From contig MU006027.1 in the NCBI GenBank assembly GCA_010093745.1, positions 1-64,000 on the forward strand: DNA of 64,000 nt, in the 5' to 3' direction. The stretch is from Piedraia hortae CBS 480.64. Taxonomy: Eukaryota. This document shows positions 1-64,000 of this stretch, one piece after another. Every line of letters begins with the position of its first letter. The stretch's first letter is position 1. Position numbers and translations under genes: made by a program. Below the pieces are notes generated by a model, which saw only the letters and a list, made by a program, of their open reading frames with translations, searched no databases and had not been told where the DNA came from.

Positions 1-93
1 AGAGATTTGTATGCAGGTACACATCTGCTCACAATTATAATACAAACTAATCATGGGTACACGCCAACGACACCCTGAATTGGGCTATCGAGA

Positions 94-2202
94 ATGCGAA
101 TAACATACTATGCCGGCGCGTCGGTAGCTGTGGCCGCCGCCACTTTGTTTAAGGCGTTTAACGAACGGCCAAACTTCTACAGCGCCTGCGTCTACCTTGC
201 GCAGTCCTCTGCCTGCCTCCTTGTCCTCTCCAACCTATGTCTTGTGTTGGCCTGTGGCTTTTTTTATGGCCTTCAACGCCTCTTCTATGGCCCCTTGCGG
301 CCTCTGGAGGTCGAAATGTTGTACGAGCGAGGCTGGTACGCCATATTGGACCTATGTTTGGCACTGCCAAGCGTAAGAGAGGATGTGGGCGCTCGGTTGC
401 TGTCCATGTTCCTGCTACTCATGGCTGCCAAAGTATGGGCGTGGATTGGCGAAGGACGGGTGGAGATTCTGGAGCAACAGCCACCAACAAACCCCAGATT
501 GTTCCACACAAGGCTGGCTTCGAGCTTGACCCTTTCGATGCTGTTCAGCATGTGGATGCTTAAGTCATGTATCATGCGCCTGGTCTCGGCCCCTGGACCT
601 GGGATGATGGTTACCTTCACTTTTGAGTTTGCAGTGCTGGGTGTTTTTACGCTTTTTACTTTGTGTAGATACGGCTTGGCAGTAACGCACAGCCTCATTG
701 AGAAGCGACAGATTGAGGCGGCCGTGGAAGAACGCAAGAGGGAAATTAGAGCGGAACGGGAACAACAACGGCGAGCATTTGAGTCTGGACAAGAGGGCGT
801 CCAGGCACCACCAACAGAGGAAGAAGAGCCGATTGAAGTGGATGAGAATGAGGTCAACGTGCCTGGGTGGGAAGTGAAAAGACGTTACCTCTTTGTGCTG
901 GAGATTGTTGCCGATTTTGCAAAGTTGACCTTCTTACTAGTCTTCTTGACAATCAGCATTGCCTTTGGCACGTTGCCCATGCATACGATGCGTGAGGTGT
1001 ACATGACGTTTGCAAGCTTCACCAAGAGAGTGGGCGACTACGCGGCGTATCGACAGGCCACACATAACATGAATGCTAAGTATCCCGATGCAACAACAGA
1101 GGAGATCCGGGGAGATACGTGCATTGTGTGTCGCGAGGCCATGGTGGCATGGGATCCCCAGCAGCAAACGCCTCGAGATGAGGGACTACGAGCCAAGAAG
1201 CTGCCGTGTAATCACATTCTGCATCTGAGGTGCTTGAAGGCCTGGCTGGAGCGGCAACAAGTGTGCCCAACCTGTCGACGGCCAGTCCTCACGCCTCCCC
1301 CGCAGCAACCCAATGTGGAAGGTGCGGGACCTGCAGGAGAAGGACGCCAAGCCCCAGCACGTAACGGGCCGCGACTTTTCAACTTAGGTCCATTTCGTAT
1401 CGGATTCTTGAGGGGCCGCGACATGGAAAACCTTCTTGACCAGCTTCGTGGACAAGAGAGACCCCAAGGTGCTGATGCAGCCGTGCCTGCGCAAGGGAAT
1501 CAAAGTCCTGCGCCCGCTTCCCAAACTGCTACGAGAAGCTCTAATAGCTCGAGCTCGTCTACGCGGGCACAGCTTGCACGCATCGAAGAACGATTGCAAC
1601 GCGAGAGCGCGCGGCTGAGCCAAGAAGTACAACAAATCAGGACACTACAGAGGATGGAGGCCAACATTGCTCAGATGAGAGCATCGATAGGGCAGGCGCG
1701 GCACCAAATGGCTGGGACTGGAGGGCCCAATGTTGCACCGCCGCCGGACCCCTCATATGGTATGGTGGAGATGCATAGTGACGGGCAGCTAATGTCTCAA
1801 TCTTCCAGAGAACTACCTGCGGGGTTGACCTTACCAGAAGGCTGGACGCTGATGCCGTTGCGGAGAGTAGATGATATGGCACCACCAACAAACGCGCATT
1901 CATCCATTTCCACGCCAGTACAACCCCCGGCGAATGGAAATCCAACGCCAATTGTGCAAATATCACGACACGCCATGGGGTCTGCATCTGGTGATACCAA
2001 CAGTCGGGTCGCCCCGCCCATCGAAACCGCACAATCTCAGCTGGTTCCGCCCACGACCGCAAGTGCCGAATCGTCTCGCACTCCTCGGCAAGCCCCTGCT
2101 TCGCCTCATACTCCGCCCAACTCTGGACAAAATAGCAATGGCCTGGGATCTGACGGCGTGGCAGCGACGGATACCAGTCAGCTTCATGACACAAGTGGGT
2201 AG
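94..2202 (+). CDS. HRD1: ERAD E3 ubiquitin ligase Hrd1 (multi-TM N-terminus, RING-H2)
   Basis: N-terminal RPNFYSACVYLAQS and hydrophobic helices; RING-H2 CIVCRE...KKLPCNHILHLRCLKAWLERQQVCPTCR; single ORF. Confidence 0.95.
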   Translation: MRITYYAGASVAVAAATLFKAFNERPNFYSACVYLAQSSACLLVLSNLCLVLACGFFYGLQRLFYGPLRPLEVEMLYERGWYAILDLCLALPSVREDVGARLLSMFLLLMAAKVWAWIGEGRVEILEQQPPTNPRLFHTRLASSLTLSMLFSMWMLKSCIMRLVSAPGPGMMVTFTFEFAVLGVFTLFTLCRYGLAVTHSLIEKRQIEAAVEERKREIRAEREQQRRAFESGQEGVQAPPTEEEEPIEVDENEVNVPGWEVKRRYLFVLEIVADFAKLTFLLVFLTISIAFGTLPMHTMREVYMTFASFTKRVGDYAAYRQATHNMNAKYPDATTEEIRGDTCIVCREAMVAWDPQQQTPRDEGLRAKKLPCNHILHLRCLKAWLERQQVCPTCRRPVLTPPPQQPNVEGAGPAGEGRQAPARNGPRLFNLGPFRIGFLRGRDMENLLDQLRGQERPQGADAAVPAQGNQSPAPASQTATRSSNSSSSSTRAQLARIEERLQRESARLSQEVQQIRTLQRMEANIAQMRASIGQARHQMAGTGGPNVAPPPDPSYGMVEMHSDGQLMSQSSRELPAGLTLPEGWTLMPLRRVDDMAPPTNAHSSISTPVQPPANGNPTPIVQISRHAMGSASGDTNSRVAPPIETAQSQLVPPTTASAESSRTPRQAPASPHTPPNSGQNSNGLGSDGVAATDTSQLHDTSG

Positions 2203-2709
2203 CAAATTTGGGTTAATGATGCATGCCTTCCACTACATTATTTCGGTAGCTATGTGACATTATATTCCGTGTGCGAAAAAGAATGCCAGGGTGCTCCAAC
2301 ATTCCCAGTTTTTCAAGCTATGATATGCGGAGCAGCGAAGAATGCGAGCCGTTGACCGATTTCCAAGCTCAGGATTGACTACTTTCACAGCTCGGCTCTA
2401 TGATCTGTTCCCGCTTACTCGGTTTACCAGTGGATTCTAATAGAGACACCTGCTGGTTGACACTGGATCATATCATGAAGCCTGCTTCGTCGTGTTCAAG
2501 ACCGGAATGGCGACTGCAAATAAACACCCCTGCTTGCAGCCCCTGCTGCAGACGATGATCAGATGCTCACGTGACGATAATTCAAAAAAAGGCCCTCGGT
2601 TGGCGTCGATTCCTCTGCAATGATCATAAAGTTTCAATCCCCACGTACTTAGCGGAGCCTGGTTGCCATCTTGGATATTCTCTCTGTTCACGATACCCAT
2701 ACACGACAA

Positions 2710-4324
2710 ATGCACCAATCTTACATTCTCCTTGGGTGGGTGGTAGTGGCTACCGTCCTCTTCCAAATTGCTTCTTTGGTGGTTCGAAGGAAACGATACA
2801 ATGGTATGTCAACAAAGTCATTGTTGTCCGTATCGCATTTGACTGTGTACAGCACTGGCTAAAGCCTGGGGTTGTGGTGATGTCCCCTACCTGACGAACA
2901 TGGGTTTTCTGGGATTGAGTCATTTGAATAGGATGGTTGCTGCCGATGAAGCCCAACTCTTTCCAGATGAGATGCAAGATTGGCACAACCAGATGTGCAA
3001 ATCAACAGGACGCACATGTGCTACATTTAAGACCACTTTTCTCGGGCAAACCTCATATTTTACCAGTGATCCCAAAAACATTCAGGCTCTGTTAGCAACG
3101 AAGTTTGGGGATTTCGATCTCGGTTCAACGCGAAGGGGCAATCTTATCGCGACACTGGGCGATGGTATCTTCGTCCAGGACGGTACTCCCTGGGAACACA
3201 GTCGAGCCTTGTTGCGGCCTAACTTTGTGAGGAGCCAGGTTTCCGATCTCCAGCTTGAGGAACGGCATATGCAGCACTTGTTCAAGGCCCTGCCCATACA
3301 GTCAGATGGGTGGACAAGGGCGGTTGACCTGAAAACTCTCTTTTTTCGATTGACGATTGACACATCGACTGAGTTTCTTTTTGGCGAGTCAGTCGGCAGT
3401 TTGAGTTCTAATGTTAGCCAAGCAGGAAAAGACGAATCGTTGTTTTCACGTCATTTTGACAGCGCCCAGTCGCACCTTGCGCAACGCTCTCGTTTGGGCG
3501 ATCGTTACTGGCTTCACAACCCTCGTAATTTCAAGAAAGATAATGAAGTGGTCAACAAGTTCGTGGACCACTACGTAAAGCTTGCACTGATGAAAGGCCA
3601 AACGCAAGAGAAGCTCGAAGAGGGCAAATATGTCATGCTGGAAGAACTGGCACAGCAAACCCGCGATCCGGAAGAACTTCGCGGGCAGCTGTTGAATATA
3701 CTTTTAGCAGGCCGCGATACCACTGCTTCGTTGTTGTCATGGCTCTTCCACATCCTGGCAAAGGACCCAGATGCTTATGCGAAACTTCGCGGAGCCATTA
3801 TCGACACCTTTGGAACATACTCTGCGCCCCAGGAAATCAACTTTAGCACCCTGAAGGGATGTAAAACTCTGCAAAATTATCTTAATGAAGCACTGCGTCT
3901 CTGGCCCGTTGTCCCAGTCAATGCTCGGCGATCAAACAAGGCGACGACTTTGCCTACAGGTGGAGGTCCGAACGGCACCTCGCCTGTCTTCGTTCCCCCG
4001 CAGATGGAAATCGTATACAGCGTGCATGTGACGCACAACCGTGCCGATATCTGGGGCGAGGACGCACATCTCTTCAAGCCTGAGCGGTTTGAATCCCGCC
4101 GGCCGAACTGGGACTATATCCCGTTCAATGGGGGCCCACGCATCTGCTTGGGGCAGCAGCTTGCCCTCACCACAGCAGGTTACGTGGTTGTCAGGCTCAT
4201 CCAGAGATTTGACAAGATGCAAGGGGTAGGGAGTTGGGTCAACGAGAGGCCGAAATCGAACCTGGGCCTAACAAATGCCCCGGGAGATGGTGTCGTGGTC
4301 AGATTGCATGCTGCTGATGAATAA
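2710..4324 (+). CDS. Cytochrome P450, CYP52-like (alkane/fatty-acid hydroxylase group)
   Basis: Exon 1 (2710-2803) encodes a TM anchor, MHQSYILLGWVVVATVLF. Intron 2804-2852 (GTATGT..TACAG) joins it in frame to ORF 2900-4324. Motifs AGRDTTA, EALR, PERF and heme PFNGGPRICLG. Confidence 0.92.
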
Positions 4325-6002
4325 TGTGTTTAAGAATGTACGAAACCCGTGATGAGCGCCGCTCATCAAATGTAGGACGTTGACGATATGACTGTATGCA
4401 TACACGATTCTGTTTAACTATCAATGTTGTGAACAAGCTGTATAGATTGCGTGCGCTCGGCGCACGACAGCCGCAAGATCATTCTGGAGGACCATTGAAC
4501 AAGACTAGTCAATCTGCATATCTTGTTAATGTCTGCCCGCCACATGGACAGCGCATAGATCCACACTGCCTGTGAGGCTACAGAGCAAGGATGGGATTCG
4601 TAGATTATTACGTACAGACTGGTCTGACGAAGCAAGAGGGGAGTGATGTTCCATGGTCGAAGAGATGGCATACAGCCTGGCGATTTGCGTGAGCTGCAGC
4701 AACAATCACCGGATACCAAAATGAACAGACAGGACAAGACTGCTGCACCGCTTTCATGGAGATTCCATTGGCTGGCAACGTACCGGAATGTCCCTAAGCT
4801 GCAGGGCTCCCATCAGTCAGGCCTCTCGTTCTTTCTCGACGTGGACTACTGCAGAACACATCTAAGCCGTCCTGTCCGATCGAATTGGGACCAAAATAGG
4901 ACGCAACAGGATCCATAAAATTTGTCATGTGTCGAGATGACCCGTACAAAAGGGTGTCCTCCATGATTTCGTCTCCGGTCCAATCGCTAACCTTGGTTTA
5001 CTAATGATGCATAACTAATTTAAAAGCCCAGAACAGAAAATTTGTCCGATCAACATGTCAAATAGAGCGAAGAATTTGCTTTTTGGGCATATATGAACGA
5101 CAATATACCATGATTTGCAGAGATGGAACGATCTGCCACGATATTTCGGCGTCTCCGGTGTTCAAAAGCGCGAGTTCCGAGGCTTGTGAGCGAGAAAAAT
5201 GCAAGCGCTAGAGCGTTACGGTATACACTTCTTGAGCAGATTAACAGTCATCTGCGGGATGCATTTTATCTTGTAGAGCACAATTGTCGCCCATCGCCTA
5301 TATTGTTATAATGGCTCCTCGCCAAATGTTACCGGTACCCAGACGCGCGGTATCGGCAGTTGCTGTACCATTAAATTGGTAACACCGAATGCGTGGGATG
5401 TGGAAATGAATAAGGCGACCTGCAAATATGCATAGACCAACCACAGGTGGACGTAAACAGCTTATGCGCCAGAAATAAACAGATGGCTGTCGCACACGTT
5501 GGAGTTGGCGTTTTTACAAGGTCGTCGCCGCGCCAAGGCTTGAGAAAGTTTGACATTCCGAAGCGAAGCCACCAAGGAGCCTGTGACAACTACATAGACC
5601 TTGCAGTAGCGACTGTTGGGTGTGAGGCTGGGCTAGGCTTCTCGAATGACGATCACGTTTGACATGACCTGTTTGAGCCCGGAAGAGTATTGGGTGGGGC
5701 GCGCTACTTGGTTTGACATTCATGTGGTTGGTTTGATGTTTATTCTCCGAGGCTAGTGTCGCTAGCGTTGGTTTGGTGGCTTAAGAGCACTTGCGCAATG
5801 CCTATCTCACAACCAAGGCTGTGCTATGCAGTGACGCCCCCCAGAGGATTGCGGAACAAATGCGACCAGCAGTTCGGGCAGGCTGACGCAATTTTGGCGG
5901 TGGAAGTTACAATTTACGCTTTGATCCCTGTGCGGATTAGGGTAAGCGGACCGGGGATCCGGTGCCGGCAGGTGATAGATTAACGGCTTGCACCATCTGC
6001 CG

Positions 6003-6151
6003 CCCCACGGGACTTGTGCATAAGCGCACTAACGTCGTTGCATCCACACGCGGAGTTGAGGCTCCACCGCGGCGGGTCGCCGCTCCGCGGTTGGCGCAAA
6101 CGGCTGAGTTTCAGCTTTTGAGGGTTGGGTTTTAGCCACGGATCACTCCGC
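6003..6151. promoter_or_regulatory. Cluster of CreA-like (SYGGRG) and XlnR-like (GGCTRA) sites upstream of the GH43 gene
   Basis: SYGGRG on either strand at 6003, 6050, 6062, 6083 and 6146; GGCTGA at 6102; TTAGCC at 6132. These are short motifs, supported only by context. Confidence 0.35.
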
Positions 6152-6323
6152 AGGGAATGCTCACATGGTCCGGCCGTCGTCCACATTCCAAGATTGGCGT
6201 CATGGATAACCACCCCCGCTCCCTGGGCCGTGACAGAGCCCATGCTGTAAGTGTTCAAACATTCCCCTTTGTCCCATTCCGCTCTTTCTTCACTTCACGC
6301 CCACTGCCTGCCGCTCCTTCACA

Positions 6324-7691
6324 ATGGCCCGCCGGTGGTGGGGTCAGCATTCGGTCGACCCCGACCCTGACCCCGACTCGGAGCATTCACAGCCGCGTCG
6401 TTCGTTTTACCAGCGTCATTTTTGTCGTGTCGTTACCGTTGACCAGGAGAAAACGGAAAATGTCACGCACAAGTTCTCTTTCCGAGCCCGGGGATCACAG
6501 CTGGTCCTGATTGGGAGCATGTTCCTCTCAATCGCCTTTGTGGGCATCGCCCTCGGACTCGTATTCGGTCTGTCTCCTGCTCGCCGCTCTTCTCTGGGGC
6601 TTCCACTGCCAACCCATGGCCACCAAGTCCCCATCAATCCTGCTCTAGACGTGAACTTTCCAGACCCCAGCTTGTGGCATGCCAATGGCATTTACATGGC
6701 CTTAGCTACCAACAATGCCGCCGGCATTTTGAACGCTGTATCGAACATCACTGGCCAGGATGACTACGGTGTCAGTAATGTCCAAGTCGCTACGTCGACG
6801 GATCTGTTGTCGTGGACCCTCCTCGACGCCCGCCATGATCCGTTGCCGCGAGTTGGTAAATGGGCAGTACAGGGCCTTGCCCAAGAAACTCACATTCCAA
6901 AAGCTGCCGTATGGGCCCCCAGTGTCAACCAGCGTCCTGACGGTTGTTTTGTCCTATATTACTCGGCTCATCCCCATGCCCTGGATAGTTCTGGAAATGT
7001 GGCAGTGGAACCTGCAAGCATAGGCGCACATCCGCCTCCCCACTGCATTGGCGCCGCCATAGCAAGGGATCCCATAGGCCCATACAGCCCTCTCGACAGA
7101 CCCTTGGCATGTCCCATCAACCGAGGCGGTGCCATCGATGCTGACGGGTTTCGGGACTCAAATGGGGACATGTACGTGGTTTACAAGGTCGATGGCAACA
7201 ACATTGGGCATGGGGGCGACTGCGGAAACACAGTCGAGCCACTTTTGCCCACGCCTATTATGCTCCAGAAATTGCTTGCCGACGGGGTAACGCCAGATGG
7301 TGAACCATCTCAAATCTTGGACCGAGTCGAAGAAGACGGGCCGCTGGTGGAAGCGCCGGTAATTGTGCAATCACCGGACGGCCTCTACTTCTTGTTCTTC
7401 AGCTCCGGCTGCACTCGTTCCCCTTCATACAACGTCAAATATGCCACGGCCACGAATGTGCAGGGCCCTTATACACGCGCGCCCATACCTCTGCTCAGGA
7501 CCGGCGACTTTGGCTTGCTTGCGCCGGGTAGTGTCGGCATACACCGTGAGCCTGGAACAAACGACTACAACATGGTGTTCCATGCCCGTGTGGCGGAAGA
7601 TGATACGGGGCTCGTTCGGGCCATGTTCAACACGAAGTTGTCCTTTAATGGGCATGTGGTCACCCTCGAGCCAGTCCTCTCGGTGACTTGA
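6324..7691 (+). CDS. Glycoside hydrolase family 43 with N-terminal membrane anchor
   Basis: NFPDPS, WAPSV, GAIDAD and LVEAP motifs supply the three GH43 acidic residues; TM segment LVLIGSMFLSIAFVGIALGLVFGL. Confidence 0.88.
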   Translation: MARRWWGQHSVDPDPDPDSEHSQPRRSFYQRHFCRVVTVDQEKTENVTHKFSFRARGSQLVLIGSMFLSIAFVGIALGLVFGLSPARRSSLGLPLPTHGHQVPINPALDVNFPDPSLWHANGIYMALATNNAAGILNAVSNITGQDDYGVSNVQVATSTDLLSWTLLDARHDPLPRVGKWAVQGLAQETHIPKAAVWAPSVNQRPDGCFVLYYSAHPHALDSSGNVAVEPASIGAHPPPHCIGAAIARDPIGPYSPLDRPLACPINRGGAIDADGFRDSNGDMYVVYKVDGNNIGHGGDCGNTVEPLLPTPIMLQKLLADGVTPDGEPSQILDRVEEDGPLVEAPVIVQSPDGLYFLFFSSGCTRSPSYNVKYATATNVQGPYTRAPIPLLRTGDFGLLAPGSVGIHREPGTNDYNMVFHARVAEDDTGLVRAMFNTKLSFNGHVVTLEPVLSVT

Positions 7692-7947
7692 TTTTGGAGT
7701 TTGCGGAGATTTTCATGCATAGCGTTCCGTTATGAAAGCGATTTGTTATGAGCGCGGAGTTGGAAGGTGCGTTGCATTTTTGAATGGGAAAGGAGCATTA
7801 TACCCAGGCTTGATTGAGGCTATGATGATGAGTTCAGTACATATTGCTTAATGAATCAGCAATTGCAGACGAATTCACCTTTCCGTTCTCATTCCCGTAG
7901 ACTAAGTAGAAGTAAAGTGGGAGTGAAGTGGGCATGTGATCTACCGT

Positions 7948-7970
7948 GCAGATGCAGATGCAGACGCAGC
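7948..7970. repeat. Short (GCAGAT)n hexamer repeat between the convergent GH43 and GRC3 genes
   Basis: gcagatgcagatgcagacgcagc seen directly. Confidence 0.7.
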
Positions 7971-8069
7971 ATGGGGGTTTCGTTCCTGCAGGCAGTGTAC
8001 CCATGTCGGCTTTCCTTCCACTGTGTCGGGCTCGGCATGTGCTGACAATGGTACGTGCATGAACTACTA

Positions 8070-9767
8070 CTACCGCTTCATCATCGGCGGGTGTCGTAAT
8101 CTCCATATCGCTCCTTCGACTCCCACACCTTCGCGCCTGCTAACCCAGGGCCCATATCCCTCCCCATCTTTGCCTAAATATACGTCTTCTAGATAGGCCC
8201 ATTCGGGCGCATCAAACGTTCCTCGCGCGAGGACTACTTGCTTATCGCACAACTGCAACATTTCCTTGTCAGAGAGAGAGACGATGAGCTGTAGCTCCTC
8301 TCTTACATGATCCACTGCGCGCACCAGTGCCAGCCCGTGACAGCAAGACCTCTCAGGATTGAGAGCAGCGCCGGAAGAGGGGATGCCTTCCGGGCTGCGT
8401 TGATCAACCGTGGGCACGTCATCCTCAACAGTTATCACTGCTACTATAGAGCCACTCAGAAGCTCAGCAAGGAACTCTATCCCCGGCGCGGGACCCAGGG
8501 AAACTACGGCGTGCACGCCGCCTCGTCCTTGAGAGTACGAGACGAGCCAGGGACGAACTTCGCTGAGCGGTCTTGCAGACCACTTTTCACCTTTCCGGTG
8601 GAAAGACGAAATTGTCTGCATGCTCCGAAGCTCGGCCGGCGTGCGTGCAGTGGGACGTGGTGGTTGTCGGGGCAGTCTGTAGGTGCTAATGGGTAAGCTT
8701 TTGAGCTCTTCCATCTCTTCCACCTCAAAGTCTACCAAATCTGTAGCTTTGACAATGTGGACCAGGTCGGTAAGGACGTCGCCGCCCAAACCGTTGGTCC
8801 ACCCACATGTATTCACGACAAGAGGGGTACACGTGTCAGCGTGCCTAACCAGATCCCGAGCGCAGGCAAGATAGAAGCTAGGGCCATCTTTGAAAGTGTT
8901 TGCCGCAATGGTATGGCATCTGAGCAGCTTGTGGTGGTGGGATTGTGAAGACGCTAGATGTGTCCACGAAGGACCGAGGAGAGGGGTAGTTACTTCCACC
9001 AGCGACAGCTGTCCTGGAGGACCAAATTCCGGCTGCCCGGGGTCAAGGTCCAGGTAGGTGACTTTTGCTGATGGACCACTCAATAAGGTATTGCATAGCA
9101 TCCTGTTGAACGTTGACTTGCCAGAAGACTTGGCACCAATAGAAATGGTCCTCTGTGGCCGGTCGTAGCGAGCTTCCGCGGCCAACTTGGCAAGCACTTG
9201 CTGCACGGTTCTTTCGACTAAAAGAGGGGTCAGAAGACGACGAAATGGGTCCTCAGCAGAGGTACTGAGTGGAAAAAACGAAATGCCTTCACTTTGGTCG
9301 GTCCAGATCTTCCCAAACAGGGGCGATAATTGTTCTAGACGGCATAAGCCTGGATCGGCATGGGCTATCTCAATAACAGTATCATTTTTCCGCGCCTCAA
9401 CCGACGGAAGGGCACAGATACTTGGGCAAAAAACTCGATAAGTGTGCCCTGGATGCACAATAGCTCCGTAGACGGTTGCGAGGCCGCTATCGACACGAAG
9501 GTCATAGATCCCCACGCATGTTAGGAATTCTCCCTCATTCAGGGAGGCTTGGATGAACTTCGCATTCTCCTGAATGCTCTCTGGTCGACAACTTGACAAT
9601 GTGACTGCCAGTCGCGATATGTGAATCGCATCTTCAGATTTGTCCGATACGTAATCGTTTTCATCAAGAATTGTCAAAGCTTGGTCAGCGGGAACTGAAA
9701 CCATTTGCTTGTTGGCGGCAAACGCACTGAGCTGGCCAAAGGCATCGTCTGCGGATCTTTTCGCCAT
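8070..9767 (-). CDS. GRC3: Polynucleotide 5'-hydroxyl kinase Grc3/Nol9
   Basis: P-loop GAKSSGKST, DLDPGQPEF and VVNTCGW motifs. First ATG is at 9767; the ORF-track start at 9839 is TTG. Confidence 0.92.
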   Translation of the reverse strand: MAKRSADDAFGQLSAFAANKQMVSVPADQALTILDENDYVSDKSEDAIHISRLAVTLSSCRPESIQENAKFIQASLNEGEFLTCVGIYDLRVDSGLATVYGAIVHPGHTYRVFCPSICALPSVEARKNDTVIEIAHADPGLCRLEQLSPLFGKIWTDQSEGISFFPLSTSAEDPFRRLLTPLLVERTVQQVLAKLAAEARYDRPQRTISIGAKSSGKSTFNRMLCNTLLSGPSAKVTYLDLDPGQPEFGPPGQLSLVEVTTPLLGPSWTHLASSQSHHHKLLRCHTIAANTFKDGPSFYLACARDLVRHADTCTPLVVNTCGWTNGLGGDVLTDLVHIVKATDLVDFEVEEMEELKSLPISTYRLPRQPPRPTARTPAELRSMQTISSFHRKGEKWSARPLSEVRPWLVSYSQGRGGVHAVVSLGPAPGIEFLAELLSGSIVAVITVEDDVPTVDQRSPEGIPSSGAALNPERSCCHGLALVRAVDHVREELQLIVSLSDKEMLQLCDKQVVLARGTFDAPEWAYLEDVYLGKDGEGYGPWVSRREGVGVEGAIWRLRHPPMMKR

Positions 9768-9839
9768 TTGGTGTTGTGCGTGGAAGGTTGGCACATGCAA
9801 CCTGTACGCTAGCGCGAAAATCCTCCGCCAAACACCCAA

Positions 9840-10228
9840 ATGTCGCGTAAAGTAGGTCAGCGCGTAAGCTCCAAAGGCGCATATCTAACGGAGACGTTCA
9901 GCATATCGTATCGTCTTACTACAAAATTCTCGAGCGCTGGCCCGAAGATCCGCTGCGGCCAAAGCAGCGGCATTTCCAGCGACTCTTGCGCGCGCGCATC
10001 AAGGCACCGCCCACGCCATTCCGCGACGAGAGAAAAGAAGTCAATGCTGCCTTTAATCTGCTAAACAATGCGTTTGCGAAGAGGTGGAAATTGGGGGAGA
10101 TGATGATGAAGCCGGCGAGTGCACCGACCCATTATAGCGATCTAAGGCAAGAGCTGGAGGAGTTGCCGCACAGGACGTGGTTACAACACGCGATCAAAAG
10201 GATCAAGAGCATGGTCCGGTTTCAATAA
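9840..10228 (+). CDS. Small mitochondrial Cbp6/UQCC2-like complex III assembly factor
   Basis: Splicing (donor 9852 or 9864, acceptor 9901, branch CTAAC) gives MSRK..HIVSSYYKILERWPEDPLRP...MMKPASAPTHYSDL; WPxDPLRP and P.S.P.HY motifs. Confidence 0.65.
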
Positions 10229-10491
10229 GAACTATCGCTATTGACTGCGCCGAGATGCGGCGACAATTATTCAGCGAGGGACAGCGGGAAGCTTACTGAA
10301 ACAGCGGCAACTTGAGCTCCATGACCTACGCAAACACACGATGGACTGGGGGTTTTAGAATGTGTATAACTAGAATAGCCCGTGCAAACTCTTTACTGGA
10401 CACCATTACGCGTCAGCCGAGCCCCTCCCCACTTCAGCCACGACCACTTCTCCATTAGGCTTTGTTGACAGATTCCTCGTCCAAGCGCATC

Positions 10492-12013
10492 ATGTCGCAG
10501 TATCCAGGCCAGGGCTACCACGGCCATCACCAGGGTGGCTATCAATCCAATGGCTACCCTCCACCACAGCAGTACTCGCAATATCCGCCCCAGCAATATG
10601 GCGCTCCTCCGTCACAAAATCCTCCGTATCCGTATGTCCTTGTGCAACGGGGAGAATCCCACCAGTTAACGCAATTTAGTCCGTACGGCGGCCCTCCTCC
10701 CACCCAGGGATACAACCAGGGCTTCGGCGCCCCGGCTCTCTATGGCCAGCCGCCGCCCATCCCAGGAGGGTACGGCGGCGGCCCGATGGCTGGTCCTCCA
10801 CCCGTACAACAGTACCAGCAAGCCTTTCAGCAGGGACAGCGTATGTCTGCTGCATCTTCCAGCCGTGCAGGTATAACGCTAACGTCAAGCAGGATATGGT
10901 AACCCACCACCTCCACCACAGGCCATGCAGTCGTTTGGCCACGGTGCGCCACAGGGATATCAGTTCCAATATTCAAACTGCAGCGGTCGTCGCAAGGCTC
11001 TGATTGTCGGCATCAACTACTTTGGCCAGTCAGCGGAGCTCAAGGGGTGCATCAATGACGCGCGCAACATTTCAGCCTTTCTGTCACAGCATTTCAATTA
11101 CAAGATGGAGGATATGGTGATTCTAACCGATGACCAGCAGAATCCCATGAGCCATCCGACCAGAGCAAACATTATTCGTGCCATGCAATGGCTGGTAAAG
11201 GATGCTCGCCAAAACGACTCTCTCTTTTTCCATTACTCTGGCCATGGAGGTCAGACCAAGGATCTGGATGGAGACGAGGATGACGGCTACGATGAAGTCA
11301 TATATCCCGTGGATTTCAAGAGGGCGGGCCATATCGTGGACGATGAGATGCACGCAATCTTGTAGGTCTCTGGGTGAGATGCATGCCTTTGCTTACCATT
11401 TGCAGAGTCCAGTCCCTCCAGCCGGGTGTGCGATTGACGGCCATTTTTGACTCTTGCCACTCAGGTTCTGCGCTCGATCTTCCTTACATCTACAGCACTC
11501 AAGGTGTGCTCAAAGAACCAAACCTTGCCAAGGAAGCCGGCCAGGGATTGCTTGGCATGGCAATGTCCTATGCTCGCGGCGATGTCATAGGCATGGCAAC
11601 GACTGCCTTTGGATTGGTTAAAAAGGCCACCATGGGCGAAGGTATACGCAAAAGAAATGTGCAGACCAAGACGTCCCCTGCCGACGTTATCATGTGGAGC
11701 GGGTCCAAGGATTCGCAGACATCGTATGTTCTGCTCTATCCATTTAGTCAAGCTATTCTGACACCGTTGCAGGCAAGATGCGAACATTGCAGGCCAGGCT
11801 ACAGGTGCCATGTCCTGGGCTTTTGTTGCAGCTCTCAAGAAAAACCCCCAGCAAAGTTACGTCCAGCTGCTCAACAGCATCAGAGATGAGCTCGAAGGCA
11901 GATACTCTCAAAAGCCACAGCTAAGTTGTTCCCATCCGCTTGGTAAGTTGGAAATCATCATACAACGGCATAAAGCTGACGATCAAGATGTTAATCTGCT
12001 CTACGTGATGTGA
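10492..12013 (+). CDS. MCA1: Metacaspase-1
   Basis: Q/P/G-rich prodomain, [11 protein letters not shown], catalytic FHYSGHG and FDSCHSG. Introns 10632-10679, 10841-10892, 11362-11405, 11724-11772, 11943-11987. Confidence 0.96.
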
Positions 12014-12201
12014 AGTGTTTTTTTTTTACTCGGATGGGATTTTGTCAGCTGGATACCCGTTACAATTTCGCCATTGTGTTGATGTAGTACAAATTTCACT
12101 TTTGCGAGGTGTCATCCCTCTTGTGCAATGATGATGTCATGTATTCGCTCCGCCACTCACCTCACTTCTAACGGGTTCACACTGTGTCTTCCATCTCCAG
12201 A

Positions 12202-12724
12202 ATGTTTTCGCTCATCCGACGTCAACCAGTCAGCCGCGTACTTAATGCACGTTCAATCCATACGACGGTGATTCGCCAGCGCAGCGCCACTGATGCCGCA
12301 AAGGACGCGGCCAAGCGTGTGGACCGCACCGTTTCGGATGCCGCTATCAAGGGCATTGACAAGACGCAGGAATTGGCTCAAACTGCCAAAGAGGCCACGG
12401 GCATGACATCGGGGGAATTAAAGGGAAAGGCTAACGAATTGGCCGATCAAGCCAAGGGCACGGCCCAGAAACTAAGTGGCCAAGCCAAGGGCGCAGCCAA
12501 CGAGATGTCCCGTGACGCGAAATCCATGTCCGGTGATGCACAATACAACGCCAAAGATGTGATGGGTGAAGCTAAAGGCAAGGCAAAGGAAATGTCGGGT
12601 GAGGTGAAGGGCAAAGCCAATGAGGTAAGTGCAACGTGCTAAACGAATGCATCAATGCTAATCGGTATTCAAGTTGGCTGGAAAGGCCAAAGGCAAGGTG
12701 GAGGAGGTGAAGGGTAAGATGTAG
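12202..12724 (+). CDS. LEA-domain protein with predicted mitochondrial presequence
   Basis: Arg/Ser-rich N-terminus followed by 11-mer repeats (GEAKGKAKEMS type); intron 12625-12673. Confidence 0.85.
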
Positions 12725-13026
12725 GTTTTGAGCCATTAAGACCTGTAGTTTAGTCATCTCAGTGGAAACCAGCAATGCAGTGTCTCGTCGGCTTCGCGCC
12801 ATTCGTATGGTTAGATTTTGTTGTTTCGTCGAAAGCAGATTGGTGAACTATTCCAAACATTTTAATTTTGGTATCTGCAACCCTCATATGTATGACGCTT
12901 GCTACATAAGTAGATCGAGTCAGTTTCTCCTAGCCTCTTGATTTGTAGCTAGTCGACTGCAGCAATCGAAATCCCCGCTCACTTCTACACGGGGCTTCTT
13001 GCTTGTCCTCGGCATTCTATGCGCGA

Positions 13027-14949
13027 CTACAAGGCAGAAACGAGGACTGCATGGGAAGAGTAGATTGTCAATCGGAACTTGCCTTTTTGGTGAACTTGAA
13101 AAGTGCTGCAGATCACATTATACGCACCTGCATCTAGCACTGGGCTGGACGCTGTGCAGCTTCCACGTCGGTAGTCTTTGCTGTCGATAATTATGTCCTG
13201 CTTGCGAATATTGGAGACCCTCTCTCCATTTCCGCTAACGAGTTTCAAGTGGATGGGAAACTCCGAGGAAGATGCTTCGAGCAAGAATAATACACTTGTT
13301 GCACTCTCTATAACAAGAGCGAATTGAGGATTGTTACAGTAGGTAGCACTTTGAGCATTTCCGCCTGCTGTGGCACGCGTCCACTCAGATAATATAGTAG
13401 TGCTGTGCGTATACGCTCGTGTGGCTTCTTTCAACTCTAAAGGCGAGTTACTCCAGACAGACAAGGTAAACGTGTGGAGCCGTGGTTCCAGGCCATCTTC
13501 TAGTGGCACAATCGTGTATGGTGTACCGCCCTGGCCGTCCAGTTGAAGTAAGATTTCAGGACAGTCCGAGAACCAGGTTTTGGACTGTGCCTTTTCTATC
13601 AAGACATGGTGGCCCTCTGCGGTGTACGCTGCGAGAGCAATGTGACCGTCCATTGACCTGTACGTTTCGGAACCGTCGACTATCGTACGCCACGGGATAC
13701 CACTGTTCAGATGGCGCCAAAGCAAGACCCAGATAGCGCCATTCACTTGCGTGGTAACAACAAACTGTGGATGGTTGTTCATGCTGGCCCATCGGCCGCG
13801 TGGTCCGGCAGTCACGTCCCATGTAAAATGCATATCCTGTCTATATGAAAATTGCCTGGGGTTCCAGTTAAGGTAGCATACGTGAAAAACTTGCATGACC
13901 TGGTTAAAACCCATCCAAAACGTTCCAAGAGATTCATTCTGATCTGATCTCTCGCACCACGGGTCTTTGACTAGCATCATACACTGGCAGCCTTCCTCAC
14001 GAAGCTCTAACACTGCGTAATCATGCTCTCCGGTCAATCCCATGTCAAGCTCGGTCTCCTCTGTCATCTTGCTTGTGCCCATGGTTATAAGCAAGTTGCC
14101 GGTCATGAATGCACACTCTATACGCCCCCAAAAGTCTGTCGGTTGGAAATCGTCTGACTGAAAAAAGACCTGTTCCGGGATCCAGCCGGTGAGAACCCAG
14201 AGATCAGTTCCACTGGTACTACCCGAAAAATCGTAGCCTCCTCGAAGCTTCAAGTAAGCTTTTTCAATCAAGGCTGGCCATATTAGCCTGGGGTTGTTTC
14301 GATCGACCACATAAATCGTGCGTTCAGTCTTGCTCATAGGAAGCCTATCGTCGATAACGACCTCACGATAACAGCCGTTGAAATTCAGGCGAGCAACGTA
14401 CTTGCCGTTAGGGCTCTTGCGATTAAAGGGGTATATCGTCTTCTGCAAGATTTGTAGGCCCTGTTCGCCCATAGCTACAAGAGCGCTCAAAGAGGCTACC
14501 ACAGAGCAATCGGTTGAAGCATCTTGAACCAGTTCAATTCCCTGGATAGAGAACGATGAGGTTACCTGTAAGGGACGTTGCCAATCATAAAGGATACTGT
14601 TTTGAAAGTCGGAGAGCCCCAATAATGGCTCTTCATACAACATTTGGTCAGCATTCAGCTCGAATTCTGAATCAGGCGGTTGACAGGCCCATGAAGGAAA
14701 ATCACACCCATTTATAAATCCAGACCGAAGGAGGAGGATCTGCTCAGCTTCGGAATATTGCCGGGTAGATACGGGCTCTTTCAATGACACCCAATTCATT
14801 AGATCTATGATTTTCTCTCCCGCCATTGCTGAGCCTGCGTTTCTCGGTGATTGTTGACTACTCTTATTTGTGTCATCGGCGACTTCTACAGTATACATGG
14901 ACGAATACTGACGGCCACGGGACTGCCGTATCGGTCCACTATTAGACAT
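13027..14949 (-). CDS. palB: Calpain-like protease PalB/Rim13, apparently eroded
   Basis: LVQDASTDCSVVASL (catalytic Cys), WPALIEKAYLKLRGGYDF, HDYAVL (His), KDPW in place of KNPW, TAGGNA..Y.NNPQF. Confidence 0.85.
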   Translation of the reverse strand: MSNSGPIRQSRGRQYSSMYTVEVADDTNKSSQQSPRNAGSAMAGEKIIDLMNWVSLKEPVSTRQYSEAEQILLLRSGFINGCDFPSWACQPPDSEFELNADQMLYEEPLLGLSDFQNSILYDWQRPLQVTSSFSIQGIELVQDASTDCSVVASLSALVAMGEQGLQILQKTIYPFNRKSPNGKYVARLNFNGCYREVVIDDRLPMSKTERTIYVVDRNNPRLIWPALIEKAYLKLRGGYDFSGSTSGTDLWVLTGWIPEQVFFQSDDFQPTDFWGRIECAFMTGNLLITMGTSKMTEETELDMGLTGEHDYAVLELREEGCQCMMLVKDPWCERSDQNESLGTFWMGFNQVMQVFHVCYLNWNPRQFSYRQDMHFTWDVTAGPRGRWASMNNHPQFVVTTQVNGAIWVLLWRHLNSGIPWRTIVDGSETYRSMDGHIALAAYTAEGHHVLIEKAQSKTWFSDCPEILLQLDGQGGTPYTIVPLEDGLEPRLHTFTLSVWSNSPLELKEATRAYTHSTTILSEWTRATAGGNAQSATYCNNPQFALVIESATSVLFLLEASSSEFPIHLKLVSGNGERVSNIRKQDIIIDSKDYRRGSCTASSPVLDAGAYNVICSTFQVHQKGKFRLTIYSSHAVLVSAL

Positions 14950-15125
14950 GTCTTGGCTCACACTACACAAGTCAGCAAGAGCTGCCTACTTTGGTTCCGC
15001 GGTTCGCAGTTGTTACGTTGATAACGCCCGAAGAGTCACGTGGCTACCGCCGCTAAAGAGAGCCGAGGCGATGAGTTGCCACAGATGAGACAGCGTATCT
15101 GCTGTTGCATCCACGCATCCAGGCC

Positions 15126-16168
15126 ATGGCAAACGATATTCCCCCTTGGGGTCTTGCCATAGCCGGCTCTACGGGCGCGTTGTTGGCCAATGCCTTGGTC
15201 TATCCGTTAGACATTGTTAAGACAAGGCTCCAGGTGCAGGTGAAGACGGACAAATCTGCCGATCATAGTGATGCCACTCACCGACATTATGAGGGTACGC
15301 TGCATGCCATCCAAACCATCATCCAGGATGAGGGGATCGCGGGCCTATATTCGGGAATGGCTGGCAGCTTGATAGGCGTCGCCAGCACCAATTTTGCCTA
15401 TTTTTACTGGTACAGCACCGTAAGGGGCCAGTACGTTTCGAAGGTTAGCAAGGGCAAGCCGCCAGGCACCGTGGCCGAGCTGTCGTTGGGAGCAGTGGCC
15501 GGGGCGTTGGCTCAGTTGTTTACCATCCCCATCGCTGTAGTAACAACTCGGCAGCAAACACAACCAAAGCACGAGCGAAAGGGCATCTTGGATACTGCTC
15601 GTGAAGTAGTTAATAGCGAGGATGGCATAACAGGTCTATGGCGCGGCATCCGAGCCAGCTTAGTCTTGGTCGTCAACCCGGCCATTACGTACGGTGCGTA
15701 CGAGAGGCTACGTGAAATCTTGTATCCGTCCAAGAAATCCCTGGCAGCTCATGAAGCCTTTTGTACGTCAACCCAACTGACCATGGTCTTCCAATTCTAA
15801 CTTTTGTAGTACTGGGTGCTCTTGCCAAGGCCATGGCAACCATTGCTACACAACCGCTGATCGTCGCCAAGGTTGGATTGCAATCGCGCCCGCCACCTGC
15901 ACGCAAAGGTCGGCCATTCAAGTCCTTTACCGAGGTCATGAAATTCATTGTCGAGTATGAAGGCGTCTTGGGCTTATACAAGGGTGTGATGCCGCAAATC
16001 ATCAAGGGTTTGCTGGTGCAAGGTCTCTTAATGATGACCAAGGAGCGTGTCGAGCTTCTTTTTGTGCTCTTATTCCAATATGTGCGGCAGATAAGGCGCG
16101 ATAAACTAGACAAGCTGGTCACGGCGACAGCACAAAAGATTGAGGAGGGAAGGGCCCTTAAGTCCTAG
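15126..16168 (+). CDS. ANT1: Peroxisomal adenine nucleotide transporter (mitochondrial carrier family)
   Basis: YPLDIVKTRLQVQ, NFAYFYWY, LVLVVNPAITYG; intron 15763-15809. Confidence 0.9.
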
Positions 16169-16759
16169 ACTTATGCATATGTACAATTTTTTTCTCAATC
16201 TTGCTGATAATGGGATACCATCTACTTGTTCTTGCTGAGCTTCAAATCTTCTTCGAGGCCTTTGACGAAGCCGTCTAAGCGCAGGACGGCATCTTGCAGT
16301 CTCTGCCATTGAATTAGCTGGGATATCTAGGAGCCGTTATGTTGCCTACGTGAACATCCTCTGTCAAAAGAAGATTGGAGGTTTTGTACTCGTCCAGCAT
16401 ATACGCATATAGTCCTCCGCCTGCCAAAACAGTGCCTAGCAGAAACCCAAAGAGACTGACATGGGTCAACTTTGAAGCTGGACCGGAAGTAATCCAGACG
16501 AGACTTACGTTCCACGGAATGCTCCGACCGGCTTTCGTGCAACAACGTCTTGGGACCGCGGCGAGCTAGTTTGGAAGCGTCTACTGTTCGCTGGAGTCCG
16601 AAGTAGGTTCGATCTTGCCCAGAACATGGACGGTGTTACTGTAATTGCGCGCTGCATTGACATTGCTATTGCAAGCTTCTGTTAATGATTCTTCGTTGCA
16701 AATTTCCAGTCAAAATAGTGAGACCGCCCAGCTTGTCGTCCCATCCAGGCGCTAGTGAA

Positions 16760-18219
16760 TGCCATCCCGGGCCGATCCGCCCGTTACTCAGTTTCCGTTA
16801 CGTCAACAATGGAGCGGCGGAGAATCCAGCTCTACCAGCGACACCTCCGGCTGATAACGTAGACAAGAACAAAGATAGTGCGGTGCACCGGAACAGAGGA
16901 GATGCCAACAGAAGCGGTCTAGCCAGTTTGAAGCGTCGGAAACCATGGCAAAAGTCAACCTTCCCCTACGAGAGAACTAGGCCGACGGCAAAAGGACCGT
17001 ACCGTTGGCTATCACCCGCACTATAATGACATTCGTTACGATTGCTGGATCGATCGCTATGCCAACTCCGTTATCGTTGTGGACAGGTTTGTGCAGACAA
17101 TCTGCTTCAAGGAGAGCCCTTGCCACCCCCAATATGCTCTCCCGAGAGCACACCCTCCTTCACTTTGCCATGCCACTGAACTGGTATAGTGGTTTTTTTG
17201 TTTTTTGCACCACAATGTATGGTTTCATCGAAGATGACGCCACTTACTACGATAGGCATGTAGTCGTTCTTGGTCGAAGTCTATAGTTGTTTACAACCCA
17301 ACACCTGGTCATCTCCCTCATGCTCTATGTAATTGGTACATGGCTGCCTCTTTGCACTGGTTTAAAATACTGACTTTTAGGTTGAATTTCTAGTGTCCCT
17401 GGCAAGAGGGCCATCAAAGTTCCAGTACATACAGTTCTCATGGACGCGTGATGCCTCGTTCCTGGTCGTTCCAGCACATTGTATGATGAACAACAACTTC
17501 GAGGACATGATCTGGCTCTTCTTTTTGCTCGCTTGCATGATTATCACGAAGCTATATTTTGCCCATGTTTGAGGACCATCTTTGGCCGAACACGATTGAC
17601 CAAGGTAAGCCCAAAGATCACGGTTGAGGGTAAGCCTAGTCTTACACTTTGCTGCTATTTTAGATCTTTGCTGTAACCATCGAGGTCGGCCTGTCTGATC
17701 TTTTGATGCGGCCAAGCTACTTTACCTGCGCCTTCAATTACATAGATGTCACCTTTATTATCAGGCTTAAATGCGAGCCGAGCTCTAACTTCCCACCGAG
17801 GATACTCCATGTCTCGCTGATACGCTTCAACTGTACTTGGCTGTCTACAACCATTACATTCAGTCCCATGCAATTTCAAGCTTTGGTCTTAAGCACATTC
17901 GCCCGGTTAATCGTCGATTTTTGTGGCTCCATTGCATTGGGCCTTAGGCGATCTCACGACATCAAAGAGTTTGGTCATTTAATCCCAGGCCATGGCGGCA
18001 TGATTGATTCAATGGACTGCCAATGTTTCATGGACATCTTCACACGTTTTTTTTTACCAATACTCAATCGCCGCCCACCAAACCATGGTTGGGTTAGCCA
18101 TTGAGGCGCCTATTACGGGCTTGGCACTGGAACAATTAGTTGAAATGATCAAGGATACGACAAAATCCAACCAGAGTGAAGAGGAAGATGTGCCAAGATA
18201 TCTCCGAGGCCAACTGTAA
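16760..18219 (+). pseudogene. Disrupted phosphatidate cytidylyltransferase (CDS1-like) copy
   Basis: Collinear fragments in shifting frames: ITRTIMTFVTIAG, LNWY, FGRTRLTKVSPKITVEG, PMQFQALVLSTFA, IKEFGHLIPGHGGMIDSMDCQ. In-frame TAG at 17284; intron 17336-17380 is still present. 5' boundary approximate. Confidence 0.85.
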
Positions 18220-18417
18220 AAGAATTGAGAACACGTGGGCAGCACCATTCAAGTGCAAAAATGGATGGCCAGGGAATAGAGCCATTTAGGCAGTAACTTA
18301 ATTCCGATGCTAAAGGTTACCGAAAGGCTAAGGACTGAAACCAACATAGTAATACAACAGAATGCTCGAAAGGGTGAATTTGATACTACTCCAACACAAA
18401 TCCCAAGAAACACTGTA

Positions 18418-20047
18418 TTATGCAAGCTCGCGCAAATGACAAAGTAAGCCCAAAGCTGTCTTATCAGTGTTGGGGCTCACTAAAGCACCGAGGATAGCGT
18501 GTGCTGGAGGGATTGAATTGTGATTTTGTTCCGCCGCTCGTTCATTTAACCTCTTGAGCATACCCAGCGCTCGTTGACTGATAATTTTGAATGTTTCCGT
18601 ATCTGCAGCTCCAGGCTTGGCGATACTGCGGTCTAAAGACAGCATGGGAGCAAAATGCATGAGCTCTGCTGCCCATCCATCTTTGCCGTGGAGCCACGAC
18701 CGAGCCAAATCAGAATCCGGACCGGGTACAAAAGTGGAAAGGATATCTGCAGCGAGCATGCCTTGACAGAGATAGGGTTTCCGCGCCTCCAGTACACGGA
18801 GAAGCGTTGCATTTGATAGTGCGACCCGACTACGATCTGGCAATACCGAGATGGCGAGCGCAAACGCCCTGGTCAGCAGTGCTCGCGGAGATTCTGATAT
18901 GGCCAGTGAAGAGCTAGAAGCAGTGAATATGCTCCGATAATACATGCGATTAGGATCTTGTCGTGCCAAGAGTTTTGCCAGGCAATCCACCGCCGGAGGA
19001 AGAAATCGGTGGACCATCGAATCGTAGCGGATGAACCTCAGGGGCTCACCAGTCGCCTTTGTCGTCTGCGCAGCTGGCTGCGGAGCAAAAGCAAGCAGGA
19101 AATGCAAGAGATGTAATGCATCATCCCGGCTCGGGAGCTCCAAGCTCTGGGTGATGTTCGACAGAAGGACAACGACATCTTTGTAAAAGTCGAGTGTGTG
19201 AGAAAAGGACGTCAGCAGCAGATTACGAGTGCCAAGGAGGCGGATGGCGTTGCTAAGCCATTTGATCAGAGAATCAGAGGCCAGTGCACGAAGATTGATC
19301 TCAAAAAAGGAGCAATTGCGTAGAATGGTAGTAACAGCGATTATCCGGTCCGCTGCGCGGGCCAGTTCGTAAGCGGAACTGCCAAAAGGTGGCACGTCCT
19401 GGAGAGTGTTGGATTCGGCTCGCACTCCACGCAAAACTTCTTCGTATGATGCCAGGTCAAGAGCATCAGACACTTCTGCTGCCTCTTCTGACAACACCTC
19501 AATTTGCTCTTCACCGCAATCAATCAACGCGTCCACGAGATCTTCAGACTGTCGCAGATCGAGGGCTATTCGATCGTCGCGCGTGATTACGGTTAGCACG
19601 TCGAGGGCATACCTAACTTCGCTGTGAATGCCTGACGCCAAGCTCAAAGTTATTGCTCGTATGTCGATGATTCCCATCTCGTCCACTGAAGGTACAGCTG
19701 GTTTAGCCCGTGAAATTGTGGCACTAATCTCGAAGAGCGTTGAGATGTCATAGCCACCGTAAAGCTCTGGAGCGTACTTGTAAGGAACGTAATCTGAGCT
19801 TTGTTCCTCTTCGTACTTCATGGGCGCTTTGACTTCAGCCTTGGGAGGCGATCGAGTCGGTTCTCGCGGAGAGGATGCAGTCTGCGAATGCGCCATTCGT
19901 GGTGTTATCTGAAGTCGCGACTGCTCACGTCCTCGTCGCATATAATCGTCAGGTAGACCGGTCTTGGGCAACTGCGCATGAGCCAGCATTGGCGTAGTTT
20001 GTTGCGGAGGCTGCATCCCGGTGGACGCTTGGGCAGCAATCTGCTGT

Positions 20048-20082
<35 letters not shown>

Positions 20083-21021
20083 GGCATGGGCTTGGGCTTG
20101 AGCTTGAGCCTGAGCAGTCTTTTGAACCCGCGTGGCAAAGTAGGCTCGTTCATAAGGATAGAGGACTTGCTGGTAGAGCTGCCGTATTTCCTCAGCAGCA
20201 TGCGGGAGTCCGAACTTGTACGCAATTGTTGGCCACAAATTTCTCTGGTCAACCGCGTCCCGCCCATGGCTTGGCGCCACATACATCCACAGTGCAAAAA
20301 GGTCGATGGGACGGCCGTGGAGGATTGGGTTGGGATTGAACGGTCTTTCTTGCTGAATCGCGTGGTTTTGGAGGAAGCGAAAAAGCTGCTCGCGCTGAGC
20401 CTGATGCATCTGTTGTTGAGCATGATGCTGGGACTGCGGTGGGTGTAGCATCGTCGGGCTCATTTGACCGTTTGCCTGTGCCATGCCGTCCCGCGGTATC
20501 ATGCCCGACCGCCGCAGGTGCTCTTGTTGGGCGAGCCGCAACTGCTGCGCACTAGCCGGTTGGGCAGGATCCAGCGAGGCGCCAACGCCCATCCAATTGG
20601 GTGGCATCTGTTGGGCGACGGTCGTAGGAGTACTGGGCATCTGCGGGTAGGGAGAGGGCGAGGCGGCCGGTATTGGTGGCGGTTGGGTGGGTGGGCGGTT
20701 GAAGTGTGGGGGAATGAGGGTGGGTGACGGCGTGGCATTCGCTGAATTGGACTGCTGCAGCAGCTGAAAGGGAGGAGGGGCATTGGGATAGGAGGCATGG
20801 GGATAGGTTGCGTAGCCCGGCGTGGGGGCGCGCGGCAGCTGCTGAAGTGGCAGCTGGGGCGACGCGCCAAGCCCATCGTAAGACCGAACGGCTGAGCCCG
20901 GGTAGGCGGGCGCGGGAGTGGCGCCACCGCTGCCGTTGGGCAGGGGCGAGGCAAAGGAATAGGAAGGGTACATGGACGCGGGGTCGACGGGAATGCCGTT
21001 GGCCTGGCCGTTCCATTGCAT
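18418..21021 (-). CDS. SWI1: SWI/SNF subunit Swi1/Sol1 (ARID domain)
   Basis: ARID-like PIDLFALW...WPTIAYKFG...LYQQVLYPYE; C-terminal IDIRAITLSLASGIHSEVRYALD and TILRN.SF.E.N. Confidence 0.88.
20046..20113 (-). repeat. (CAGGCT/CAAGCT)n coding repeat encoding poly-QA in Swi1
   Basis: Tandem cctgag/cttgag units on the + strand. Confidence 0.85.
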
Positions 21022-21303
21022 AGTGCGGGCGCAAAGCGCAAAGCGCGGAAGCTGCAGTCCGACACATGGTCAGCGGCAGAAGAGCGGGTACTGGCCGTCA
21101 CTTACGCAGGGACCGAGTCAGAGCCAGTGGGCACAAGGGAAGCGACTATCAGAGGAGACGCGGCGGAGAGGGGAAAGGTGCGGAACGCCGGTGCAACCAG
21201 CGCGTGTTCGTTGATTACGTAAGCAGAGCCTTGCGGAGCGGAGCGGAGTGGAATTGAAGTTGCGATGATTTCAAGCATCCACGATCGCCAAAACCAACCC
21301 TAG

Positions 21304-22222
21304 CTAGCCTAGTGCCCTTGTGACCAGCTCCACCGTAACAAATGTTCCCGCAGAGACGGGCATCGCTCTGAGGAGCGTTGGCCCCAGTCCCTTCCAAAAA
21401 CCTTTCACGCCATCCGCTCTCCAAGTGCTTCTAAAACACTCCCTCATAGTCCCGTACTCTCTATCCGGATACCTGTCTACTTGCATCTTTGACTTGACCA
21501 CGTCAAAAGGGTAGCTTGCAATCCACAGTACCTCGCCCGCTAGGCCGCCGTATAGGGCCACCTTCCATGTTGGCATTTGGGCGCGTGCGAGGTCATTTCG
21601 GCGGGCATCTGATTGCATCATATACTCAAATGACAGGAACCACGCGCCGTACGCCGCTGCTTCACGTAGTAAAGTAGCCGATGTACCCTTGTACAGCCCG
21701 CGAGCGATATTAGGGCTCTGAGAAAGCTTGCGGATGCAGTCCAACGGGCCATTGTATAATCGACCGGGACCGTGGGGTTGTGTTTGTAATCGAATTCTTA
21801 CATGCTCAATTGGACTCGAGAAAACGGTATTTGCAATGCCCGCAAACGCGCCAGACGCATAGTATTGCCAGTATTGCATTGGCTGCACGCCGTTGTGCTT
21901 CTCAAATGTGCGCCGGGCATAGTTGTATGCGCCGAACTGGACGGACACGCAAGCCCCTATTCCTATGAGAGGAGTGAGCGTTCCTTTGTAGAATGCCGTC
22001 GCGCCTTCATTCTTGAGAATTTTGCGAGCGCAATCAAAGGCATTCGTGGGCAACGTTGAAGTTTGCAACCGCACTTTCACAATGTCTTTTTGCGCCGTTA
22101 GTGGTGAAAACTTGTGCCATTTGCGCGAGCAACGCACCAAAAGGCTGCCCAATTAAAACTTGAGCCATACCGCCTATGGCGCCAGCAAAAAGATCTTTGT
22201 ATACCTGATTGCCATCCGCCAT
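21304..22222 (-). CDS. YMC1: Mitochondrial carrier, Ymc1/Ymc2-like
   Basis: MADGNQVYKDLFAGAIGGMAQVLIGQPF|DIVKVRLQ across intron 22137-22086; three PxD/ExxK/R motifs. Confidence 0.88.
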
Positions 22223-22526
22223 GCTGTGCAGAACGTTAACAGGCGTTTTGTTGTAAATTTGTATGCAGAGAGCATGCATACCCACCCAGTCAAAACCTGG
22301 CCACCTTGTACATTCCACAACAAAAAGGTGAGAAATATCTCACAACCATATCATAGTTACACAAGACACTTATGAAAAGTGCCAAAATGATCATACATGC
22401 TCCTCACCGTGCGGACGAGGACAGTCAATGATGCCAGCTGATGGGGCTTCACACCGCGTAGGGAGTCCCCACGCCCTACGCAAAGCATGATGAAGACTTT
22501 GATTCATATGTAGTTCTACTTTAATC

Positions 22527-24473
22527 TCATTCAAGTCCGCTACCAATGGCTTTTCTTGCCATGGAATGTCCTTCTGTAAACGCCGCAAGGTCCTTCAAGA
22601 CAGCATCCACCTTTTGCTCGTCGGACCAGTCATCCAGGCTTCTCTCCACGCTAGGCCGAAACTTGTTCCTCCGTGCTGTTATCTTGACCCAGCGCTTCTT
22701 CATTGGCCGTGGCATGAACATTGTGTTTTCTGTGGTCAAGGGCTCAGCCGAGGGGTGCTTTGCACCAAGCCTTGGATTCTGGCTCAAGATGGATTGAATT
22801 AACCTATCAAGGTGTCTTGCTAGCTCTTCTCCCTCTGTGCGTTTGACCACATCGAGAACAAATGCCAGCTGGGCCACAGAGATGCCGGATCGCTCTTTCA
22901 TCTTTCGCAGGATCCCTGCCCTTACCATTGCACGGGACAGAACAGCAGAAATAGGTGCCCCTCTATCTTGCAGGAAGCGGTAAACTTCCCATGTCCTGCG
23001 AAATGCAATGGTGCTATTTTGGTACGGAGAAGATGACCAGGCATCAGCAATGCGATGTGCTGTGTCAATGTGAGACGGAAAAAGCGTCATCCTAACGCGA
23101 GGACGAAGATCGGGAGATACAGTCTCCGTGACCGGCTGACGATTGAGCATGTAAAAAATTTTCCAAGGATTCCCTTGGCCGCTCTCGATCATTCGTAATG
23201 GAAGGTCGGGGCAGCTTGATAATCGGACAGTGGAAAACCAGACAAAGGTCTTCCAAGCTCGGCCAAGCTCTTTTCGGCCGATGCTCGTTGGACTACTCAG
23301 AAGCCACTTGATGACAGTCTCGGCAAGACGGGCAGGAACCTTGAGGCCAGTACGGCCTCTCATGCGACTAAAAACTCGCCAAACAAAGGCTCCGGTCCGT
23401 ATTGCCATCAGAAGCTGCAGCAACTCATGAGCAAGCAGAGTACATGGAAAGTCGTGCTGCTGTAAGACGACGAGCAAGTTTACCAAAGCACGAGCCTCTC
23501 GGCCGGGAAAAGTCTTGGCTGCAATATTTGCCTGTAGCTTGTAAAAATCACGAATGACCAGCTTGATGTCTTTTCTTGGGGAGCTTGCGTAATGATAGAT
23601 GTGTTCGTTGCCGAAGTCAAGCATTTCTGGGATTTTATCTGCATCAGCCATTCGTAACGCCCAATAGTGCAACAGCGCTTCCGCCAGTTTGAATCCATTA
23701 AGCCGCTTAAAGTGGCCCGCAAAGCTCAGAAGGTTGAGGTTCAGGCTAAGGCGAGTGTATATTCTATGCCACAGTGGATGGGTTCGGGGCAAGCTTGACA
23801 TGAAGCGACTTTCACTAAGCACACCAAGGATGCGATGTGTTTTGTCCGGGGAATCAGTCGTATATGCCAGAATATGATCCAGTAGTCTGTCCATTGCATG
23901 CTCACTGCCAATATTATCCCAGGCTTCACCAAGTACTGATTGGACTCGATCGCCCTCTCCACGGAAAACCAAAAACCGCCAAATCACGTCCCATTGTTCA
24001 GGAGGAAGTACGCTGTCATGGATCTTGTCTCGTAAAAGCTCGGCAAGCGCCAAGAGAATATCGTCAGTAGTCTTTTGTGGGCCTAACCAGCGACAGAATT
24101 TTTGGAAATTGGCTGCTTCCGGGTGGTTCTTTGAGCTTTGCAGGAATTGCATCAAAGCATCCATCGAGCTTCGAGTAAGTATCTGCCCATCAAGGGCGCC
24201 AAGCAGACGGTCAAAATGTGACCGACTTTCGGCAACTGTCAGTTTTGGGAATGTCAAGCTGGGTGCTTCGCTAGAATCACCCAGTCTGTCTGGTCCTTCC
24301 TGCGCAACAGGCATCAAACGAGGACCCAGTAAGGTAGCTGCATCCGGAACCAACTGAATTTTCCTGGTTGCCACCTGTCTTTGAAGCCCCGTCGGGCCTT
24401 TAAAGTTCCTTTCAGGTCGCAGGGCTTTGAAAAGTCTATTCTTCACCCAATGGACTCGATTCGGCATGACCAT
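22527..24473 (-). CDS. Conserved-looking helical hypothetical protein, possibly mitochondrial
   Basis: 648-aa uninterrupted ORF, Leu/Arg-rich. A possible upstream exon from ATG 24552 (MSRFWARFFKKSRQ) resembles a presequence; start uncertain. Confidence 0.65.
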   Translation of the reverse strand: MVMPNRVHWVKNRLFKALRPERNFKGPTGLQRQVATRKIQLVPDAATLLGPRLMPVAQEGPDRLGDSSEAPSLTFPKLTVAESRSHFDRLLGALDGQILTRSSMDALMQFLQSSKNHPEAANFQKFCRWLGPQKTTDDILLALAELLRDKIHDSVLPPEQWDVIWRFLVFRGEGDRVQSVLGEAWDNIGSEHAMDRLLDHILAYTTDSPDKTHRILGVLSESRFMSSLPRTHPLWHRIYTRLSLNLNLLSFAGHFKRLNGFKLAEALLHYWALRMADADKIPEMLDFGNEHIYHYASSPRKDIKLVIRDFYKLQANIAAKTFPGREARALVNLLVVLQQHDFPCTLLAHELLQLLMAIRTGAFVWRVFSRMRGRTGLKVPARLAETVIKWLLSSPTSIGRKELGRAWKTFVWFSTVRLSSCPDLPLRMIESGQGNPWKIFYMLNRQPVTETVSPDLRPRVRMTLFPSHIDTAHRIADAWSSSPYQNSTIAFRRTWEVYRFLQDRGAPISAVLSRAMVRAGILRKMKERSGISVAQLAFVLDVVKRTEGEELARHLDRLIQSILSQNPRLGAKHPSAEPLTTENTMFMPRPMKKRWVKITARRNKFRPSVERSLDDWSDEQKVDAVLKDLAAFTEGHSMARKAIGSGLE

Positions 24474-24728
24474 TTGCTGTTAGATATATGTGATAGCTTA
24501 AGCCGTACGTTGCCGGGATTTCTTAAAAAATCTCGCCCAAAAAGCGAGACATTGTCTGTGAGCTTTGGCTTCCCGGCCATGGACATTAAAGACAGTAACT
24601 TTTGATGCCTGGGGGAGGGACATTACTCGACACTAGCAGACTATTGACGGTAATCCGACCCAATTAGTCAAAGTCCGCGGGGAAGTCGCACCTCACCTCA
24701 TCCGCGAGCCATCGCCTCCGCAACGATA

Positions 24729-25661
24729 ATGATAGTGCGACCTCTGCGGCTGTGCAATGCCAAGAGCGAAGCGCAGCAGAAACTCATGGCTATTTTTATG
24801 CCACCGTCGCCGGCCAATATCGGTTATATCCGTCGTTGGCTGTCATCAGAGGGGCCGCCAGACACGGTGAAGCAAGACTGGGAGTTTTTCCAGTTCCAAA
24901 AACGCCTCCTTGACCCAATAGGCAGCCAAGTTGCGCCTCATTATCGGCCTCATGAGCTCCTTTCCCGTCCACCACGCGCGCAGGACGTTTCATTGGAACT
25001 CTTGATGGCAAGTCAAGCACATCTGGGCCATGCAACGGGATTATGGCATCCAGCAAATGCAAAGTACATTTATGGTGTGCGTGGGGAGACGGATCCTATA
25101 CACATCATCGCACTCGACACGACGGCCGCGCATCTTCGTCGGGCTGCCAAGGTCGTCAAGGGAGTATGTGAGCAAGCGGGGTTGGTACTGTTTGTGGGAT
25201 CTCGCCCTGGTCAAGCTCGGGCTGTTGTAAACGCAGCTGAACTGGCGGGAGGCTGTCACCTATTCACCAAATGGACACCTGGCACAATAACGAACAGGCA
25301 GCATCTGCTACATCGATGCCAGAAGAAAGCCGTTGATAACGAAGACCAGGAAGTAGCCTGTTCGGAAGACGAGCTGCGTGATCACGGGGCCTTGAAACCA
25401 GATCTCGTTGTTTGCCTTAACCCGCTAGAGAACTATGTTTTGCTGCACGAATGTGCGCTCAACAATATTCCGACCGTGGGCATCATAGATACAGATTGCA
25501 ATCCGGCCTGGGTGACATATCCAATACCGGCAAACGACGATAGCTTGCGGAGTGTCTACGTCATTGCGGCTGTTTTGGGCCAGGCCGGCAAGGAAGGGCG
25601 AGACGAGCGCATAAGACGAGAGCGCATGGGGGCAGACGGTTGGTCGCAAAATTACGTATGA
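24729..25661 (+). CDS. MRP4: Mitochondrial small-subunit ribosomal protein uS2m
   Basis: LMASQAHLGHATGLW, KWTPGTITN, PDLVV, IPTVGIIDTD, YPIPANDDSLRSV. Confidence 0.93.
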   Translation: MIVRPLRLCNAKSEAQQKLMAIFMPPSPANIGYIRRWLSSEGPPDTVKQDWEFFQFQKRLLDPIGSQVAPHYRPHELLSRPPRAQDVSLELLMASQAHLGHATGLWHPANAKYIYGVRGETDPIHIIALDTTAAHLRRAAKVVKGVCEQAGLVLFVGSRPGQARAVVNAAELAGGCHLFTKWTPGTITNRQHLLHRCQKKAVDNEDQEVACSEDELRDHGALKPDLVVCLNPLENYVLLHECALNNIPTVGIIDTDCNPAWVTYPIPANDDSLRSVYVIAAVLGQAGKEGRDERIRRERMGADGWSQNYV

Positions 25662-25904
25662 ACACCATGGGCAAACAATGCGACCTGTGGGGCGGGCGTT
25701 GTGGGAAATCGATTGTGTACGCATAGAGAAAAATAGGGTGGGTTTGCCGCGTTCGATCATGGGGAGCGTCAATACAATGTCCACGCCCGGTATCTTATGT
25801 AGGCAACAATCGTCCTCCGGTATCAACAACACCGCTCATTACGCTGATCACAACCTTTCTCTCCAGACAGCGTGCATGCTAAAACACAAGACGATTACAG
25901 ACAG

Positions 25905-27221
25905 CTACGTTGTAGGAACTGGTCCTGTAGCTTGGGGCTGAGCAGTCGCTTTCTCGGCTTCAATGCGCTCACGATCTGCTTTTGTAGTACGCGGCTTGCG
26001 CGGAGCCGTGGTTCCCTTTGCGCGGCCTCTTGCGCGCGTTGCTGTAACCGTAGGTTTGCTGGCTTCGGCCGACGCGCCATGGGTCGTACCGGCAGCAGCA
26101 TTGCGACCACCTCGTCCCCTGCCGCGTCCACGCCCGCCTCGGCCAGTGCCTTGTGAAGGTTCAACCTTAGGTGTTTCCCCCTCCGGCACAAGAGGTCCCG
26201 AGTAGACAAAAAAGCCGTCTTTGGCCACGGCGGCTTGGTTTTGCCACGCCAGCTCAGTGTCATCGATGAAGTCGTCCTCCTTGTCATACTCCTCCACCTT
26301 CTTGCGCCGTTTGCGAGGCTTCTCGCCCTCGTCCACGCCGGCAGGCTCGGCGTTGCTGTCTTCACCAATGTCGGACGTGCTGTCGACGTCGTCGGAGCCT
26401 GCGTCCAATGCATTAGCAGCGGCTTGCGTCCGTAGAAGATCGCGGCGGTGGGCAGCAGCACGGGGATTGATGGCATCCTGCCCGTATTTTTTGACAATTT
26501 CCTGCGCAATATTGACCGAGTTGCCACCGGCCCTATCAAGCGGAATGTTCAAATTTATGCTGACGCCCGGTCTCTCGGTGGCCTTGGCCTGTTCACCCCA
26601 AATGCTGTTGGTCAAAAGGCCGCTGCCAGCGGGGCGCGGGGCGCGCGGTTTCTTTGGCAGATTGGCCGACGAATGCGTCGACGACGGTGTCTTGGGCTTG
26701 TCCAAGTCCATTGCGCCGTCCCCGAGCACAGGAGCCGGGGCCGGGGCCGGGGCCGGGGCCGGGGTTGATGTCGCGGCGGTAGTTAGTGGCTGCATTTGGA
26801 TCGGCGGCGGCGATACGTGGGGCGGGTCAATGAGGCTCGCAATTGACGGTGATGCAGAGGCTCGGTTGACGACCGCGGCTCGCACCGGGTCGTACCGCTG
26901 CCCGCTGGAGTGAGGCCACAGGGTCGGCGGGGCGGAAGGCGGGGCTCCCATCGGCTGCGGTGGCCGCGGTTGCGCCGGCGATGGCAGCATGTGAGGAATC
27001 GTTTGCGCACTCTGCTCCTCAAGCTTTTGTTTCTTTCGCGGCACTCCGCTGCCCTCGCGCGGTTTACGTGGCTTCTTATCCTTGACCAGCCCGTCGCCTT
27101 CCTTCTTCTTTCGAGGTCGTTTCGCTTTCTCCGTGCTTGCCTCGTCAATAGGCACGCCGTTTGAGAGCAGGGGTGGAGGTTGGGGTAAAGACAGGAAATT
27201 CTCCGGCGGCGGCATAGCCAT
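25905..27221 (-). CDS. HPC2: HIR complex subunit Hpc2 (HUN domain)
   Basis: EEYDKEDDFIDDTEL...DGFFVYSGPL and NIAQEIVKKYG. Confidence 0.88.
   Translation of the reverse strand: MAMPPPENFLSLPQPPPLLSNGVPIDEASTEKAKRPRKKKEGDGLVKDKKPRKPREGSGVPRKKQKLEEQSAQTIPHMLPSPAQPRPPQPMGAPPSAPPTLWPHSSGQRYDPVRAAVVNRASASPSIASLIDPPHVSPPPIQMQPLTTAATSTPAPAPAPAPAPVLGDGAMDLDKPKTPSSTHSSANLPKKPRAPRPAGSGLLTNSIWGEQAKATERPGVSINLNIPLDRAGGNSVNIAQEIVKKYGQDAINPRAAAHRRDLLRTQAAANALDAGSDDVDSTSDIGEDSNAEPAGVDEGEKPRKRRKKVEEYDKEDDFIDDTELAWQNQAAVAKDGFFVYSGPLVPEGETPKVEPSQGTGRGGRGRGRGRGGRNAAAGTTHGASAEASKPTVTATRARGRAKGTTAPRKPRTTKADRERIEAEKATAQPQATGPVPTT
26733..26764 (-). repeat. (GCCCCG)n coding repeat encoding poly-PA in Hpc2
   Basis: Five gccggg units on the + strand. 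Confidence 0.85.
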
Positions 27222-27693
27222 GATAGACCGTCGTTGCGGAACACACCAGTGTACCCGTTGGTCGAGAGTTTGGGACAGATTGGGGCTGAAACAAAAGTTG
27301 CTTCCAAACCCACTCTAAAAGCCTACAACCCGTTCGTAAGCAAACAACTTGGAGACAAGTATATTCGTGTGTGTTCGGGAAATCAAATCTTTGGATGGCG
27401 CCTGATGTAACCCTACATTTTGAGGAGCACCGATTACTTATTTAAAGACAGTTTTTCCACAATAACTCTTCGGGACGTCTTTGCTTTTTATACATCAACG
27501 CTGACAGCCCCAAATGCTCCAACAACATGATGTGGCACCAGGACACACCAGAGCATGTCGGCACCACCTAATGAACCAAAGGTGATGTTTCCGCTTCGTG
27601 CCATGGCAAATTTGGGAATGTCTAGAAGACGGTGCCAAACGCCCTGGTTGCCGCGGCTCGGGCCGAGCTAAGTCAAACGGCCCGTTGTCGTGT

Positions 27694-28884
27694 ATGCCGG
27701 CAGCACATCGGCCCAATCTGACCACCAAAAATCCATTTGGCAGCGACTCAAGCCATAACATGTCTCGAACAAAGGTTGAAGAAACCAACGTTCCGCCGGT
27801 ACCCCATATGCTACTGGGGGATATTGTGGAGCATCCAGTAAACAAACCTCCGCTAGCCCCCCAGTTCCCCATCCGACCTGCTACGAAGGGTTTTCCTGAG
27901 CATTGTAAGCTCAAAGCACGATCACCCGCTAATAAGACATTTAAGGCGGGCCTGCTCAATATTCTAGAAATTTCAAAAGACAAGGAGCGCAGGGATATCG
28001 ATGCAGAAAATAGACAGCGGCTGGCGGACATGACACTAGACGAGATTGAGGAAGAAAGACGCGAGATCTTTTCCACATTGAGTCCGTGTATGATCCAAAA
28101 ACTGTTGCGCAGATCACACATTGCGGATGATGGCCAAGAAAGCATCCACCAGCGAGGTGAACATAATCTTGGGGAAAGCAATCAAGTGAAAAACCAAAAC
28201 ATCGAAGTTCCTGAAGTACCGTCTACCGATACAAAAGCTTCTAATGCAGGGCGAATTTCCAAGAGTGTAGAATGTGACCGAGTTGATTTCCCCAGGAATT
28301 GCCACACCCAGATACCGACACTAGACCTGTCTTCAGACTCGTTTTTTCGGGACCTCCACGAGCAGTACTTTCCCCTTTTACCAGCAGAGCCTGATAAGCT
28401 AGAATGGATGCAAATCACTTCTACCGGACCCGACGCTTATGACCCTTCAGCAGAATGTCTCAGGGCACAAGATATCCGTTTCGGCTTTGATGGCGGGATA
28501 ATAGGTCCGCGTACTGCCGCCGTGATCCCAGTTACCGAAGGCTTACATCACCATGGCGACTCACCAAACTCTGCTGGATACACCATCGCTGAGCTCGCTC
28601 TGCTTTCGAGGTCGGCTTACGCCCCCCAAAGATGCTTGGCTTTCCGTACACTTGGAAGGTTACTGTATCGACTAGGCTCTGGTAAGTTTGGTCATGCCGA
28701 CGATGATCTGGCCAAGGGCCTATGGCGCGAGATAGACAGACATTGTGTCTTGGACACAATAACGTGTGCTAGCAATGGCCGTGATGTCGACGGGGGGAAG
28801 CATGTTAGTGCAAAGGCTTATGCTGCGGAGGCTGTCTTTCTCTGGCGAAAAGGCGGCAGTATGCGGGCAAAAAGGGCCGAATGA
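27694..28884 (+). CDS. RBA50: RNA polymerase II assembly factor Rba50/RPAP1
   Basis: IDAENRQRLADMTLDEIEEER, EPDKLEWM, GLHHHGDSPNSAGYTIAELALLSRS..PQR. Start is ATG 27694 or 27760. Confidence 0.9.
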   Translation: MPAAHRPNLTTKNPFGSDSSHNMSRTKVEETNVPPVPHMLLGDIVEHPVNKPPLAPQFPIRPATKGFPEHCKLKARSPANKTFKAGLLNILEISKDKERRDIDAENRQRLADMTLDEIEEERREIFSTLSPCMIQKLLRRSHIADDGQESIHQRGEHNLGESNQVKNQNIEVPEVPSTDTKASNAGRISKSVECDRVDFPRNCHTQIPTLDLSSDSFFRDLHEQYFPLLPAEPDKLEWMQITSTGPDAYDPSAECLRAQDIRFGFDGGIIGPRTAAVIPVTEGLHHHGDSPNSAGYTIAELALLSRSAYAPQRCLAFRTLGRLLYRLGSGKFGHADDDLAKGLWREIDRHCVLDTITCASNGRDVDGGKHVSAKAYAAEAVFLWRKGGSMRAKRAE

Positions 28885-29067
28885 GCTCAAGCAGGGGCGC
28901 ATAGACTGCTCTCAATCGTCTTTGGCTAATCGCTTAGTGTGCCACTACTCTTACGGTCTCCCATAGCCATTCCAGACTAAGCATGACTAATTTGACATTT
29001 AATGTACAATGCAGCGTCTTGTACAACTGTTTCTCAACTAGCGATCGTTGGTCATAATGTCCGACTA

Positions 29068-29488
29068 TCACGCATCTACTTTTCCACCCTGCTCAGCCTG
29101 TAATTTCCTCAAAGTTACGTCGCGCTGATGCTCCATCACTCTTTTCTTTTGAAAATACGTAACCTGAACGTTGTTAGTGAGAATGATAAATTGAAGCCGA
29201 AATCTGCAGCAAAATGTCTAATTGAACGAGAGATGATCATGACGGTTTCGAAATTACCATTCTCGAGTCATCTAATCACAACCGTGGCATACATATACAT
29301 ACCCAAGAAGCTAAGCATGCCTTCTCAAACACTTCAAGTTCTTTGGGACACTCTTTTGATTTGGCGCCATCAACAACACCTTTGGCGTCTAAGCACGCAA
29401 AATATGCATCTCTCCCAGCCCAGCAGCTTGCCCGAGCACCGCGATCTGGCGCTTCCTCCTTCTGCGGAGACGATGAAAGCCAAGCCAT
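29068..29488 (-). CDS. COA6: Cytochrome c oxidase assembly factor Coa6
   Basis: APDRGARASCWAGRDAYFACLD...C...FEKACLASW|VTYFQKKR; intron 29302-29164 (139 nt). Confidence 0.88.
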
Positions 29489-29672
29489 CCGTTGTGATTT
29501 GGGGTCGGCGAGCTGTAATTAAAGTCGTTTGACTCGTACGGAACGAATCCGCGCAGCAACACGGAAGTTGCCACCGCAACTTCGCGTATAGTAAGGACAA
29601 TTTGGCACTACCCATTGGCTATACATCGACAAAAACACTGAATATAATTATCGATTCGTCACTGCATCACCA

Positions 29673-30779
29673 TTACTGTCTGCGCTCAGCCGCTGCATGG
29701 GCCAAAGCATCCTTATACCCAGCCTCGTAGGCCCCGCCGAGCTTGCGCTCAGTGGGAAGCCCTTCGGAGTGAGTGCTCTGGCCCGTCATACCCTGCCCTG
29801 TCATTCCCTGGCCCATCATTCCTTGACTCTGCATTTCCTGACCAGTCATTGCCTGATGCGGCATGCCCTGATTTCCTCCGTAAGATGGATCCATACCCTG
29901 CGCTACGCCCTGGCCTGGTGTCTGAGAAGACATGCCAGTCTGACCATATCCAGGTTGAGACATGCCGCCGTGGTGACCGTGATGTCCTTGAGACATCTCA
30001 TACGCCCCCAAACCAGCGGCTCCGACGCCTCCTGCAATGGCGGCATCCTGGCCGTAGTGATGACCAGAGTGAGATCCTATGGGCTCGCCTCCGGCCGTGG
30101 GAATAGCCTGAGAGTTCACGCGATCGTACGAGCTGTGAGTGCCGTGAGTGCCGTGAGCGCCGTGTTTGCTATGGTGGCCGTGACTACCGTAGTCCTGCGC
30201 CGTAGTAGCTGCGTCAGCGGCTGCACGTTGACCTTGTACGCTATAGGGGTCGATGGGCTCCTGGGGACGAACCTTTTCAGATGTGGAGTAGCCTGAAGGG
30301 TAGCTGCCTTGTCCCATTCCAGGTTGCGTCGTACCAGCGGCCATGCCAGGCTGTGACATTCCCGACGTCATCCCAGGTTGGGACATACCCGATGTCATGC
30401 CAGGCTGCATCGTGCTGGAAGTCATACCAGAGCTTGTCATTCCAGATCCCATTCCGTGGGAGGTGCCTTGGGCACCAGACGATCCACCTTGCATCACGTT
30501 CTGTGCTTTACTCATCAGGCCTCCACTGCCGCCAGATCCCATTCCGCTGTGGCCCATAGCTGCGCCGGTCGCGGCACCGGCTCCTGCACCGCCAGCCAGA
30601 CCGGCTGTAGTACCTGCCGCAGAGCCCGATGGATAGGTCGAAGTGCCAGACGAAAGACCGCTGCCCATGTGGCTCTGGGCTGCGTGAGTACCTTGTTGCA
30701 TGGCCTTCTGATGGGAAGTGCTGGTTCCCTCAGACCCATGATGGGTGAGCTTTTCCTCAATCTTAGAAACGATACCCAT
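29673..30779 (-). CDS. Gly/Ser/Met/Gln/His-rich hydrophilin-like stress protein with tandem repeats
   Basis: 368-aa ORF; repeats QPGMTSGMS and QGMTG; conserved-looking C-terminus GLPTERKLGGAYEAGYKDA. Confidence 0.75.
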   Translation of the reverse strand: MGIVSKIEEKLTHHGSEGTSTSHQKAMQQGTHAAQSHMGSGLSSGTSTYPSGSAAGTTAGLAGGAGAGAATGAAMGHSGMGSGGSGGLMSKAQNVMQGGSSGAQGTSHGMGSGMTSSGMTSSTMQPGMTSGMSQPGMTSGMSQPGMAAGTTQPGMGQGSYPSGYSTSEKVRPQEPIDPYSVQGQRAAADAATTAQDYGSHGHHSKHGAHGTHGTHSSYDRVNSQAIPTAGGEPIGSHSGHHYGQDAAIAGGVGAAGLGAYEMSQGHHGHHGGMSQPGYGQTGMSSQTPGQGVAQGMDPSYGGNQGMPHQAMTGQEMQSQGMMGQGMTGQGMTGQSTHSEGLPTERKLGGAYEAGYKDALAHAAAERRQ

Positions 30780-30833
30780 TGTAATCTGACTATGTTTTGT
30801 GTGCAGGAATTATGAGCCAACGCGAGGCCGCGG

Positions 30834-30952
30834 AGGGGCCTTATAGCCGACCGACGTGTTTGCTACGTCACTTGACGTCACTGATGACCTGTTCCCAGTT
30901 TTGCATGGCAGTAACCATCACGTGGAATGCCCCACCATTGGAAAATGACGTA
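30834..30952. promoter_or_regulatory. ATF/CRE and STRE sites upstream of the stress-protein gene
   Basis: TGACGTCA 30873-30880, TACGTCA 30864-30870, TGACGTA 30946-30952, AGGGG 30834-30838. Confidence 0.45.
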
Positions 30953-30961
30953 CCACAAACT

Positions 30962-31773
30962 TTATTTGTGCTCGGTGGCTGTTGGCTGATCTTCTGGCCC
31001 GGCATCTTCCGACCTCGCGTCGTGTATGCCTTGCGAATTCACCACCCGATCCTTTTCCTCTTCTTTGTTCTCGTCCTCGCCCTCACTATCCGATACCGGA
31101 TCCAGCCCCGCTAATTTTCTTAAGGTGTAATTTTCTGCTTTCAAGGCCTGTATCTTACCCAGCCACGGCCTTCTCTGCTCCTCATGCGCCGCAAAGGCGG
31201 TCCGCAACCGCTCGCTCATTCTTTGAAGGCTGGCTTGCCAAGTCTGCTGGATTAACTGTGCCTCCATGGTTTCTCTCCGCGACTGCGTCAATAGTGTACT
31301 GTAATGTTGCTGCATCGCAATCATATGATTCTGTTGGTCGAAGCAGTATTTTCGGATCCGCTGTCCGATCTCTCCAAGAGCCTCTTCGTACTGCTGCAAG
31401 GCTTTGCGATAAGTTTCGTGGTCAAAAGAACAATTGCAAGTGGACAAATGTGCTAACGAAGGCTCCTCTGGTTCTGCCAATGTCAGTCTAGCCTGAACAG
31501 TAGACGAACGGAGAACGTACGTAGATTGTCTCGGAATGTCATTCCGCCATTCCCTTCCACCCTTGATATTCCATTTTGTAATTCTGCCCACTGCTCACGA
31601 TTCTGTTGCAATTGATCGCTCAGCTCTTCCATCCTCCGCAGCATCAGCTGCATGTCTGAATGGTGCCCTGCTGGAGGGAGAGCCCCATTGTTCACCCCAA
31701 TATATCCTTGGTTATTGGCCGCCCCATCCTGAGCCATGGTCTGATGTTTGCTTGCGGTCGCTGCTTCACGCAT
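30962..31773 (-). CDS. Coiled-coil protein, probable STRIPAK subunit (SCI1/SipB/Far3-7-like)
   Basis: PPAGHHSDMQLMLRRMEELSDQLQQNR and LKAENYTLRKLAG; intron 31520-31474; start 31773 or 31737. Family assignment is from memory. Confidence 0.55.
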
Positions 31774-31838
31774 GCGACTGTGTTCGGCACGGACCGTTCA
31801 GCGCTAACGACTGGCTTTTAAATAACCCTAAAACTTAT

Positions 31839-32924
31839 CTACTGACGCTCAGTAAGAACAAATCTTCGTTCAACTCCCCGGACTTCCTGATCATCCTGAA
31901 ACAATAGCTTGACCAAAACGTCTCCTTTAACACTGCCTCTCCAAGCTTCCGAGACCACAGCCTTGTAAAACGTCGTGGTGTCGGGATACTGTGCCAGGAC
32001 ACCTTTTCCTTTGGGTAGATCTGGCAGCCCTTTACCCGAGTCCGGGATTTGGATCAGCTGATTAACGCTCGCTCTCTGTGGGGGCGGGGGATCGCCGCTG
32101 TTATCAGCATCTTGCACCTCGTACCGTCGTTGCTTGCCTTCGCCAATAACGTTTGTAACACGACACAAGATTCCTTCCCCTTCTGGTGGCTCTCCCTTTT
32201 TGATATCGTAGTTCTTGGCGTCGTGACGACAAAACACAATCTCGCCAACCTTCAGTACTAGACGATTGCTCCGGCTGTTTACAGGCACGTTCTTGGAGAC
32301 TGCCGCCGCATCGGCGCTGCTCCCGACGGATTCGGCCTCCTCAACCTTTACAGAGACTTCACGCGTCCCAGGCAGGCTGCCCGCACGGGAGGGGCGTTCC
32401 TTGACACCCAGTCTACTGGCCGGCCCGAGGCTGATCCGCGGAGATGGTGTGTCGTCCTCGATCGTAGAGATGAGTTTCCCTCCTGATCTGATAGCCTTCC
32501 TTTTTGCGTTATTGGCACCACGGCCACTCTGCGACGAAACATGTTGTTCCTCGCTGCTCTCGCGCAGCCCTGCCAGGACGTTGATGCGTTCGAGCAAATT
32601 GACGCCCTCTCTGCCCCTCACAATTTCCTCTATGCTTTTAGTGATCTGAAGGTTTGCCCGATACAATGACTCTAGCTGCTCGTCAATGATGGCACTCGCC
32701 GGATTCCCGTCCTTAATTAACTGAGCTTGGCGCTCTTCAAGGTGAATTATCTGGGCTCCATTTTCGTTGGACCGATTCTCCAGAGTTAGTGCCACCCAGA
32801 GAAACCATGTACTTACCATCAAAGAGTCGGCCTCGATCGCTTTATCCTGAATCTCCTTCCATAGCCTTCGCTCCACGTCAGTGTCCCTGCTGTTGTGCGC
32901 CCTAATCCTGTTGGAGGAGGACAT
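31839..32924 (-). CDS. SGF29: SAGA-associated factor 29 (tandem Tudor)
   Basis: GILCRVTNVIGEGKQRRYEVQD, VLAQYPDTTTFYKAVV, VERRFVL; probable 39-nt intron 32816-32778. Confidence 0.92.
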   Translation of the reverse strand: MSSSNRIRAHNSRDTDVERRLWKEIQDKAIEADSLMVSTWFLWVALTLENRSNENGAQIIHLEERQAQLIKDGNPASAIIDEQLESLYRANLQITKSIEEIVRGREGVNLLERINVLAGLRESSEEQHVSSQSGRGANNAKRKAIRSGGKLISTIEDDTPSPRISLGPASRLGVKERPSRAGSLPGTREVSVKVEEAESVGSSADAAAVSKNVPVNSRSNRLVLKVGEIVFCRHDAKNYDIKKGEPPEGEGILCRVTNVIGEGKQRRYEVQDADNSGDPPPPQRASVNQLIQIPDSGKGLPDLPKGKGVLAQYPDTTTFYKAVVSEAWRGSVKGDVLVKLLFQDDQEVRGVERRFVLTERQ

Positions 32925-33003
32925 GACGTGGTTGGCGGGACAAATGGGACTGCGGGGAAGGTGGATTCACGGGGGCGAACGCGACGAGCTTTCAACAATC
33001 ATA

Positions 33004-34326
33004 ATGCAGATCCCCCTTCTTCGTTTGCAATGCGGTAGGTCCTTGATGGTAGCACCTGTGGAGTAAACTTATGTAGCCCTAGGGTGCAACAGCTATGAAT
33101 GGGGCAAAAAAGGCCACAATAGCGCTGCAGCACGGTTCGCAGCCGCAACGTCGGAGTTTTGTATCAAAAGCGATCAGCCTTATGCCGAACTGTGGATGGG
33201 TACCCATCCGTCGAATCCATCTAAAGATGTTGCGACGAATCGTACCTTGTTAGACCTGGTGCGGGATAATAAGATGCTGCTGTCACCTGAAGTTGCGGAC
33301 AAGTATGGAAACAAGTTGCCTTTCCTCTTTAAAGTGCTCAGTATGAGGACAGCTTTAAGCATTCAGGCACATCCTAACAAGACATTGGCCGAAAAGCTGC
33401 ATGCACGCGATCCCAAGCATTATCCTGATGATAACCACAAACCGGAGATGACTATTGCTATCGCTCCTTTTCAAGGCTTGTGTGGCTTCCGCCCATTAAG
33501 TGAAATTGTACATTTTCTGAAGTCAGTACCTAGCCTGCGACAACTGGTGGGAGAGGAGAAGTCAGATGCTCTTGCAAAGGCAGTCCAGCAAGACGTTGAT
33601 ACCAAAGGGGCTTTAAAGCAGGCATTTGCGGCTTTAATGAGATCGCCTCCGCAGGAAGTTGAGGGGGCGGCCGCAGAGCTCGTTCAGCAGGCGAAAGACG
33701 AAGGCAAGCGATTTGCCAACGGAGGAGTTGAAGCAACGTCTGGAGAAGAACTAGCCTCTCTCATCCTCCGCTTGAATCAGCAATTCCCCAACGATATTGG
33801 CTTATTTGTTGTGTTCTTCCTCAACTACGTCAAACTTTCACCCGGTGAAGCCATGTTCCTCCGCGCGGACGACATCCATGCATATATCAGCGGAGATATC
33901 ATTGAATGCATGGCAGCTTCTGATAACGTGGTGAGGGCGGGTTTCACACCCAAGTTTAAAGACGTTGACACACTGGTGGATATGCTGACCTATGATTATG
34001 CGCCTATTGCCGAACAGAAAATGACGCCGACATCTTACAAGGAGTGCAGACTAAAAGATGGACAAGCGACCCTGTATGACCCTCCAATAGAGGAATTCAG
34101 TGTCGTACATGTTCTACTTAATTCTTCAGAAGCCGAAATCACTTTTGCGCCGATAGATGGTCCTGCAGTCATCATTTGCACCAAGGGCAAAGGAAAAATT
34201 TCCGTTGGCCCCAAGACGGAGCCTTTCGAGGAAGGCTTTGTATATTTCGTGGGGTCTACTGCTGAGCTCAAGATTGAATGCACGGGTGAACAGTTGGAAG
34301 CGTTCAGGGCCTTTTGTGTCATTTGA
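33004..34326 (+). CDS. PMI40: Mannose-6-phosphate isomerase
   Basis: [19 protein letters not shown] across intron 33035-33082; [40 protein letters not shown]. Confidence 0.96.
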
Positions 34327-34433
34327 GCACTAGGTCTAGGTAACCAGAGGTCAACATAAATTGACAACGGGCCGGCCCGTCGCGCAAACTTGACATAATC
34401 CCTCGATAAGGCTGTACTAGCGGTAATACAGCC

Positions 34434-35925
34434 TCACCTAATGTCAAGTTGAAATGGCTTAAACAAGCTGTCGTAACTTGTGCAGCGCGGACATCCGCTT
34501 TCCTTGCCTCTTGACTGGCCCGTTATAATGGCTTCCACGCAATCTCCACATAGCCCGCAGATGCAGTTCGTGCACGCGAACGAGTCTTTGAGCGGATTAC
34601 CGCGACGGCATCCTGAACAGTAAATTGTTGGGCCATCCGTCGAAAAACCCCCAGAATCAAGAGGTTGAATTGCGTTTGGCAGCATGGAGTCAGGGTTAAT
34701 AGTTTCGGGTGTTGGCTGGATGGCCTCGTGACCAAATATTGGTGAATTGCCCACGTTAGTCGCGCCAAAGTGTGGGCTGGTAGAAGCCGTGTGGTTAGGC
34801 GAAGGGGAGGCAACCGAGTACGGCAGTGGTACGTCTGGCGACGGCGGTGTCAATGCATGCTGCAGTGGTGAGGCAGTGAAGGGCTGGAAGGGCGGCAGGA
34901 GAGATTGGGAGGCGGGCGGGGAGTTTAAAGATGATGCGGGATTCTGCACAGTATTAGCCGACCACGTCAAACCGTCAGGCGGGTACGGTACCGGTGTCGG
35001 CTCTCGAGACTCGTCACCACCTTCTTCTGTTGCGCTCGTCGCCGCATCAAGAAGTTCGTGCCACCGCTTATCCTGGCTCATGAAGTTGCCATTGGGCTCA
35101 GACAACGGGCGCTTGTCCTTTTTGCCCTTCAGTCGCCGTGACCGGGTTGCGGGCAAGCGTGACAGGGGCCGGGGCAAGGTAGGAGCAACCATGGCCGGCG
35201 TTTCCGGGGTTGTCGAAGCAAAGGGGCTCTGACGCAGATAGGTGCCGCCTTGCAGCGAGGCGTCAGGTCGGAAGCGGGTTGGCCTCAGTTCACCATTCCG
35301 AGGCTGGAAGAAGCCCTGGACGTGTTCGGTCTCAGCACTGGGGGGTGATAGCTGCATGGAAGCAAAGGTGGTCCCCTGTCCCAGGTCATGGTCAGCCCAT
35401 TGATTATCCGGTCGATGGTAGTGCAGCTCGGCGAGGACAGCAGCGGCAGACGCATCGGGCAGAAGCGACCCGCGGCGGTAGTCCTGGCGGCGTTGCTGCT
35501 CCTGCATGTTGTTGAAGATGGCAACGGCATCAGTGTCGGGGGTGTAGTAGCTCGGATGGGCATATTGCTGGAACGGTTGGGTCATTAGCTCTGCCCTTGG
35601 ATTAGGCGACGACATGGACACCATGGCCAGCGTGTTGCTGTGCGTGGCCGGCGGCGGCGCGGGAGTAGAGCTGCACATTCGCTCAATGCTCTCCTCAGTG
35701 GCCGGCAGCCGAGGGATGTAATACTCGGGGTGTGCGCGGCGGATGTGCTCCTGCATTGAGCGGAACCGCTTGTCCTGCTACCGTCAGATGGACCGTACAG
35801 ATGTCACCACCTACCCCCAAGCATCGTTTTCTGCACTTCGAGCCGTCTGGGTTTCGCAGGCGACATGACGTCTCCAAGAGGCTGCCCGTGGATGAGTCGT
35901 TGCGGCGAACGGCACCGGGGGCCAT
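34434..35925 (-). CDS. Conserved fungal protein with N-terminal Cys/His finger and C-terminal RING-like zinc finger
   Basis: CRLRNPDGSKCRKRCLG|DKRFRSMQEHIRRAHP across intron 35814-35775; C-terminal CSGC..CTNCICGLCGDC..CPRC; probable in-frame intron 34991-34944. Confidence 0.8.
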
Positions 35926-36233
35926 TGAGGTACAAATACTTATGAAAGTGTCTGCTGATGACTCGACACTTGCCCACCGGAGAACTGCACACTGCCACCC
36001 ACAAGTCGTCCACCTCTGCCTGCACACGCACCAAGGACCAAGAACAGCCCCACTGCGGGGGTCTCTTGCTCTCACCTCCACTAGCCTCGGTTGCTCCCGT
36101 CCCCCCATTTTCAAGGAGAATCTCTCTCTACTTCACTGCAAGCTCGTTATATAGCGCACTGCTGCGGTTACTGTCCTATAGCCATTGGAAATTCAAACAG
36201 TCACTTCATGTGCATTTAAAATCATCTAAATTT

Positions 36234-38541
36234 CTAAGCATATGTGGCATGGCTCCTTCCACGGCCACTTCGTTCTTTGGGCGCCAAAGGTGTTGACATC
36301 ACACTGCCATGACGACGACTGCCAGTTTCTGTCTTACGCCGGCGCCAGCTCGGGTTGTCAAAATCGACGCATGAAATGCTGTCTTCTGGCAGAACAGTCA
36401 TTCCGTCATCCTTCTCATCATCAGAGCCTGGCAGGGGCACCTGAGCGGCGCTCAAGTGTGATCGAGCTGTGGTATGCTTTCCGACAAAGTTATGGTGCGT
36501 CGTTGAGAGACGTCCTGGTTTGACTGTGCTTGCTCGGCTGCCTTCGGCCGTGCGGTAAGAGCGATGACTGCGATGTGAATGCACACTGATCCCGCTGTCA
36601 CGGCGCTTGAGGTCGGGCAAGTCTTCAGCAACCGAGTGACGGTCGCTGCGACGGGAGCTCGCACTCTTCGGCTGCCCTCGTACAGATTCCTGCAAACCAC
36701 CTTCTCGAACAGAGTAGTAGTCACTTCGGGGAGAAGTAGCGCTTTCTGATCGTTGATGAACTGATGATTTGCGGTCCCCGACTGAATTTCCTTCTCGTAT
36801 TGAACGATAATCACTTCGGCAGGAAGTAGCAGATTGACCATCCACAAGGCGTCCGGTTCGACGATATTTAGTGCTCTTAGTGTCTACGGTTGGTTGACTG
36901 GTGTCAGCATCGCGTGGTTCTACGGCATCATTGGCGGTAATGCGATATATTGAAACAGCGCTCTTTGCCAAATCTTTGGCGCGGGGATCACTGCGATGGG
37001 AAGTGGTACTTCTCGCCTTTTCTTTAATTTGCCGATGAGGTCTATATCCGTTCTCATGGGTAGAGTGGTAAGCCACGCTTTTGGATCTCTCAGAAACTTG
37101 TTCACCAGCATCGCCACGCTCGCTCGCGTTGTGAGCGGCACTCAAGTCTCGCACCTTCGAGGATTGGGAGGTAGGGCCCTCGAGGCGTCGAGGCACGTAT
37201 TCGGCATTGTTGTTGGCTTGTCTCTCAGAGATTGAATAGATGATTGGCCCGGATACATGACTCTTATAATGAGCAGAATGTCCAACGGATGGAGTATATG
37301 CAATGCCACCAATGGATTTACTTTTGAGAGGCTCGAATGAAAGATGGGCCCTTGTATTTGTTTTCGGAGCACTGCCAAGATCCCTCGGACGTTCAATAGC
37401 ACGATTTGGCTGAGAGCTCGAAATGGTCTTGCGCTCAACATTCGATGTATGTTTTTCCGATGACTCTGCCGTACAGCTAGAGTGCGCGTCCGAGACCGGA
37501 TGGTAAGTAATGGCCTTCGTGTTCGCAAAGGCGTCTCTAGTTCTCGATACGTATTCGATCTCCGGACTCCGACTTTTGGCACTCGCAATGTAAGCAGATT
37601 GGATCTTTGAACGGGGGTACTCAATGGCCTCCATGTTCTGACTGCGGAGCCGAGTCGGGGCACGTTGAGAACGTGCGCGGGTAGTCTCGCTGGCATCAGG
37701 CTCAATAGATTCAACAGTGTGTATACGACGTGTGATGCTGCAAGGGCCATTTCGGCGGCTGGGCATCGACTCTGTGACACTGAAATTGCGGTGTCCGCCG
37801 GGCAGATATGAATCAGGAACTCTCGAGGCCGGAGGTTCAATTGTCTTGGGCGAGTGAGGAGCTTGTACGGAGCGGGCAAATGAGGCCTCTGCTTTGGCGT
37901 TGTCGTGCTCGGCCTTTGTCACGGCCCACGCAAGAGTAGCTCCCGCCGCGGCACCCAGAATGGTCCCCAAAACTGCCTGGCCTGGAAAACCGCTACTGTT
38001 GTTGGGAGGGGCGCTTGTAGAAGCTGAAGTTGATGGAACACTCTCCACTGAGCCCAATGTCCGCGACGACGCAGAAGGCCGCTCATACAGTGCCTGCGAT
38101 TCCATCATTGTATCTGATGGTGTTGATGGTTTGCATACGAATTCAATGACATTACCGTCTGGATCCTCGACAGCAGCAGCAAAGACGGAGAAGTCTCCAT
38201 TGCGTCTCCCGGGAGCCTGACTGGGGTAAGCGCCAGCGTTTAGCGCAGCGGTGTAGCACTTGCGCACGGAAGCACAGTCCCGCGCGTCAAATGCCACATG
38301 GGTGGGCGAGACAGCATGACTAGAATGAGTCAGGACGTGTGGGGGCGACGGGGGATTGTATCGATGGGCTCTACCTCTTTGGATCTTGGTGGAGGAAAAA
38401 GTCTGCTTTATCCACACCCAGCCCAACAGCTTGGCCACTTTGACCAATATAATGATAGCCCAATGGCTGGAGAGCGGCGAGATAGAATGATGTTGCAGTC
38501 GGAATATGCGAAACCACTATGCCAAGGTGAGAGAGAGGCAT
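36234..38541 (-). CDS. Glyoxalase/VOC-domain protein with long disordered C-terminal extension
   Basis: Exon 1 MPLSHLGIVVSHIPTATSFYLAALQPLGY; intron 38374-38320; THVAFDA...AAAVEDPDGNVIEFV. Confidence 0.82.
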
Positions 38542-38944
38542 GATGCACTATGGTATGTAGCCTAAGATCGATGCGAGGAACAATGAGTGATATGAGCTCC
38601 ACGACCGAGGAGGCAGGGAGCACGGGCACCAGGCACCGTACAGCGTGACCAATGGAAGGGTGAATTGCTAGCGTTGGGCAACATCACATCAATGCAGGAC
38701 AAGTGGGGCGGCTGTCGGCTGGTTGTCGGTGTGCACGATCCAGGAGACATCGCCGCGCAGCAAGTTCAGTTCAGCTGCGGCGTGTGACTGTTTGGGCATG
38801 CTAAATGACAGGTGAGTGATACGCAAGGGCTCATGCTGTACCTACTTGTTCACGCGATAATGAAAGTTGTTTTGACCGTTGAGGTGTAGTCACTAGCGCG
38901 AAAGCACAGACTGCTGATTCACAGCTGACGCTTGCTCAGCGACT

Positions 38945-40246
38945 CCACCAGACGAGGCAGCACCTAGTCTCGGTGAAATCCCAGATTGCTAATGAATCAT
39001 GCGACTCCCAGCTGGCTCCTGTCCACCATGTGCTGCTTTTCCCTTGCAGTGCTTGTAGCCGGGCATAAAACCCCTTTGCAATAGCGTCACGACACGGTCA
39101 ATTTGAATGGGCTATGGTTTTTGAAAGCCACTAATCTGGGAATCGTTTTTGAGGCCAGGCCCAACACCTTGAGCACTTTGCAACTGTGTCCACCATGGCT
39201 TTCTGCACAGTCGCATCCGTCAGGTAATATGGACTGTCGTAAAACACCTTGTGCAGGCCTGGTATACCTGCCACACCGAATTCACGCACGCCTGGTAGAC
39301 GAGGGATGCCGTAGGGATTCGAAGGGTCCACATTGTACGCAGACGTATTTGGTGGGATTCCCATATTTTCCATGATCGCGGTCCAGTAATAGCTGCTGTT
39401 AAATTGTCCAAAGATGGTCCGTTCTTCGTGGATGAAATCCATGAAATCGAGATTTTGTTGCTTAGGTGGCACTGTCATCAACAGTTTCGATGATTTGATC
39501 AATCTTCGTCCCCTCAGCGTGTCCACAAGCACATCCACTCTATTGTTGGTGCGGGTCATGCGTGCTACGCACGACCCAAACAGAACGCTGTTCCCCAATT
39601 CTTCCAGGGCTTTATCTTAGAGCTGCTGGTTGTCATGCGCTGCTGTGGTGGTGAAGCCGTTTGTGAGAATGGCAGTCACGGTGGCTGCTGAAAAGTATTT
39701 GAGTCGATAAATCGACAGCTGATCCAACGAGTTGCCACCACCTTGGCTATAAAGAAAATCTAGTGGTGCTATTGCATTCAGGTTAAACTTGGCAAAAAAT
39801 TCTCCCCATGTCAGCAGCAAATCACTGGGCACTTGCAGGGGCAGATCGAATCCGCTGGACAGGTACGTAAAACGCGCAAGTTGCGCAAGATTTTCAACGA
39901 GGGCAGTGCTAATTGCTTCGTCTCCTGTTAATCCATTTGAGGGTACTAATGAGGCATTTGCAAAGAAGACGTTGACCGTGTTCCTGGCGGGCGCAGAAAA
40001 TGGTGCCAGAGGCACGTCAAAGTGCGCCAGATAATCGCTCACAGCATCCGACTAATTCTTTGATAATAATACGCCGTAATCGACTGATCTGCCAGAAGAG
40101 TCTCGATAAGTTTCAACGTGGCCCCCAAGACGGTTCTGTTGTTCAATCAACGTTACGCTGTATCCCATCTGCTTCAATCGAATGGCTGAATAAGTCCCAC
40201 TGGAACCTCCTACTGCACATGTCACCACGAATAGTCTGAAGGACAT
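38945..40246 (-). pseudogene. Disrupted flavin-dependent amine-oxidase-family oxidoreductase
   Basis: [26 protein letters not shown], then a frameshift near 40050, in-frame TAA at 39617, and frameshifts near 39178 and 39089; C-terminal GFYARLQALQG..TWWTGASWESHDS. Confidence 0.85.
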
Positions 40247-40809
40247 TTTGCTAGTCTCTTGACAGGTCCTTTCTTGTACGGAATACGGAACACGGCCAGG
40301 AAGTTTTAAACGCGGTTATTACAATCAATCGTTCCGCCACATGGGCCTCGTCCCATAACGGCAAGTGGGCTGAAATGTCTCGGAACAGCCTTCGTCAGGA
40401 TCGTGAACGACCTCTGTTCCAGCAGAGTTAATTGGACGTTTCACTGACGCCGGGATGGTACATATCAGTTTGCCAGCACAACACTAGAACATGCTCATTT
40501 GAGCAACACATTAAGATATCCAACAGTATTGAAGGCCCTCCCAACTATGTTGGGAGGGAACGCTTGTGGGGAAGAGATGTCAAGAATGAAGATTGAAATG
40601 GTTCGTCTTCTGTCATCTTTCGGAGAGTACGATTAAAGTAGACATGACACCGGCTTAAGGCTCGGCGATTCCGACGTCGTCCATGCGCCAAATCGGTGAC
40701 TGTCTCCTGAATCGCTTTAAGTTAAGCGATATGTACCACCATGCAGTCGCGGAAATGTCCCCGCTGTAATCCGCTAGAGGCCTGCATTGACCTGGTATCT
40801 AAAAACTTG

Positions 40810-41756
40810 TTAAATGATGTCCCACGCGTCTTCGGCGGCATGACAAAATTTGCTGCAAGCAACACTCGCGGAGAGGCTATAATTGCTAATGCTTATAGCA
40901 TCTTTCTTGTATTGATCCGCAAAGGTGTCGGCGCCTTTGGCCATAGCTCCGACAAAGACGCAAATGCTCGTTTTGGGGCTCAGATCGGCAATGTATTCAC
41001 GAACGCGCACCAGCGGAGCATCGAAGGAGAGTGTGACTTTGTGGCAATTCGGCGGTAGGTGGTCAGTGATGGGGTTCTTGATAACCTTTAGCAATTTTTC
41101 CGGGCTTGTTGTTGACCTGATACTGAGGTTATGGAGCAGCTGAACCATGAGACCGGCGAAGCGCTTAAAAGTTCTTGGCAGGCGCACCGTTGGGCTAACC
41201 TCTATAAGCACACCCTTTGACGTATGAATATAGATTTGCAGTTTGCCAGCCTTGTTGAGGGGCGAATCGAGAAGGGTTAGAAGGCATTGGTGCGTGATGT
41301 CGGGACGTGCCTCGCTAATATCACGATTCATCTTTCGCATGACTCCAATGTGCTCATCACTGTTGAGGAGCGAGTATTTGGATGTGTCCTTGCCATTTTT
41401 GCTTAAGCCGCCGTGTGCTCTATACGTCTCCAAGCTAGCATTTGAAAGCACCACAATGAGGCGCTTGGTATCTTTGTCGCTCGCGGGAATCGGACGTGCT
41501 TGCTCTGCAGTCATTTGCGGAAGTATTGGCGGTGGAAGAGATTGGGTTACAGTTCCTATGTTTCCACCAATCCATGATTAGTCATGAGCTCTTGTTGAAA
41601 GAGCGAACGTTCGAAATGGATCTGTTGAAGAATGAAAAACTGGAAATGAGACTGACTTGTTCTTTTTGTGGCTCTGCCACTCAGCGAAGGTCTCCGGTCA
41701 ATGTAACTTGCCCCCTGAGCGTCAAGCTGCGATCGCTCCGGTTTATCTACAGCCAT
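40810..41756 (-). CDS. NEP1: 18S rRNA pseudouridine N1-methyltransferase Nep1/Emg1
   Basis: [75 protein letters not shown]. Exon 1 is 41756-41657; intron 41656-41556. Confidence 0.96.
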
Positions 41757-42108
41757 TGCAAAGTGGTGAGAGAGTGTTGTTTTGGTCCTAGCCCGGCCTT
41801 TTCGATGCAGCAATCAAGAAGGGTGGTCGTCTTTGTAGGATTGAAAATTTGGGGTTGACCTTGACTCCTTGGCGCGCACGGCCGCTAGCGGCCGTTTGTC
41901 GGGAACCTCGACGCGCGTGCATGCAGAAGAATGTTGACATCAATCAACGTAGACTATCTCGTAGACTATGTAAACGATAGAAAATTCCTGAAGAGATACT
42001 AAGCCGAGGCATACTATGCTTTCCAATTTGCTTCGCAGCGAGCATCGCACTTTTTGAATCTATGTCATATGGTCATATTACAATGTCTGACCTATTGCAT
42101 TGTCAAAT

Positions 42109-42189
42109 GTCGAGGTGTCGGAGTGGTTAACGAGTCAGACTTGAAATCTGATGCCTTCGGGCGCGCAGGTTCGAATCCTGTCCTCGACG
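42109..42189 (+). tRNA. tRNA-Ser(UGA), intronless, long variable arm
   Basis: Acceptor GTCGAGG/CCTCGAC, anticodon arm TCAGA-CTTGAAA-TCTGA, variable arm GCC-TTCG-GGC, T-loop GGTTCGAATCC, discriminator G, T-run terminator at 42191. Confidence 0.96.
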
Positions 42190-42448
42190 CTTTTTTTTGC
42201 GTTCTCACGAGTTTGCACAAAATTTGTTTCTCTCTCCGTATGTCGCAGGTGAAATACGGAGAAAGCGGTTTGCGTCAATTGACGAAGGTCAGTAATCGCC
42301 AAATTTTCCGCTCAACACAATTGGCGAACAAACGCTACAGGCTGCAGTCTTGGTTTCGAACAAACTCGCGGTGGACGTTAAGTCCAATCACATACTCTAT
42401 CAACTGAGCGATGTTTGGGTGGTAGTGGTGAGACGCATTTGAGAATTG

Positions 42449-44674
42449 ATGGCCAACGATTGGACTTTAGTCTCTAGCTCCTATCAAAGTGCCTCAAACG
42501 CATCCGGAATGGATGAGAGTGATTCTCGTCCGGCATGGCTTGAGGAGGGCCGGGCGCAGTCTGATCCGCTGTTAGCAGTGCGTAGTCACATTCAGATTGA
42601 GAGTCCAGCGCGACCTCGCCTGTTCCAACGGCACACGATGCGGGCAGACGCAACCAGAAGCCTGAGTGAGGCTCTGCGTCAGGCCAAGAGGCGAGAAGAG
42701 CAAGAAACCCTTCTGGGGGAAGGTGAAGGAGCTGACGACGATGGCTGCTATCCTCCGCGCACGAGCAATGCACCGCGGGCACCGAACCCCCATAGAGACC
42801 TCCCGATTTATCTCACAATCCATAAGATTCGGAGGCTAGTATTGGCGAGCATTGGTAGGCATCATCTCTACATCAGCGACCTGGACTGAGAGCCATGTTT
42901 TATAGACGATCCTTACTCATTGGAGCAGCTTAAGGGCCCCAGGCTGAATGGAGCTTTAATCCGTCCATTGGTAGACCATCTTTACGATCCCGACGATGTC
43001 TCCGTGGTCTACTGTCTACTGGTTAACCGCGTACAGTTCTTGCGAGAGCAATCTTATCAGGCTCATCATCAAACAGTCAACGTAACGCGGGCAAACCTCT
43101 GTGAACTACTCGCCTCTCGTGTACTTCGTTGCTTTGCCGAATGTCATGAAGGCCGAGCTGGACTGCTATCTCTTGCGAATGTCCTTGTAGCCGGTTTTGA
43201 GGCCTTCCAGGGCGCCCCCGCTGACATTGTACTCGCCAACAGGTCGACGATTCAGTGGAAAAAGTCGGACGCCGAATATCACAATATGCTTACCGCCCTC
43301 GAAGTGGCCATTGTCTCCGAAGCAAAGATATTTCTGAGCACATCAGCTTGTCAAAAAATTGTGGACAATGTCTACCGTGGCCGTATTATTTATACGCCCA
43401 CAACATTCCTGGACATACTGCCCGACCGGTACAAGACGCGGGTTATATCACTGTATGACCCACGAAGAGCGCCATTGCTGAATCAATACAGGCTGATTGT
43501 TCCCCGGACAAGGAACGTCATTGAAGCCTGCCAGTTTATCGTACTTGTGATCCTGTACGTGCTCATGATGACGAACAAATCTCGTGTAACGGGGCCCTAC
43601 CATCTGACTGCTTACGAGCTAATCTTTGATATGTACGCCATGGGCTGGGTATTGGATGAACTTTGCTCCGTCTTGGAGCATGGATGGACAGTGCATACAC
43701 AGAATCTGTGGTCGTTCCTCGACATAGCATTTGTCATCATCTACTGCGTCTATTTTGGCATCCGAATGCACGGCATCTACACAAGAAACCCCCGAACAAG
43801 CAAGATGGCCGTGGATGTCATGAGCATGGCCGCACCCGTGCTGGGACCACGACTGGCCTTTTGCCTAATGCCGGAAAACATGCTGTTCATAGCGCTCCGC
43901 GCGATGATGGCAGACTTCATGTTTCTTACAATGTTGGCCGTATGGTGCTTCGGTGGCTTCTTATTAGCCATGCTTTGGCTGAGCGAGAGTCAAAATGGGG
44001 CCGTCACGCACAGTGCTGCCACAATTTCCCGATGGATGCTCTGGATCTGGTTTGGGCTAGATGGAACGGGAGTGGAAAGAGCGGGCGAATTTCATCGCCA
44101 GCTCGGTCCTGTCCTCATGATCACGTTTGCATTCCTGGGCAATACCCTTTTTCTGACCATCCTCGTGGCCATGCTCAGCAACACATACAACAATCTGGCA
44201 CAAAATGCAACGGCGGAGATTCGGTTTCGTCGGGCTGTGCTCACCTTTGAAGGCGTCAAGTCCGACGCCTTGTTCTCTTACGGCCCACCCTTCAACGTGC
44301 TCGCTCTAATCATATTGTTCCCGCTCAAACAGGTGCTCACACCACGTTGGTTCCACAAAGTAAATATCACGGCTGTTCGCGTACTGAATGCACCACTGCT
44401 GTTAGTAATCAGCCTCTACGAGCGGCGCTACCTGTGGAACCGGCCACGTCTACTATCGACTGCCAAAAGACATCCGTGGCTGAGTATTTGGGAAAGGTTC
44501 CGCGCACATCGAGATATACAAGACGTGTTCAAAGTGGACCCGCCACAGGAAATTATCGACGACATGGATGAGCTGACTGACATCTTGGATGCAACAGCTA
44601 CCGACGGCGTCAGTGCGCTGATACGTAGAAGATGGAGCAGGGTCAGGAGTATAACGACGACAGAAGCAGAGTGA
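42449..44674 (+). CDS. Yvc1/TRPY-like non-selective cation channel
   Basis: Intron 42855-42905 joins the N-terminal ORF to ORF 42920-44674; ALEVAIVSEAKIFL, about six TM helices, FLGNTLFLTILVAMLSNTY, KSDALFSYGPPFN. Start 42449 or 42509. Confidence 0.88.
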
Positions 44675-44917
44675 CTCCCGCAAGAATGACGTGAGCAGGA
44701 AGGCGTCGCAGCGGGTAGCTGTAGTGGGTGCATATACTATATAGTGGACAGAAAAGTGCATCCGTGCTAGGTACATGTGGTCTACTCAGCAGTATGCAGG
44801 TCAAGGAAACCTCAGGGAGGCGGTGTAAGAGCGCGGCTGGCGACAACCCCGGATAGTTTTGGTTCGGTGGCGACTGCCTCACAGCGGGGCCATCCTCGAC
44901 GATAGAACAATGCGCAC

Positions 44918-45766
44918 ATGGCTAGCAAGGCCGCCGCATTGCTGCCGTTGATCTGTCTCAGAGCGGCTCGGCCAAGATGTTGCACCCATGCCAGCCAGGC
45001 ACGAGACTACATCCAGCCGCCGAACGATGTGCCCCAGTGGCCGTCGCCATTGCCGGGGAACGAAGCACCCACTCCATACCAGATATTCGCAATGGGCCGT
45101 AATGAGCACTACACCAAGACGCGCTTCCTTCAGTTGGCCAAAATATACCACCCTGACATCAGCCACCATTCGGGGCTGTCCCGCCAGGTGCGACTGGAGC
45201 GTTATCGCCTCGTCGTCGCCGCCCATCATATATTATCAGACCCCGTCAAACGGAGCACTTATGACCGCCTAGGAGCGGGGTGGGAACGAGCAATTGAGGT
45301 TTCTGAACGTCGGAGCAAGCGCCAAGATCCCATCTGGCAGAATGCCACGTGGGAAGACTGGGAACGCTTTTATCAAAACTGCAACGACGAATGCACAAAG
45401 AAGAAATGCACTGCTCCCGTATACATGCCCAACTCACACTTCGCCGTTCTGGTCATTTGCTTGGCCATTTTGGGTAGCACGGCAAACTCTTGGCGCGCGC
45501 AGGAATCTGGGTCGCGTATTGTCGAAAAGCGGGATAATGTCCACGATCAAGCTGCGCGCGAGTTGCGGAGGCTTAGACATCAGGCTTCCGGTCTGAGCGA
45601 CCGTGATGAGCGCATCCAGTGGTTCTTGCGAAGCAGGGAGGCTGCTTCGGGCAAGCTACCCCCCACAGAAGTTGATGCCTGGAGAGATGAAAGTATCAAA
45701 AGACTGCTTCCTTTGAACGACACCTGCCGTAGTGGTGAACTCCGGGCAAGTGGCTCAGTAGACTGA
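44918..45766 (+). CDS. Mitochondrial J-domain protein (Jid1-like)
   Basis: PTPYQIF..LAKIYHPD..ILSDPVKRSTYD; NATWEDWE; one TM segment. Confidence 0.85.
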   Translation: MASKAAALLPLICLRAARPRCCTHASQARDYIQPPNDVPQWPSPLPGNEAPTPYQIFAMGRNEHYTKTRFLQLAKIYHPDISHHSGLSRQVRLERYRLVVAAHHILSDPVKRSTYDRLGAGWERAIEVSERRSKRQDPIWQNATWEDWERFYQNCNDECTKKKCTAPVYMPNSHFAVLVICLAILGSTANSWRAQESGSRIVEKRDNVHDQAARELRRLRHQASGLSDRDERIQWFLRSREAASGKLPPTEVDAWRDESIKRLLPLNDTCRSGELRASGSVD

Positions 45767-45894
45767 TCAAATTTACGTATATCATATACTAAATGTGTAG
45801 TGACTTCGCAGTTTCCTTACTTCTGGCGCCACACTTCAAAATTCCCTGTGTGCACCCCGAATTTCCTCCATACGCTTCTTCAAAGGGAACTAGG

Positions 45895-46924
45895 ATGCCG
45901 TTCAGTGTTGAGTCTGGACTAGTCTACAAGGAACAAATTGTTCCCGCGCCGAAGAAGTCGCGAACAGAGAAGCGCCTTCAACTCACACGCGATCCCCCAG
46001 AGCTGGGAACACCGTTACTGCAAAACCTATTGCTGTGGAAGTTGCTCGCAAATCTAGACGCACTTGATCTAGATTTGCTCAGCGCGCTACCGACGTTGAT
46101 CGTTGAAAGACTATGGAATGAAATTAGAATCAGGAAGCTGGAGGACGTAACAATTTGGCAAAAGTTTGCAGCCTCTATCGGTAACCGAGTCTTTGAGCAC
46201 AGTTGAAGTTATGGTCCTAAGGATTTACTTTTGTGCATCGAAACCTCTGTCGAATGTCCCGCTACATGTTTGACCGATCTCACGATTGGCCCTGGAATGT
46301 TCGCCCCGGAAGAATTGGCAAACATTGTCCAGATGCACAATCTTCGTAACTTGTGTATCTGGGACAATCGAGCCGTGACGGATAGAACATTTCGCTCATG
46401 GGCGGAATCTGCTTGTCTGGAGGGATCACTGAGGCAATTGCAAACAATCTTGGTTGTGGGCTATTCGAACCTCACAAAAGCCACTGTCTACCAACTAGGC
46501 AACTTTCCATTCTTAGACACTTTCTGCACGATTGCACATGAACCAGACATCTTTGGTTTAACTAAAGACGAAGCTATCAGATAGGGTTGGCGCAAGTCTA
46601 AAGAGTGGGTACATGTTGTTCAATCATGAAATGGACTGGCAACTGTGCGGTACGAAATTCATAGAGCTTTTTAAAGAGAAAGCTGAGCCAGTTGCTGGAT
46701 GGTTCTCTTACAGGCGGAATTCAGTTTCCCGGGAAGTAGAAGATCGGCCTGTTCTGCACCTGCATGTTGGCGAGAATACCCGCTCCTCAGACATAGCAAG
46801 GGACGTGAGAGGTGCTATTTTTCTAGAACGTGCCCATGAAGGCTGTAAGCGCCCCCTTATGACGGGAAGAGGGAAACAAAAATCGGACCAAAAGATCTCG
46901 CAAAGAGCTGAATCCGTGGGCTGA
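45895..46924 (+). pseudogene. LRR-like conserved fungal hypothetical gene interrupted by stops
   Basis: ORFs 45793-46206 and 46231-46584 are in the same frame, separated by a single TGA (46204). A TAG (46582) precedes GW, and the tail lies in another frame. LxxLxI repeats (LTDLTI, LRNLCI, LQTILV). Confidence 0.6.
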
Positions 46925-47674
46925 TTTCGGTATTTAGAAACCCGGTCACATAGGTTTCCATCCTGTCAATGGGGATTGCGTGGGCATGCATCGGATGAAG
47001 TCCACCACAATTCCGATTCGAAGCTAATTTGTGCTATTGTGATCAAGTTTCAATCAGATTGGACAAACAAGACTCCATTATTTTCCATTGCACTGAGAAC
47101 TGTAGTTTCTCGTTAACGATGGTCGATTTTACCGCATACCACAAGCCTTCGAGCATCAGTCTTTTCCGACTAACCTCTTCACATGTATAACGACTAACAA
47201 TTGGGAAGGAAGGTAGTTAGATGAAACATTGAGCAAATTTCCTTCTAGGTGTGGCCTATTCCAAACGCCAGGGTAGACTACAATGGAGGAGGACATAAAC
47301 TGAGATTTTAAGGGCCAACAATTGGTGGGTGCGGCAACACTAAACGACCAAAAGGGGTAGGAATTAAATGCATAATTTTTCATGGATGTAATAGTGGATT
47401 CGTGCGCATTGGGTTGAGGATCGATAAAACGCTCAGAATAATGAAGCCAACCCGTCAGGACTGTTGGAGCACATCTATTGCAGCAGATAGGAGGTTTGAG
47501 AGCACGGCAAGGACCGGATGCCCGTAAAGTTCGAGCGTCTCCTGAGATCGTAGGCAAGCTTCAAACGGTTCACGCATCTCGACGTACCAATGGTTATTTA
47601 CTGTTTCGGCTTAAGCCTCCGCCTGCGATGTGCATTTATGGGCGACTGGGAGCACCTGGGTTCTTCGGGATAGT

Positions 47675-48517
47675 CTACATACAGGCGGCTCCATCAATGC
47701 CAATGACTTTACCGTTCACCCATTCGCCATCTTGAGATGCCAAGAAAGCTACGACTCGCGCAATGTCGATGGGTTGACCAACACGGTTCATTGGTGACCA
47801 TGTTGCAGCATACTGTTCTAGTTAGCACTGTCCAAAATACTTCGACGAAGAGACAGAATGACATACCTCATCAACTTGGTCATCAGTAAGATTGGCTCCG
47901 TTGGGGATGTATTCTCGGCAAACAGCGTGATACATGTCCGTTTTGATTCCACCTGGAGCGACGCAATTGACAGTAATCTTCTTGTCGCCGCAGTCAATTG
48001 CCATGCAGCGAACGAAAGTCTCAATGGCGCCTTTGGAACCCGAGTAAACCGTGTGCTTGGGCACACCTTTAGCCTGACCGCAGATTGAACCCATGAGGAC
48101 AATGCGCCCACCAACAGAGAGATGTTTGTAAGCCTCACGCGCAACAAAGAATTGACCCCGTGTATTAATGCGGAACACGCGATCAAATTCCTCCTCAGTA
48201 ACGTCCTTCAAGTGACCAAAAGAGACAACTCCAGAATTGGAAACGACAATGTCCAATTTGCCGTAGTGCTTGATTGCCTCGTCCATGAGCTGCGCAGTCT
48301 GGCTGACGTCGCCAACGTCGGCCTTCAGAGCAATGGCATCGCCGCCGGCTTTTTTGATTTGCTCCACTACACCATTGGCAGCTTCACTGGAATTTGCGTA
48401 ATTGACGACTACTTTGGCACCGCGAGAGGCCAGTTCAGTCGCGATGCTCGCTCCAATGCCGCGGCCAGAGCCGGTAACGAGCGCTACTTTGCCGTCGAGT
48501 CGGGAAGTGTCTGGCAT
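47675..48517 (-). CDS. 1,3,8-trihydroxynaphthalene reductase (3HNR, THR1/BRN1 type)
   Basis: SDR motifs TGSGRGIG and [31 protein letters not shown]; ends IGIDGAACM; intron 47866-47813. Confidence 0.93.
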
Positions 48518-49439
48518 TGTCCAACGTTTGTTGAGAGTTGGAAAGAAGAATGTAAGAAGAGCGGGAGAGCGACGCCTTTAAGGTTCGCAGGGGTTAGTCC
48601 TCTGATGGCGCCGGGAGGGGTCACATCAGGGGTTCTTTATCATCTGGGACTGCATGTGCACAACTGTCCTGACGGCCTTTAGCCTTTCGGTCGAGGTCGG
48701 GGCAAAACCCGGGACAATCGGCCGCCGCTGATGACGGAAACGTTCCATTTCTAATGCATTCCGTAGCCTTGCGATAGACGTCGATCTCGAAGATAGCCAG
48801 GCGGAGTGATCAACGCACCGAGATGCAAACAGCCGGCAATACGACGCCACCAAGTATGTTTAGAAGCAATACCCTGGGTGGCAAACGCCGAATCTCGATG
48901 GCACAGGTGGCTCAAGGGTGACGAAGGATAGTGAGGAAGCGACTCGTTTCTGTTCGTACTCGAGCGACTCTGCAGGTGCACCAAAACTGTCACGGAAAGC
49001 TAAACCAACCTAAACTAGTATGTCAGATAGGCATTTGTTTTGGGAAACATCCGCGGAGACGTGGAACTTCGGGACATTTCCACTAAACAAATTCGTGCAG
49101 TGGGGCAACCTTTGTTGGGGACATGAAGTAACGTTCGCTGATGCCATGATGCATTTCACTCGCCGACACGAGGCCGACGCTTGTCAACGATGCCACGTGC
49201 ATGACAATATCCAGGCTTGCATGTGAATCTAATCCGTCAACCTTGATGAGCGCGGCGCTGCATTGCCCGGAAAAGAGCACTGGTTCCTTTGGTGCGCAGC
49301 TTTTAACGTGTGCCAAAGAGATACGCCGAGCAATCAGTGATTGGTCAACGCCGCACAATAATTAAATTGCTTCATCAAATTTCTATCTGCACTAACTTGA
49401 GGCTTTGATCTACTGTAATTTCATACGTCGTTGCATGTG

Positions 49440-51674
49440 TCATTGCAGTTTCTCCAAATGCATCCTCGTCTCTTGTGACAGACCTGCTGGTGTACCGTCT
49501 TCAATCAACTCAAGACAAACAGTAGATGCTTCAGACAAAGGCACAAGGCTGCCATCGCGTTTGATCAAGCACGGCGTTCCTTGATGCTTGAGCCGGTAGC
49601 GTACGATAAGCGGGTGGTTGGGCTCAAGCGTATCTACGGCAAATGTCTGACGCGGACTGGGAAGAATCTCTGGAGAATGACGAGTATTGTGCCCCTGACT
49701 TTTCAAAAGCGCACCGACACGCTCAACAGCTTGCGTCCACCACAGTGGACGCCCACAACGTGGCATTGAACGAATCAAGCGAAGCACCTGTCCACAGTGG
49801 AATATAGCTGCTTCCGGATCACGGACCACCATTTGGTTTGAGTCAGAAACAGTTTGAAGACTGATAAGATGGAACGTTGCCAGGCTAGCACGCATAACGG
49901 CTCCGACAGGATTCGATAACAGGTGTCGCTCTGCTAGTCTGTACCATCGGTCCAGCAACACCTGCACCTCGTCTAAGCGCGTATATGAGGATTGTGCGGT
50001 AAGCGAACCACGCTCAAAGCCCCAACCAAAGTAGCAAAAAAGCTGGTTGTCCTGGATTGCCCAAGACTGTAGCGGATGCAGCAGAAGGCGCAGCTGCAGA
50101 GGTGTTACCTCCATGACCTCATTGTTGAGAAACTTGCCAAAGAGATCCCGTAGCGATGGCGGCCTCACCCCAGATCCCAAAGACGAGATGCCATCTGCGA
50201 ATCGATGCACACGCTCGAACAAAACAGACCACTCCAGGGCGTTTTGCGCCTGCCAGAGACAATCAGCATCGGGCAGAGGAGCAAGGCATTCGCTAACAGT
50301 CCATTGTGGGGGTAGATTGCGGAAGAGGGCAAGTTCCTGGTCGGCCACAAGCCATGAGTAGAGGAGGCGACTACGGCCTTCCTGATGCACCCAGTCGTCC
50401 CAAAGTTGGCTGGGATCGGTGGGGGCCGGGACACTAAAGAGCGGGCCGGGCCGGGAGAAGTCAGACCTCCGCATTATTTCCAAGCAGACTCCAGATTGGC
50501 CCACGGCAGTCGTCTCCAGCCTCTCCTCGCCACTCCAGCCTGCTTGCATAGTGAGCAGTAGCGCGGCATGGAGGAGGATGGGCTCAAAGTCGAAGCCGGT
50601 GTTCCGCTCCGTCAGTTCTCTTAGTGAGCTGCGGCACACCTCGGTCAACCCATCCATCAACAGCCTGGCCTCAGTTGACTGCACGTCCCGGGCCCCCAGA
50701 GCAATCATGCTGAGAGCTAGTAGGCTGGCTGAGCGGTCCTGTCGTGAAGAGCGAAGCAACGTATTCACATCCAAAACGCCGCGGGGAGAGAGTGGATAAT
50801 ATCGTCCAAGAGAGGCGGCATACGATTGAAGCATCCGGTCCAATACTCTGGTGGACAGCAATGGGACGAATGAAGATGGGCAGTGCACTTGTTTAGCACG
50901 GTGCAGATATGACTGAGTAAATGCGAGGAGCTTGTCGCGACTGGCATCGAGTAGAGGCAGAACAGCCACGTCACCATCCTCATGCGCTTGCCAGTCTAGC
51001 ACCAAAGTACTCCACTTCTCATCGCGCAATGCTTGCGCAGGGCCATCGAGGTTCAGCGACGGAAACGTCCATCTTGGGTCCCGCAAGCCCGGCTGAAGAT
51101 CCGCAGGCTCGGTGTCGAGGTCGCAATCGACTGGAGGTACTTTCGGCGACTCACCCGGGGCAATGAACAAGGTGTCTCGATCAAAAAACACGCTAGGAGA
51201 GAAAATATCACATGCCAATGCCCAGTCAAAGGGATTGGACGTCGAGGCCTCGGATGGCTGCGCGGGGCGAAGTGGAGGGTGCTTTGTACGCTGGGTTGGA
51301 CGCAAGTTGCACTTCAAGTTGCGGCTGGCGCAGCGCGAACAGGGAAACTTCCTGTCGCATTTTGTTTTTGTCTTGGCGCAGATGCTGCAAGCAATCGGCG
51401 TTCGATTGGCGGCTTTTGCGACTGATCCGTTGACATCGGATACCGTTCGCGGGCCGGGCTCTTTACCGTGAACCGTGTAGTGTCGCTTGAGGAGATCCCT
51501 AGATTACGGGGTCAGGTCTATCTTTGAACAAGAAAGCCCAAAATACCTCCGAGAAAACGACATGTGACAAGTGACACATTTAAATGGCTTGACGTTGGTG
51601 TGCGTCAGGATATGGCGCTCGAGATGTTCGTCGCGGGTAAAGGACTGACCGCAGTAGGTGCAAAAAACCACCAT
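49440..51674 (-). CDS. CMR1: Melanin regulator Cmr1/Pig1/Amr1 (two C2H2 fingers plus Zn2Cys6)
   Basis: MVVFCTYCGQSFTRDEHLERHILTHTNVKPFKCVTCHMSFSRR|DLLKRHYTVH across intron 51546-51499; ACSICAKTKTKCDRKFPCSRCASRNLKC; 728 aa. Confidence 0.93.
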
Positions 51675-52634
51675 GACAGATGCGGGACCGGGATGGGTCA
51701 ACATTGTTGTAAGGCAAGTGGTCGGAGATTTTCACCAGGGTCCTTGTCGGTGGCTTTGATACAAGGCAGATCCGGGGACCTGCCAGCCGATTCACCGTCG
51801 ATCGCCATGCCGCCCACCATGGCCGTCAGCCAGTGATGTCGGTGACGTTGATCAAGTCAGATATGTATACGAGCCGCGGCCCAGCTCAGCCTGTGTCGTG
51901 TTTTAAGCGGGAATTCTAAGCGACTCAAAGCGAAGACGAGCACCGGCGCGCCGGTCTCAGGTGGGTCTCAATCACGTTGCGCCCTACAAGGCCATGCGAC
52001 TGCCACGCACGCCATATCTCTCGCGTCTACGGCCACATGGAGGAGTCGGTAATCCCGGCGAGGCAGACAGTACCTACAGGCTCCGACAGCTCCGTCTCAA
52101 GCCTAGAAAACGTTGAGGAAGTGGGGTCAAATGTACCCGGTCGGACCGGCTTGCTGCGCACTTACCGTCTTTCGCTGAAAGGCTGGGGTGAGACTAGCCA
52201 TTGCCCTGTTCAACCCGGACTATTTTACATTGACGCAACAAATATAGGTCTTCAGCCACACGCATAGAGTGCCGACGCCACAAGGAAGCCGATTATGCCG
52301 GACGCCACAAGCGCCTGCCCGACACATCTTCTTCCCGACCCTCGATCTCCCGACCAGATCGAGTTCCACACGGGCCACCACCCCGCCTCGATCCTGGCCT
52401 TGCCCCTGCTTACTAACCCACCTCGCGCTGCCAACTCTATTCTATTTCCTTCGCTTTTGCCTTTCAATTCAGTCCGCAAGATGTCCCACCCATAGCTCTC
52501 TACTCATAATACCCAGCCCCCTCTCCCCGGCCTCTATCTGGAAGCTCCCGTTTCTCTTTTGATTTCCCTTCCTCTCGTTGTTGTTGTTGTTCTTCCAAAC
52601 GGCCTGACTGTGATTAGCCAGCGCAGCAGCCACA

Positions 52635-55600
52635 ATGTCTAGCATCTTCATTTTCGGTGACCAGACGGCCGATCAATACTCGCTGCTTCACAAGATTGTT
52701 TTGAAGAAGGAGAATGCCCTGGTTCGCTCCTTTGTCGAACAGGCGTCTGTTGCGCTGCGAGAGGAAACACGCCGCCTCCCGCGGGCCCAGAGAGAAAGGA
52801 TACCCGATTTCCTGTCGATCAACGACCTCAAAGAGGCCTATTATCAAAAGGGCGACAAGGTGCCCATGGTAGAAGCCGCCCTAGTCACCATCACACAGCT
52901 GGGCCACTACATAGGTTACTTCAGCGAGAACCCCGACCAGCTGCCTGCCGCTTCAGACACTCGTTTACTCGGACTCTGCACCGGCCTGCTGGCTGCCGCT
53001 GCAGTCGTATGCTCGCGCACCCTCGACGAGCTGGTTTCGCTGGGCATCAGCTTTGTTCGTATATCGTTTCGCTGCGGCGTCGTCGCGGATGCCGTTCGCG
53101 CCCAGCTTGCTGCTCCCGGCCATGACCGGTCGTCGTGGTCCACAATCGTCACAGGCACCACCGAGAGCGTGGCCCAAAAAGCGCTTGACGACTTTCATGA
53201 TGCGCACGCCATCTCACCTTCCGGACGGGCCTATGTTTCGGCCATCTCTGTCACCGCCGTGACCATCTCTGGACCGCCCAACACCTTGAACCGCTTCTTC
53301 CACGAATCCTCTGCCGTTGTGCAAGGTCACCGAGTGCCAATTCCTGTTTACGCCCCCTACCATGCCGCACACCTTTATTCAGAGAAGGACATTGACAGGA
53401 TATTGGCTCCCGTCGCCCAAGTTCTGCGCAGTCACCGTCCTGCCGTATCACCTCTTCATTCTGCGGCTTCAGGCGCGCACCTGGAAGTTTCTGATGCTGC
53501 TGAGCTTGCGCGAAACGCCATTGACGAGGTTTTGCGCCGTCCGGTGCGATGGGATCGTCTACTTGAGGAAGTCGTGTCCCAGACTGCCGCACGCGAGCGC
53601 CCAGTCAAGCTCTTTTCCGTAGGCGTGGGCAACGTGGGTGGCAGTCTCACAGCTGCTCTCAAAGCAGGCGGCCTGTCCGATGTTTCCCTAGTCGATCAAC
53701 ACGCCTGGCACGATGCCGGAGAGGCGACCAAAGGCCGCACCCAAAACGATAAAATCGCCATTGTTGGTATTGCTGGACGCTTCCCCAACGCCGCAAGCCA
53801 TGAGGCGCTCTGGGATCTGCTCATGAAGGGCCTTGATGTCCATCGGAAGATTCCGGCCGATCGTTTCGACGCTGATGCGCATTGCGATCCGTCGGGCAAG
53901 GGCAAGAACAAATCCCACACTCCCTATGGCTGCTTTATCGATGAGCCAGGTCTGTTTGACCCCCGATTCTTCAACATGTCCCCCCGGGAGGCCGCCCAAA
54001 CTGATCCAATGGGCCGTCTCGCGCTGGTTACAGCCTACGAGGCGCTGGAGATGAGTGGCTACGTGCCCAACCGCACCCCTTCTACCAAGCTCGACCGCAT
54101 CGGCACCTTTTACGGTCAAACATCTGACGATTGGCGTGAAATCAATGCTGCGGAGAATGTCGACACGTATTTTATCACGGGCGGAGTACGTGCATTTGCA
54201 CCCGGTCGGATCAACTATTACTTCAAGTTCTCCGGGCCATCATATTCTGTTGACACGGCTTGCTCGTCCTCACTCGCCGCCATACAGTTGGCCTGCACGT
54301 CTCTTTGGGCTGGTGACTGCGATACGGCTTGTGCTGGTGGCCTGAACGTCCTCACCAACCCCGACATCTTCTCCGGTCTGTCAAAGGGCCAGTTCCTCTC
54401 CAAAACGGGATCCTGTAAGACTTATGACAACGATGCGGACGGCTACTGTCGGGGCGACGCTTGCGGCTCCGTCATTCTCAAGCGCTACGAAGATGCCGTG
54501 GCCGACAAGGACAACATCCTAGGCTGCATACTGGGCGCCGCGACCAATCACTCTGCCGAGGCCGTCTCCATCACACACCCACACGCTGGCGCGCAGGAGT
54601 TTCTCTACAAACGGGTTCTGGCCAACGCCGGTGTTGACGCACACGAAATCAGCTACGTCGAAATGCATGGCACCGGCACTCAGGCTGGAGACGGCATCGA
54701 GATGACTTCGGTTACCAACGTCTTTGCTCCGCGTCATCGCCAGCGTCGTCCCGAACAGACTGTGCACTTGGGCGCCATCAAGGCCAACATTGGTCATGCA
54801 GAAGCCGCTTCGGGCATCAATTCTCTGGTCAAGGTGCTTCTGATGATGCGCCACAACAAGATTCCGGCCAACGTGGGCATCAAAGGAGAGATGAATAAGA
54901 CTTTTCCCGCCGACCTCGTTGACCGTAACGTCCACATTTCAACCAAGGAGGTGCCTTGGCCACGCCATGGCGCCGCCAAGCGCAAGGTGTTCCTCAACAA
55001 CTTTTCTGCTGCTGGTGGAAACACGGCCCTCTTGCTTGAGGATGGCCCCCTTCGCGAGACCCCTACCGCCGTCGACCCTCGCACCTACCTTCCGATCACG
55101 GTGACTGCTCGCTCCATTGCCTCGCTTAAGCGTAACATTGCGAACCTGCAGCGCTACATCCGAGACAACAAGGCCACAACACTCAGTTCCTTGTCTTACA
55201 CGCTTACTGCCAGACGGATTCAACACAACTACCGCGTTGCCTTTTCAATTGAGTCCATCGACAAGGTGTGTGATGCCCTGGAGTCCCAAGTGCGCGACAC
55301 TTATCAGCCCGTCGCTATGACGCCAACCAAGGTCGCTTTCTGCTTCACCGGCCAGGGCTCCCAGTACACCGGCCTCGGCCAGACGCTTTATCGTGACCTA
55401 CGCAGCTTTCGGAACGACATTGACCAGCTCGACCACCTCTGCCGCATCCAAGGCTTGCCGTCATTCCTCGAGCTACTGCAAGGGGCTGATGTACAGATGC
55501 TGTCACCAGTTCAAGTGCAGCTCGGCATGTCCTGCATCCAAGTTGCTCTGGCCCGAATGTGGGCTTCGTGGGGAGTCTCTCCGGTTGCTGTCATCGGCCA

Positions 55601-58600
55601 CAGCTTGGGAGAATATGCTGCACTCCATGTTGCCGGAGTCATCTCCGCTGCCGACATGGTTCTTTTGGTTGGACGCCGTGCCGAGTTGCTCGTGCGTGAC
55701 TGCAGCCCAAACACTCATGGCATGCTCGCTGTTAAAGGCGGTGCGGAAACCATTCGCAAGACCCTCGGTTCGGCCATGACGGAAATTGCCTGCATCAACG
55801 GACCCGAGGAGACGGTCTTGTGCGGCAGCGACGAGGTTGTGGGAGCTGCAAACGATGCCCTCTCTGCTGCTGGATTCAAGGCGACCAAGCTTAACGTCCC
55901 TTTCGCTTTCCACTCTGCTCAGGTTGATCCCATCCTGAACCCGTTTAAGGCCATTGCCGCCTCAATCACGTACCACGCCCCTACCATCCCGGTGCTGTCG
56001 CCTTTGGAGGGCACTGTCATTCGCAATGCCGATACCATTGGCCCCGACTATCTAGCCCGCCACGCGCGCGAGACGGTCAACTTCTGGACTGCTCTTAAGT
56101 CTGGATGCCAGGCTGGTGCATTTGATGACAGAACACTCTGGCTCGAGATCGGCGCTCACCCGGTATGCTCAGGCATGGTCAAGGCCTCTGTGGGTGCCAC
56201 AACCACCGCCCCTTCCCTTCGTCGGAACGAAGACGCATGGAAAACACTGGCAACCAGCCTTTGCACCCTCTCCACGGCGGGCGTTGGCATCAATTTTGAT
56301 GAATATCACCGCGAATTTAACGATGCTCAAGAGCTACTCGATCTGCCAACGTATGCGTTTGACAACAAGAAGTACTGGCTTGACTATCACAACAACTGGA
56401 CCCTCACTAAGGGTGAGGCGCCTCAGGTACGCGAGGTCATTGTGGAGAAGCCTGTTGCGGGTGGATTGGCCGCCAGCGAGGCCCCCGCAAAGCGCCTGTC
56501 GACTTCTTGCCAGCGCATCGTTTCCGAGAAGTTTCATGGAAACACGGCTCACGTTGTGGTTCAGAGCAACCTGGCCGAGCCGAAGCTGTATCCGGTCGTC
56601 TGCGGCCACATGGTCAACAATGCCGCCCTCTGTCCTTCGTCCTTGTATGCCGACATGGCCTTGACAGTGGGCGATTACATCTACCGCCAGATGCGACCAG
56701 GAGGCGCTGTACCAGGCATGAATGTGTGCCACATGGAGGTTCCAAAACCTTTGATCGCCCAGATCCCGCAGCCCCCGGAGGGCCAACACCTGCAAATGGA
56801 CGCCGAAGCCGACATAAGCACTGGTGTTGTAAAGCTCCATTTCCGCAGCGTGCGGCCAGACGGAACCAAGCTACAGGACCACGCACAGTGCACGTTGCGC
56901 TATGAAGACAAGTCTGCTTGGGCAGATGAATGGGCTCGCTACAACTACATGGTCCAGGCGCAGATTGAGATGCTCCATCAGAAGGCACAATCTGGTGGCG
57001 CGCACATTGTCCAGCGCGGCATGGCCTACAAATTGTTCAAGGCTCTGGTCAGCTACGACGCCAAATACCGTGCCATGGCCGAAGTTGTCCTGGCCAGTGG
57101 CCAAACCGAGGCGTCGGCCCAGCTGGATTTCCCAACTAAACCCGAGGACGGAGACTTTTATTGCCCGCCATACCACATTGACGGCTCCTGCCACATTTCT
57201 GGCTTCATAGTCAACGCATCAGACTTGCTGGATTCGGAGCAAAATGTCTACGTTTCGCACGGCTGGGGCGCGATGAAATTCTCGCGGCCTTTGACGGCTG
57301 GCATGAAGCTGCGAAACTACGTGCGCATGCAGCCACAGCCGGGCAACATCTCAAAGGGCGATGTGTACATCATGGAAGGCGAGACCATCGTCGCCGTTTG
57401 CGAGGGAATCAAATTCCAGCAGATCCCTCGTCGCGTCCTAAACACATTTTTGCCGCCAGTCAAAGCACCTGCTGCTCCGACCTCGACCCCAACCCCTCCT
57501 ATTCGCCCAATGGCTCCTGTGCCCGCGGCCGCACCGACCCCGGCGCCTGCTAAGCCCAAGAAGAGCCCTCCTCCAAAGAAGATGGTACCTGTCAAAAAGG
57601 TCGCTGGCGGCGGGCTAGTTGACAAAGTCATGAAGATCCTGGCCAAGGAGACTGAGGTTGACGAGGCCGAACTCGTTGATGATGCAGCGTTTGAGAATCT
57701 TGGCGTCGACTCTCTGCTGTCTCTCACCATCTCTGCAGTTTTCCGTGAGGAGCTCGATATGGAAATCAGCTCCTCACTCTTTACCGACTATCCCACTGTT
57801 GGTGAAATGAAACGGTACTTTGCACAGATTAGCCCCGGTGCCTCTTCTACCTCCGTCGAGGATGACTCCGATGCCGACTCGGTGTTACCGACTGGAGCGC
57901 AAACCCCCTTGGAATCTGTCTCCACGCCAGCCAGCTCAGCGCCAAGCGAAGGCGGCGAATCTGGAGCAGGATCCCCCACCCGTTTTGATGGAGGCGACGT
58001 GAGTCTGGCGCGCCACATTGTCGCACAAGAGATGGGTGTCGATCTGTCGGAAGTCACGGACGATGCTGATCTCGCCGAGATGGGTATGGACTCTTTGATG
58101 AGCTTGACGATATTGGGAGAGCTACGGGAAAAGACTGGCATCGACCTGCCCTCCACCTTCTTATCGACCAACCCGACTATCAAGGATGTGGAAGATGCGC
58201 TGGGTGTGCGGCCCAAGTCCCAGGCGCCTTCCGCTCGCCCTTCTGCTTCAGCATCTCCCGCATCGAAGATCGATATGAATGAAGTATCAACGCGATTGGC
58301 TGCTTTGAATAAGACGGACATTTCGCGATATCCACCCGCCACATCGGTTCTGTTGCAGGGCAATCCGAAGAAAGCCTCCAAAAAAATCTTCTTCCTTCCA
58401 GACGGATCAGGATCTGCAACGAGCTATGTATCGATTCCCAACATTGGTCCAGACGTGTGTGCATACGGACTCAACTGCCCGTTCATGAAAGACCCGTCAA
58501 AGTGGGAGTGTGGTATCGAAGTGGTTTCCCTCATCTACCTTGCTGAGATTCGTAGGCGGCAGCCCAAAGGACCGTATATCATCGGTGGATGGTCGGCTGG

Positions 58601-59208
58601 CGGTGTTATTGCCTACGCAGTACAGCAAGCCGTCTTGGCATCAGGAGAGCAAGTGGAAAAGCTTTTGCTGCTTGATGCTCCTTGCCCAGTCAATCTGGAT
58701 CCACTGCCTACACGCCTGCATATCTTCTTCAACGAGATCGGCCTCTTGGGAACCGGAGATCCAAGCAAGACACCCAAGTGGCTTTTGCCTCACTTCGCTG
58801 CTGCCGTTCGATCCCTCTCAGATTATGATCCAAAGCCTTCGATTGCACCTGTTCCAACGTAAGTGCACTCACCTCTGCCGTGTTCTCTGCTGACATTGAT
58901 AGGTTCGCTATTTGGGCGCGCCAGGGCGTGGCCGGTGACCCTTCAGATCCGCGACCTCCCCCGGCTGAAGATGAGGACCCGGCTCCCATGAAGTGGCTGC
59001 TAAATCACCGGACCGACTTTGGCGATAACGGCTGGGCGCAACTGTGCGGATTGGAGAACATGAAATTTGGTGTCATGGTAAGTGTTTTCATCACCATTTG
59101 ATTCTTGGCTAATTTTCCTAGGGTGGTCATCACTTCAGCATGATGAAGGATCCCCATGCAACAGATTTGGGAAGGTTAATACGACAAGGTATTGACTGGC
59201 AGCCATGA
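52635..59208 (+). CDS. PKS1: Non-reducing PKS for DHN melanin (SAT-KS-AT-PT-ACP-ACP-TE)
   Basis: SAT GLCTG, KS DTACSSS and EMHGTGT, AT GHSLG, PT CGHMVN, ACPs GVDSL and GMDSL, TE GWSAG..GHHFSMM; introns 58859-58902 and 59078-59121. Confidence 0.96.
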
Positions 59209-59489
59209 GGCTATCTGTAAAAATTGCATTTGGGCGTTGGCGTTTGGTGATAGAGATGTGAATATCTAATAATGCGCGTAGGGTGGCTCCCTGCGCGTGT
59301 ATAGACGTAACGAGTTTCGATCATGTTGTGCATACCAAAGTGCAGAAGCAGAACCTGGTGCTGACTCAGCAAAAGCACTCTCATTCAGGCGAATGCGTGA
59401 CTGACATCACGGCGGAACAATGCCCGAGGAGGACCCGTACTTTCTTTCGTTTCTACATCTGCTCAACAACGTATGCTGAAATTGGTAGA

Positions 59490-60091
59490 ATGGCCAACCC
59501 ACGTGGCATCCCCGTGGCGCCTTTTGTAGACAAGATTGAAGATTACGTTTCTTCGCGCGATGAAGTGGAACCATGCCTTCGCCGTTTTGCCGAAATGATA
59601 TCGTCTGTTTGTTTTTGAAAGCACCAAATTCTCACTAATACAAGCTAGAAAGTATCGTTTTATGCAGACAAACACGGAGCAACGAGCATTGAGGTTGAAG
59701 GACAAGCTGCCCGACATCCAGAAAACACTGGATACTGTTCAGTTCTTGCAAAAGGAGCACGAGACCCTGGAAACAGTGTTTGAGCTCAACGACACGCTCT
59801 ATGCAAAGGCAGGATTTGACCCTCCCAAGGAGGTTTATCTTTGGCTTGGCGCGAACGTTATGCTTTCGTATCCTCTTCATGAAGCTGCGGAACTGTTGAC
59901 CTCGAAGCGAGATGCAGCTAGACAGGCACTCAAGGACTGCGAAGAGGATCTTGATTTCTTGAGAGAGCAAATAACTGTACGGTATTGCCGTATCAACGTC
60001 AATGCAAGCTGACTTGGAGCAGACAATGGAAGTCGCCACTGCACGAGTGTATAACTGGGATGTTGGACAGCGCAGAAAAGAAAAAAATTGA
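59490..60091 (+). CDS. PAC10: Prefoldin subunit 3
   Basis: NPRGIPVAPFVD, FELNDTLYAKA, VYLWLGANVML, DLDFLREQIT|TMEVATARVYNWDV; introns 59603-59648 and 59977-60022. Confidence 0.95.
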
Positions 60092-60331
60092 AGACTTGAG
60101 ACGGAAACGAGCAGTTTGAGTCCAAGTCAAGCCACTTAGATGCTGCACAGGAGAAATGAAGCCAGCGTGTTAACGATATTACACTTATTCTGAGTCCGCA
60201 TGCCCTGTCGCTCTCGTACATAAGTGGTCGAGCAGTAGCCGCTCCCAAGGACCATCGGTTGAACAAGAGCAGGAATCGTCTATGCCAAACTCGACAACGG
60301 AAGTGAAGTGCAATTTATACCGCACGACACG

Positions 60332-61339
60332 CTATTCAAACGCCTTCCATCCATAAAGCTGTCCAAACCATTTTCTGGCCAAACGTGTCCCAGCTTCAGT
60401 AGGCTGACTGAACGCTACGTCATCCTTCGTTAACGGCTTTGTAGATGCGAGCGCCGTATCGAGAAGGCTACTGGCAATACCCTCACAACGACATCGAGGA
60501 GATGTCCATATACGTGCGATCCCCAAGCGAGCAGGAACAGGAACCGAGGAGACAAGCAATGGTTGTGATGTAGCCTGAGCCTCGGCTTCCGCCGCAGCCA
60601 ACCTGCGCAGCTTTAACGCCTCAACGGCCGACACACTGTGGTGCAGAATAGGCTTCGTGGGATTCACTTGAGGTTTTAATACTAATCGCGCCTCTGAGAG
60701 GCCGACTGTAAGCGCGAACCCAACACATTTGGTCCCCCGCACATACAAATATGCCGTGAAATGCGGCCCCCGATCTTTGGATGAGGCCCAGAGTTGCTGA
60801 GCAGATATGGGAACGGCGCCTAGCTCGCGCTGCACGGATTCGAGTACTGACTGCACTTTTTTACGGCGGGTATGGTGATCCAGGTGAGTGATGGCGCAAA
60901 TCCAATCGCCCTCCAATACGCCAGGAAAGACCGTACCCAAGCGCGCCTTTCCTGCGAATTCCTTGCCCACATCATAGCCATCTACTGCCTGCTGATGATA
61001 ACGGTCGTGAAGCTTTCGATCTTCGGCCGATGAAGCCACGTATTCCATACCACAGGTCGGACATTGCTTCTGTATCGTCTGGCCCAAATTGATTTGCAAC
61101 TGCGTCAAGCGATCGCACGCCGACCTTTTCTTCGTCGGTCGCGCCGCATGTGTGACAGGAGTGGCACTTTTTCGCTTGCCCAGCACGGCAAATGCGCTTG
61201 GTGCAATGTATTTGTTGTTGGACTGCCTTTCCCCAGGATATGCCGGTGGTGAAGAGGGAGGGCTTAACGACCGCTGAGCGATATCCGAAAAAAGCTGAAT
61301 CTTCCCAACCGGCGAGGAAGACAGGTCAGACGAATCCAT
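60332..61339 (-). CDS. ECO1: Cohesin acetyltransferase Eco1
   Basis: PIP-like QLQINLG, zinc finger CPTCGMEY..EDRKLHDRYH, LGIARIWT, AFSQPTEAGTRLA. Confidence 0.93.
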   Translation of the reverse strand: MDSSDLSSSPVGKIQLFSDIAQRSLSPPSSPPAYPGERQSNNKYIAPSAFAVLGKRKSATPVTHAARPTKKRSACDRLTQLQINLGQTIQKQCPTCGMEYVASSAEDRKLHDRYHQQAVDGYDVGKEFAGKARLGTVFPGVLEGDWICAITHLDHHTRRKKVQSVLESVQRELGAVPISAQQLWASSKDRGPHFTAYLYVRGTKCVGFALTVGLSEARLVLKPQVNPTKPILHHSVSAVEALKLRRLAAAEAEAQATSQPLLVSSVPVPARLGIARIWTSPRCRCEGIASSLLDTALASTKPLTKDDVAFSQPTEAGTRLARKWFGQLYGWKAFE

Positions 61340-61397
61340 GTGCAGAATAGTGTAGACGTTGTCGAGCTGGTGGCCGGAAAAGGCGCGTCATTCCTAC

Positions 61398-61425
61398 ACG
61401 CGACGCTATGCGACGCGTAACGCGT
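61398..61425. promoter_or_regulatory. MCB (ACGCGT) elements upstream of ECO1
   Basis: ACGCGT at 61413-61418 and 61420-61425; ACGCGA at 61398. Confidence 0.55.
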
Positions 61426-61953
61426 AATTTTAGCGGCGCGACGGACCGTTCCGTACAACCTCACACCATGAAATACATTTCATTGTCGTTCATGGCTAAG
61501 GACTAACAGCTCTATTTCGCTGACGCGTGAAGGAGATTCCAATTCCATGCATCTTCTGTATACTCAGCCTGATCTCCTCCCTTGGCCTCAATATATCCGA
61601 CCCACTTGTCATTGATACTTGCTCCAATCATACAGCATCATTTCACCGTCTCCCATATCATGTCGCAAACAAAAAACATCCAGGACCTTTGTAAACAAAG
61701 TTTCGTCGAGTGCTTTTTTCGACGCGTATCAGTATTATACAATGGCAAGTTTGCTAATGAAGTCACCATGACGATGGACTGTTTTTCCCCCAAAGCAGAA
61801 GGTGCGCTCCAGTTCTTGACTGTCCCGGCAACCGCCGCGCAATTGACGATAAAATCTCTTTGAATCCTTCTCAGCTTCTCCCAACTTGCACACTCACCGC
61901 ACTCACCCTTTACCTTCGTTCACAGACACAAACCCGTCATTAACGCCTTCATA

Positions 61954-63116
61954 ATGAAGTTCACTGTCGTGCTCGCTGCTGCTGTTGCTAGCGGCATGGT
62001 CTCAGCTCGTGAGTTGGACAGCAAAGATGGTTGGACTTGCTTACAAGATGCAGAGGCCTCCCAAAATGCAACTGTTGACGTTGTCATCGTCAGTCACATC
62101 CCAGCCATTTCGTACTCGACTGTGTACAGTACAAGCGAGGTGACTGTCACACAATGCCCGTCTACAATGACGGACTGTCCAAACGACGCACCAATTTCGA
62201 CCATCACCTCCATCATTCCGGTCTCGACGACGATCTGTCCCATTACCTTAACCGCAATCACGACCTCTCATGCATCTCCAATGCTTAACCTTTCAAGCGC
62301 TGCTCCTGGCCTCACTAGTGACCTCGACTCGATGCCGACCGAGACAATTACACGCAGCGCTTCGGAGACGCTGACGATCTTTTCTGCTTCCAGATTGACC
62401 ACCAGTTTGACTTTGACCTCATTGAACACATGGTCGATCCCTGCGCCCGTGAGCACGCCGGCCATGACACCAAGGTTGGGGAACATGTCAACTGCTGCGT
62501 CTTTTTCTACGGGTCAGGCTGCTGGATTCTCAACTGCGGTCCCCGCGTCATCAGAGATGTCGACTACAAGCCCTACAACCCCACACAATGTCACGATGAA
62601 TCCCTTTACAACGTCCACTGTGGCTACGGGACCCAATTTGCCCACACTGTCAACCGAGGCTGAAGTACATCCAACACCAATGACCACGAGTGGAAATATG
62701 GTGTCGACAGCAAGCATTAATAACACTTCAAACGAAAGCATGGTCGTCTCTTCTACAGTTGCCCCGGTACTTGGCACAAATACTGCATCAACGACTACTG
62801 TGCGTGTAAGCGGTTCTATTATTTAGTACTAGGCTAACATTGACAGTTTTACGGCAGCACGCTCTACTCGTACCAGCCAGGTTCGAGTAACATCATGTAC
62901 TCTTACCAGCCAGTTCAAAGCACGGCAAACGCTGGGGCAATCGGAGGTCCTGGATCGCCTGCTGGAACAACTCCCAGCCCAACGGGAGACAGCGGGCGCA
63001 ATGGGACTGTAGCGACGACTTTGCAACCGCAACCGTTTACTGGTGGCGCGAAGGGGTTGGGCACTAGTTTACTTGGAGGCATTGCCGGGGGGTTGATACT
63101 GTTGTTTGCGTTTTGA
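61954..63116 (+). CDS. Secreted Ser/Thr-rich, probably GPI-anchored cell-wall protein
   Basis: Signal peptide MKFTVVLAAAVASGMVSA; TVTQCP..CP..STTICP motif; intron 62800/62806-62846; C-terminal FTGGA followed by a hydrophobic tail. Confidence 0.85.
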
Positions 63117-63308
63117 GGTGGTTGATTGTTTGGGAGACAAGTGCGAGTCTCGTATAGGTCACGATAAGTATGAGGTTGCTTCATGCTAATCTTCTCCATG
63201 ACATTGAAGGGTAATGAAGTTGCACTGGGCGTTGCGAGCGAAAAGGCAATGTGCCAGGCGAGAAGGACGAGAGCGTAATGAGTCAGGGTTTTCGTTGCTC
63301 GTAGGTTA

Positions 63309-64000
63309 TTAAACACGACTCCACCTTCCTTCTTCTCGTACTACCCGTCCCTCGTTTTCAAGCTTTTCCAGCACCTGCGTCACGCCTCCTTCGGCAGCTG
63401 CATGAAGGTTTTTTGGATAATTGCGGTAGACGGTTCCTACAATCTCACCGCTTGTTTGGCGCTTGTTTGTGTCCAAAACTTGCAGGATTTGTTCCTCCCT
63501 CTCCCTACGGTGTGTAAGATACTCACGCACTTTGCCAGGTCCATCCTCGATAACTGAACCGTGGGCAGGGTAGGCGCGTCCGACGAATTGCTTCTCCAGT
63601 TTATTTAGACCACGCAAGTAGGCCACGAGATCTTCGAACACGGCCGTCCCGTGCCCTAAGACTGCGTCACCGGTGAACATGGCGTCTTCCTCTTCAAGCA
63701 TCAACGCCGTGTGATCGGCAGTGTGGCCTGGGCAATGTACGGCGCGCAGTGTTGCGCTTTGGGTCCGAAATACCTGGCCGTCTGTCATAGGCTTCCATGC
63801 TTTGGAACCATAAGGGGTGGCTGGGTCTGCGGGATACTTGAAAACGTCGGCTTCTGGCGACAATTCAAGCGCATCGGATACGCCGCCGACGTGGTCGGGA
63901 TGCCAATGAGTTAGGATGATTGTTCGCACTCGCGCGTGCTCGTCCTCCAGTAAAGACTGCAGTCGTTCTCGCCACTCTGACTTGCCTTCACCTGTGTCGA
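63309..64000 (-). CDS. Metallo-beta-lactamase-fold protein (LACTB2-like), 5' end outside the window
   Basis: THWHPDHVGG, PGHTADH, FTGDAVLGHGT, YPAHG; frame is open to the window edge. Confidence 0.9.
   Translation of the reverse strand, partial: DTGEGKSEWRERLQSLLEDEHARVRTIILTHWHPDHVGGVSDALELSPEADVFKYPADPATPYGSKAWKPMTDGQVFRTQSATLRAVHCPGHTADHTALMLEEEDAMFTGDAVLGHGTAVFEDLVAYLRGLNKLEKQFVGRAYPAHGSVIEDGPGKVREYLTHRREREEQILQVLDTNKRQTSGEIVGTVYRNYPKNLHAAAEGGVTQVLEKLENEGRVVREEGRWSRV

What the first reader, a model, noticed from the sequence alone, without database searches (positions are those of the whole stretch)
41556..41656. NEP1 intron carries two Nep1-binding motifs in hairpin loops: candidate substrate-mimic autoregulation
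Seen: the intron is 101 nt, about twice the 39-55 nt typical of this window. On the coding strand it contains UUCAACA twice. One copy is the loop of a perfect hairpin, GCUCUU-UCAAC-AAGAGC (41604-41588), ending 6 nt before the branch sequence CUAAU (41581-41577). The other is in a weaker stem, UCU-UCAAC-AGA (motif at 41629-41624). Further pairings (UUUCCA/UGGAAA, AUCCAU/AUGGAU) could enclose the branch point and abut the 3' splice site, and an alternative hairpin UCAUGA-CUAA-UCAUGG puts the branch point in a loop. If retained, the intron reads in frame to a stop that is the acceptor UAG itself. Established: yeast Nep1 binds (C/U)UCAAC, its 18S rRNA target lies in GACUCAACAC, it binds this motif as a hairpin loop, and it is a homodimer with two RNA sites. 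Inference: excess Nep1 binds its own pre-mRNA, blocks splicing and routes the transcript to NMD, as some ribosomal proteins do. I do not know of this being described.
Basis: partly seen in the sequence, partly recalled or inferred. Interest (0 to 1): 0.82.

Follow-up and report, generated by a model that had tools for sequence, protein, structure and literature searches.

The report
Nep1-site hairpins in NEP1's own transcript
The gene for the ribosome-assembly enzyme Nep1 carries, in its own intron beside the branch point, a small hairpin that displays the enzyme's known RNA target sequence, and related fungi keep such hairpins in this gene, which suggests that the enzyme controls its own production.

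Summary
The gene is NEP1/EMG1 of Piedraia hortae, on the minus strand. RNA contigs confirm the 101-nt intron, both spliced and retained. It holds GCUCUU-UCAAC-AAGAGC 6 nt before the branch sequence, and a weaker second UCAAC stem.

The window alone proves little: TTCAACA is not enriched and the intron fold is ordinary. I fetched 80 metagenomic NEP1 loci and grouped their first introns into 39 clusters. In 15 clusters, a UCAAC-loop hairpin of at least 4 bp lies 42-78 nt before the 3' splice site. Shuffles predict 0.23. The stems differ between lineages and covary, while the loop and the flanking U and A stay fixed.

Such hairpins also occur in intron 2, where they overlap the branch point, and in the 3'UTR with ACAAC or GCAAC loops. 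They lie almost only on the sense strand.

The loop matches the published Nep1 consensus (C/U)UCAAC, which Nep1 binds as a stem-loop.

Best reading: Nep1 senses its own level through these rRNA mimics, chiefly by blocking splicing. Binding and regulation are untested. Most lineages, though not this window, keep an in-frame AUG at the intron's end, so the NMD step is doubtful in general.

I found no paper describing this.

The parts
41757..41821 (-). 5'UTR of NEP1. The RNA contig ends at 41821, followed by adapter letters.
   Evidence: record 5 covers 41656-41821; loose end at 41821 reads as Illumina adapter
41657..41756 (-). NEP1 exon 1: 33 codons plus 1 nt, ending in the basic stretch ...[13 protein letters not shown](R). 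The last Arg codon is split by the intron (phase 1).
   Evidence: The same exon type (..Y[IVL]GRRPSSSGRD[TS]KR.) lies upstream of orthologous introns.
41556..41656 (-). Intron 1, 101 nt, GTCAGT...CTAAT...TAG. It is found both spliced and retained in RNA contigs.
   Evidence: joint skipping 101 nt, depth 722; unspliced contig 41526-41685, depth 315; the bin covering intergenic 41816-42116 has depth 12.4
41621..41631 (-). Upstream motif copy, UCU-UCAAC-AGA, with a 3-bp stem. It is weak and is not in the MFE structure.
41588..41604 (-). Main hairpin GCUCUU-UCAAC-AAGAGC. The loop is 41598-41594 and the core UUCAACA is 41599-41593.
   Evidence: Homologous position and covarying stems in orthologues. 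CM R1 hit of 25.5 bits.
41577..41581 (-). Branch-point-like CUAAU, 6 nt after the hairpin and 26 nt (motif start) from the 3' splice site.
41573..41575 (-). Intronic ATG that is out of frame with exon 2. In most orthologues an ATG in the last 40 nt of the intron is in frame.
41556..41558 (-). Acceptor UAG. It doubles as the stop of the exon-1 reading frame if the intron is retained.
40810..41555 (-). NEP1 exon 2: the EMG1/NEP1 methyltransferase domain, with the stop at 40810-40812. The RNA-binding arginines R88, R129, R132 and R136 (yeast numbering) are conserved.

Best explanation
The hairpins are cis-regulatory copies of the Nep1 target in 18S rRNA (helix 35 loop, ..CUCAACA..). Evolution has placed them in NEP1's own transcript. 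When free Nep1 exceeds what pre-ribosomes absorb, the Nep1 dimer binds the UUCAACA loop of the hairpin just upstream of the branch point. In this window that is 41604-41588, 6 nt before CUAAU. A second, weaker site 30 nt upstream could occupy the dimer's other RNA site. The bound protein hinders branch-point recognition and U2 snRNP recruitment, so intron 1 stays in. In this species the retained RNA ends the exon-1 frame at the acceptor UAG and yields no full-length Nep1. This is negative feedback. Shown here: the intron is real and is both spliced and retained in RNA. The hairpin exists. Hairpins with this loop are conserved with covarying stems at the same place in orthologous introns, and also in intron 2 and in 3'UTRs. 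They are specific to the sense strand. The loop equals the published Nep1 consensus. This Nep1 keeps the RNA-binding arginines. Inferred: that Nep1 is the factor that binds, that binding blocks splicing, and that the retained RNA is unproductive or degraded.
For: (1) Orthologous introns. Of 39 clusters of first introns (59 introns defined in 78 sources), 15 carry a TCAAC 5-nt loop closed by a stem of at least 4 bp. One thousand dinucleotide shuffles give a mean of 0.23 and a maximum of 3. For stems of at least 5 bp the figures are 14 against 0.074. (2) Position. The motif starts 42-51 nt before the 3' splice site in most lineages (61 and 78 in two). By my arithmetic, the hairpin ends 6-14 nt before a branch-like motif in 11 of 12 stem types. 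(3) A count without picking the best stem. Of all 24 TCAAC copies lying 38-80 nt from the 3' splice site, 15 have stems of at least 4 bp. Outside the NEP1 upstream region only 14 of 862 TCAAC copies do, in 583,576 nt (Fisher p 8e-19; 8 of 17 and p 8e-10 after collapsing the eight L001-L011 clusters). (4) Covariation. On 26 distinct hairpins the covariation score is 0.643, against 0.221 for shuffles (0 of 500 reach it) and at most 0.227 for slid partners. Inner pairs run UA14/AU10/CG2, CG14/UA6/GC4 and UA12/CG9/AU2/UG1. The U and A flanking the loop never covary. RNAalifold independently returns the same 5-bp hairpin. (5) Relocation. Lineages without an intron-1 hairpin have one in intron 2, overlapping or next to the branch point: L028/29 gucggcau-UCAAC-augcugac, L052, and L063 with two hairpins 30 nt apart. 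(6) Strand and region. NCAAC-loop hairpins, counted sense versus antisense: intron 1, 21 vs 0. Upstream fragments, 5 vs 0. Intron 2, 4 vs 0. 3'UTR, 17 vs 1. Flanks, 16 vs 13. All 17 extra CM hits in the loci lie on the NEP1 sense strand. G-U pairs occur in both alignments. (7) Of 37 non-redundant loci with an intron-1 model and at least 250 nt of 3' flank, 30 have at least one such hairpin. (8) Literature, read as passages. Yeast Nep1 binds C/UUCAAC best in the loop of a stem-loop. In the crystal, GGGC-UUCAAC-GCCC is bound as a stem-loop, and the dimer can bind two RNAs (PMC3064781). RNAs with U instead of pseudouridine bind with nM affinity but are not methylated (PMC2853112). The authors took efficient RNA binding to need the dimer, and wild-type ScNep1 dimerises weakly, with Kd about 134 uM (PMC3045603). 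(9) R88, R129, R132 and R136 are conserved in the window's protein. (10) The unspliced contig has depth 315 against 722 for the spliced joint. The bin covering intergenic 41816-42116 has depth 12.4.
Against: No binding or regulation experiment exists, and nothing here measures the response to Nep1 level. The window's whole-intron fold is not unusual (z -0.66), and its second motif has only a 3-bp stem. 24 of 39 intron clusters lack an intron-1 hairpin of at least 4 bp. Four loci (L043, L044, L054, L055) have no hairpin at all, and three more (L022, L034, L070) have only imperfect ones. The 3'UTR loops are ACAAC, GCAAC or CCAAC, so they lack the U that Nep1 flips into its active site. An in-frame AUG at the end of intron 1 in 24 of 38 clusters shows that the intron-containing RNA is probably translated in most lineages. 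That fits a 5'UTR operator at least as well as NMD. Contig depths are one figure per contig and are a poor measure of the retention level, as the tool itself warns. I could not compare retention with other introns, because 7 records were not shown. The loci are unnamed metagenome contigs. The clusters are not phylogenetically independent: eight share one stem type. Alignment A1 was built from the best-stemmed YCAAC copy in each locus, which inflates the percentage paired.
Confidence: 0.62

Rival explanations
1. The hairpins act mainly as a translational operator. An mRNA that starts inside intron 1, or retains it, encodes a shorter Nep1 from an intronic AUG. The hairpins then lie in its 5'UTR, and bound Nep1 blocks scanning rather than splicing. 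This could coexist with splicing control.
For: There is an in-frame, open AUG in the last 40 nt of intron 1 in 24 of 38 clusters, against 4 and 0 in the other two frames. Many annotated orthologues start there ('MAD....GTQTQSLPPP'). Contigs L026, L031 and L066 lack intron 2 but begin inside intron 1 and include the hairpin region. The 3'UTR hairpins cannot act on splicing.
Against: In the window the intronic ATG is out of frame, and the unspliced RNA contig runs on into exon 1, so this is retention and not an internal start. The intron-2 hairpins lie inside the coding region and overlap the branch point, where a 5'UTR operator makes no sense. I cannot show that L026, L031 and L066 are RNA-derived or that they have complete 5' ends.
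Confidence: 0.17
2. A different RNA-binding factor, not Nep1, recognises the U-NCAAC-A loops. The match to the Nep1 consensus would then be a coincidence.
For: Binding was not tested. The 3'UTR loops carry A, G or C where Nep1's target U sits. The upstream second hairpins of L001-L011 have CACAAC or CGCAAC loops.
Against: Enrichment and a sense-strand bias were seen only in NEP1 transcript regions. The flanks carry 16 sense and 13 antisense hairpins, and the 64-kb window gave one weak CM hit (15.3 bits). The invariant core U-U-C-A-A-C-A equals the consensus and the rRNA context CUCAACA. [quoted passage not shown]
Confidence: 0.12
3. The hairpin is a protein-independent structure that only helps or tunes splicing of a long intron, for example by shortening the effective distance between the splice sites.
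For: The hairpin-bearing introns are long for these fungi, 101-379 nt. The short introns of 48-89 nt lack it.
Against: A purely structural role does not explain an invariant loop sequence with freely varying stems. It also does not explain the same loop in 3'UTR hairpins, or the intron-2 hairpins that bury the branch point in a stem.
Confidence: 0.05
4. Chance: two copies of a common heptamer and a fortuitous 6-bp stem.
For: TTCAACA is not enriched in the window, 10 found against 10.45 expected. The intron fold z-score is -0.66.
Against: as set out above.
Confidence: 0.01

Closest known systems
Splicing autoregulation of yeast ribosomal protein genes (RPL30, RPS14B, RPL22B, RPS9A/B)
   Same: An rRNA-binding protein binds a mimic of its rRNA site in its own pre-mRNA. 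[quoted passage not shown] Source: PMC7732827, passages and reference list read.
   Different: Nep1 is not a ribosomal protein. It is a transient assembly factor and pseudouridine-N1 methyltransferase. The element is a minimal 5-7-nt loop on a freely varying stem, often in two copies. It sits just upstream of the branch point rather than at the 5' splice site, and it has moved between intron 1, intron 2 and the 3'UTR. Nothing here is experimentally shown.
Translational autoregulation of the ErmC 23S rRNA methyltransferase
   Same: An rRNA methyltransferase is proposed to bind a loop in its own mRNA and repress its own synthesis (PMC11721399 discussion citing Breidt and Dubnau 1990, passage read). 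I recall that E. coli KsgA is also reported as autogenously regulated, but no call checked this.
   Different: That system is bacterial, acts on translation, belongs to a different enzyme family and involves no splicing.
Nep1 binding site in 18S rRNA (helix 35 loop) and the crystallised 14-mer GGGC-UUCAAC-GCCC
   Same: It has the same hexamer UUCAAC presented in the loop of a short stem. A follows the motif, as in rRNA (..CUCAACACG..).
   Different: The hairpins lie in mRNA or pre-mRNA, not rRNA. They presumably contain U rather than pseudouridine, so they would act as a substrate analogue: the U-containing RNA tested bound with nM affinity without being methylated. The predicted free form closes U-A and leaves a 5-nt loop.
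NOP56 pre-mRNA / snoRD86 box C/D snoRNP autoregulation
   Same: A ribosome-biogenesis factor senses its own availability through a cis-acting RNA element in an intron of its own gene. I saw only the title, in the reference list of PMC6600647.
   Different: That element is a whole snoRNA that assembles into an RNP and controls alternative splicing and NMD in human cells. Its details are recalled, not read.

Membership tests
Nep1/Emg1 RNA-binding site | Hexamer (C/U)UCAAC | tested here: met
   UUCAAC is present at both window sites. U-[U/C]-CAAC-[A/G] is present in all 26 aligned intron hairpins. The consensus was checked in PMC3064781 and PMC2853112.
Nep1/Emg1 RNA-binding site | Motif presented in the loop of a stem-loop | tested here: met
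   The MFE structure of the intron contains the 6-bp hairpin. RNAalifold gives the same consensus hairpin. Covariation score is 0.643 against 0.221, with 0 of 500 shuffles reaching it.
Nep1/Emg1 RNA-binding site | Physical binding by the Nep1 dimer | not testable with these tools
   This needs EMSA, ITC or CLIP. The only indirect evidence is that the RNA-contacting arginines R88, R129, R132 and R136 are conserved in the window's protein.
Nep1/Emg1 RNA-binding site | Target U (pseudouridine) at the second position of the hexamer | tested here: inconclusive
   Met in the intron hairpins, where the loop is UCAAC in 23 of 26 and CCAAC in 3. Not met in most 3'UTR hairpins, whose loops are ACAAC, GCAAC or CCAAC; only 1 of 16 is UCAAC.
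Autogenous splicing control by rRNA mimicry (RPL30 type) | Element lies in the protein's own pre-mRNA and resembles its rRNA site | tested here: met
Autogenous splicing control by rRNA mimicry (RPL30 type) | Element placed where it can interfere with a splice signal | tested here: met
   The hairpin ends 6 nt before CUAAU in the window. It ends 6-14 nt before a branch-like motif in 11 of 12 stem types (my arithmetic). It overlaps CUGAC in intron 2 of L028/29 and L052.
Autogenous splicing control by rRNA mimicry (RPL30 type) | Unspliced RNA accumulates | tested here: inconclusive
   An unspliced contig (depth 315) lies beside the spliced joint (depth 722) in the single RNA data set. There was no comparison with other introns or other conditions.
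Autogenous splicing control by rRNA mimicry (RPL30 type) | Splicing responds to the protein's level | not testable with these tools
   This needs over-expression or depletion experiments.
Any Rfam family | Match to a curated covariance model | tested here: not met
   Over 41300-42300 only the tRNA (62.4 bits) passes. Two chance-level hits have E about 7.

The most novel reading that the evidence does not exclude
NEP1 of filamentous ascomycetes carries a portable 'Nep1 sensor': one to three minimal hairpins that display U-NCAAC-A. During evolution this module has moved between intron 1, intron 2 and the 3'UTR. Yeast Nep1 dimerises only weakly, and its RNA binding is thought to need the dimer. 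Tandem hairpins 26-57 nt apart could therefore read out Nep1 concentration cooperatively. In most lineages the switch would not simply destroy the message. It would choose between a long isoform, whose exon-1 peptide ends in a KR-rich, NLS-like motif completed by the splice, and a short isoform begun at a conserved in-frame AUG at the intron's 3' end.
Probability: 0.3. Interest if true: 0.9.

Novelty: new variant of a known kind. Interest (0 to 1): 0.82.

Why it matters
Feedback by rRNA mimicry is textbook for ribosomal proteins. I found no report of it for a eukaryotic rRNA-modifying enzyme or assembly factor. Nine full-text searches were run. Two surveys of conserved fungal RNA structures were checked for the terms NEP1 and EMG1. 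Rfam was searched as well.

If it is true, the supply of an essential small-subunit assembly factor would be tuned after transcription to the demand from pre-ribosomes. [quoted passage not shown]

It would also provide a very small natural RNA-protein switch: a 5-7-nt loop on any stem. The protein-RNA structure is already solved, so the idea can be tested directly by EMSA and reporter assays.

It also bears on annotation. The two competing gene models for fungal NEP1, a long form with an upstream exon and a short 'MAD...' form, probably reflect two real transcript or protein forms.

Tried and rejected
1. Whole-genome context: no genome is held for this window, so I could not scan the rest of the P. 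hortae genome for other UCAAC hairpins or for its 18S rRNA.

2. RNA runs: the look-up of sequencing runs listed no holder on record as RNA. The single run X1, whose RNA kind is a guess, behaves as RNA, with GT..AG joints and an adapter at the 5' end. I had one read-laying run, and 7 records were not shown. I therefore could not compare retention of this intron with that of its neighbours.

3. Whole-intron structure: the MFE is not better than shuffles (z -0.66). They could not be tested by comparison, because the introns are not alignable outside the hairpin.

4. Window-level motif enrichment: none.

5. Rfam: nothing relevant.

6. Earlier findings of this scan: none relevant, by words or by sequence.

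7. Taxonomic naming of the metagenome loci: I attempted only a rough nearest-named-protein comparison (against the names). Nep1 is too conserved for this, so I make no firm claim about classes.

8. All intron-2 lengths are multiples of 3. I put this down to how the 80 best loci were ranked: a single unbroken tblastn segment scores higher. I do not treat it as biology.

9. The first Fisher test used a wrong total (22 instead of 24). One search gives the corrected values.

Basidiomycetes and yeasts were therefore not examined.
Full report
WHAT IS THERE

The region lies in a minus-strand gene. Exon 2 (41555-40810) matches the EMG1/NEP1 methyltransferase family (PF03587, E 1.7e-76). It is 100% identical to the 281-aa 'essential for mitotic growth 1' protein of Piedraia hortae CBS 480.64.

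Every sequence detail in the finding is correct:
- There are two TTCAACA copies, at 41629-41623 and 41599-41593.
- The perfect hairpin GCUCUU-UCAAC-AAGAGC lies at 41604-41588.
- CUAAU lies at 41581-41577, 6 nt after the hairpin.
- The weak stem UCU-UCAAC-AGA lies at 41631-41621.
- If the intron is retained, the exon-1 frame stays open until the acceptor UAG.

RNA EVIDENCE

One public run holds the locus. Its contigs behave as RNA. One joint skips exactly the 101 nt, with GT..AG ends on the minus strand (depth 722). A separate 160-nt contig runs collinearly from exon 1 through the intron into exon 2 (41526-41685, depth 315). The exon-1 contig ends at 41821, followed by adapter letters. The bin covering intergenic 41816-42116 has depth 12.4.

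So the intron is real, and a sizeable share of the transcripts retain it. The depth ratio gives roughly 30%, but the tool warns that contig depths are crude. The other introns between 37 and 46 kb are 55, 78, 53 and 51 nt. I could not see whether they too have unspliced contigs.

THE WINDOW ALONE IS NOT CONVINCING

TTCAACA occurs 10 times in the window against 10.45 expected. The intron's MFE of -17.2 kcal/mol has z = -0.66 against shuffles.

I fetched 80 metagenomic loci encoding close Nep1 relatives, 69-90% identical, and anchored them on the conserved T-Q-S-L-P-P-P.

A phase-1 intron sits at the same place in nearly all genomic loci. Upstream lies a short exon whose peptide ends in a basic motif (...GRRPSSSGRD[TS]KR....VKRP...KRKRS). 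The last Arg codon of that motif is completed by the splice. Five contigs (L016, L023, L024, L025, L027) show the exon 1-exon 2 junction without the intron, so this splice is used in nature.

I could define introns in 59 of 78 sources. They fall into 39 sequence clusters. In 15 of the 39 clusters a TCAAC loop is closed by a stem of at least 4 bp. One thousand dinucleotide shuffles give a mean of 0.23 and a maximum of 3. For stems of at least 5 bp the figures are 14 against 0.074.

The motif starts 42-51 nt before the 3' splice site in most lineages, and at 61 and 78 nt in two. The stems differ between lineages:
- GCUCUU/AAGAGC in the window.
- (A/G)CCUU/AAGGU in eight clusters, L001-L011.
- CUUCUU/AAGAAG in L041 and L045.
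- UUGAU/GUCAA in L032 and UUGAU/AUCAA in L058.
- CUUAU/AUAAG in L059.
- AUUAU/AUAAU in L026.
- AGCU/AGCU in L046.
- GACAU/AUGUC in L071.
- ACAAUUCUU/AAGAAUUGU in L040.
- GAAUUAU-CCAAC-AUAAUUC in L030, L031 and L067.

A count that involves no choice of stem gives the same picture. Of all 24 TCAAC copies lying 38-80 nt from the 3' splice site, 15 have stems of at least 4 bp. Elsewhere in the loci only 14 of 862 TCAAC copies do, in 583,576 nt on both strands (Fisher p 8e-19). After collapsing the eight related clusters the figures are 8 of 17, p 8e-10.

On an ungapped alignment of 26 distinct hairpins, the covariation score is 0.643. Shuffles give 0.221 (0 of 500 reach the observed value) and slid partners give at most 0.227. 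Pairs change on both sides, for example UA14/AU10/CG2 and CG14/UA6/GC4. RNAalifold independently returns the same 5-bp hairpin.

The loop CAAC, and the U before and the A after the 5-nt loop, are invariant or nearly so. They do not covary. This suggests the core U-U-C-A-A-C-A is read as sequence.

One caveat applies: I chose the best-stemmed YCAAC copy per locus for this alignment, which inflates the percentage paired. The count of 15 of 24 above avoids that choice.

SECOND HAIRPINS

Upstream of the main hairpin, 13 of 19 clusters have a further hairpin of at least 4 bp with CAAC in its loop. Shuffles give 2.83 +/- 1.47, with a maximum of 7. Eight of these 13 are one family (UGCUG-C[A/G]CAAC-CAGCA). 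Others include UCGAU-CCCAAC-AUCGA (L030, L067), UUCUUU-CUUCAACA-AAAGAA (L040), and UGCAGU-UUUCAACC-ACUGCA plus AUGAUC-CUCAAC-GAUCAU (L041, L045).

In most lineages the CAAC of the nearest second hairpin lies 26-57 nt upstream of that of the main hairpin. It is 83 nt in one lineage, and in L046 and L071 the only further hairpin of at least 4 bp lies more than 160 nt upstream. This is my arithmetic. In the window the second copy lies 30 nt upstream but has only 3 bp.

THE ELEMENT IS NOT CONFINED TO INTRON 1

I built a covariance model from the 26 hairpins and searched 320,116 nt of loci and window. It found the intron-1 sites and 17 further hits in the loci. All 17 lie on the NEP1 sense strand. 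The 64-kb window gave one further weak hit (15.3 bits).

Four of the 17 lie in a second intron, between PDITHQ and CLLTLL, in lineages whose intron 1 lacks a hairpin:
- L028/29 has gucggcau-UCAAC-augcugac, whose 3' arm contains the branch sequence CUGAC.
- L052 has gcau-UCAAC-augc, followed directly by ugac.
- L063 has two hairpins 30 nt apart.

Eleven of the 17 lie 64-217 nt after the stop codon. Examples are CCGCGAU-ACAAC-AUCGCGG, ACGACGAU-ACAAC-AUCGUCGU, UGUUUUU-GCAAC-AAGAACA and CAUCAU-CCAAC-AUGAUG. These 3'UTR hairpins covary too: 0.812 against 0.248, with 0 of 500 shuffles reaching it.

A plain scan of 59 non-redundant loci for NCAAC loops with stems of at least 4 bp gave these sense and antisense counts:
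- Intron 1: 21 sense, 0 antisense.
- Upstream fragments without an intron model: 5 and 0.
- Intron 2: 4 and 0.
- First 300 nt of the 3'UTR: 17 and 1.
- Exon 1 plus 5' region: 3 and 0.
- Coding sequence: 3 and 0.
- Flanks (166,318 nt): 16 and 13.

Of 37 loci with an intron-1 model and at least 250 nt of 3' flank, 30 have at least one hairpin. L022, L034 and L070 have imperfect ones at the usual place. L043, L044, L054 and L055 have none.

WHY NEP1 IS THE LIKELY LIGAND

I read the relevant passages of three papers.
[quoted passage not shown] In the crystal, GGGC-UUCAAC-GCCC is a stem-loop whose six loop bases make base-specific contacts, and the dimer can hold two RNAs (PMC3064781).
- The rRNA site is ..GACUCAACACG... 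RNAs with U instead of pseudouridine bind with nM affinity, and the U-containing RNA tested was not methylated (PMC2853112). For the archaeal enzyme CAAC is the fixed core, and A or U is favoured just 5' of it.
- The authors took efficient RNA binding to need the dimer. Wild-type yeast Nep1 dimerises weakly, with Kd about 134 uM (PMC3045603).

The window's Nep1 keeps R88, R129, R132 and R136, in yeast numbering.

MECHANISM

The hairpin lies just upstream of the branch point. It ends 6 nt before it in the window and 6-14 nt before it in 11 of 12 stem types. In intron 2 of two lineages it overlaps the branch point. These distances are my arithmetic. Together with the retained-intron RNA, this placement points to interference with branch-point recognition, as with L30 on RPL30 (PMC7732827).

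This step is inference. So is the fate of the retained RNA.

A complication is that an in-frame, open AUG lies in the last 40 nt of intron 1 in 24 of 38 clusters, or 17 of 31 after collapsing. The other two frames have 4 and 0. Many database models start there. Three contigs lack intron 2 but begin inside intron 1 (L026, L031, L066).

So in most lineages an intron-containing or intron-initiated mRNA probably encodes a shorter Nep1 without the basic exon-1 peptide. The hairpins would then lie in its 5'UTR. Splicing control and translational control may therefore coexist. The window's species is an exception, because its intronic ATG is out of frame.

COMPARISON AND NOVELTY

The logic matches autogenous control by rRNA mimicry, as in the ribosomal proteins RPL30, RPS14B, RPL22B and RPS9 and the bacterial methylase ErmC.

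The new points are:
- the protein class, a eukaryotic rRNA-modifying assembly factor;
- the minimal loop-only recognition with free stems;
- the tandem copies;
- the movement of the element among two introns and the 3'UTR.

Nine full-text searches were run. I also made term checks in two surveys of conserved fungal RNA structures (PMC5640933 and PMC8216456) and searched Rfam. None gave a description of it. Supplements of those surveys were not examined.

VERDICT

The mechanism is plausible but untested.

Noticed in passing
L023, L028/29, L031, L035, L046/48, L052, L064, L068, L072 (64-217 nt after the NEP1 stop where measured); L038, L051, L057; L036; L077/78; L025; L058: There is a second class of conserved hairpins in the NEP1 3'UTR, with loops ACAAC, GCAAC or CCAAC between an invariant U and A. 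The stems covary (0.812 against 0.248 for shuffles). There are 17 on the sense strand and 1 on the antisense strand. The window's own 3'UTR shows none.
   Followed up: partly
L028:606-638, L029:680-712, L052:2125-2157, L063:3275-3323, L049/L050 intron 2: In lineages without an intron-1 hairpin, a UCAAC hairpin sits in the second NEP1 intron (between PDITHQ and CLLTLL). Its 3' arm overlaps or abuts the branch sequence CUGAC. L063 has two hairpins 30 nt apart.
   Followed up: partly
Last 40 nt of intron 1 in the loci; window 41573-41575: An ATG in frame with exon 2 and open to it is present in 24 of 38 intron clusters, against 4 and 0 in the other frames. It explains the two competing database models, the long form with an upstream exon and the short 'MAD...GTQTQSLPPP' form. 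In the window the ATG is out of frame.
   Followed up: partly
window 41657-41700 and exon 1 of the loci: The exon-1 peptides are poorly conserved except for a basic C-terminal motif (KRTR, KRIR, KRPR, KRKRS). The last Arg codon of this motif is completed by the splice. By recollection of classical nuclear localisation signals it looks NLS-like. This was not tested.
   Followed up: no
L026, L031, L066: These contigs lack intron 2, which the genomic loci most like L026 and L031 (L030, L067) have. Yet they start inside intron 1 and include its hairpin region. This could mean a transcription start inside intron 1, or broken assembly of retained-intron RNA.
   Followed up: no
intron 2 of 51 loci: Every intron-2 length is a multiple of 3, from 45 to 117 nt. 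This is most likely an artefact of keeping the 80 best tblastn matches, since in-frame introns give one long segment. It is probably not biology.
   Followed up: no
window 42109-42190 (+): A tRNA-Ser(TGA) gene (ARAGORN; Rfam tRNA 62.4 bits) lies about 290 nt upstream of the NEP1 transcript start, on the opposite strand.
   Followed up: partly
window 39920-41555: One RNA contig runs unbroken from NEP1 exon 2 through its 3' end to 39920. There, ORFs on the minus strand suggest the next gene. The two transcripts may overlap, or the contig may merge them.
   Followed up: no
window 41254-41259 and about 41370-41380 (minus strand, coding): CUCAAC occurs twice inside the NEP1 coding sequence. One copy is in the codons for the conserved ..SPLNKAG.., which read CUCAACAAGG. 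Neither is closed by a stem of at least 4 bp in my scan.
   Followed up: partly
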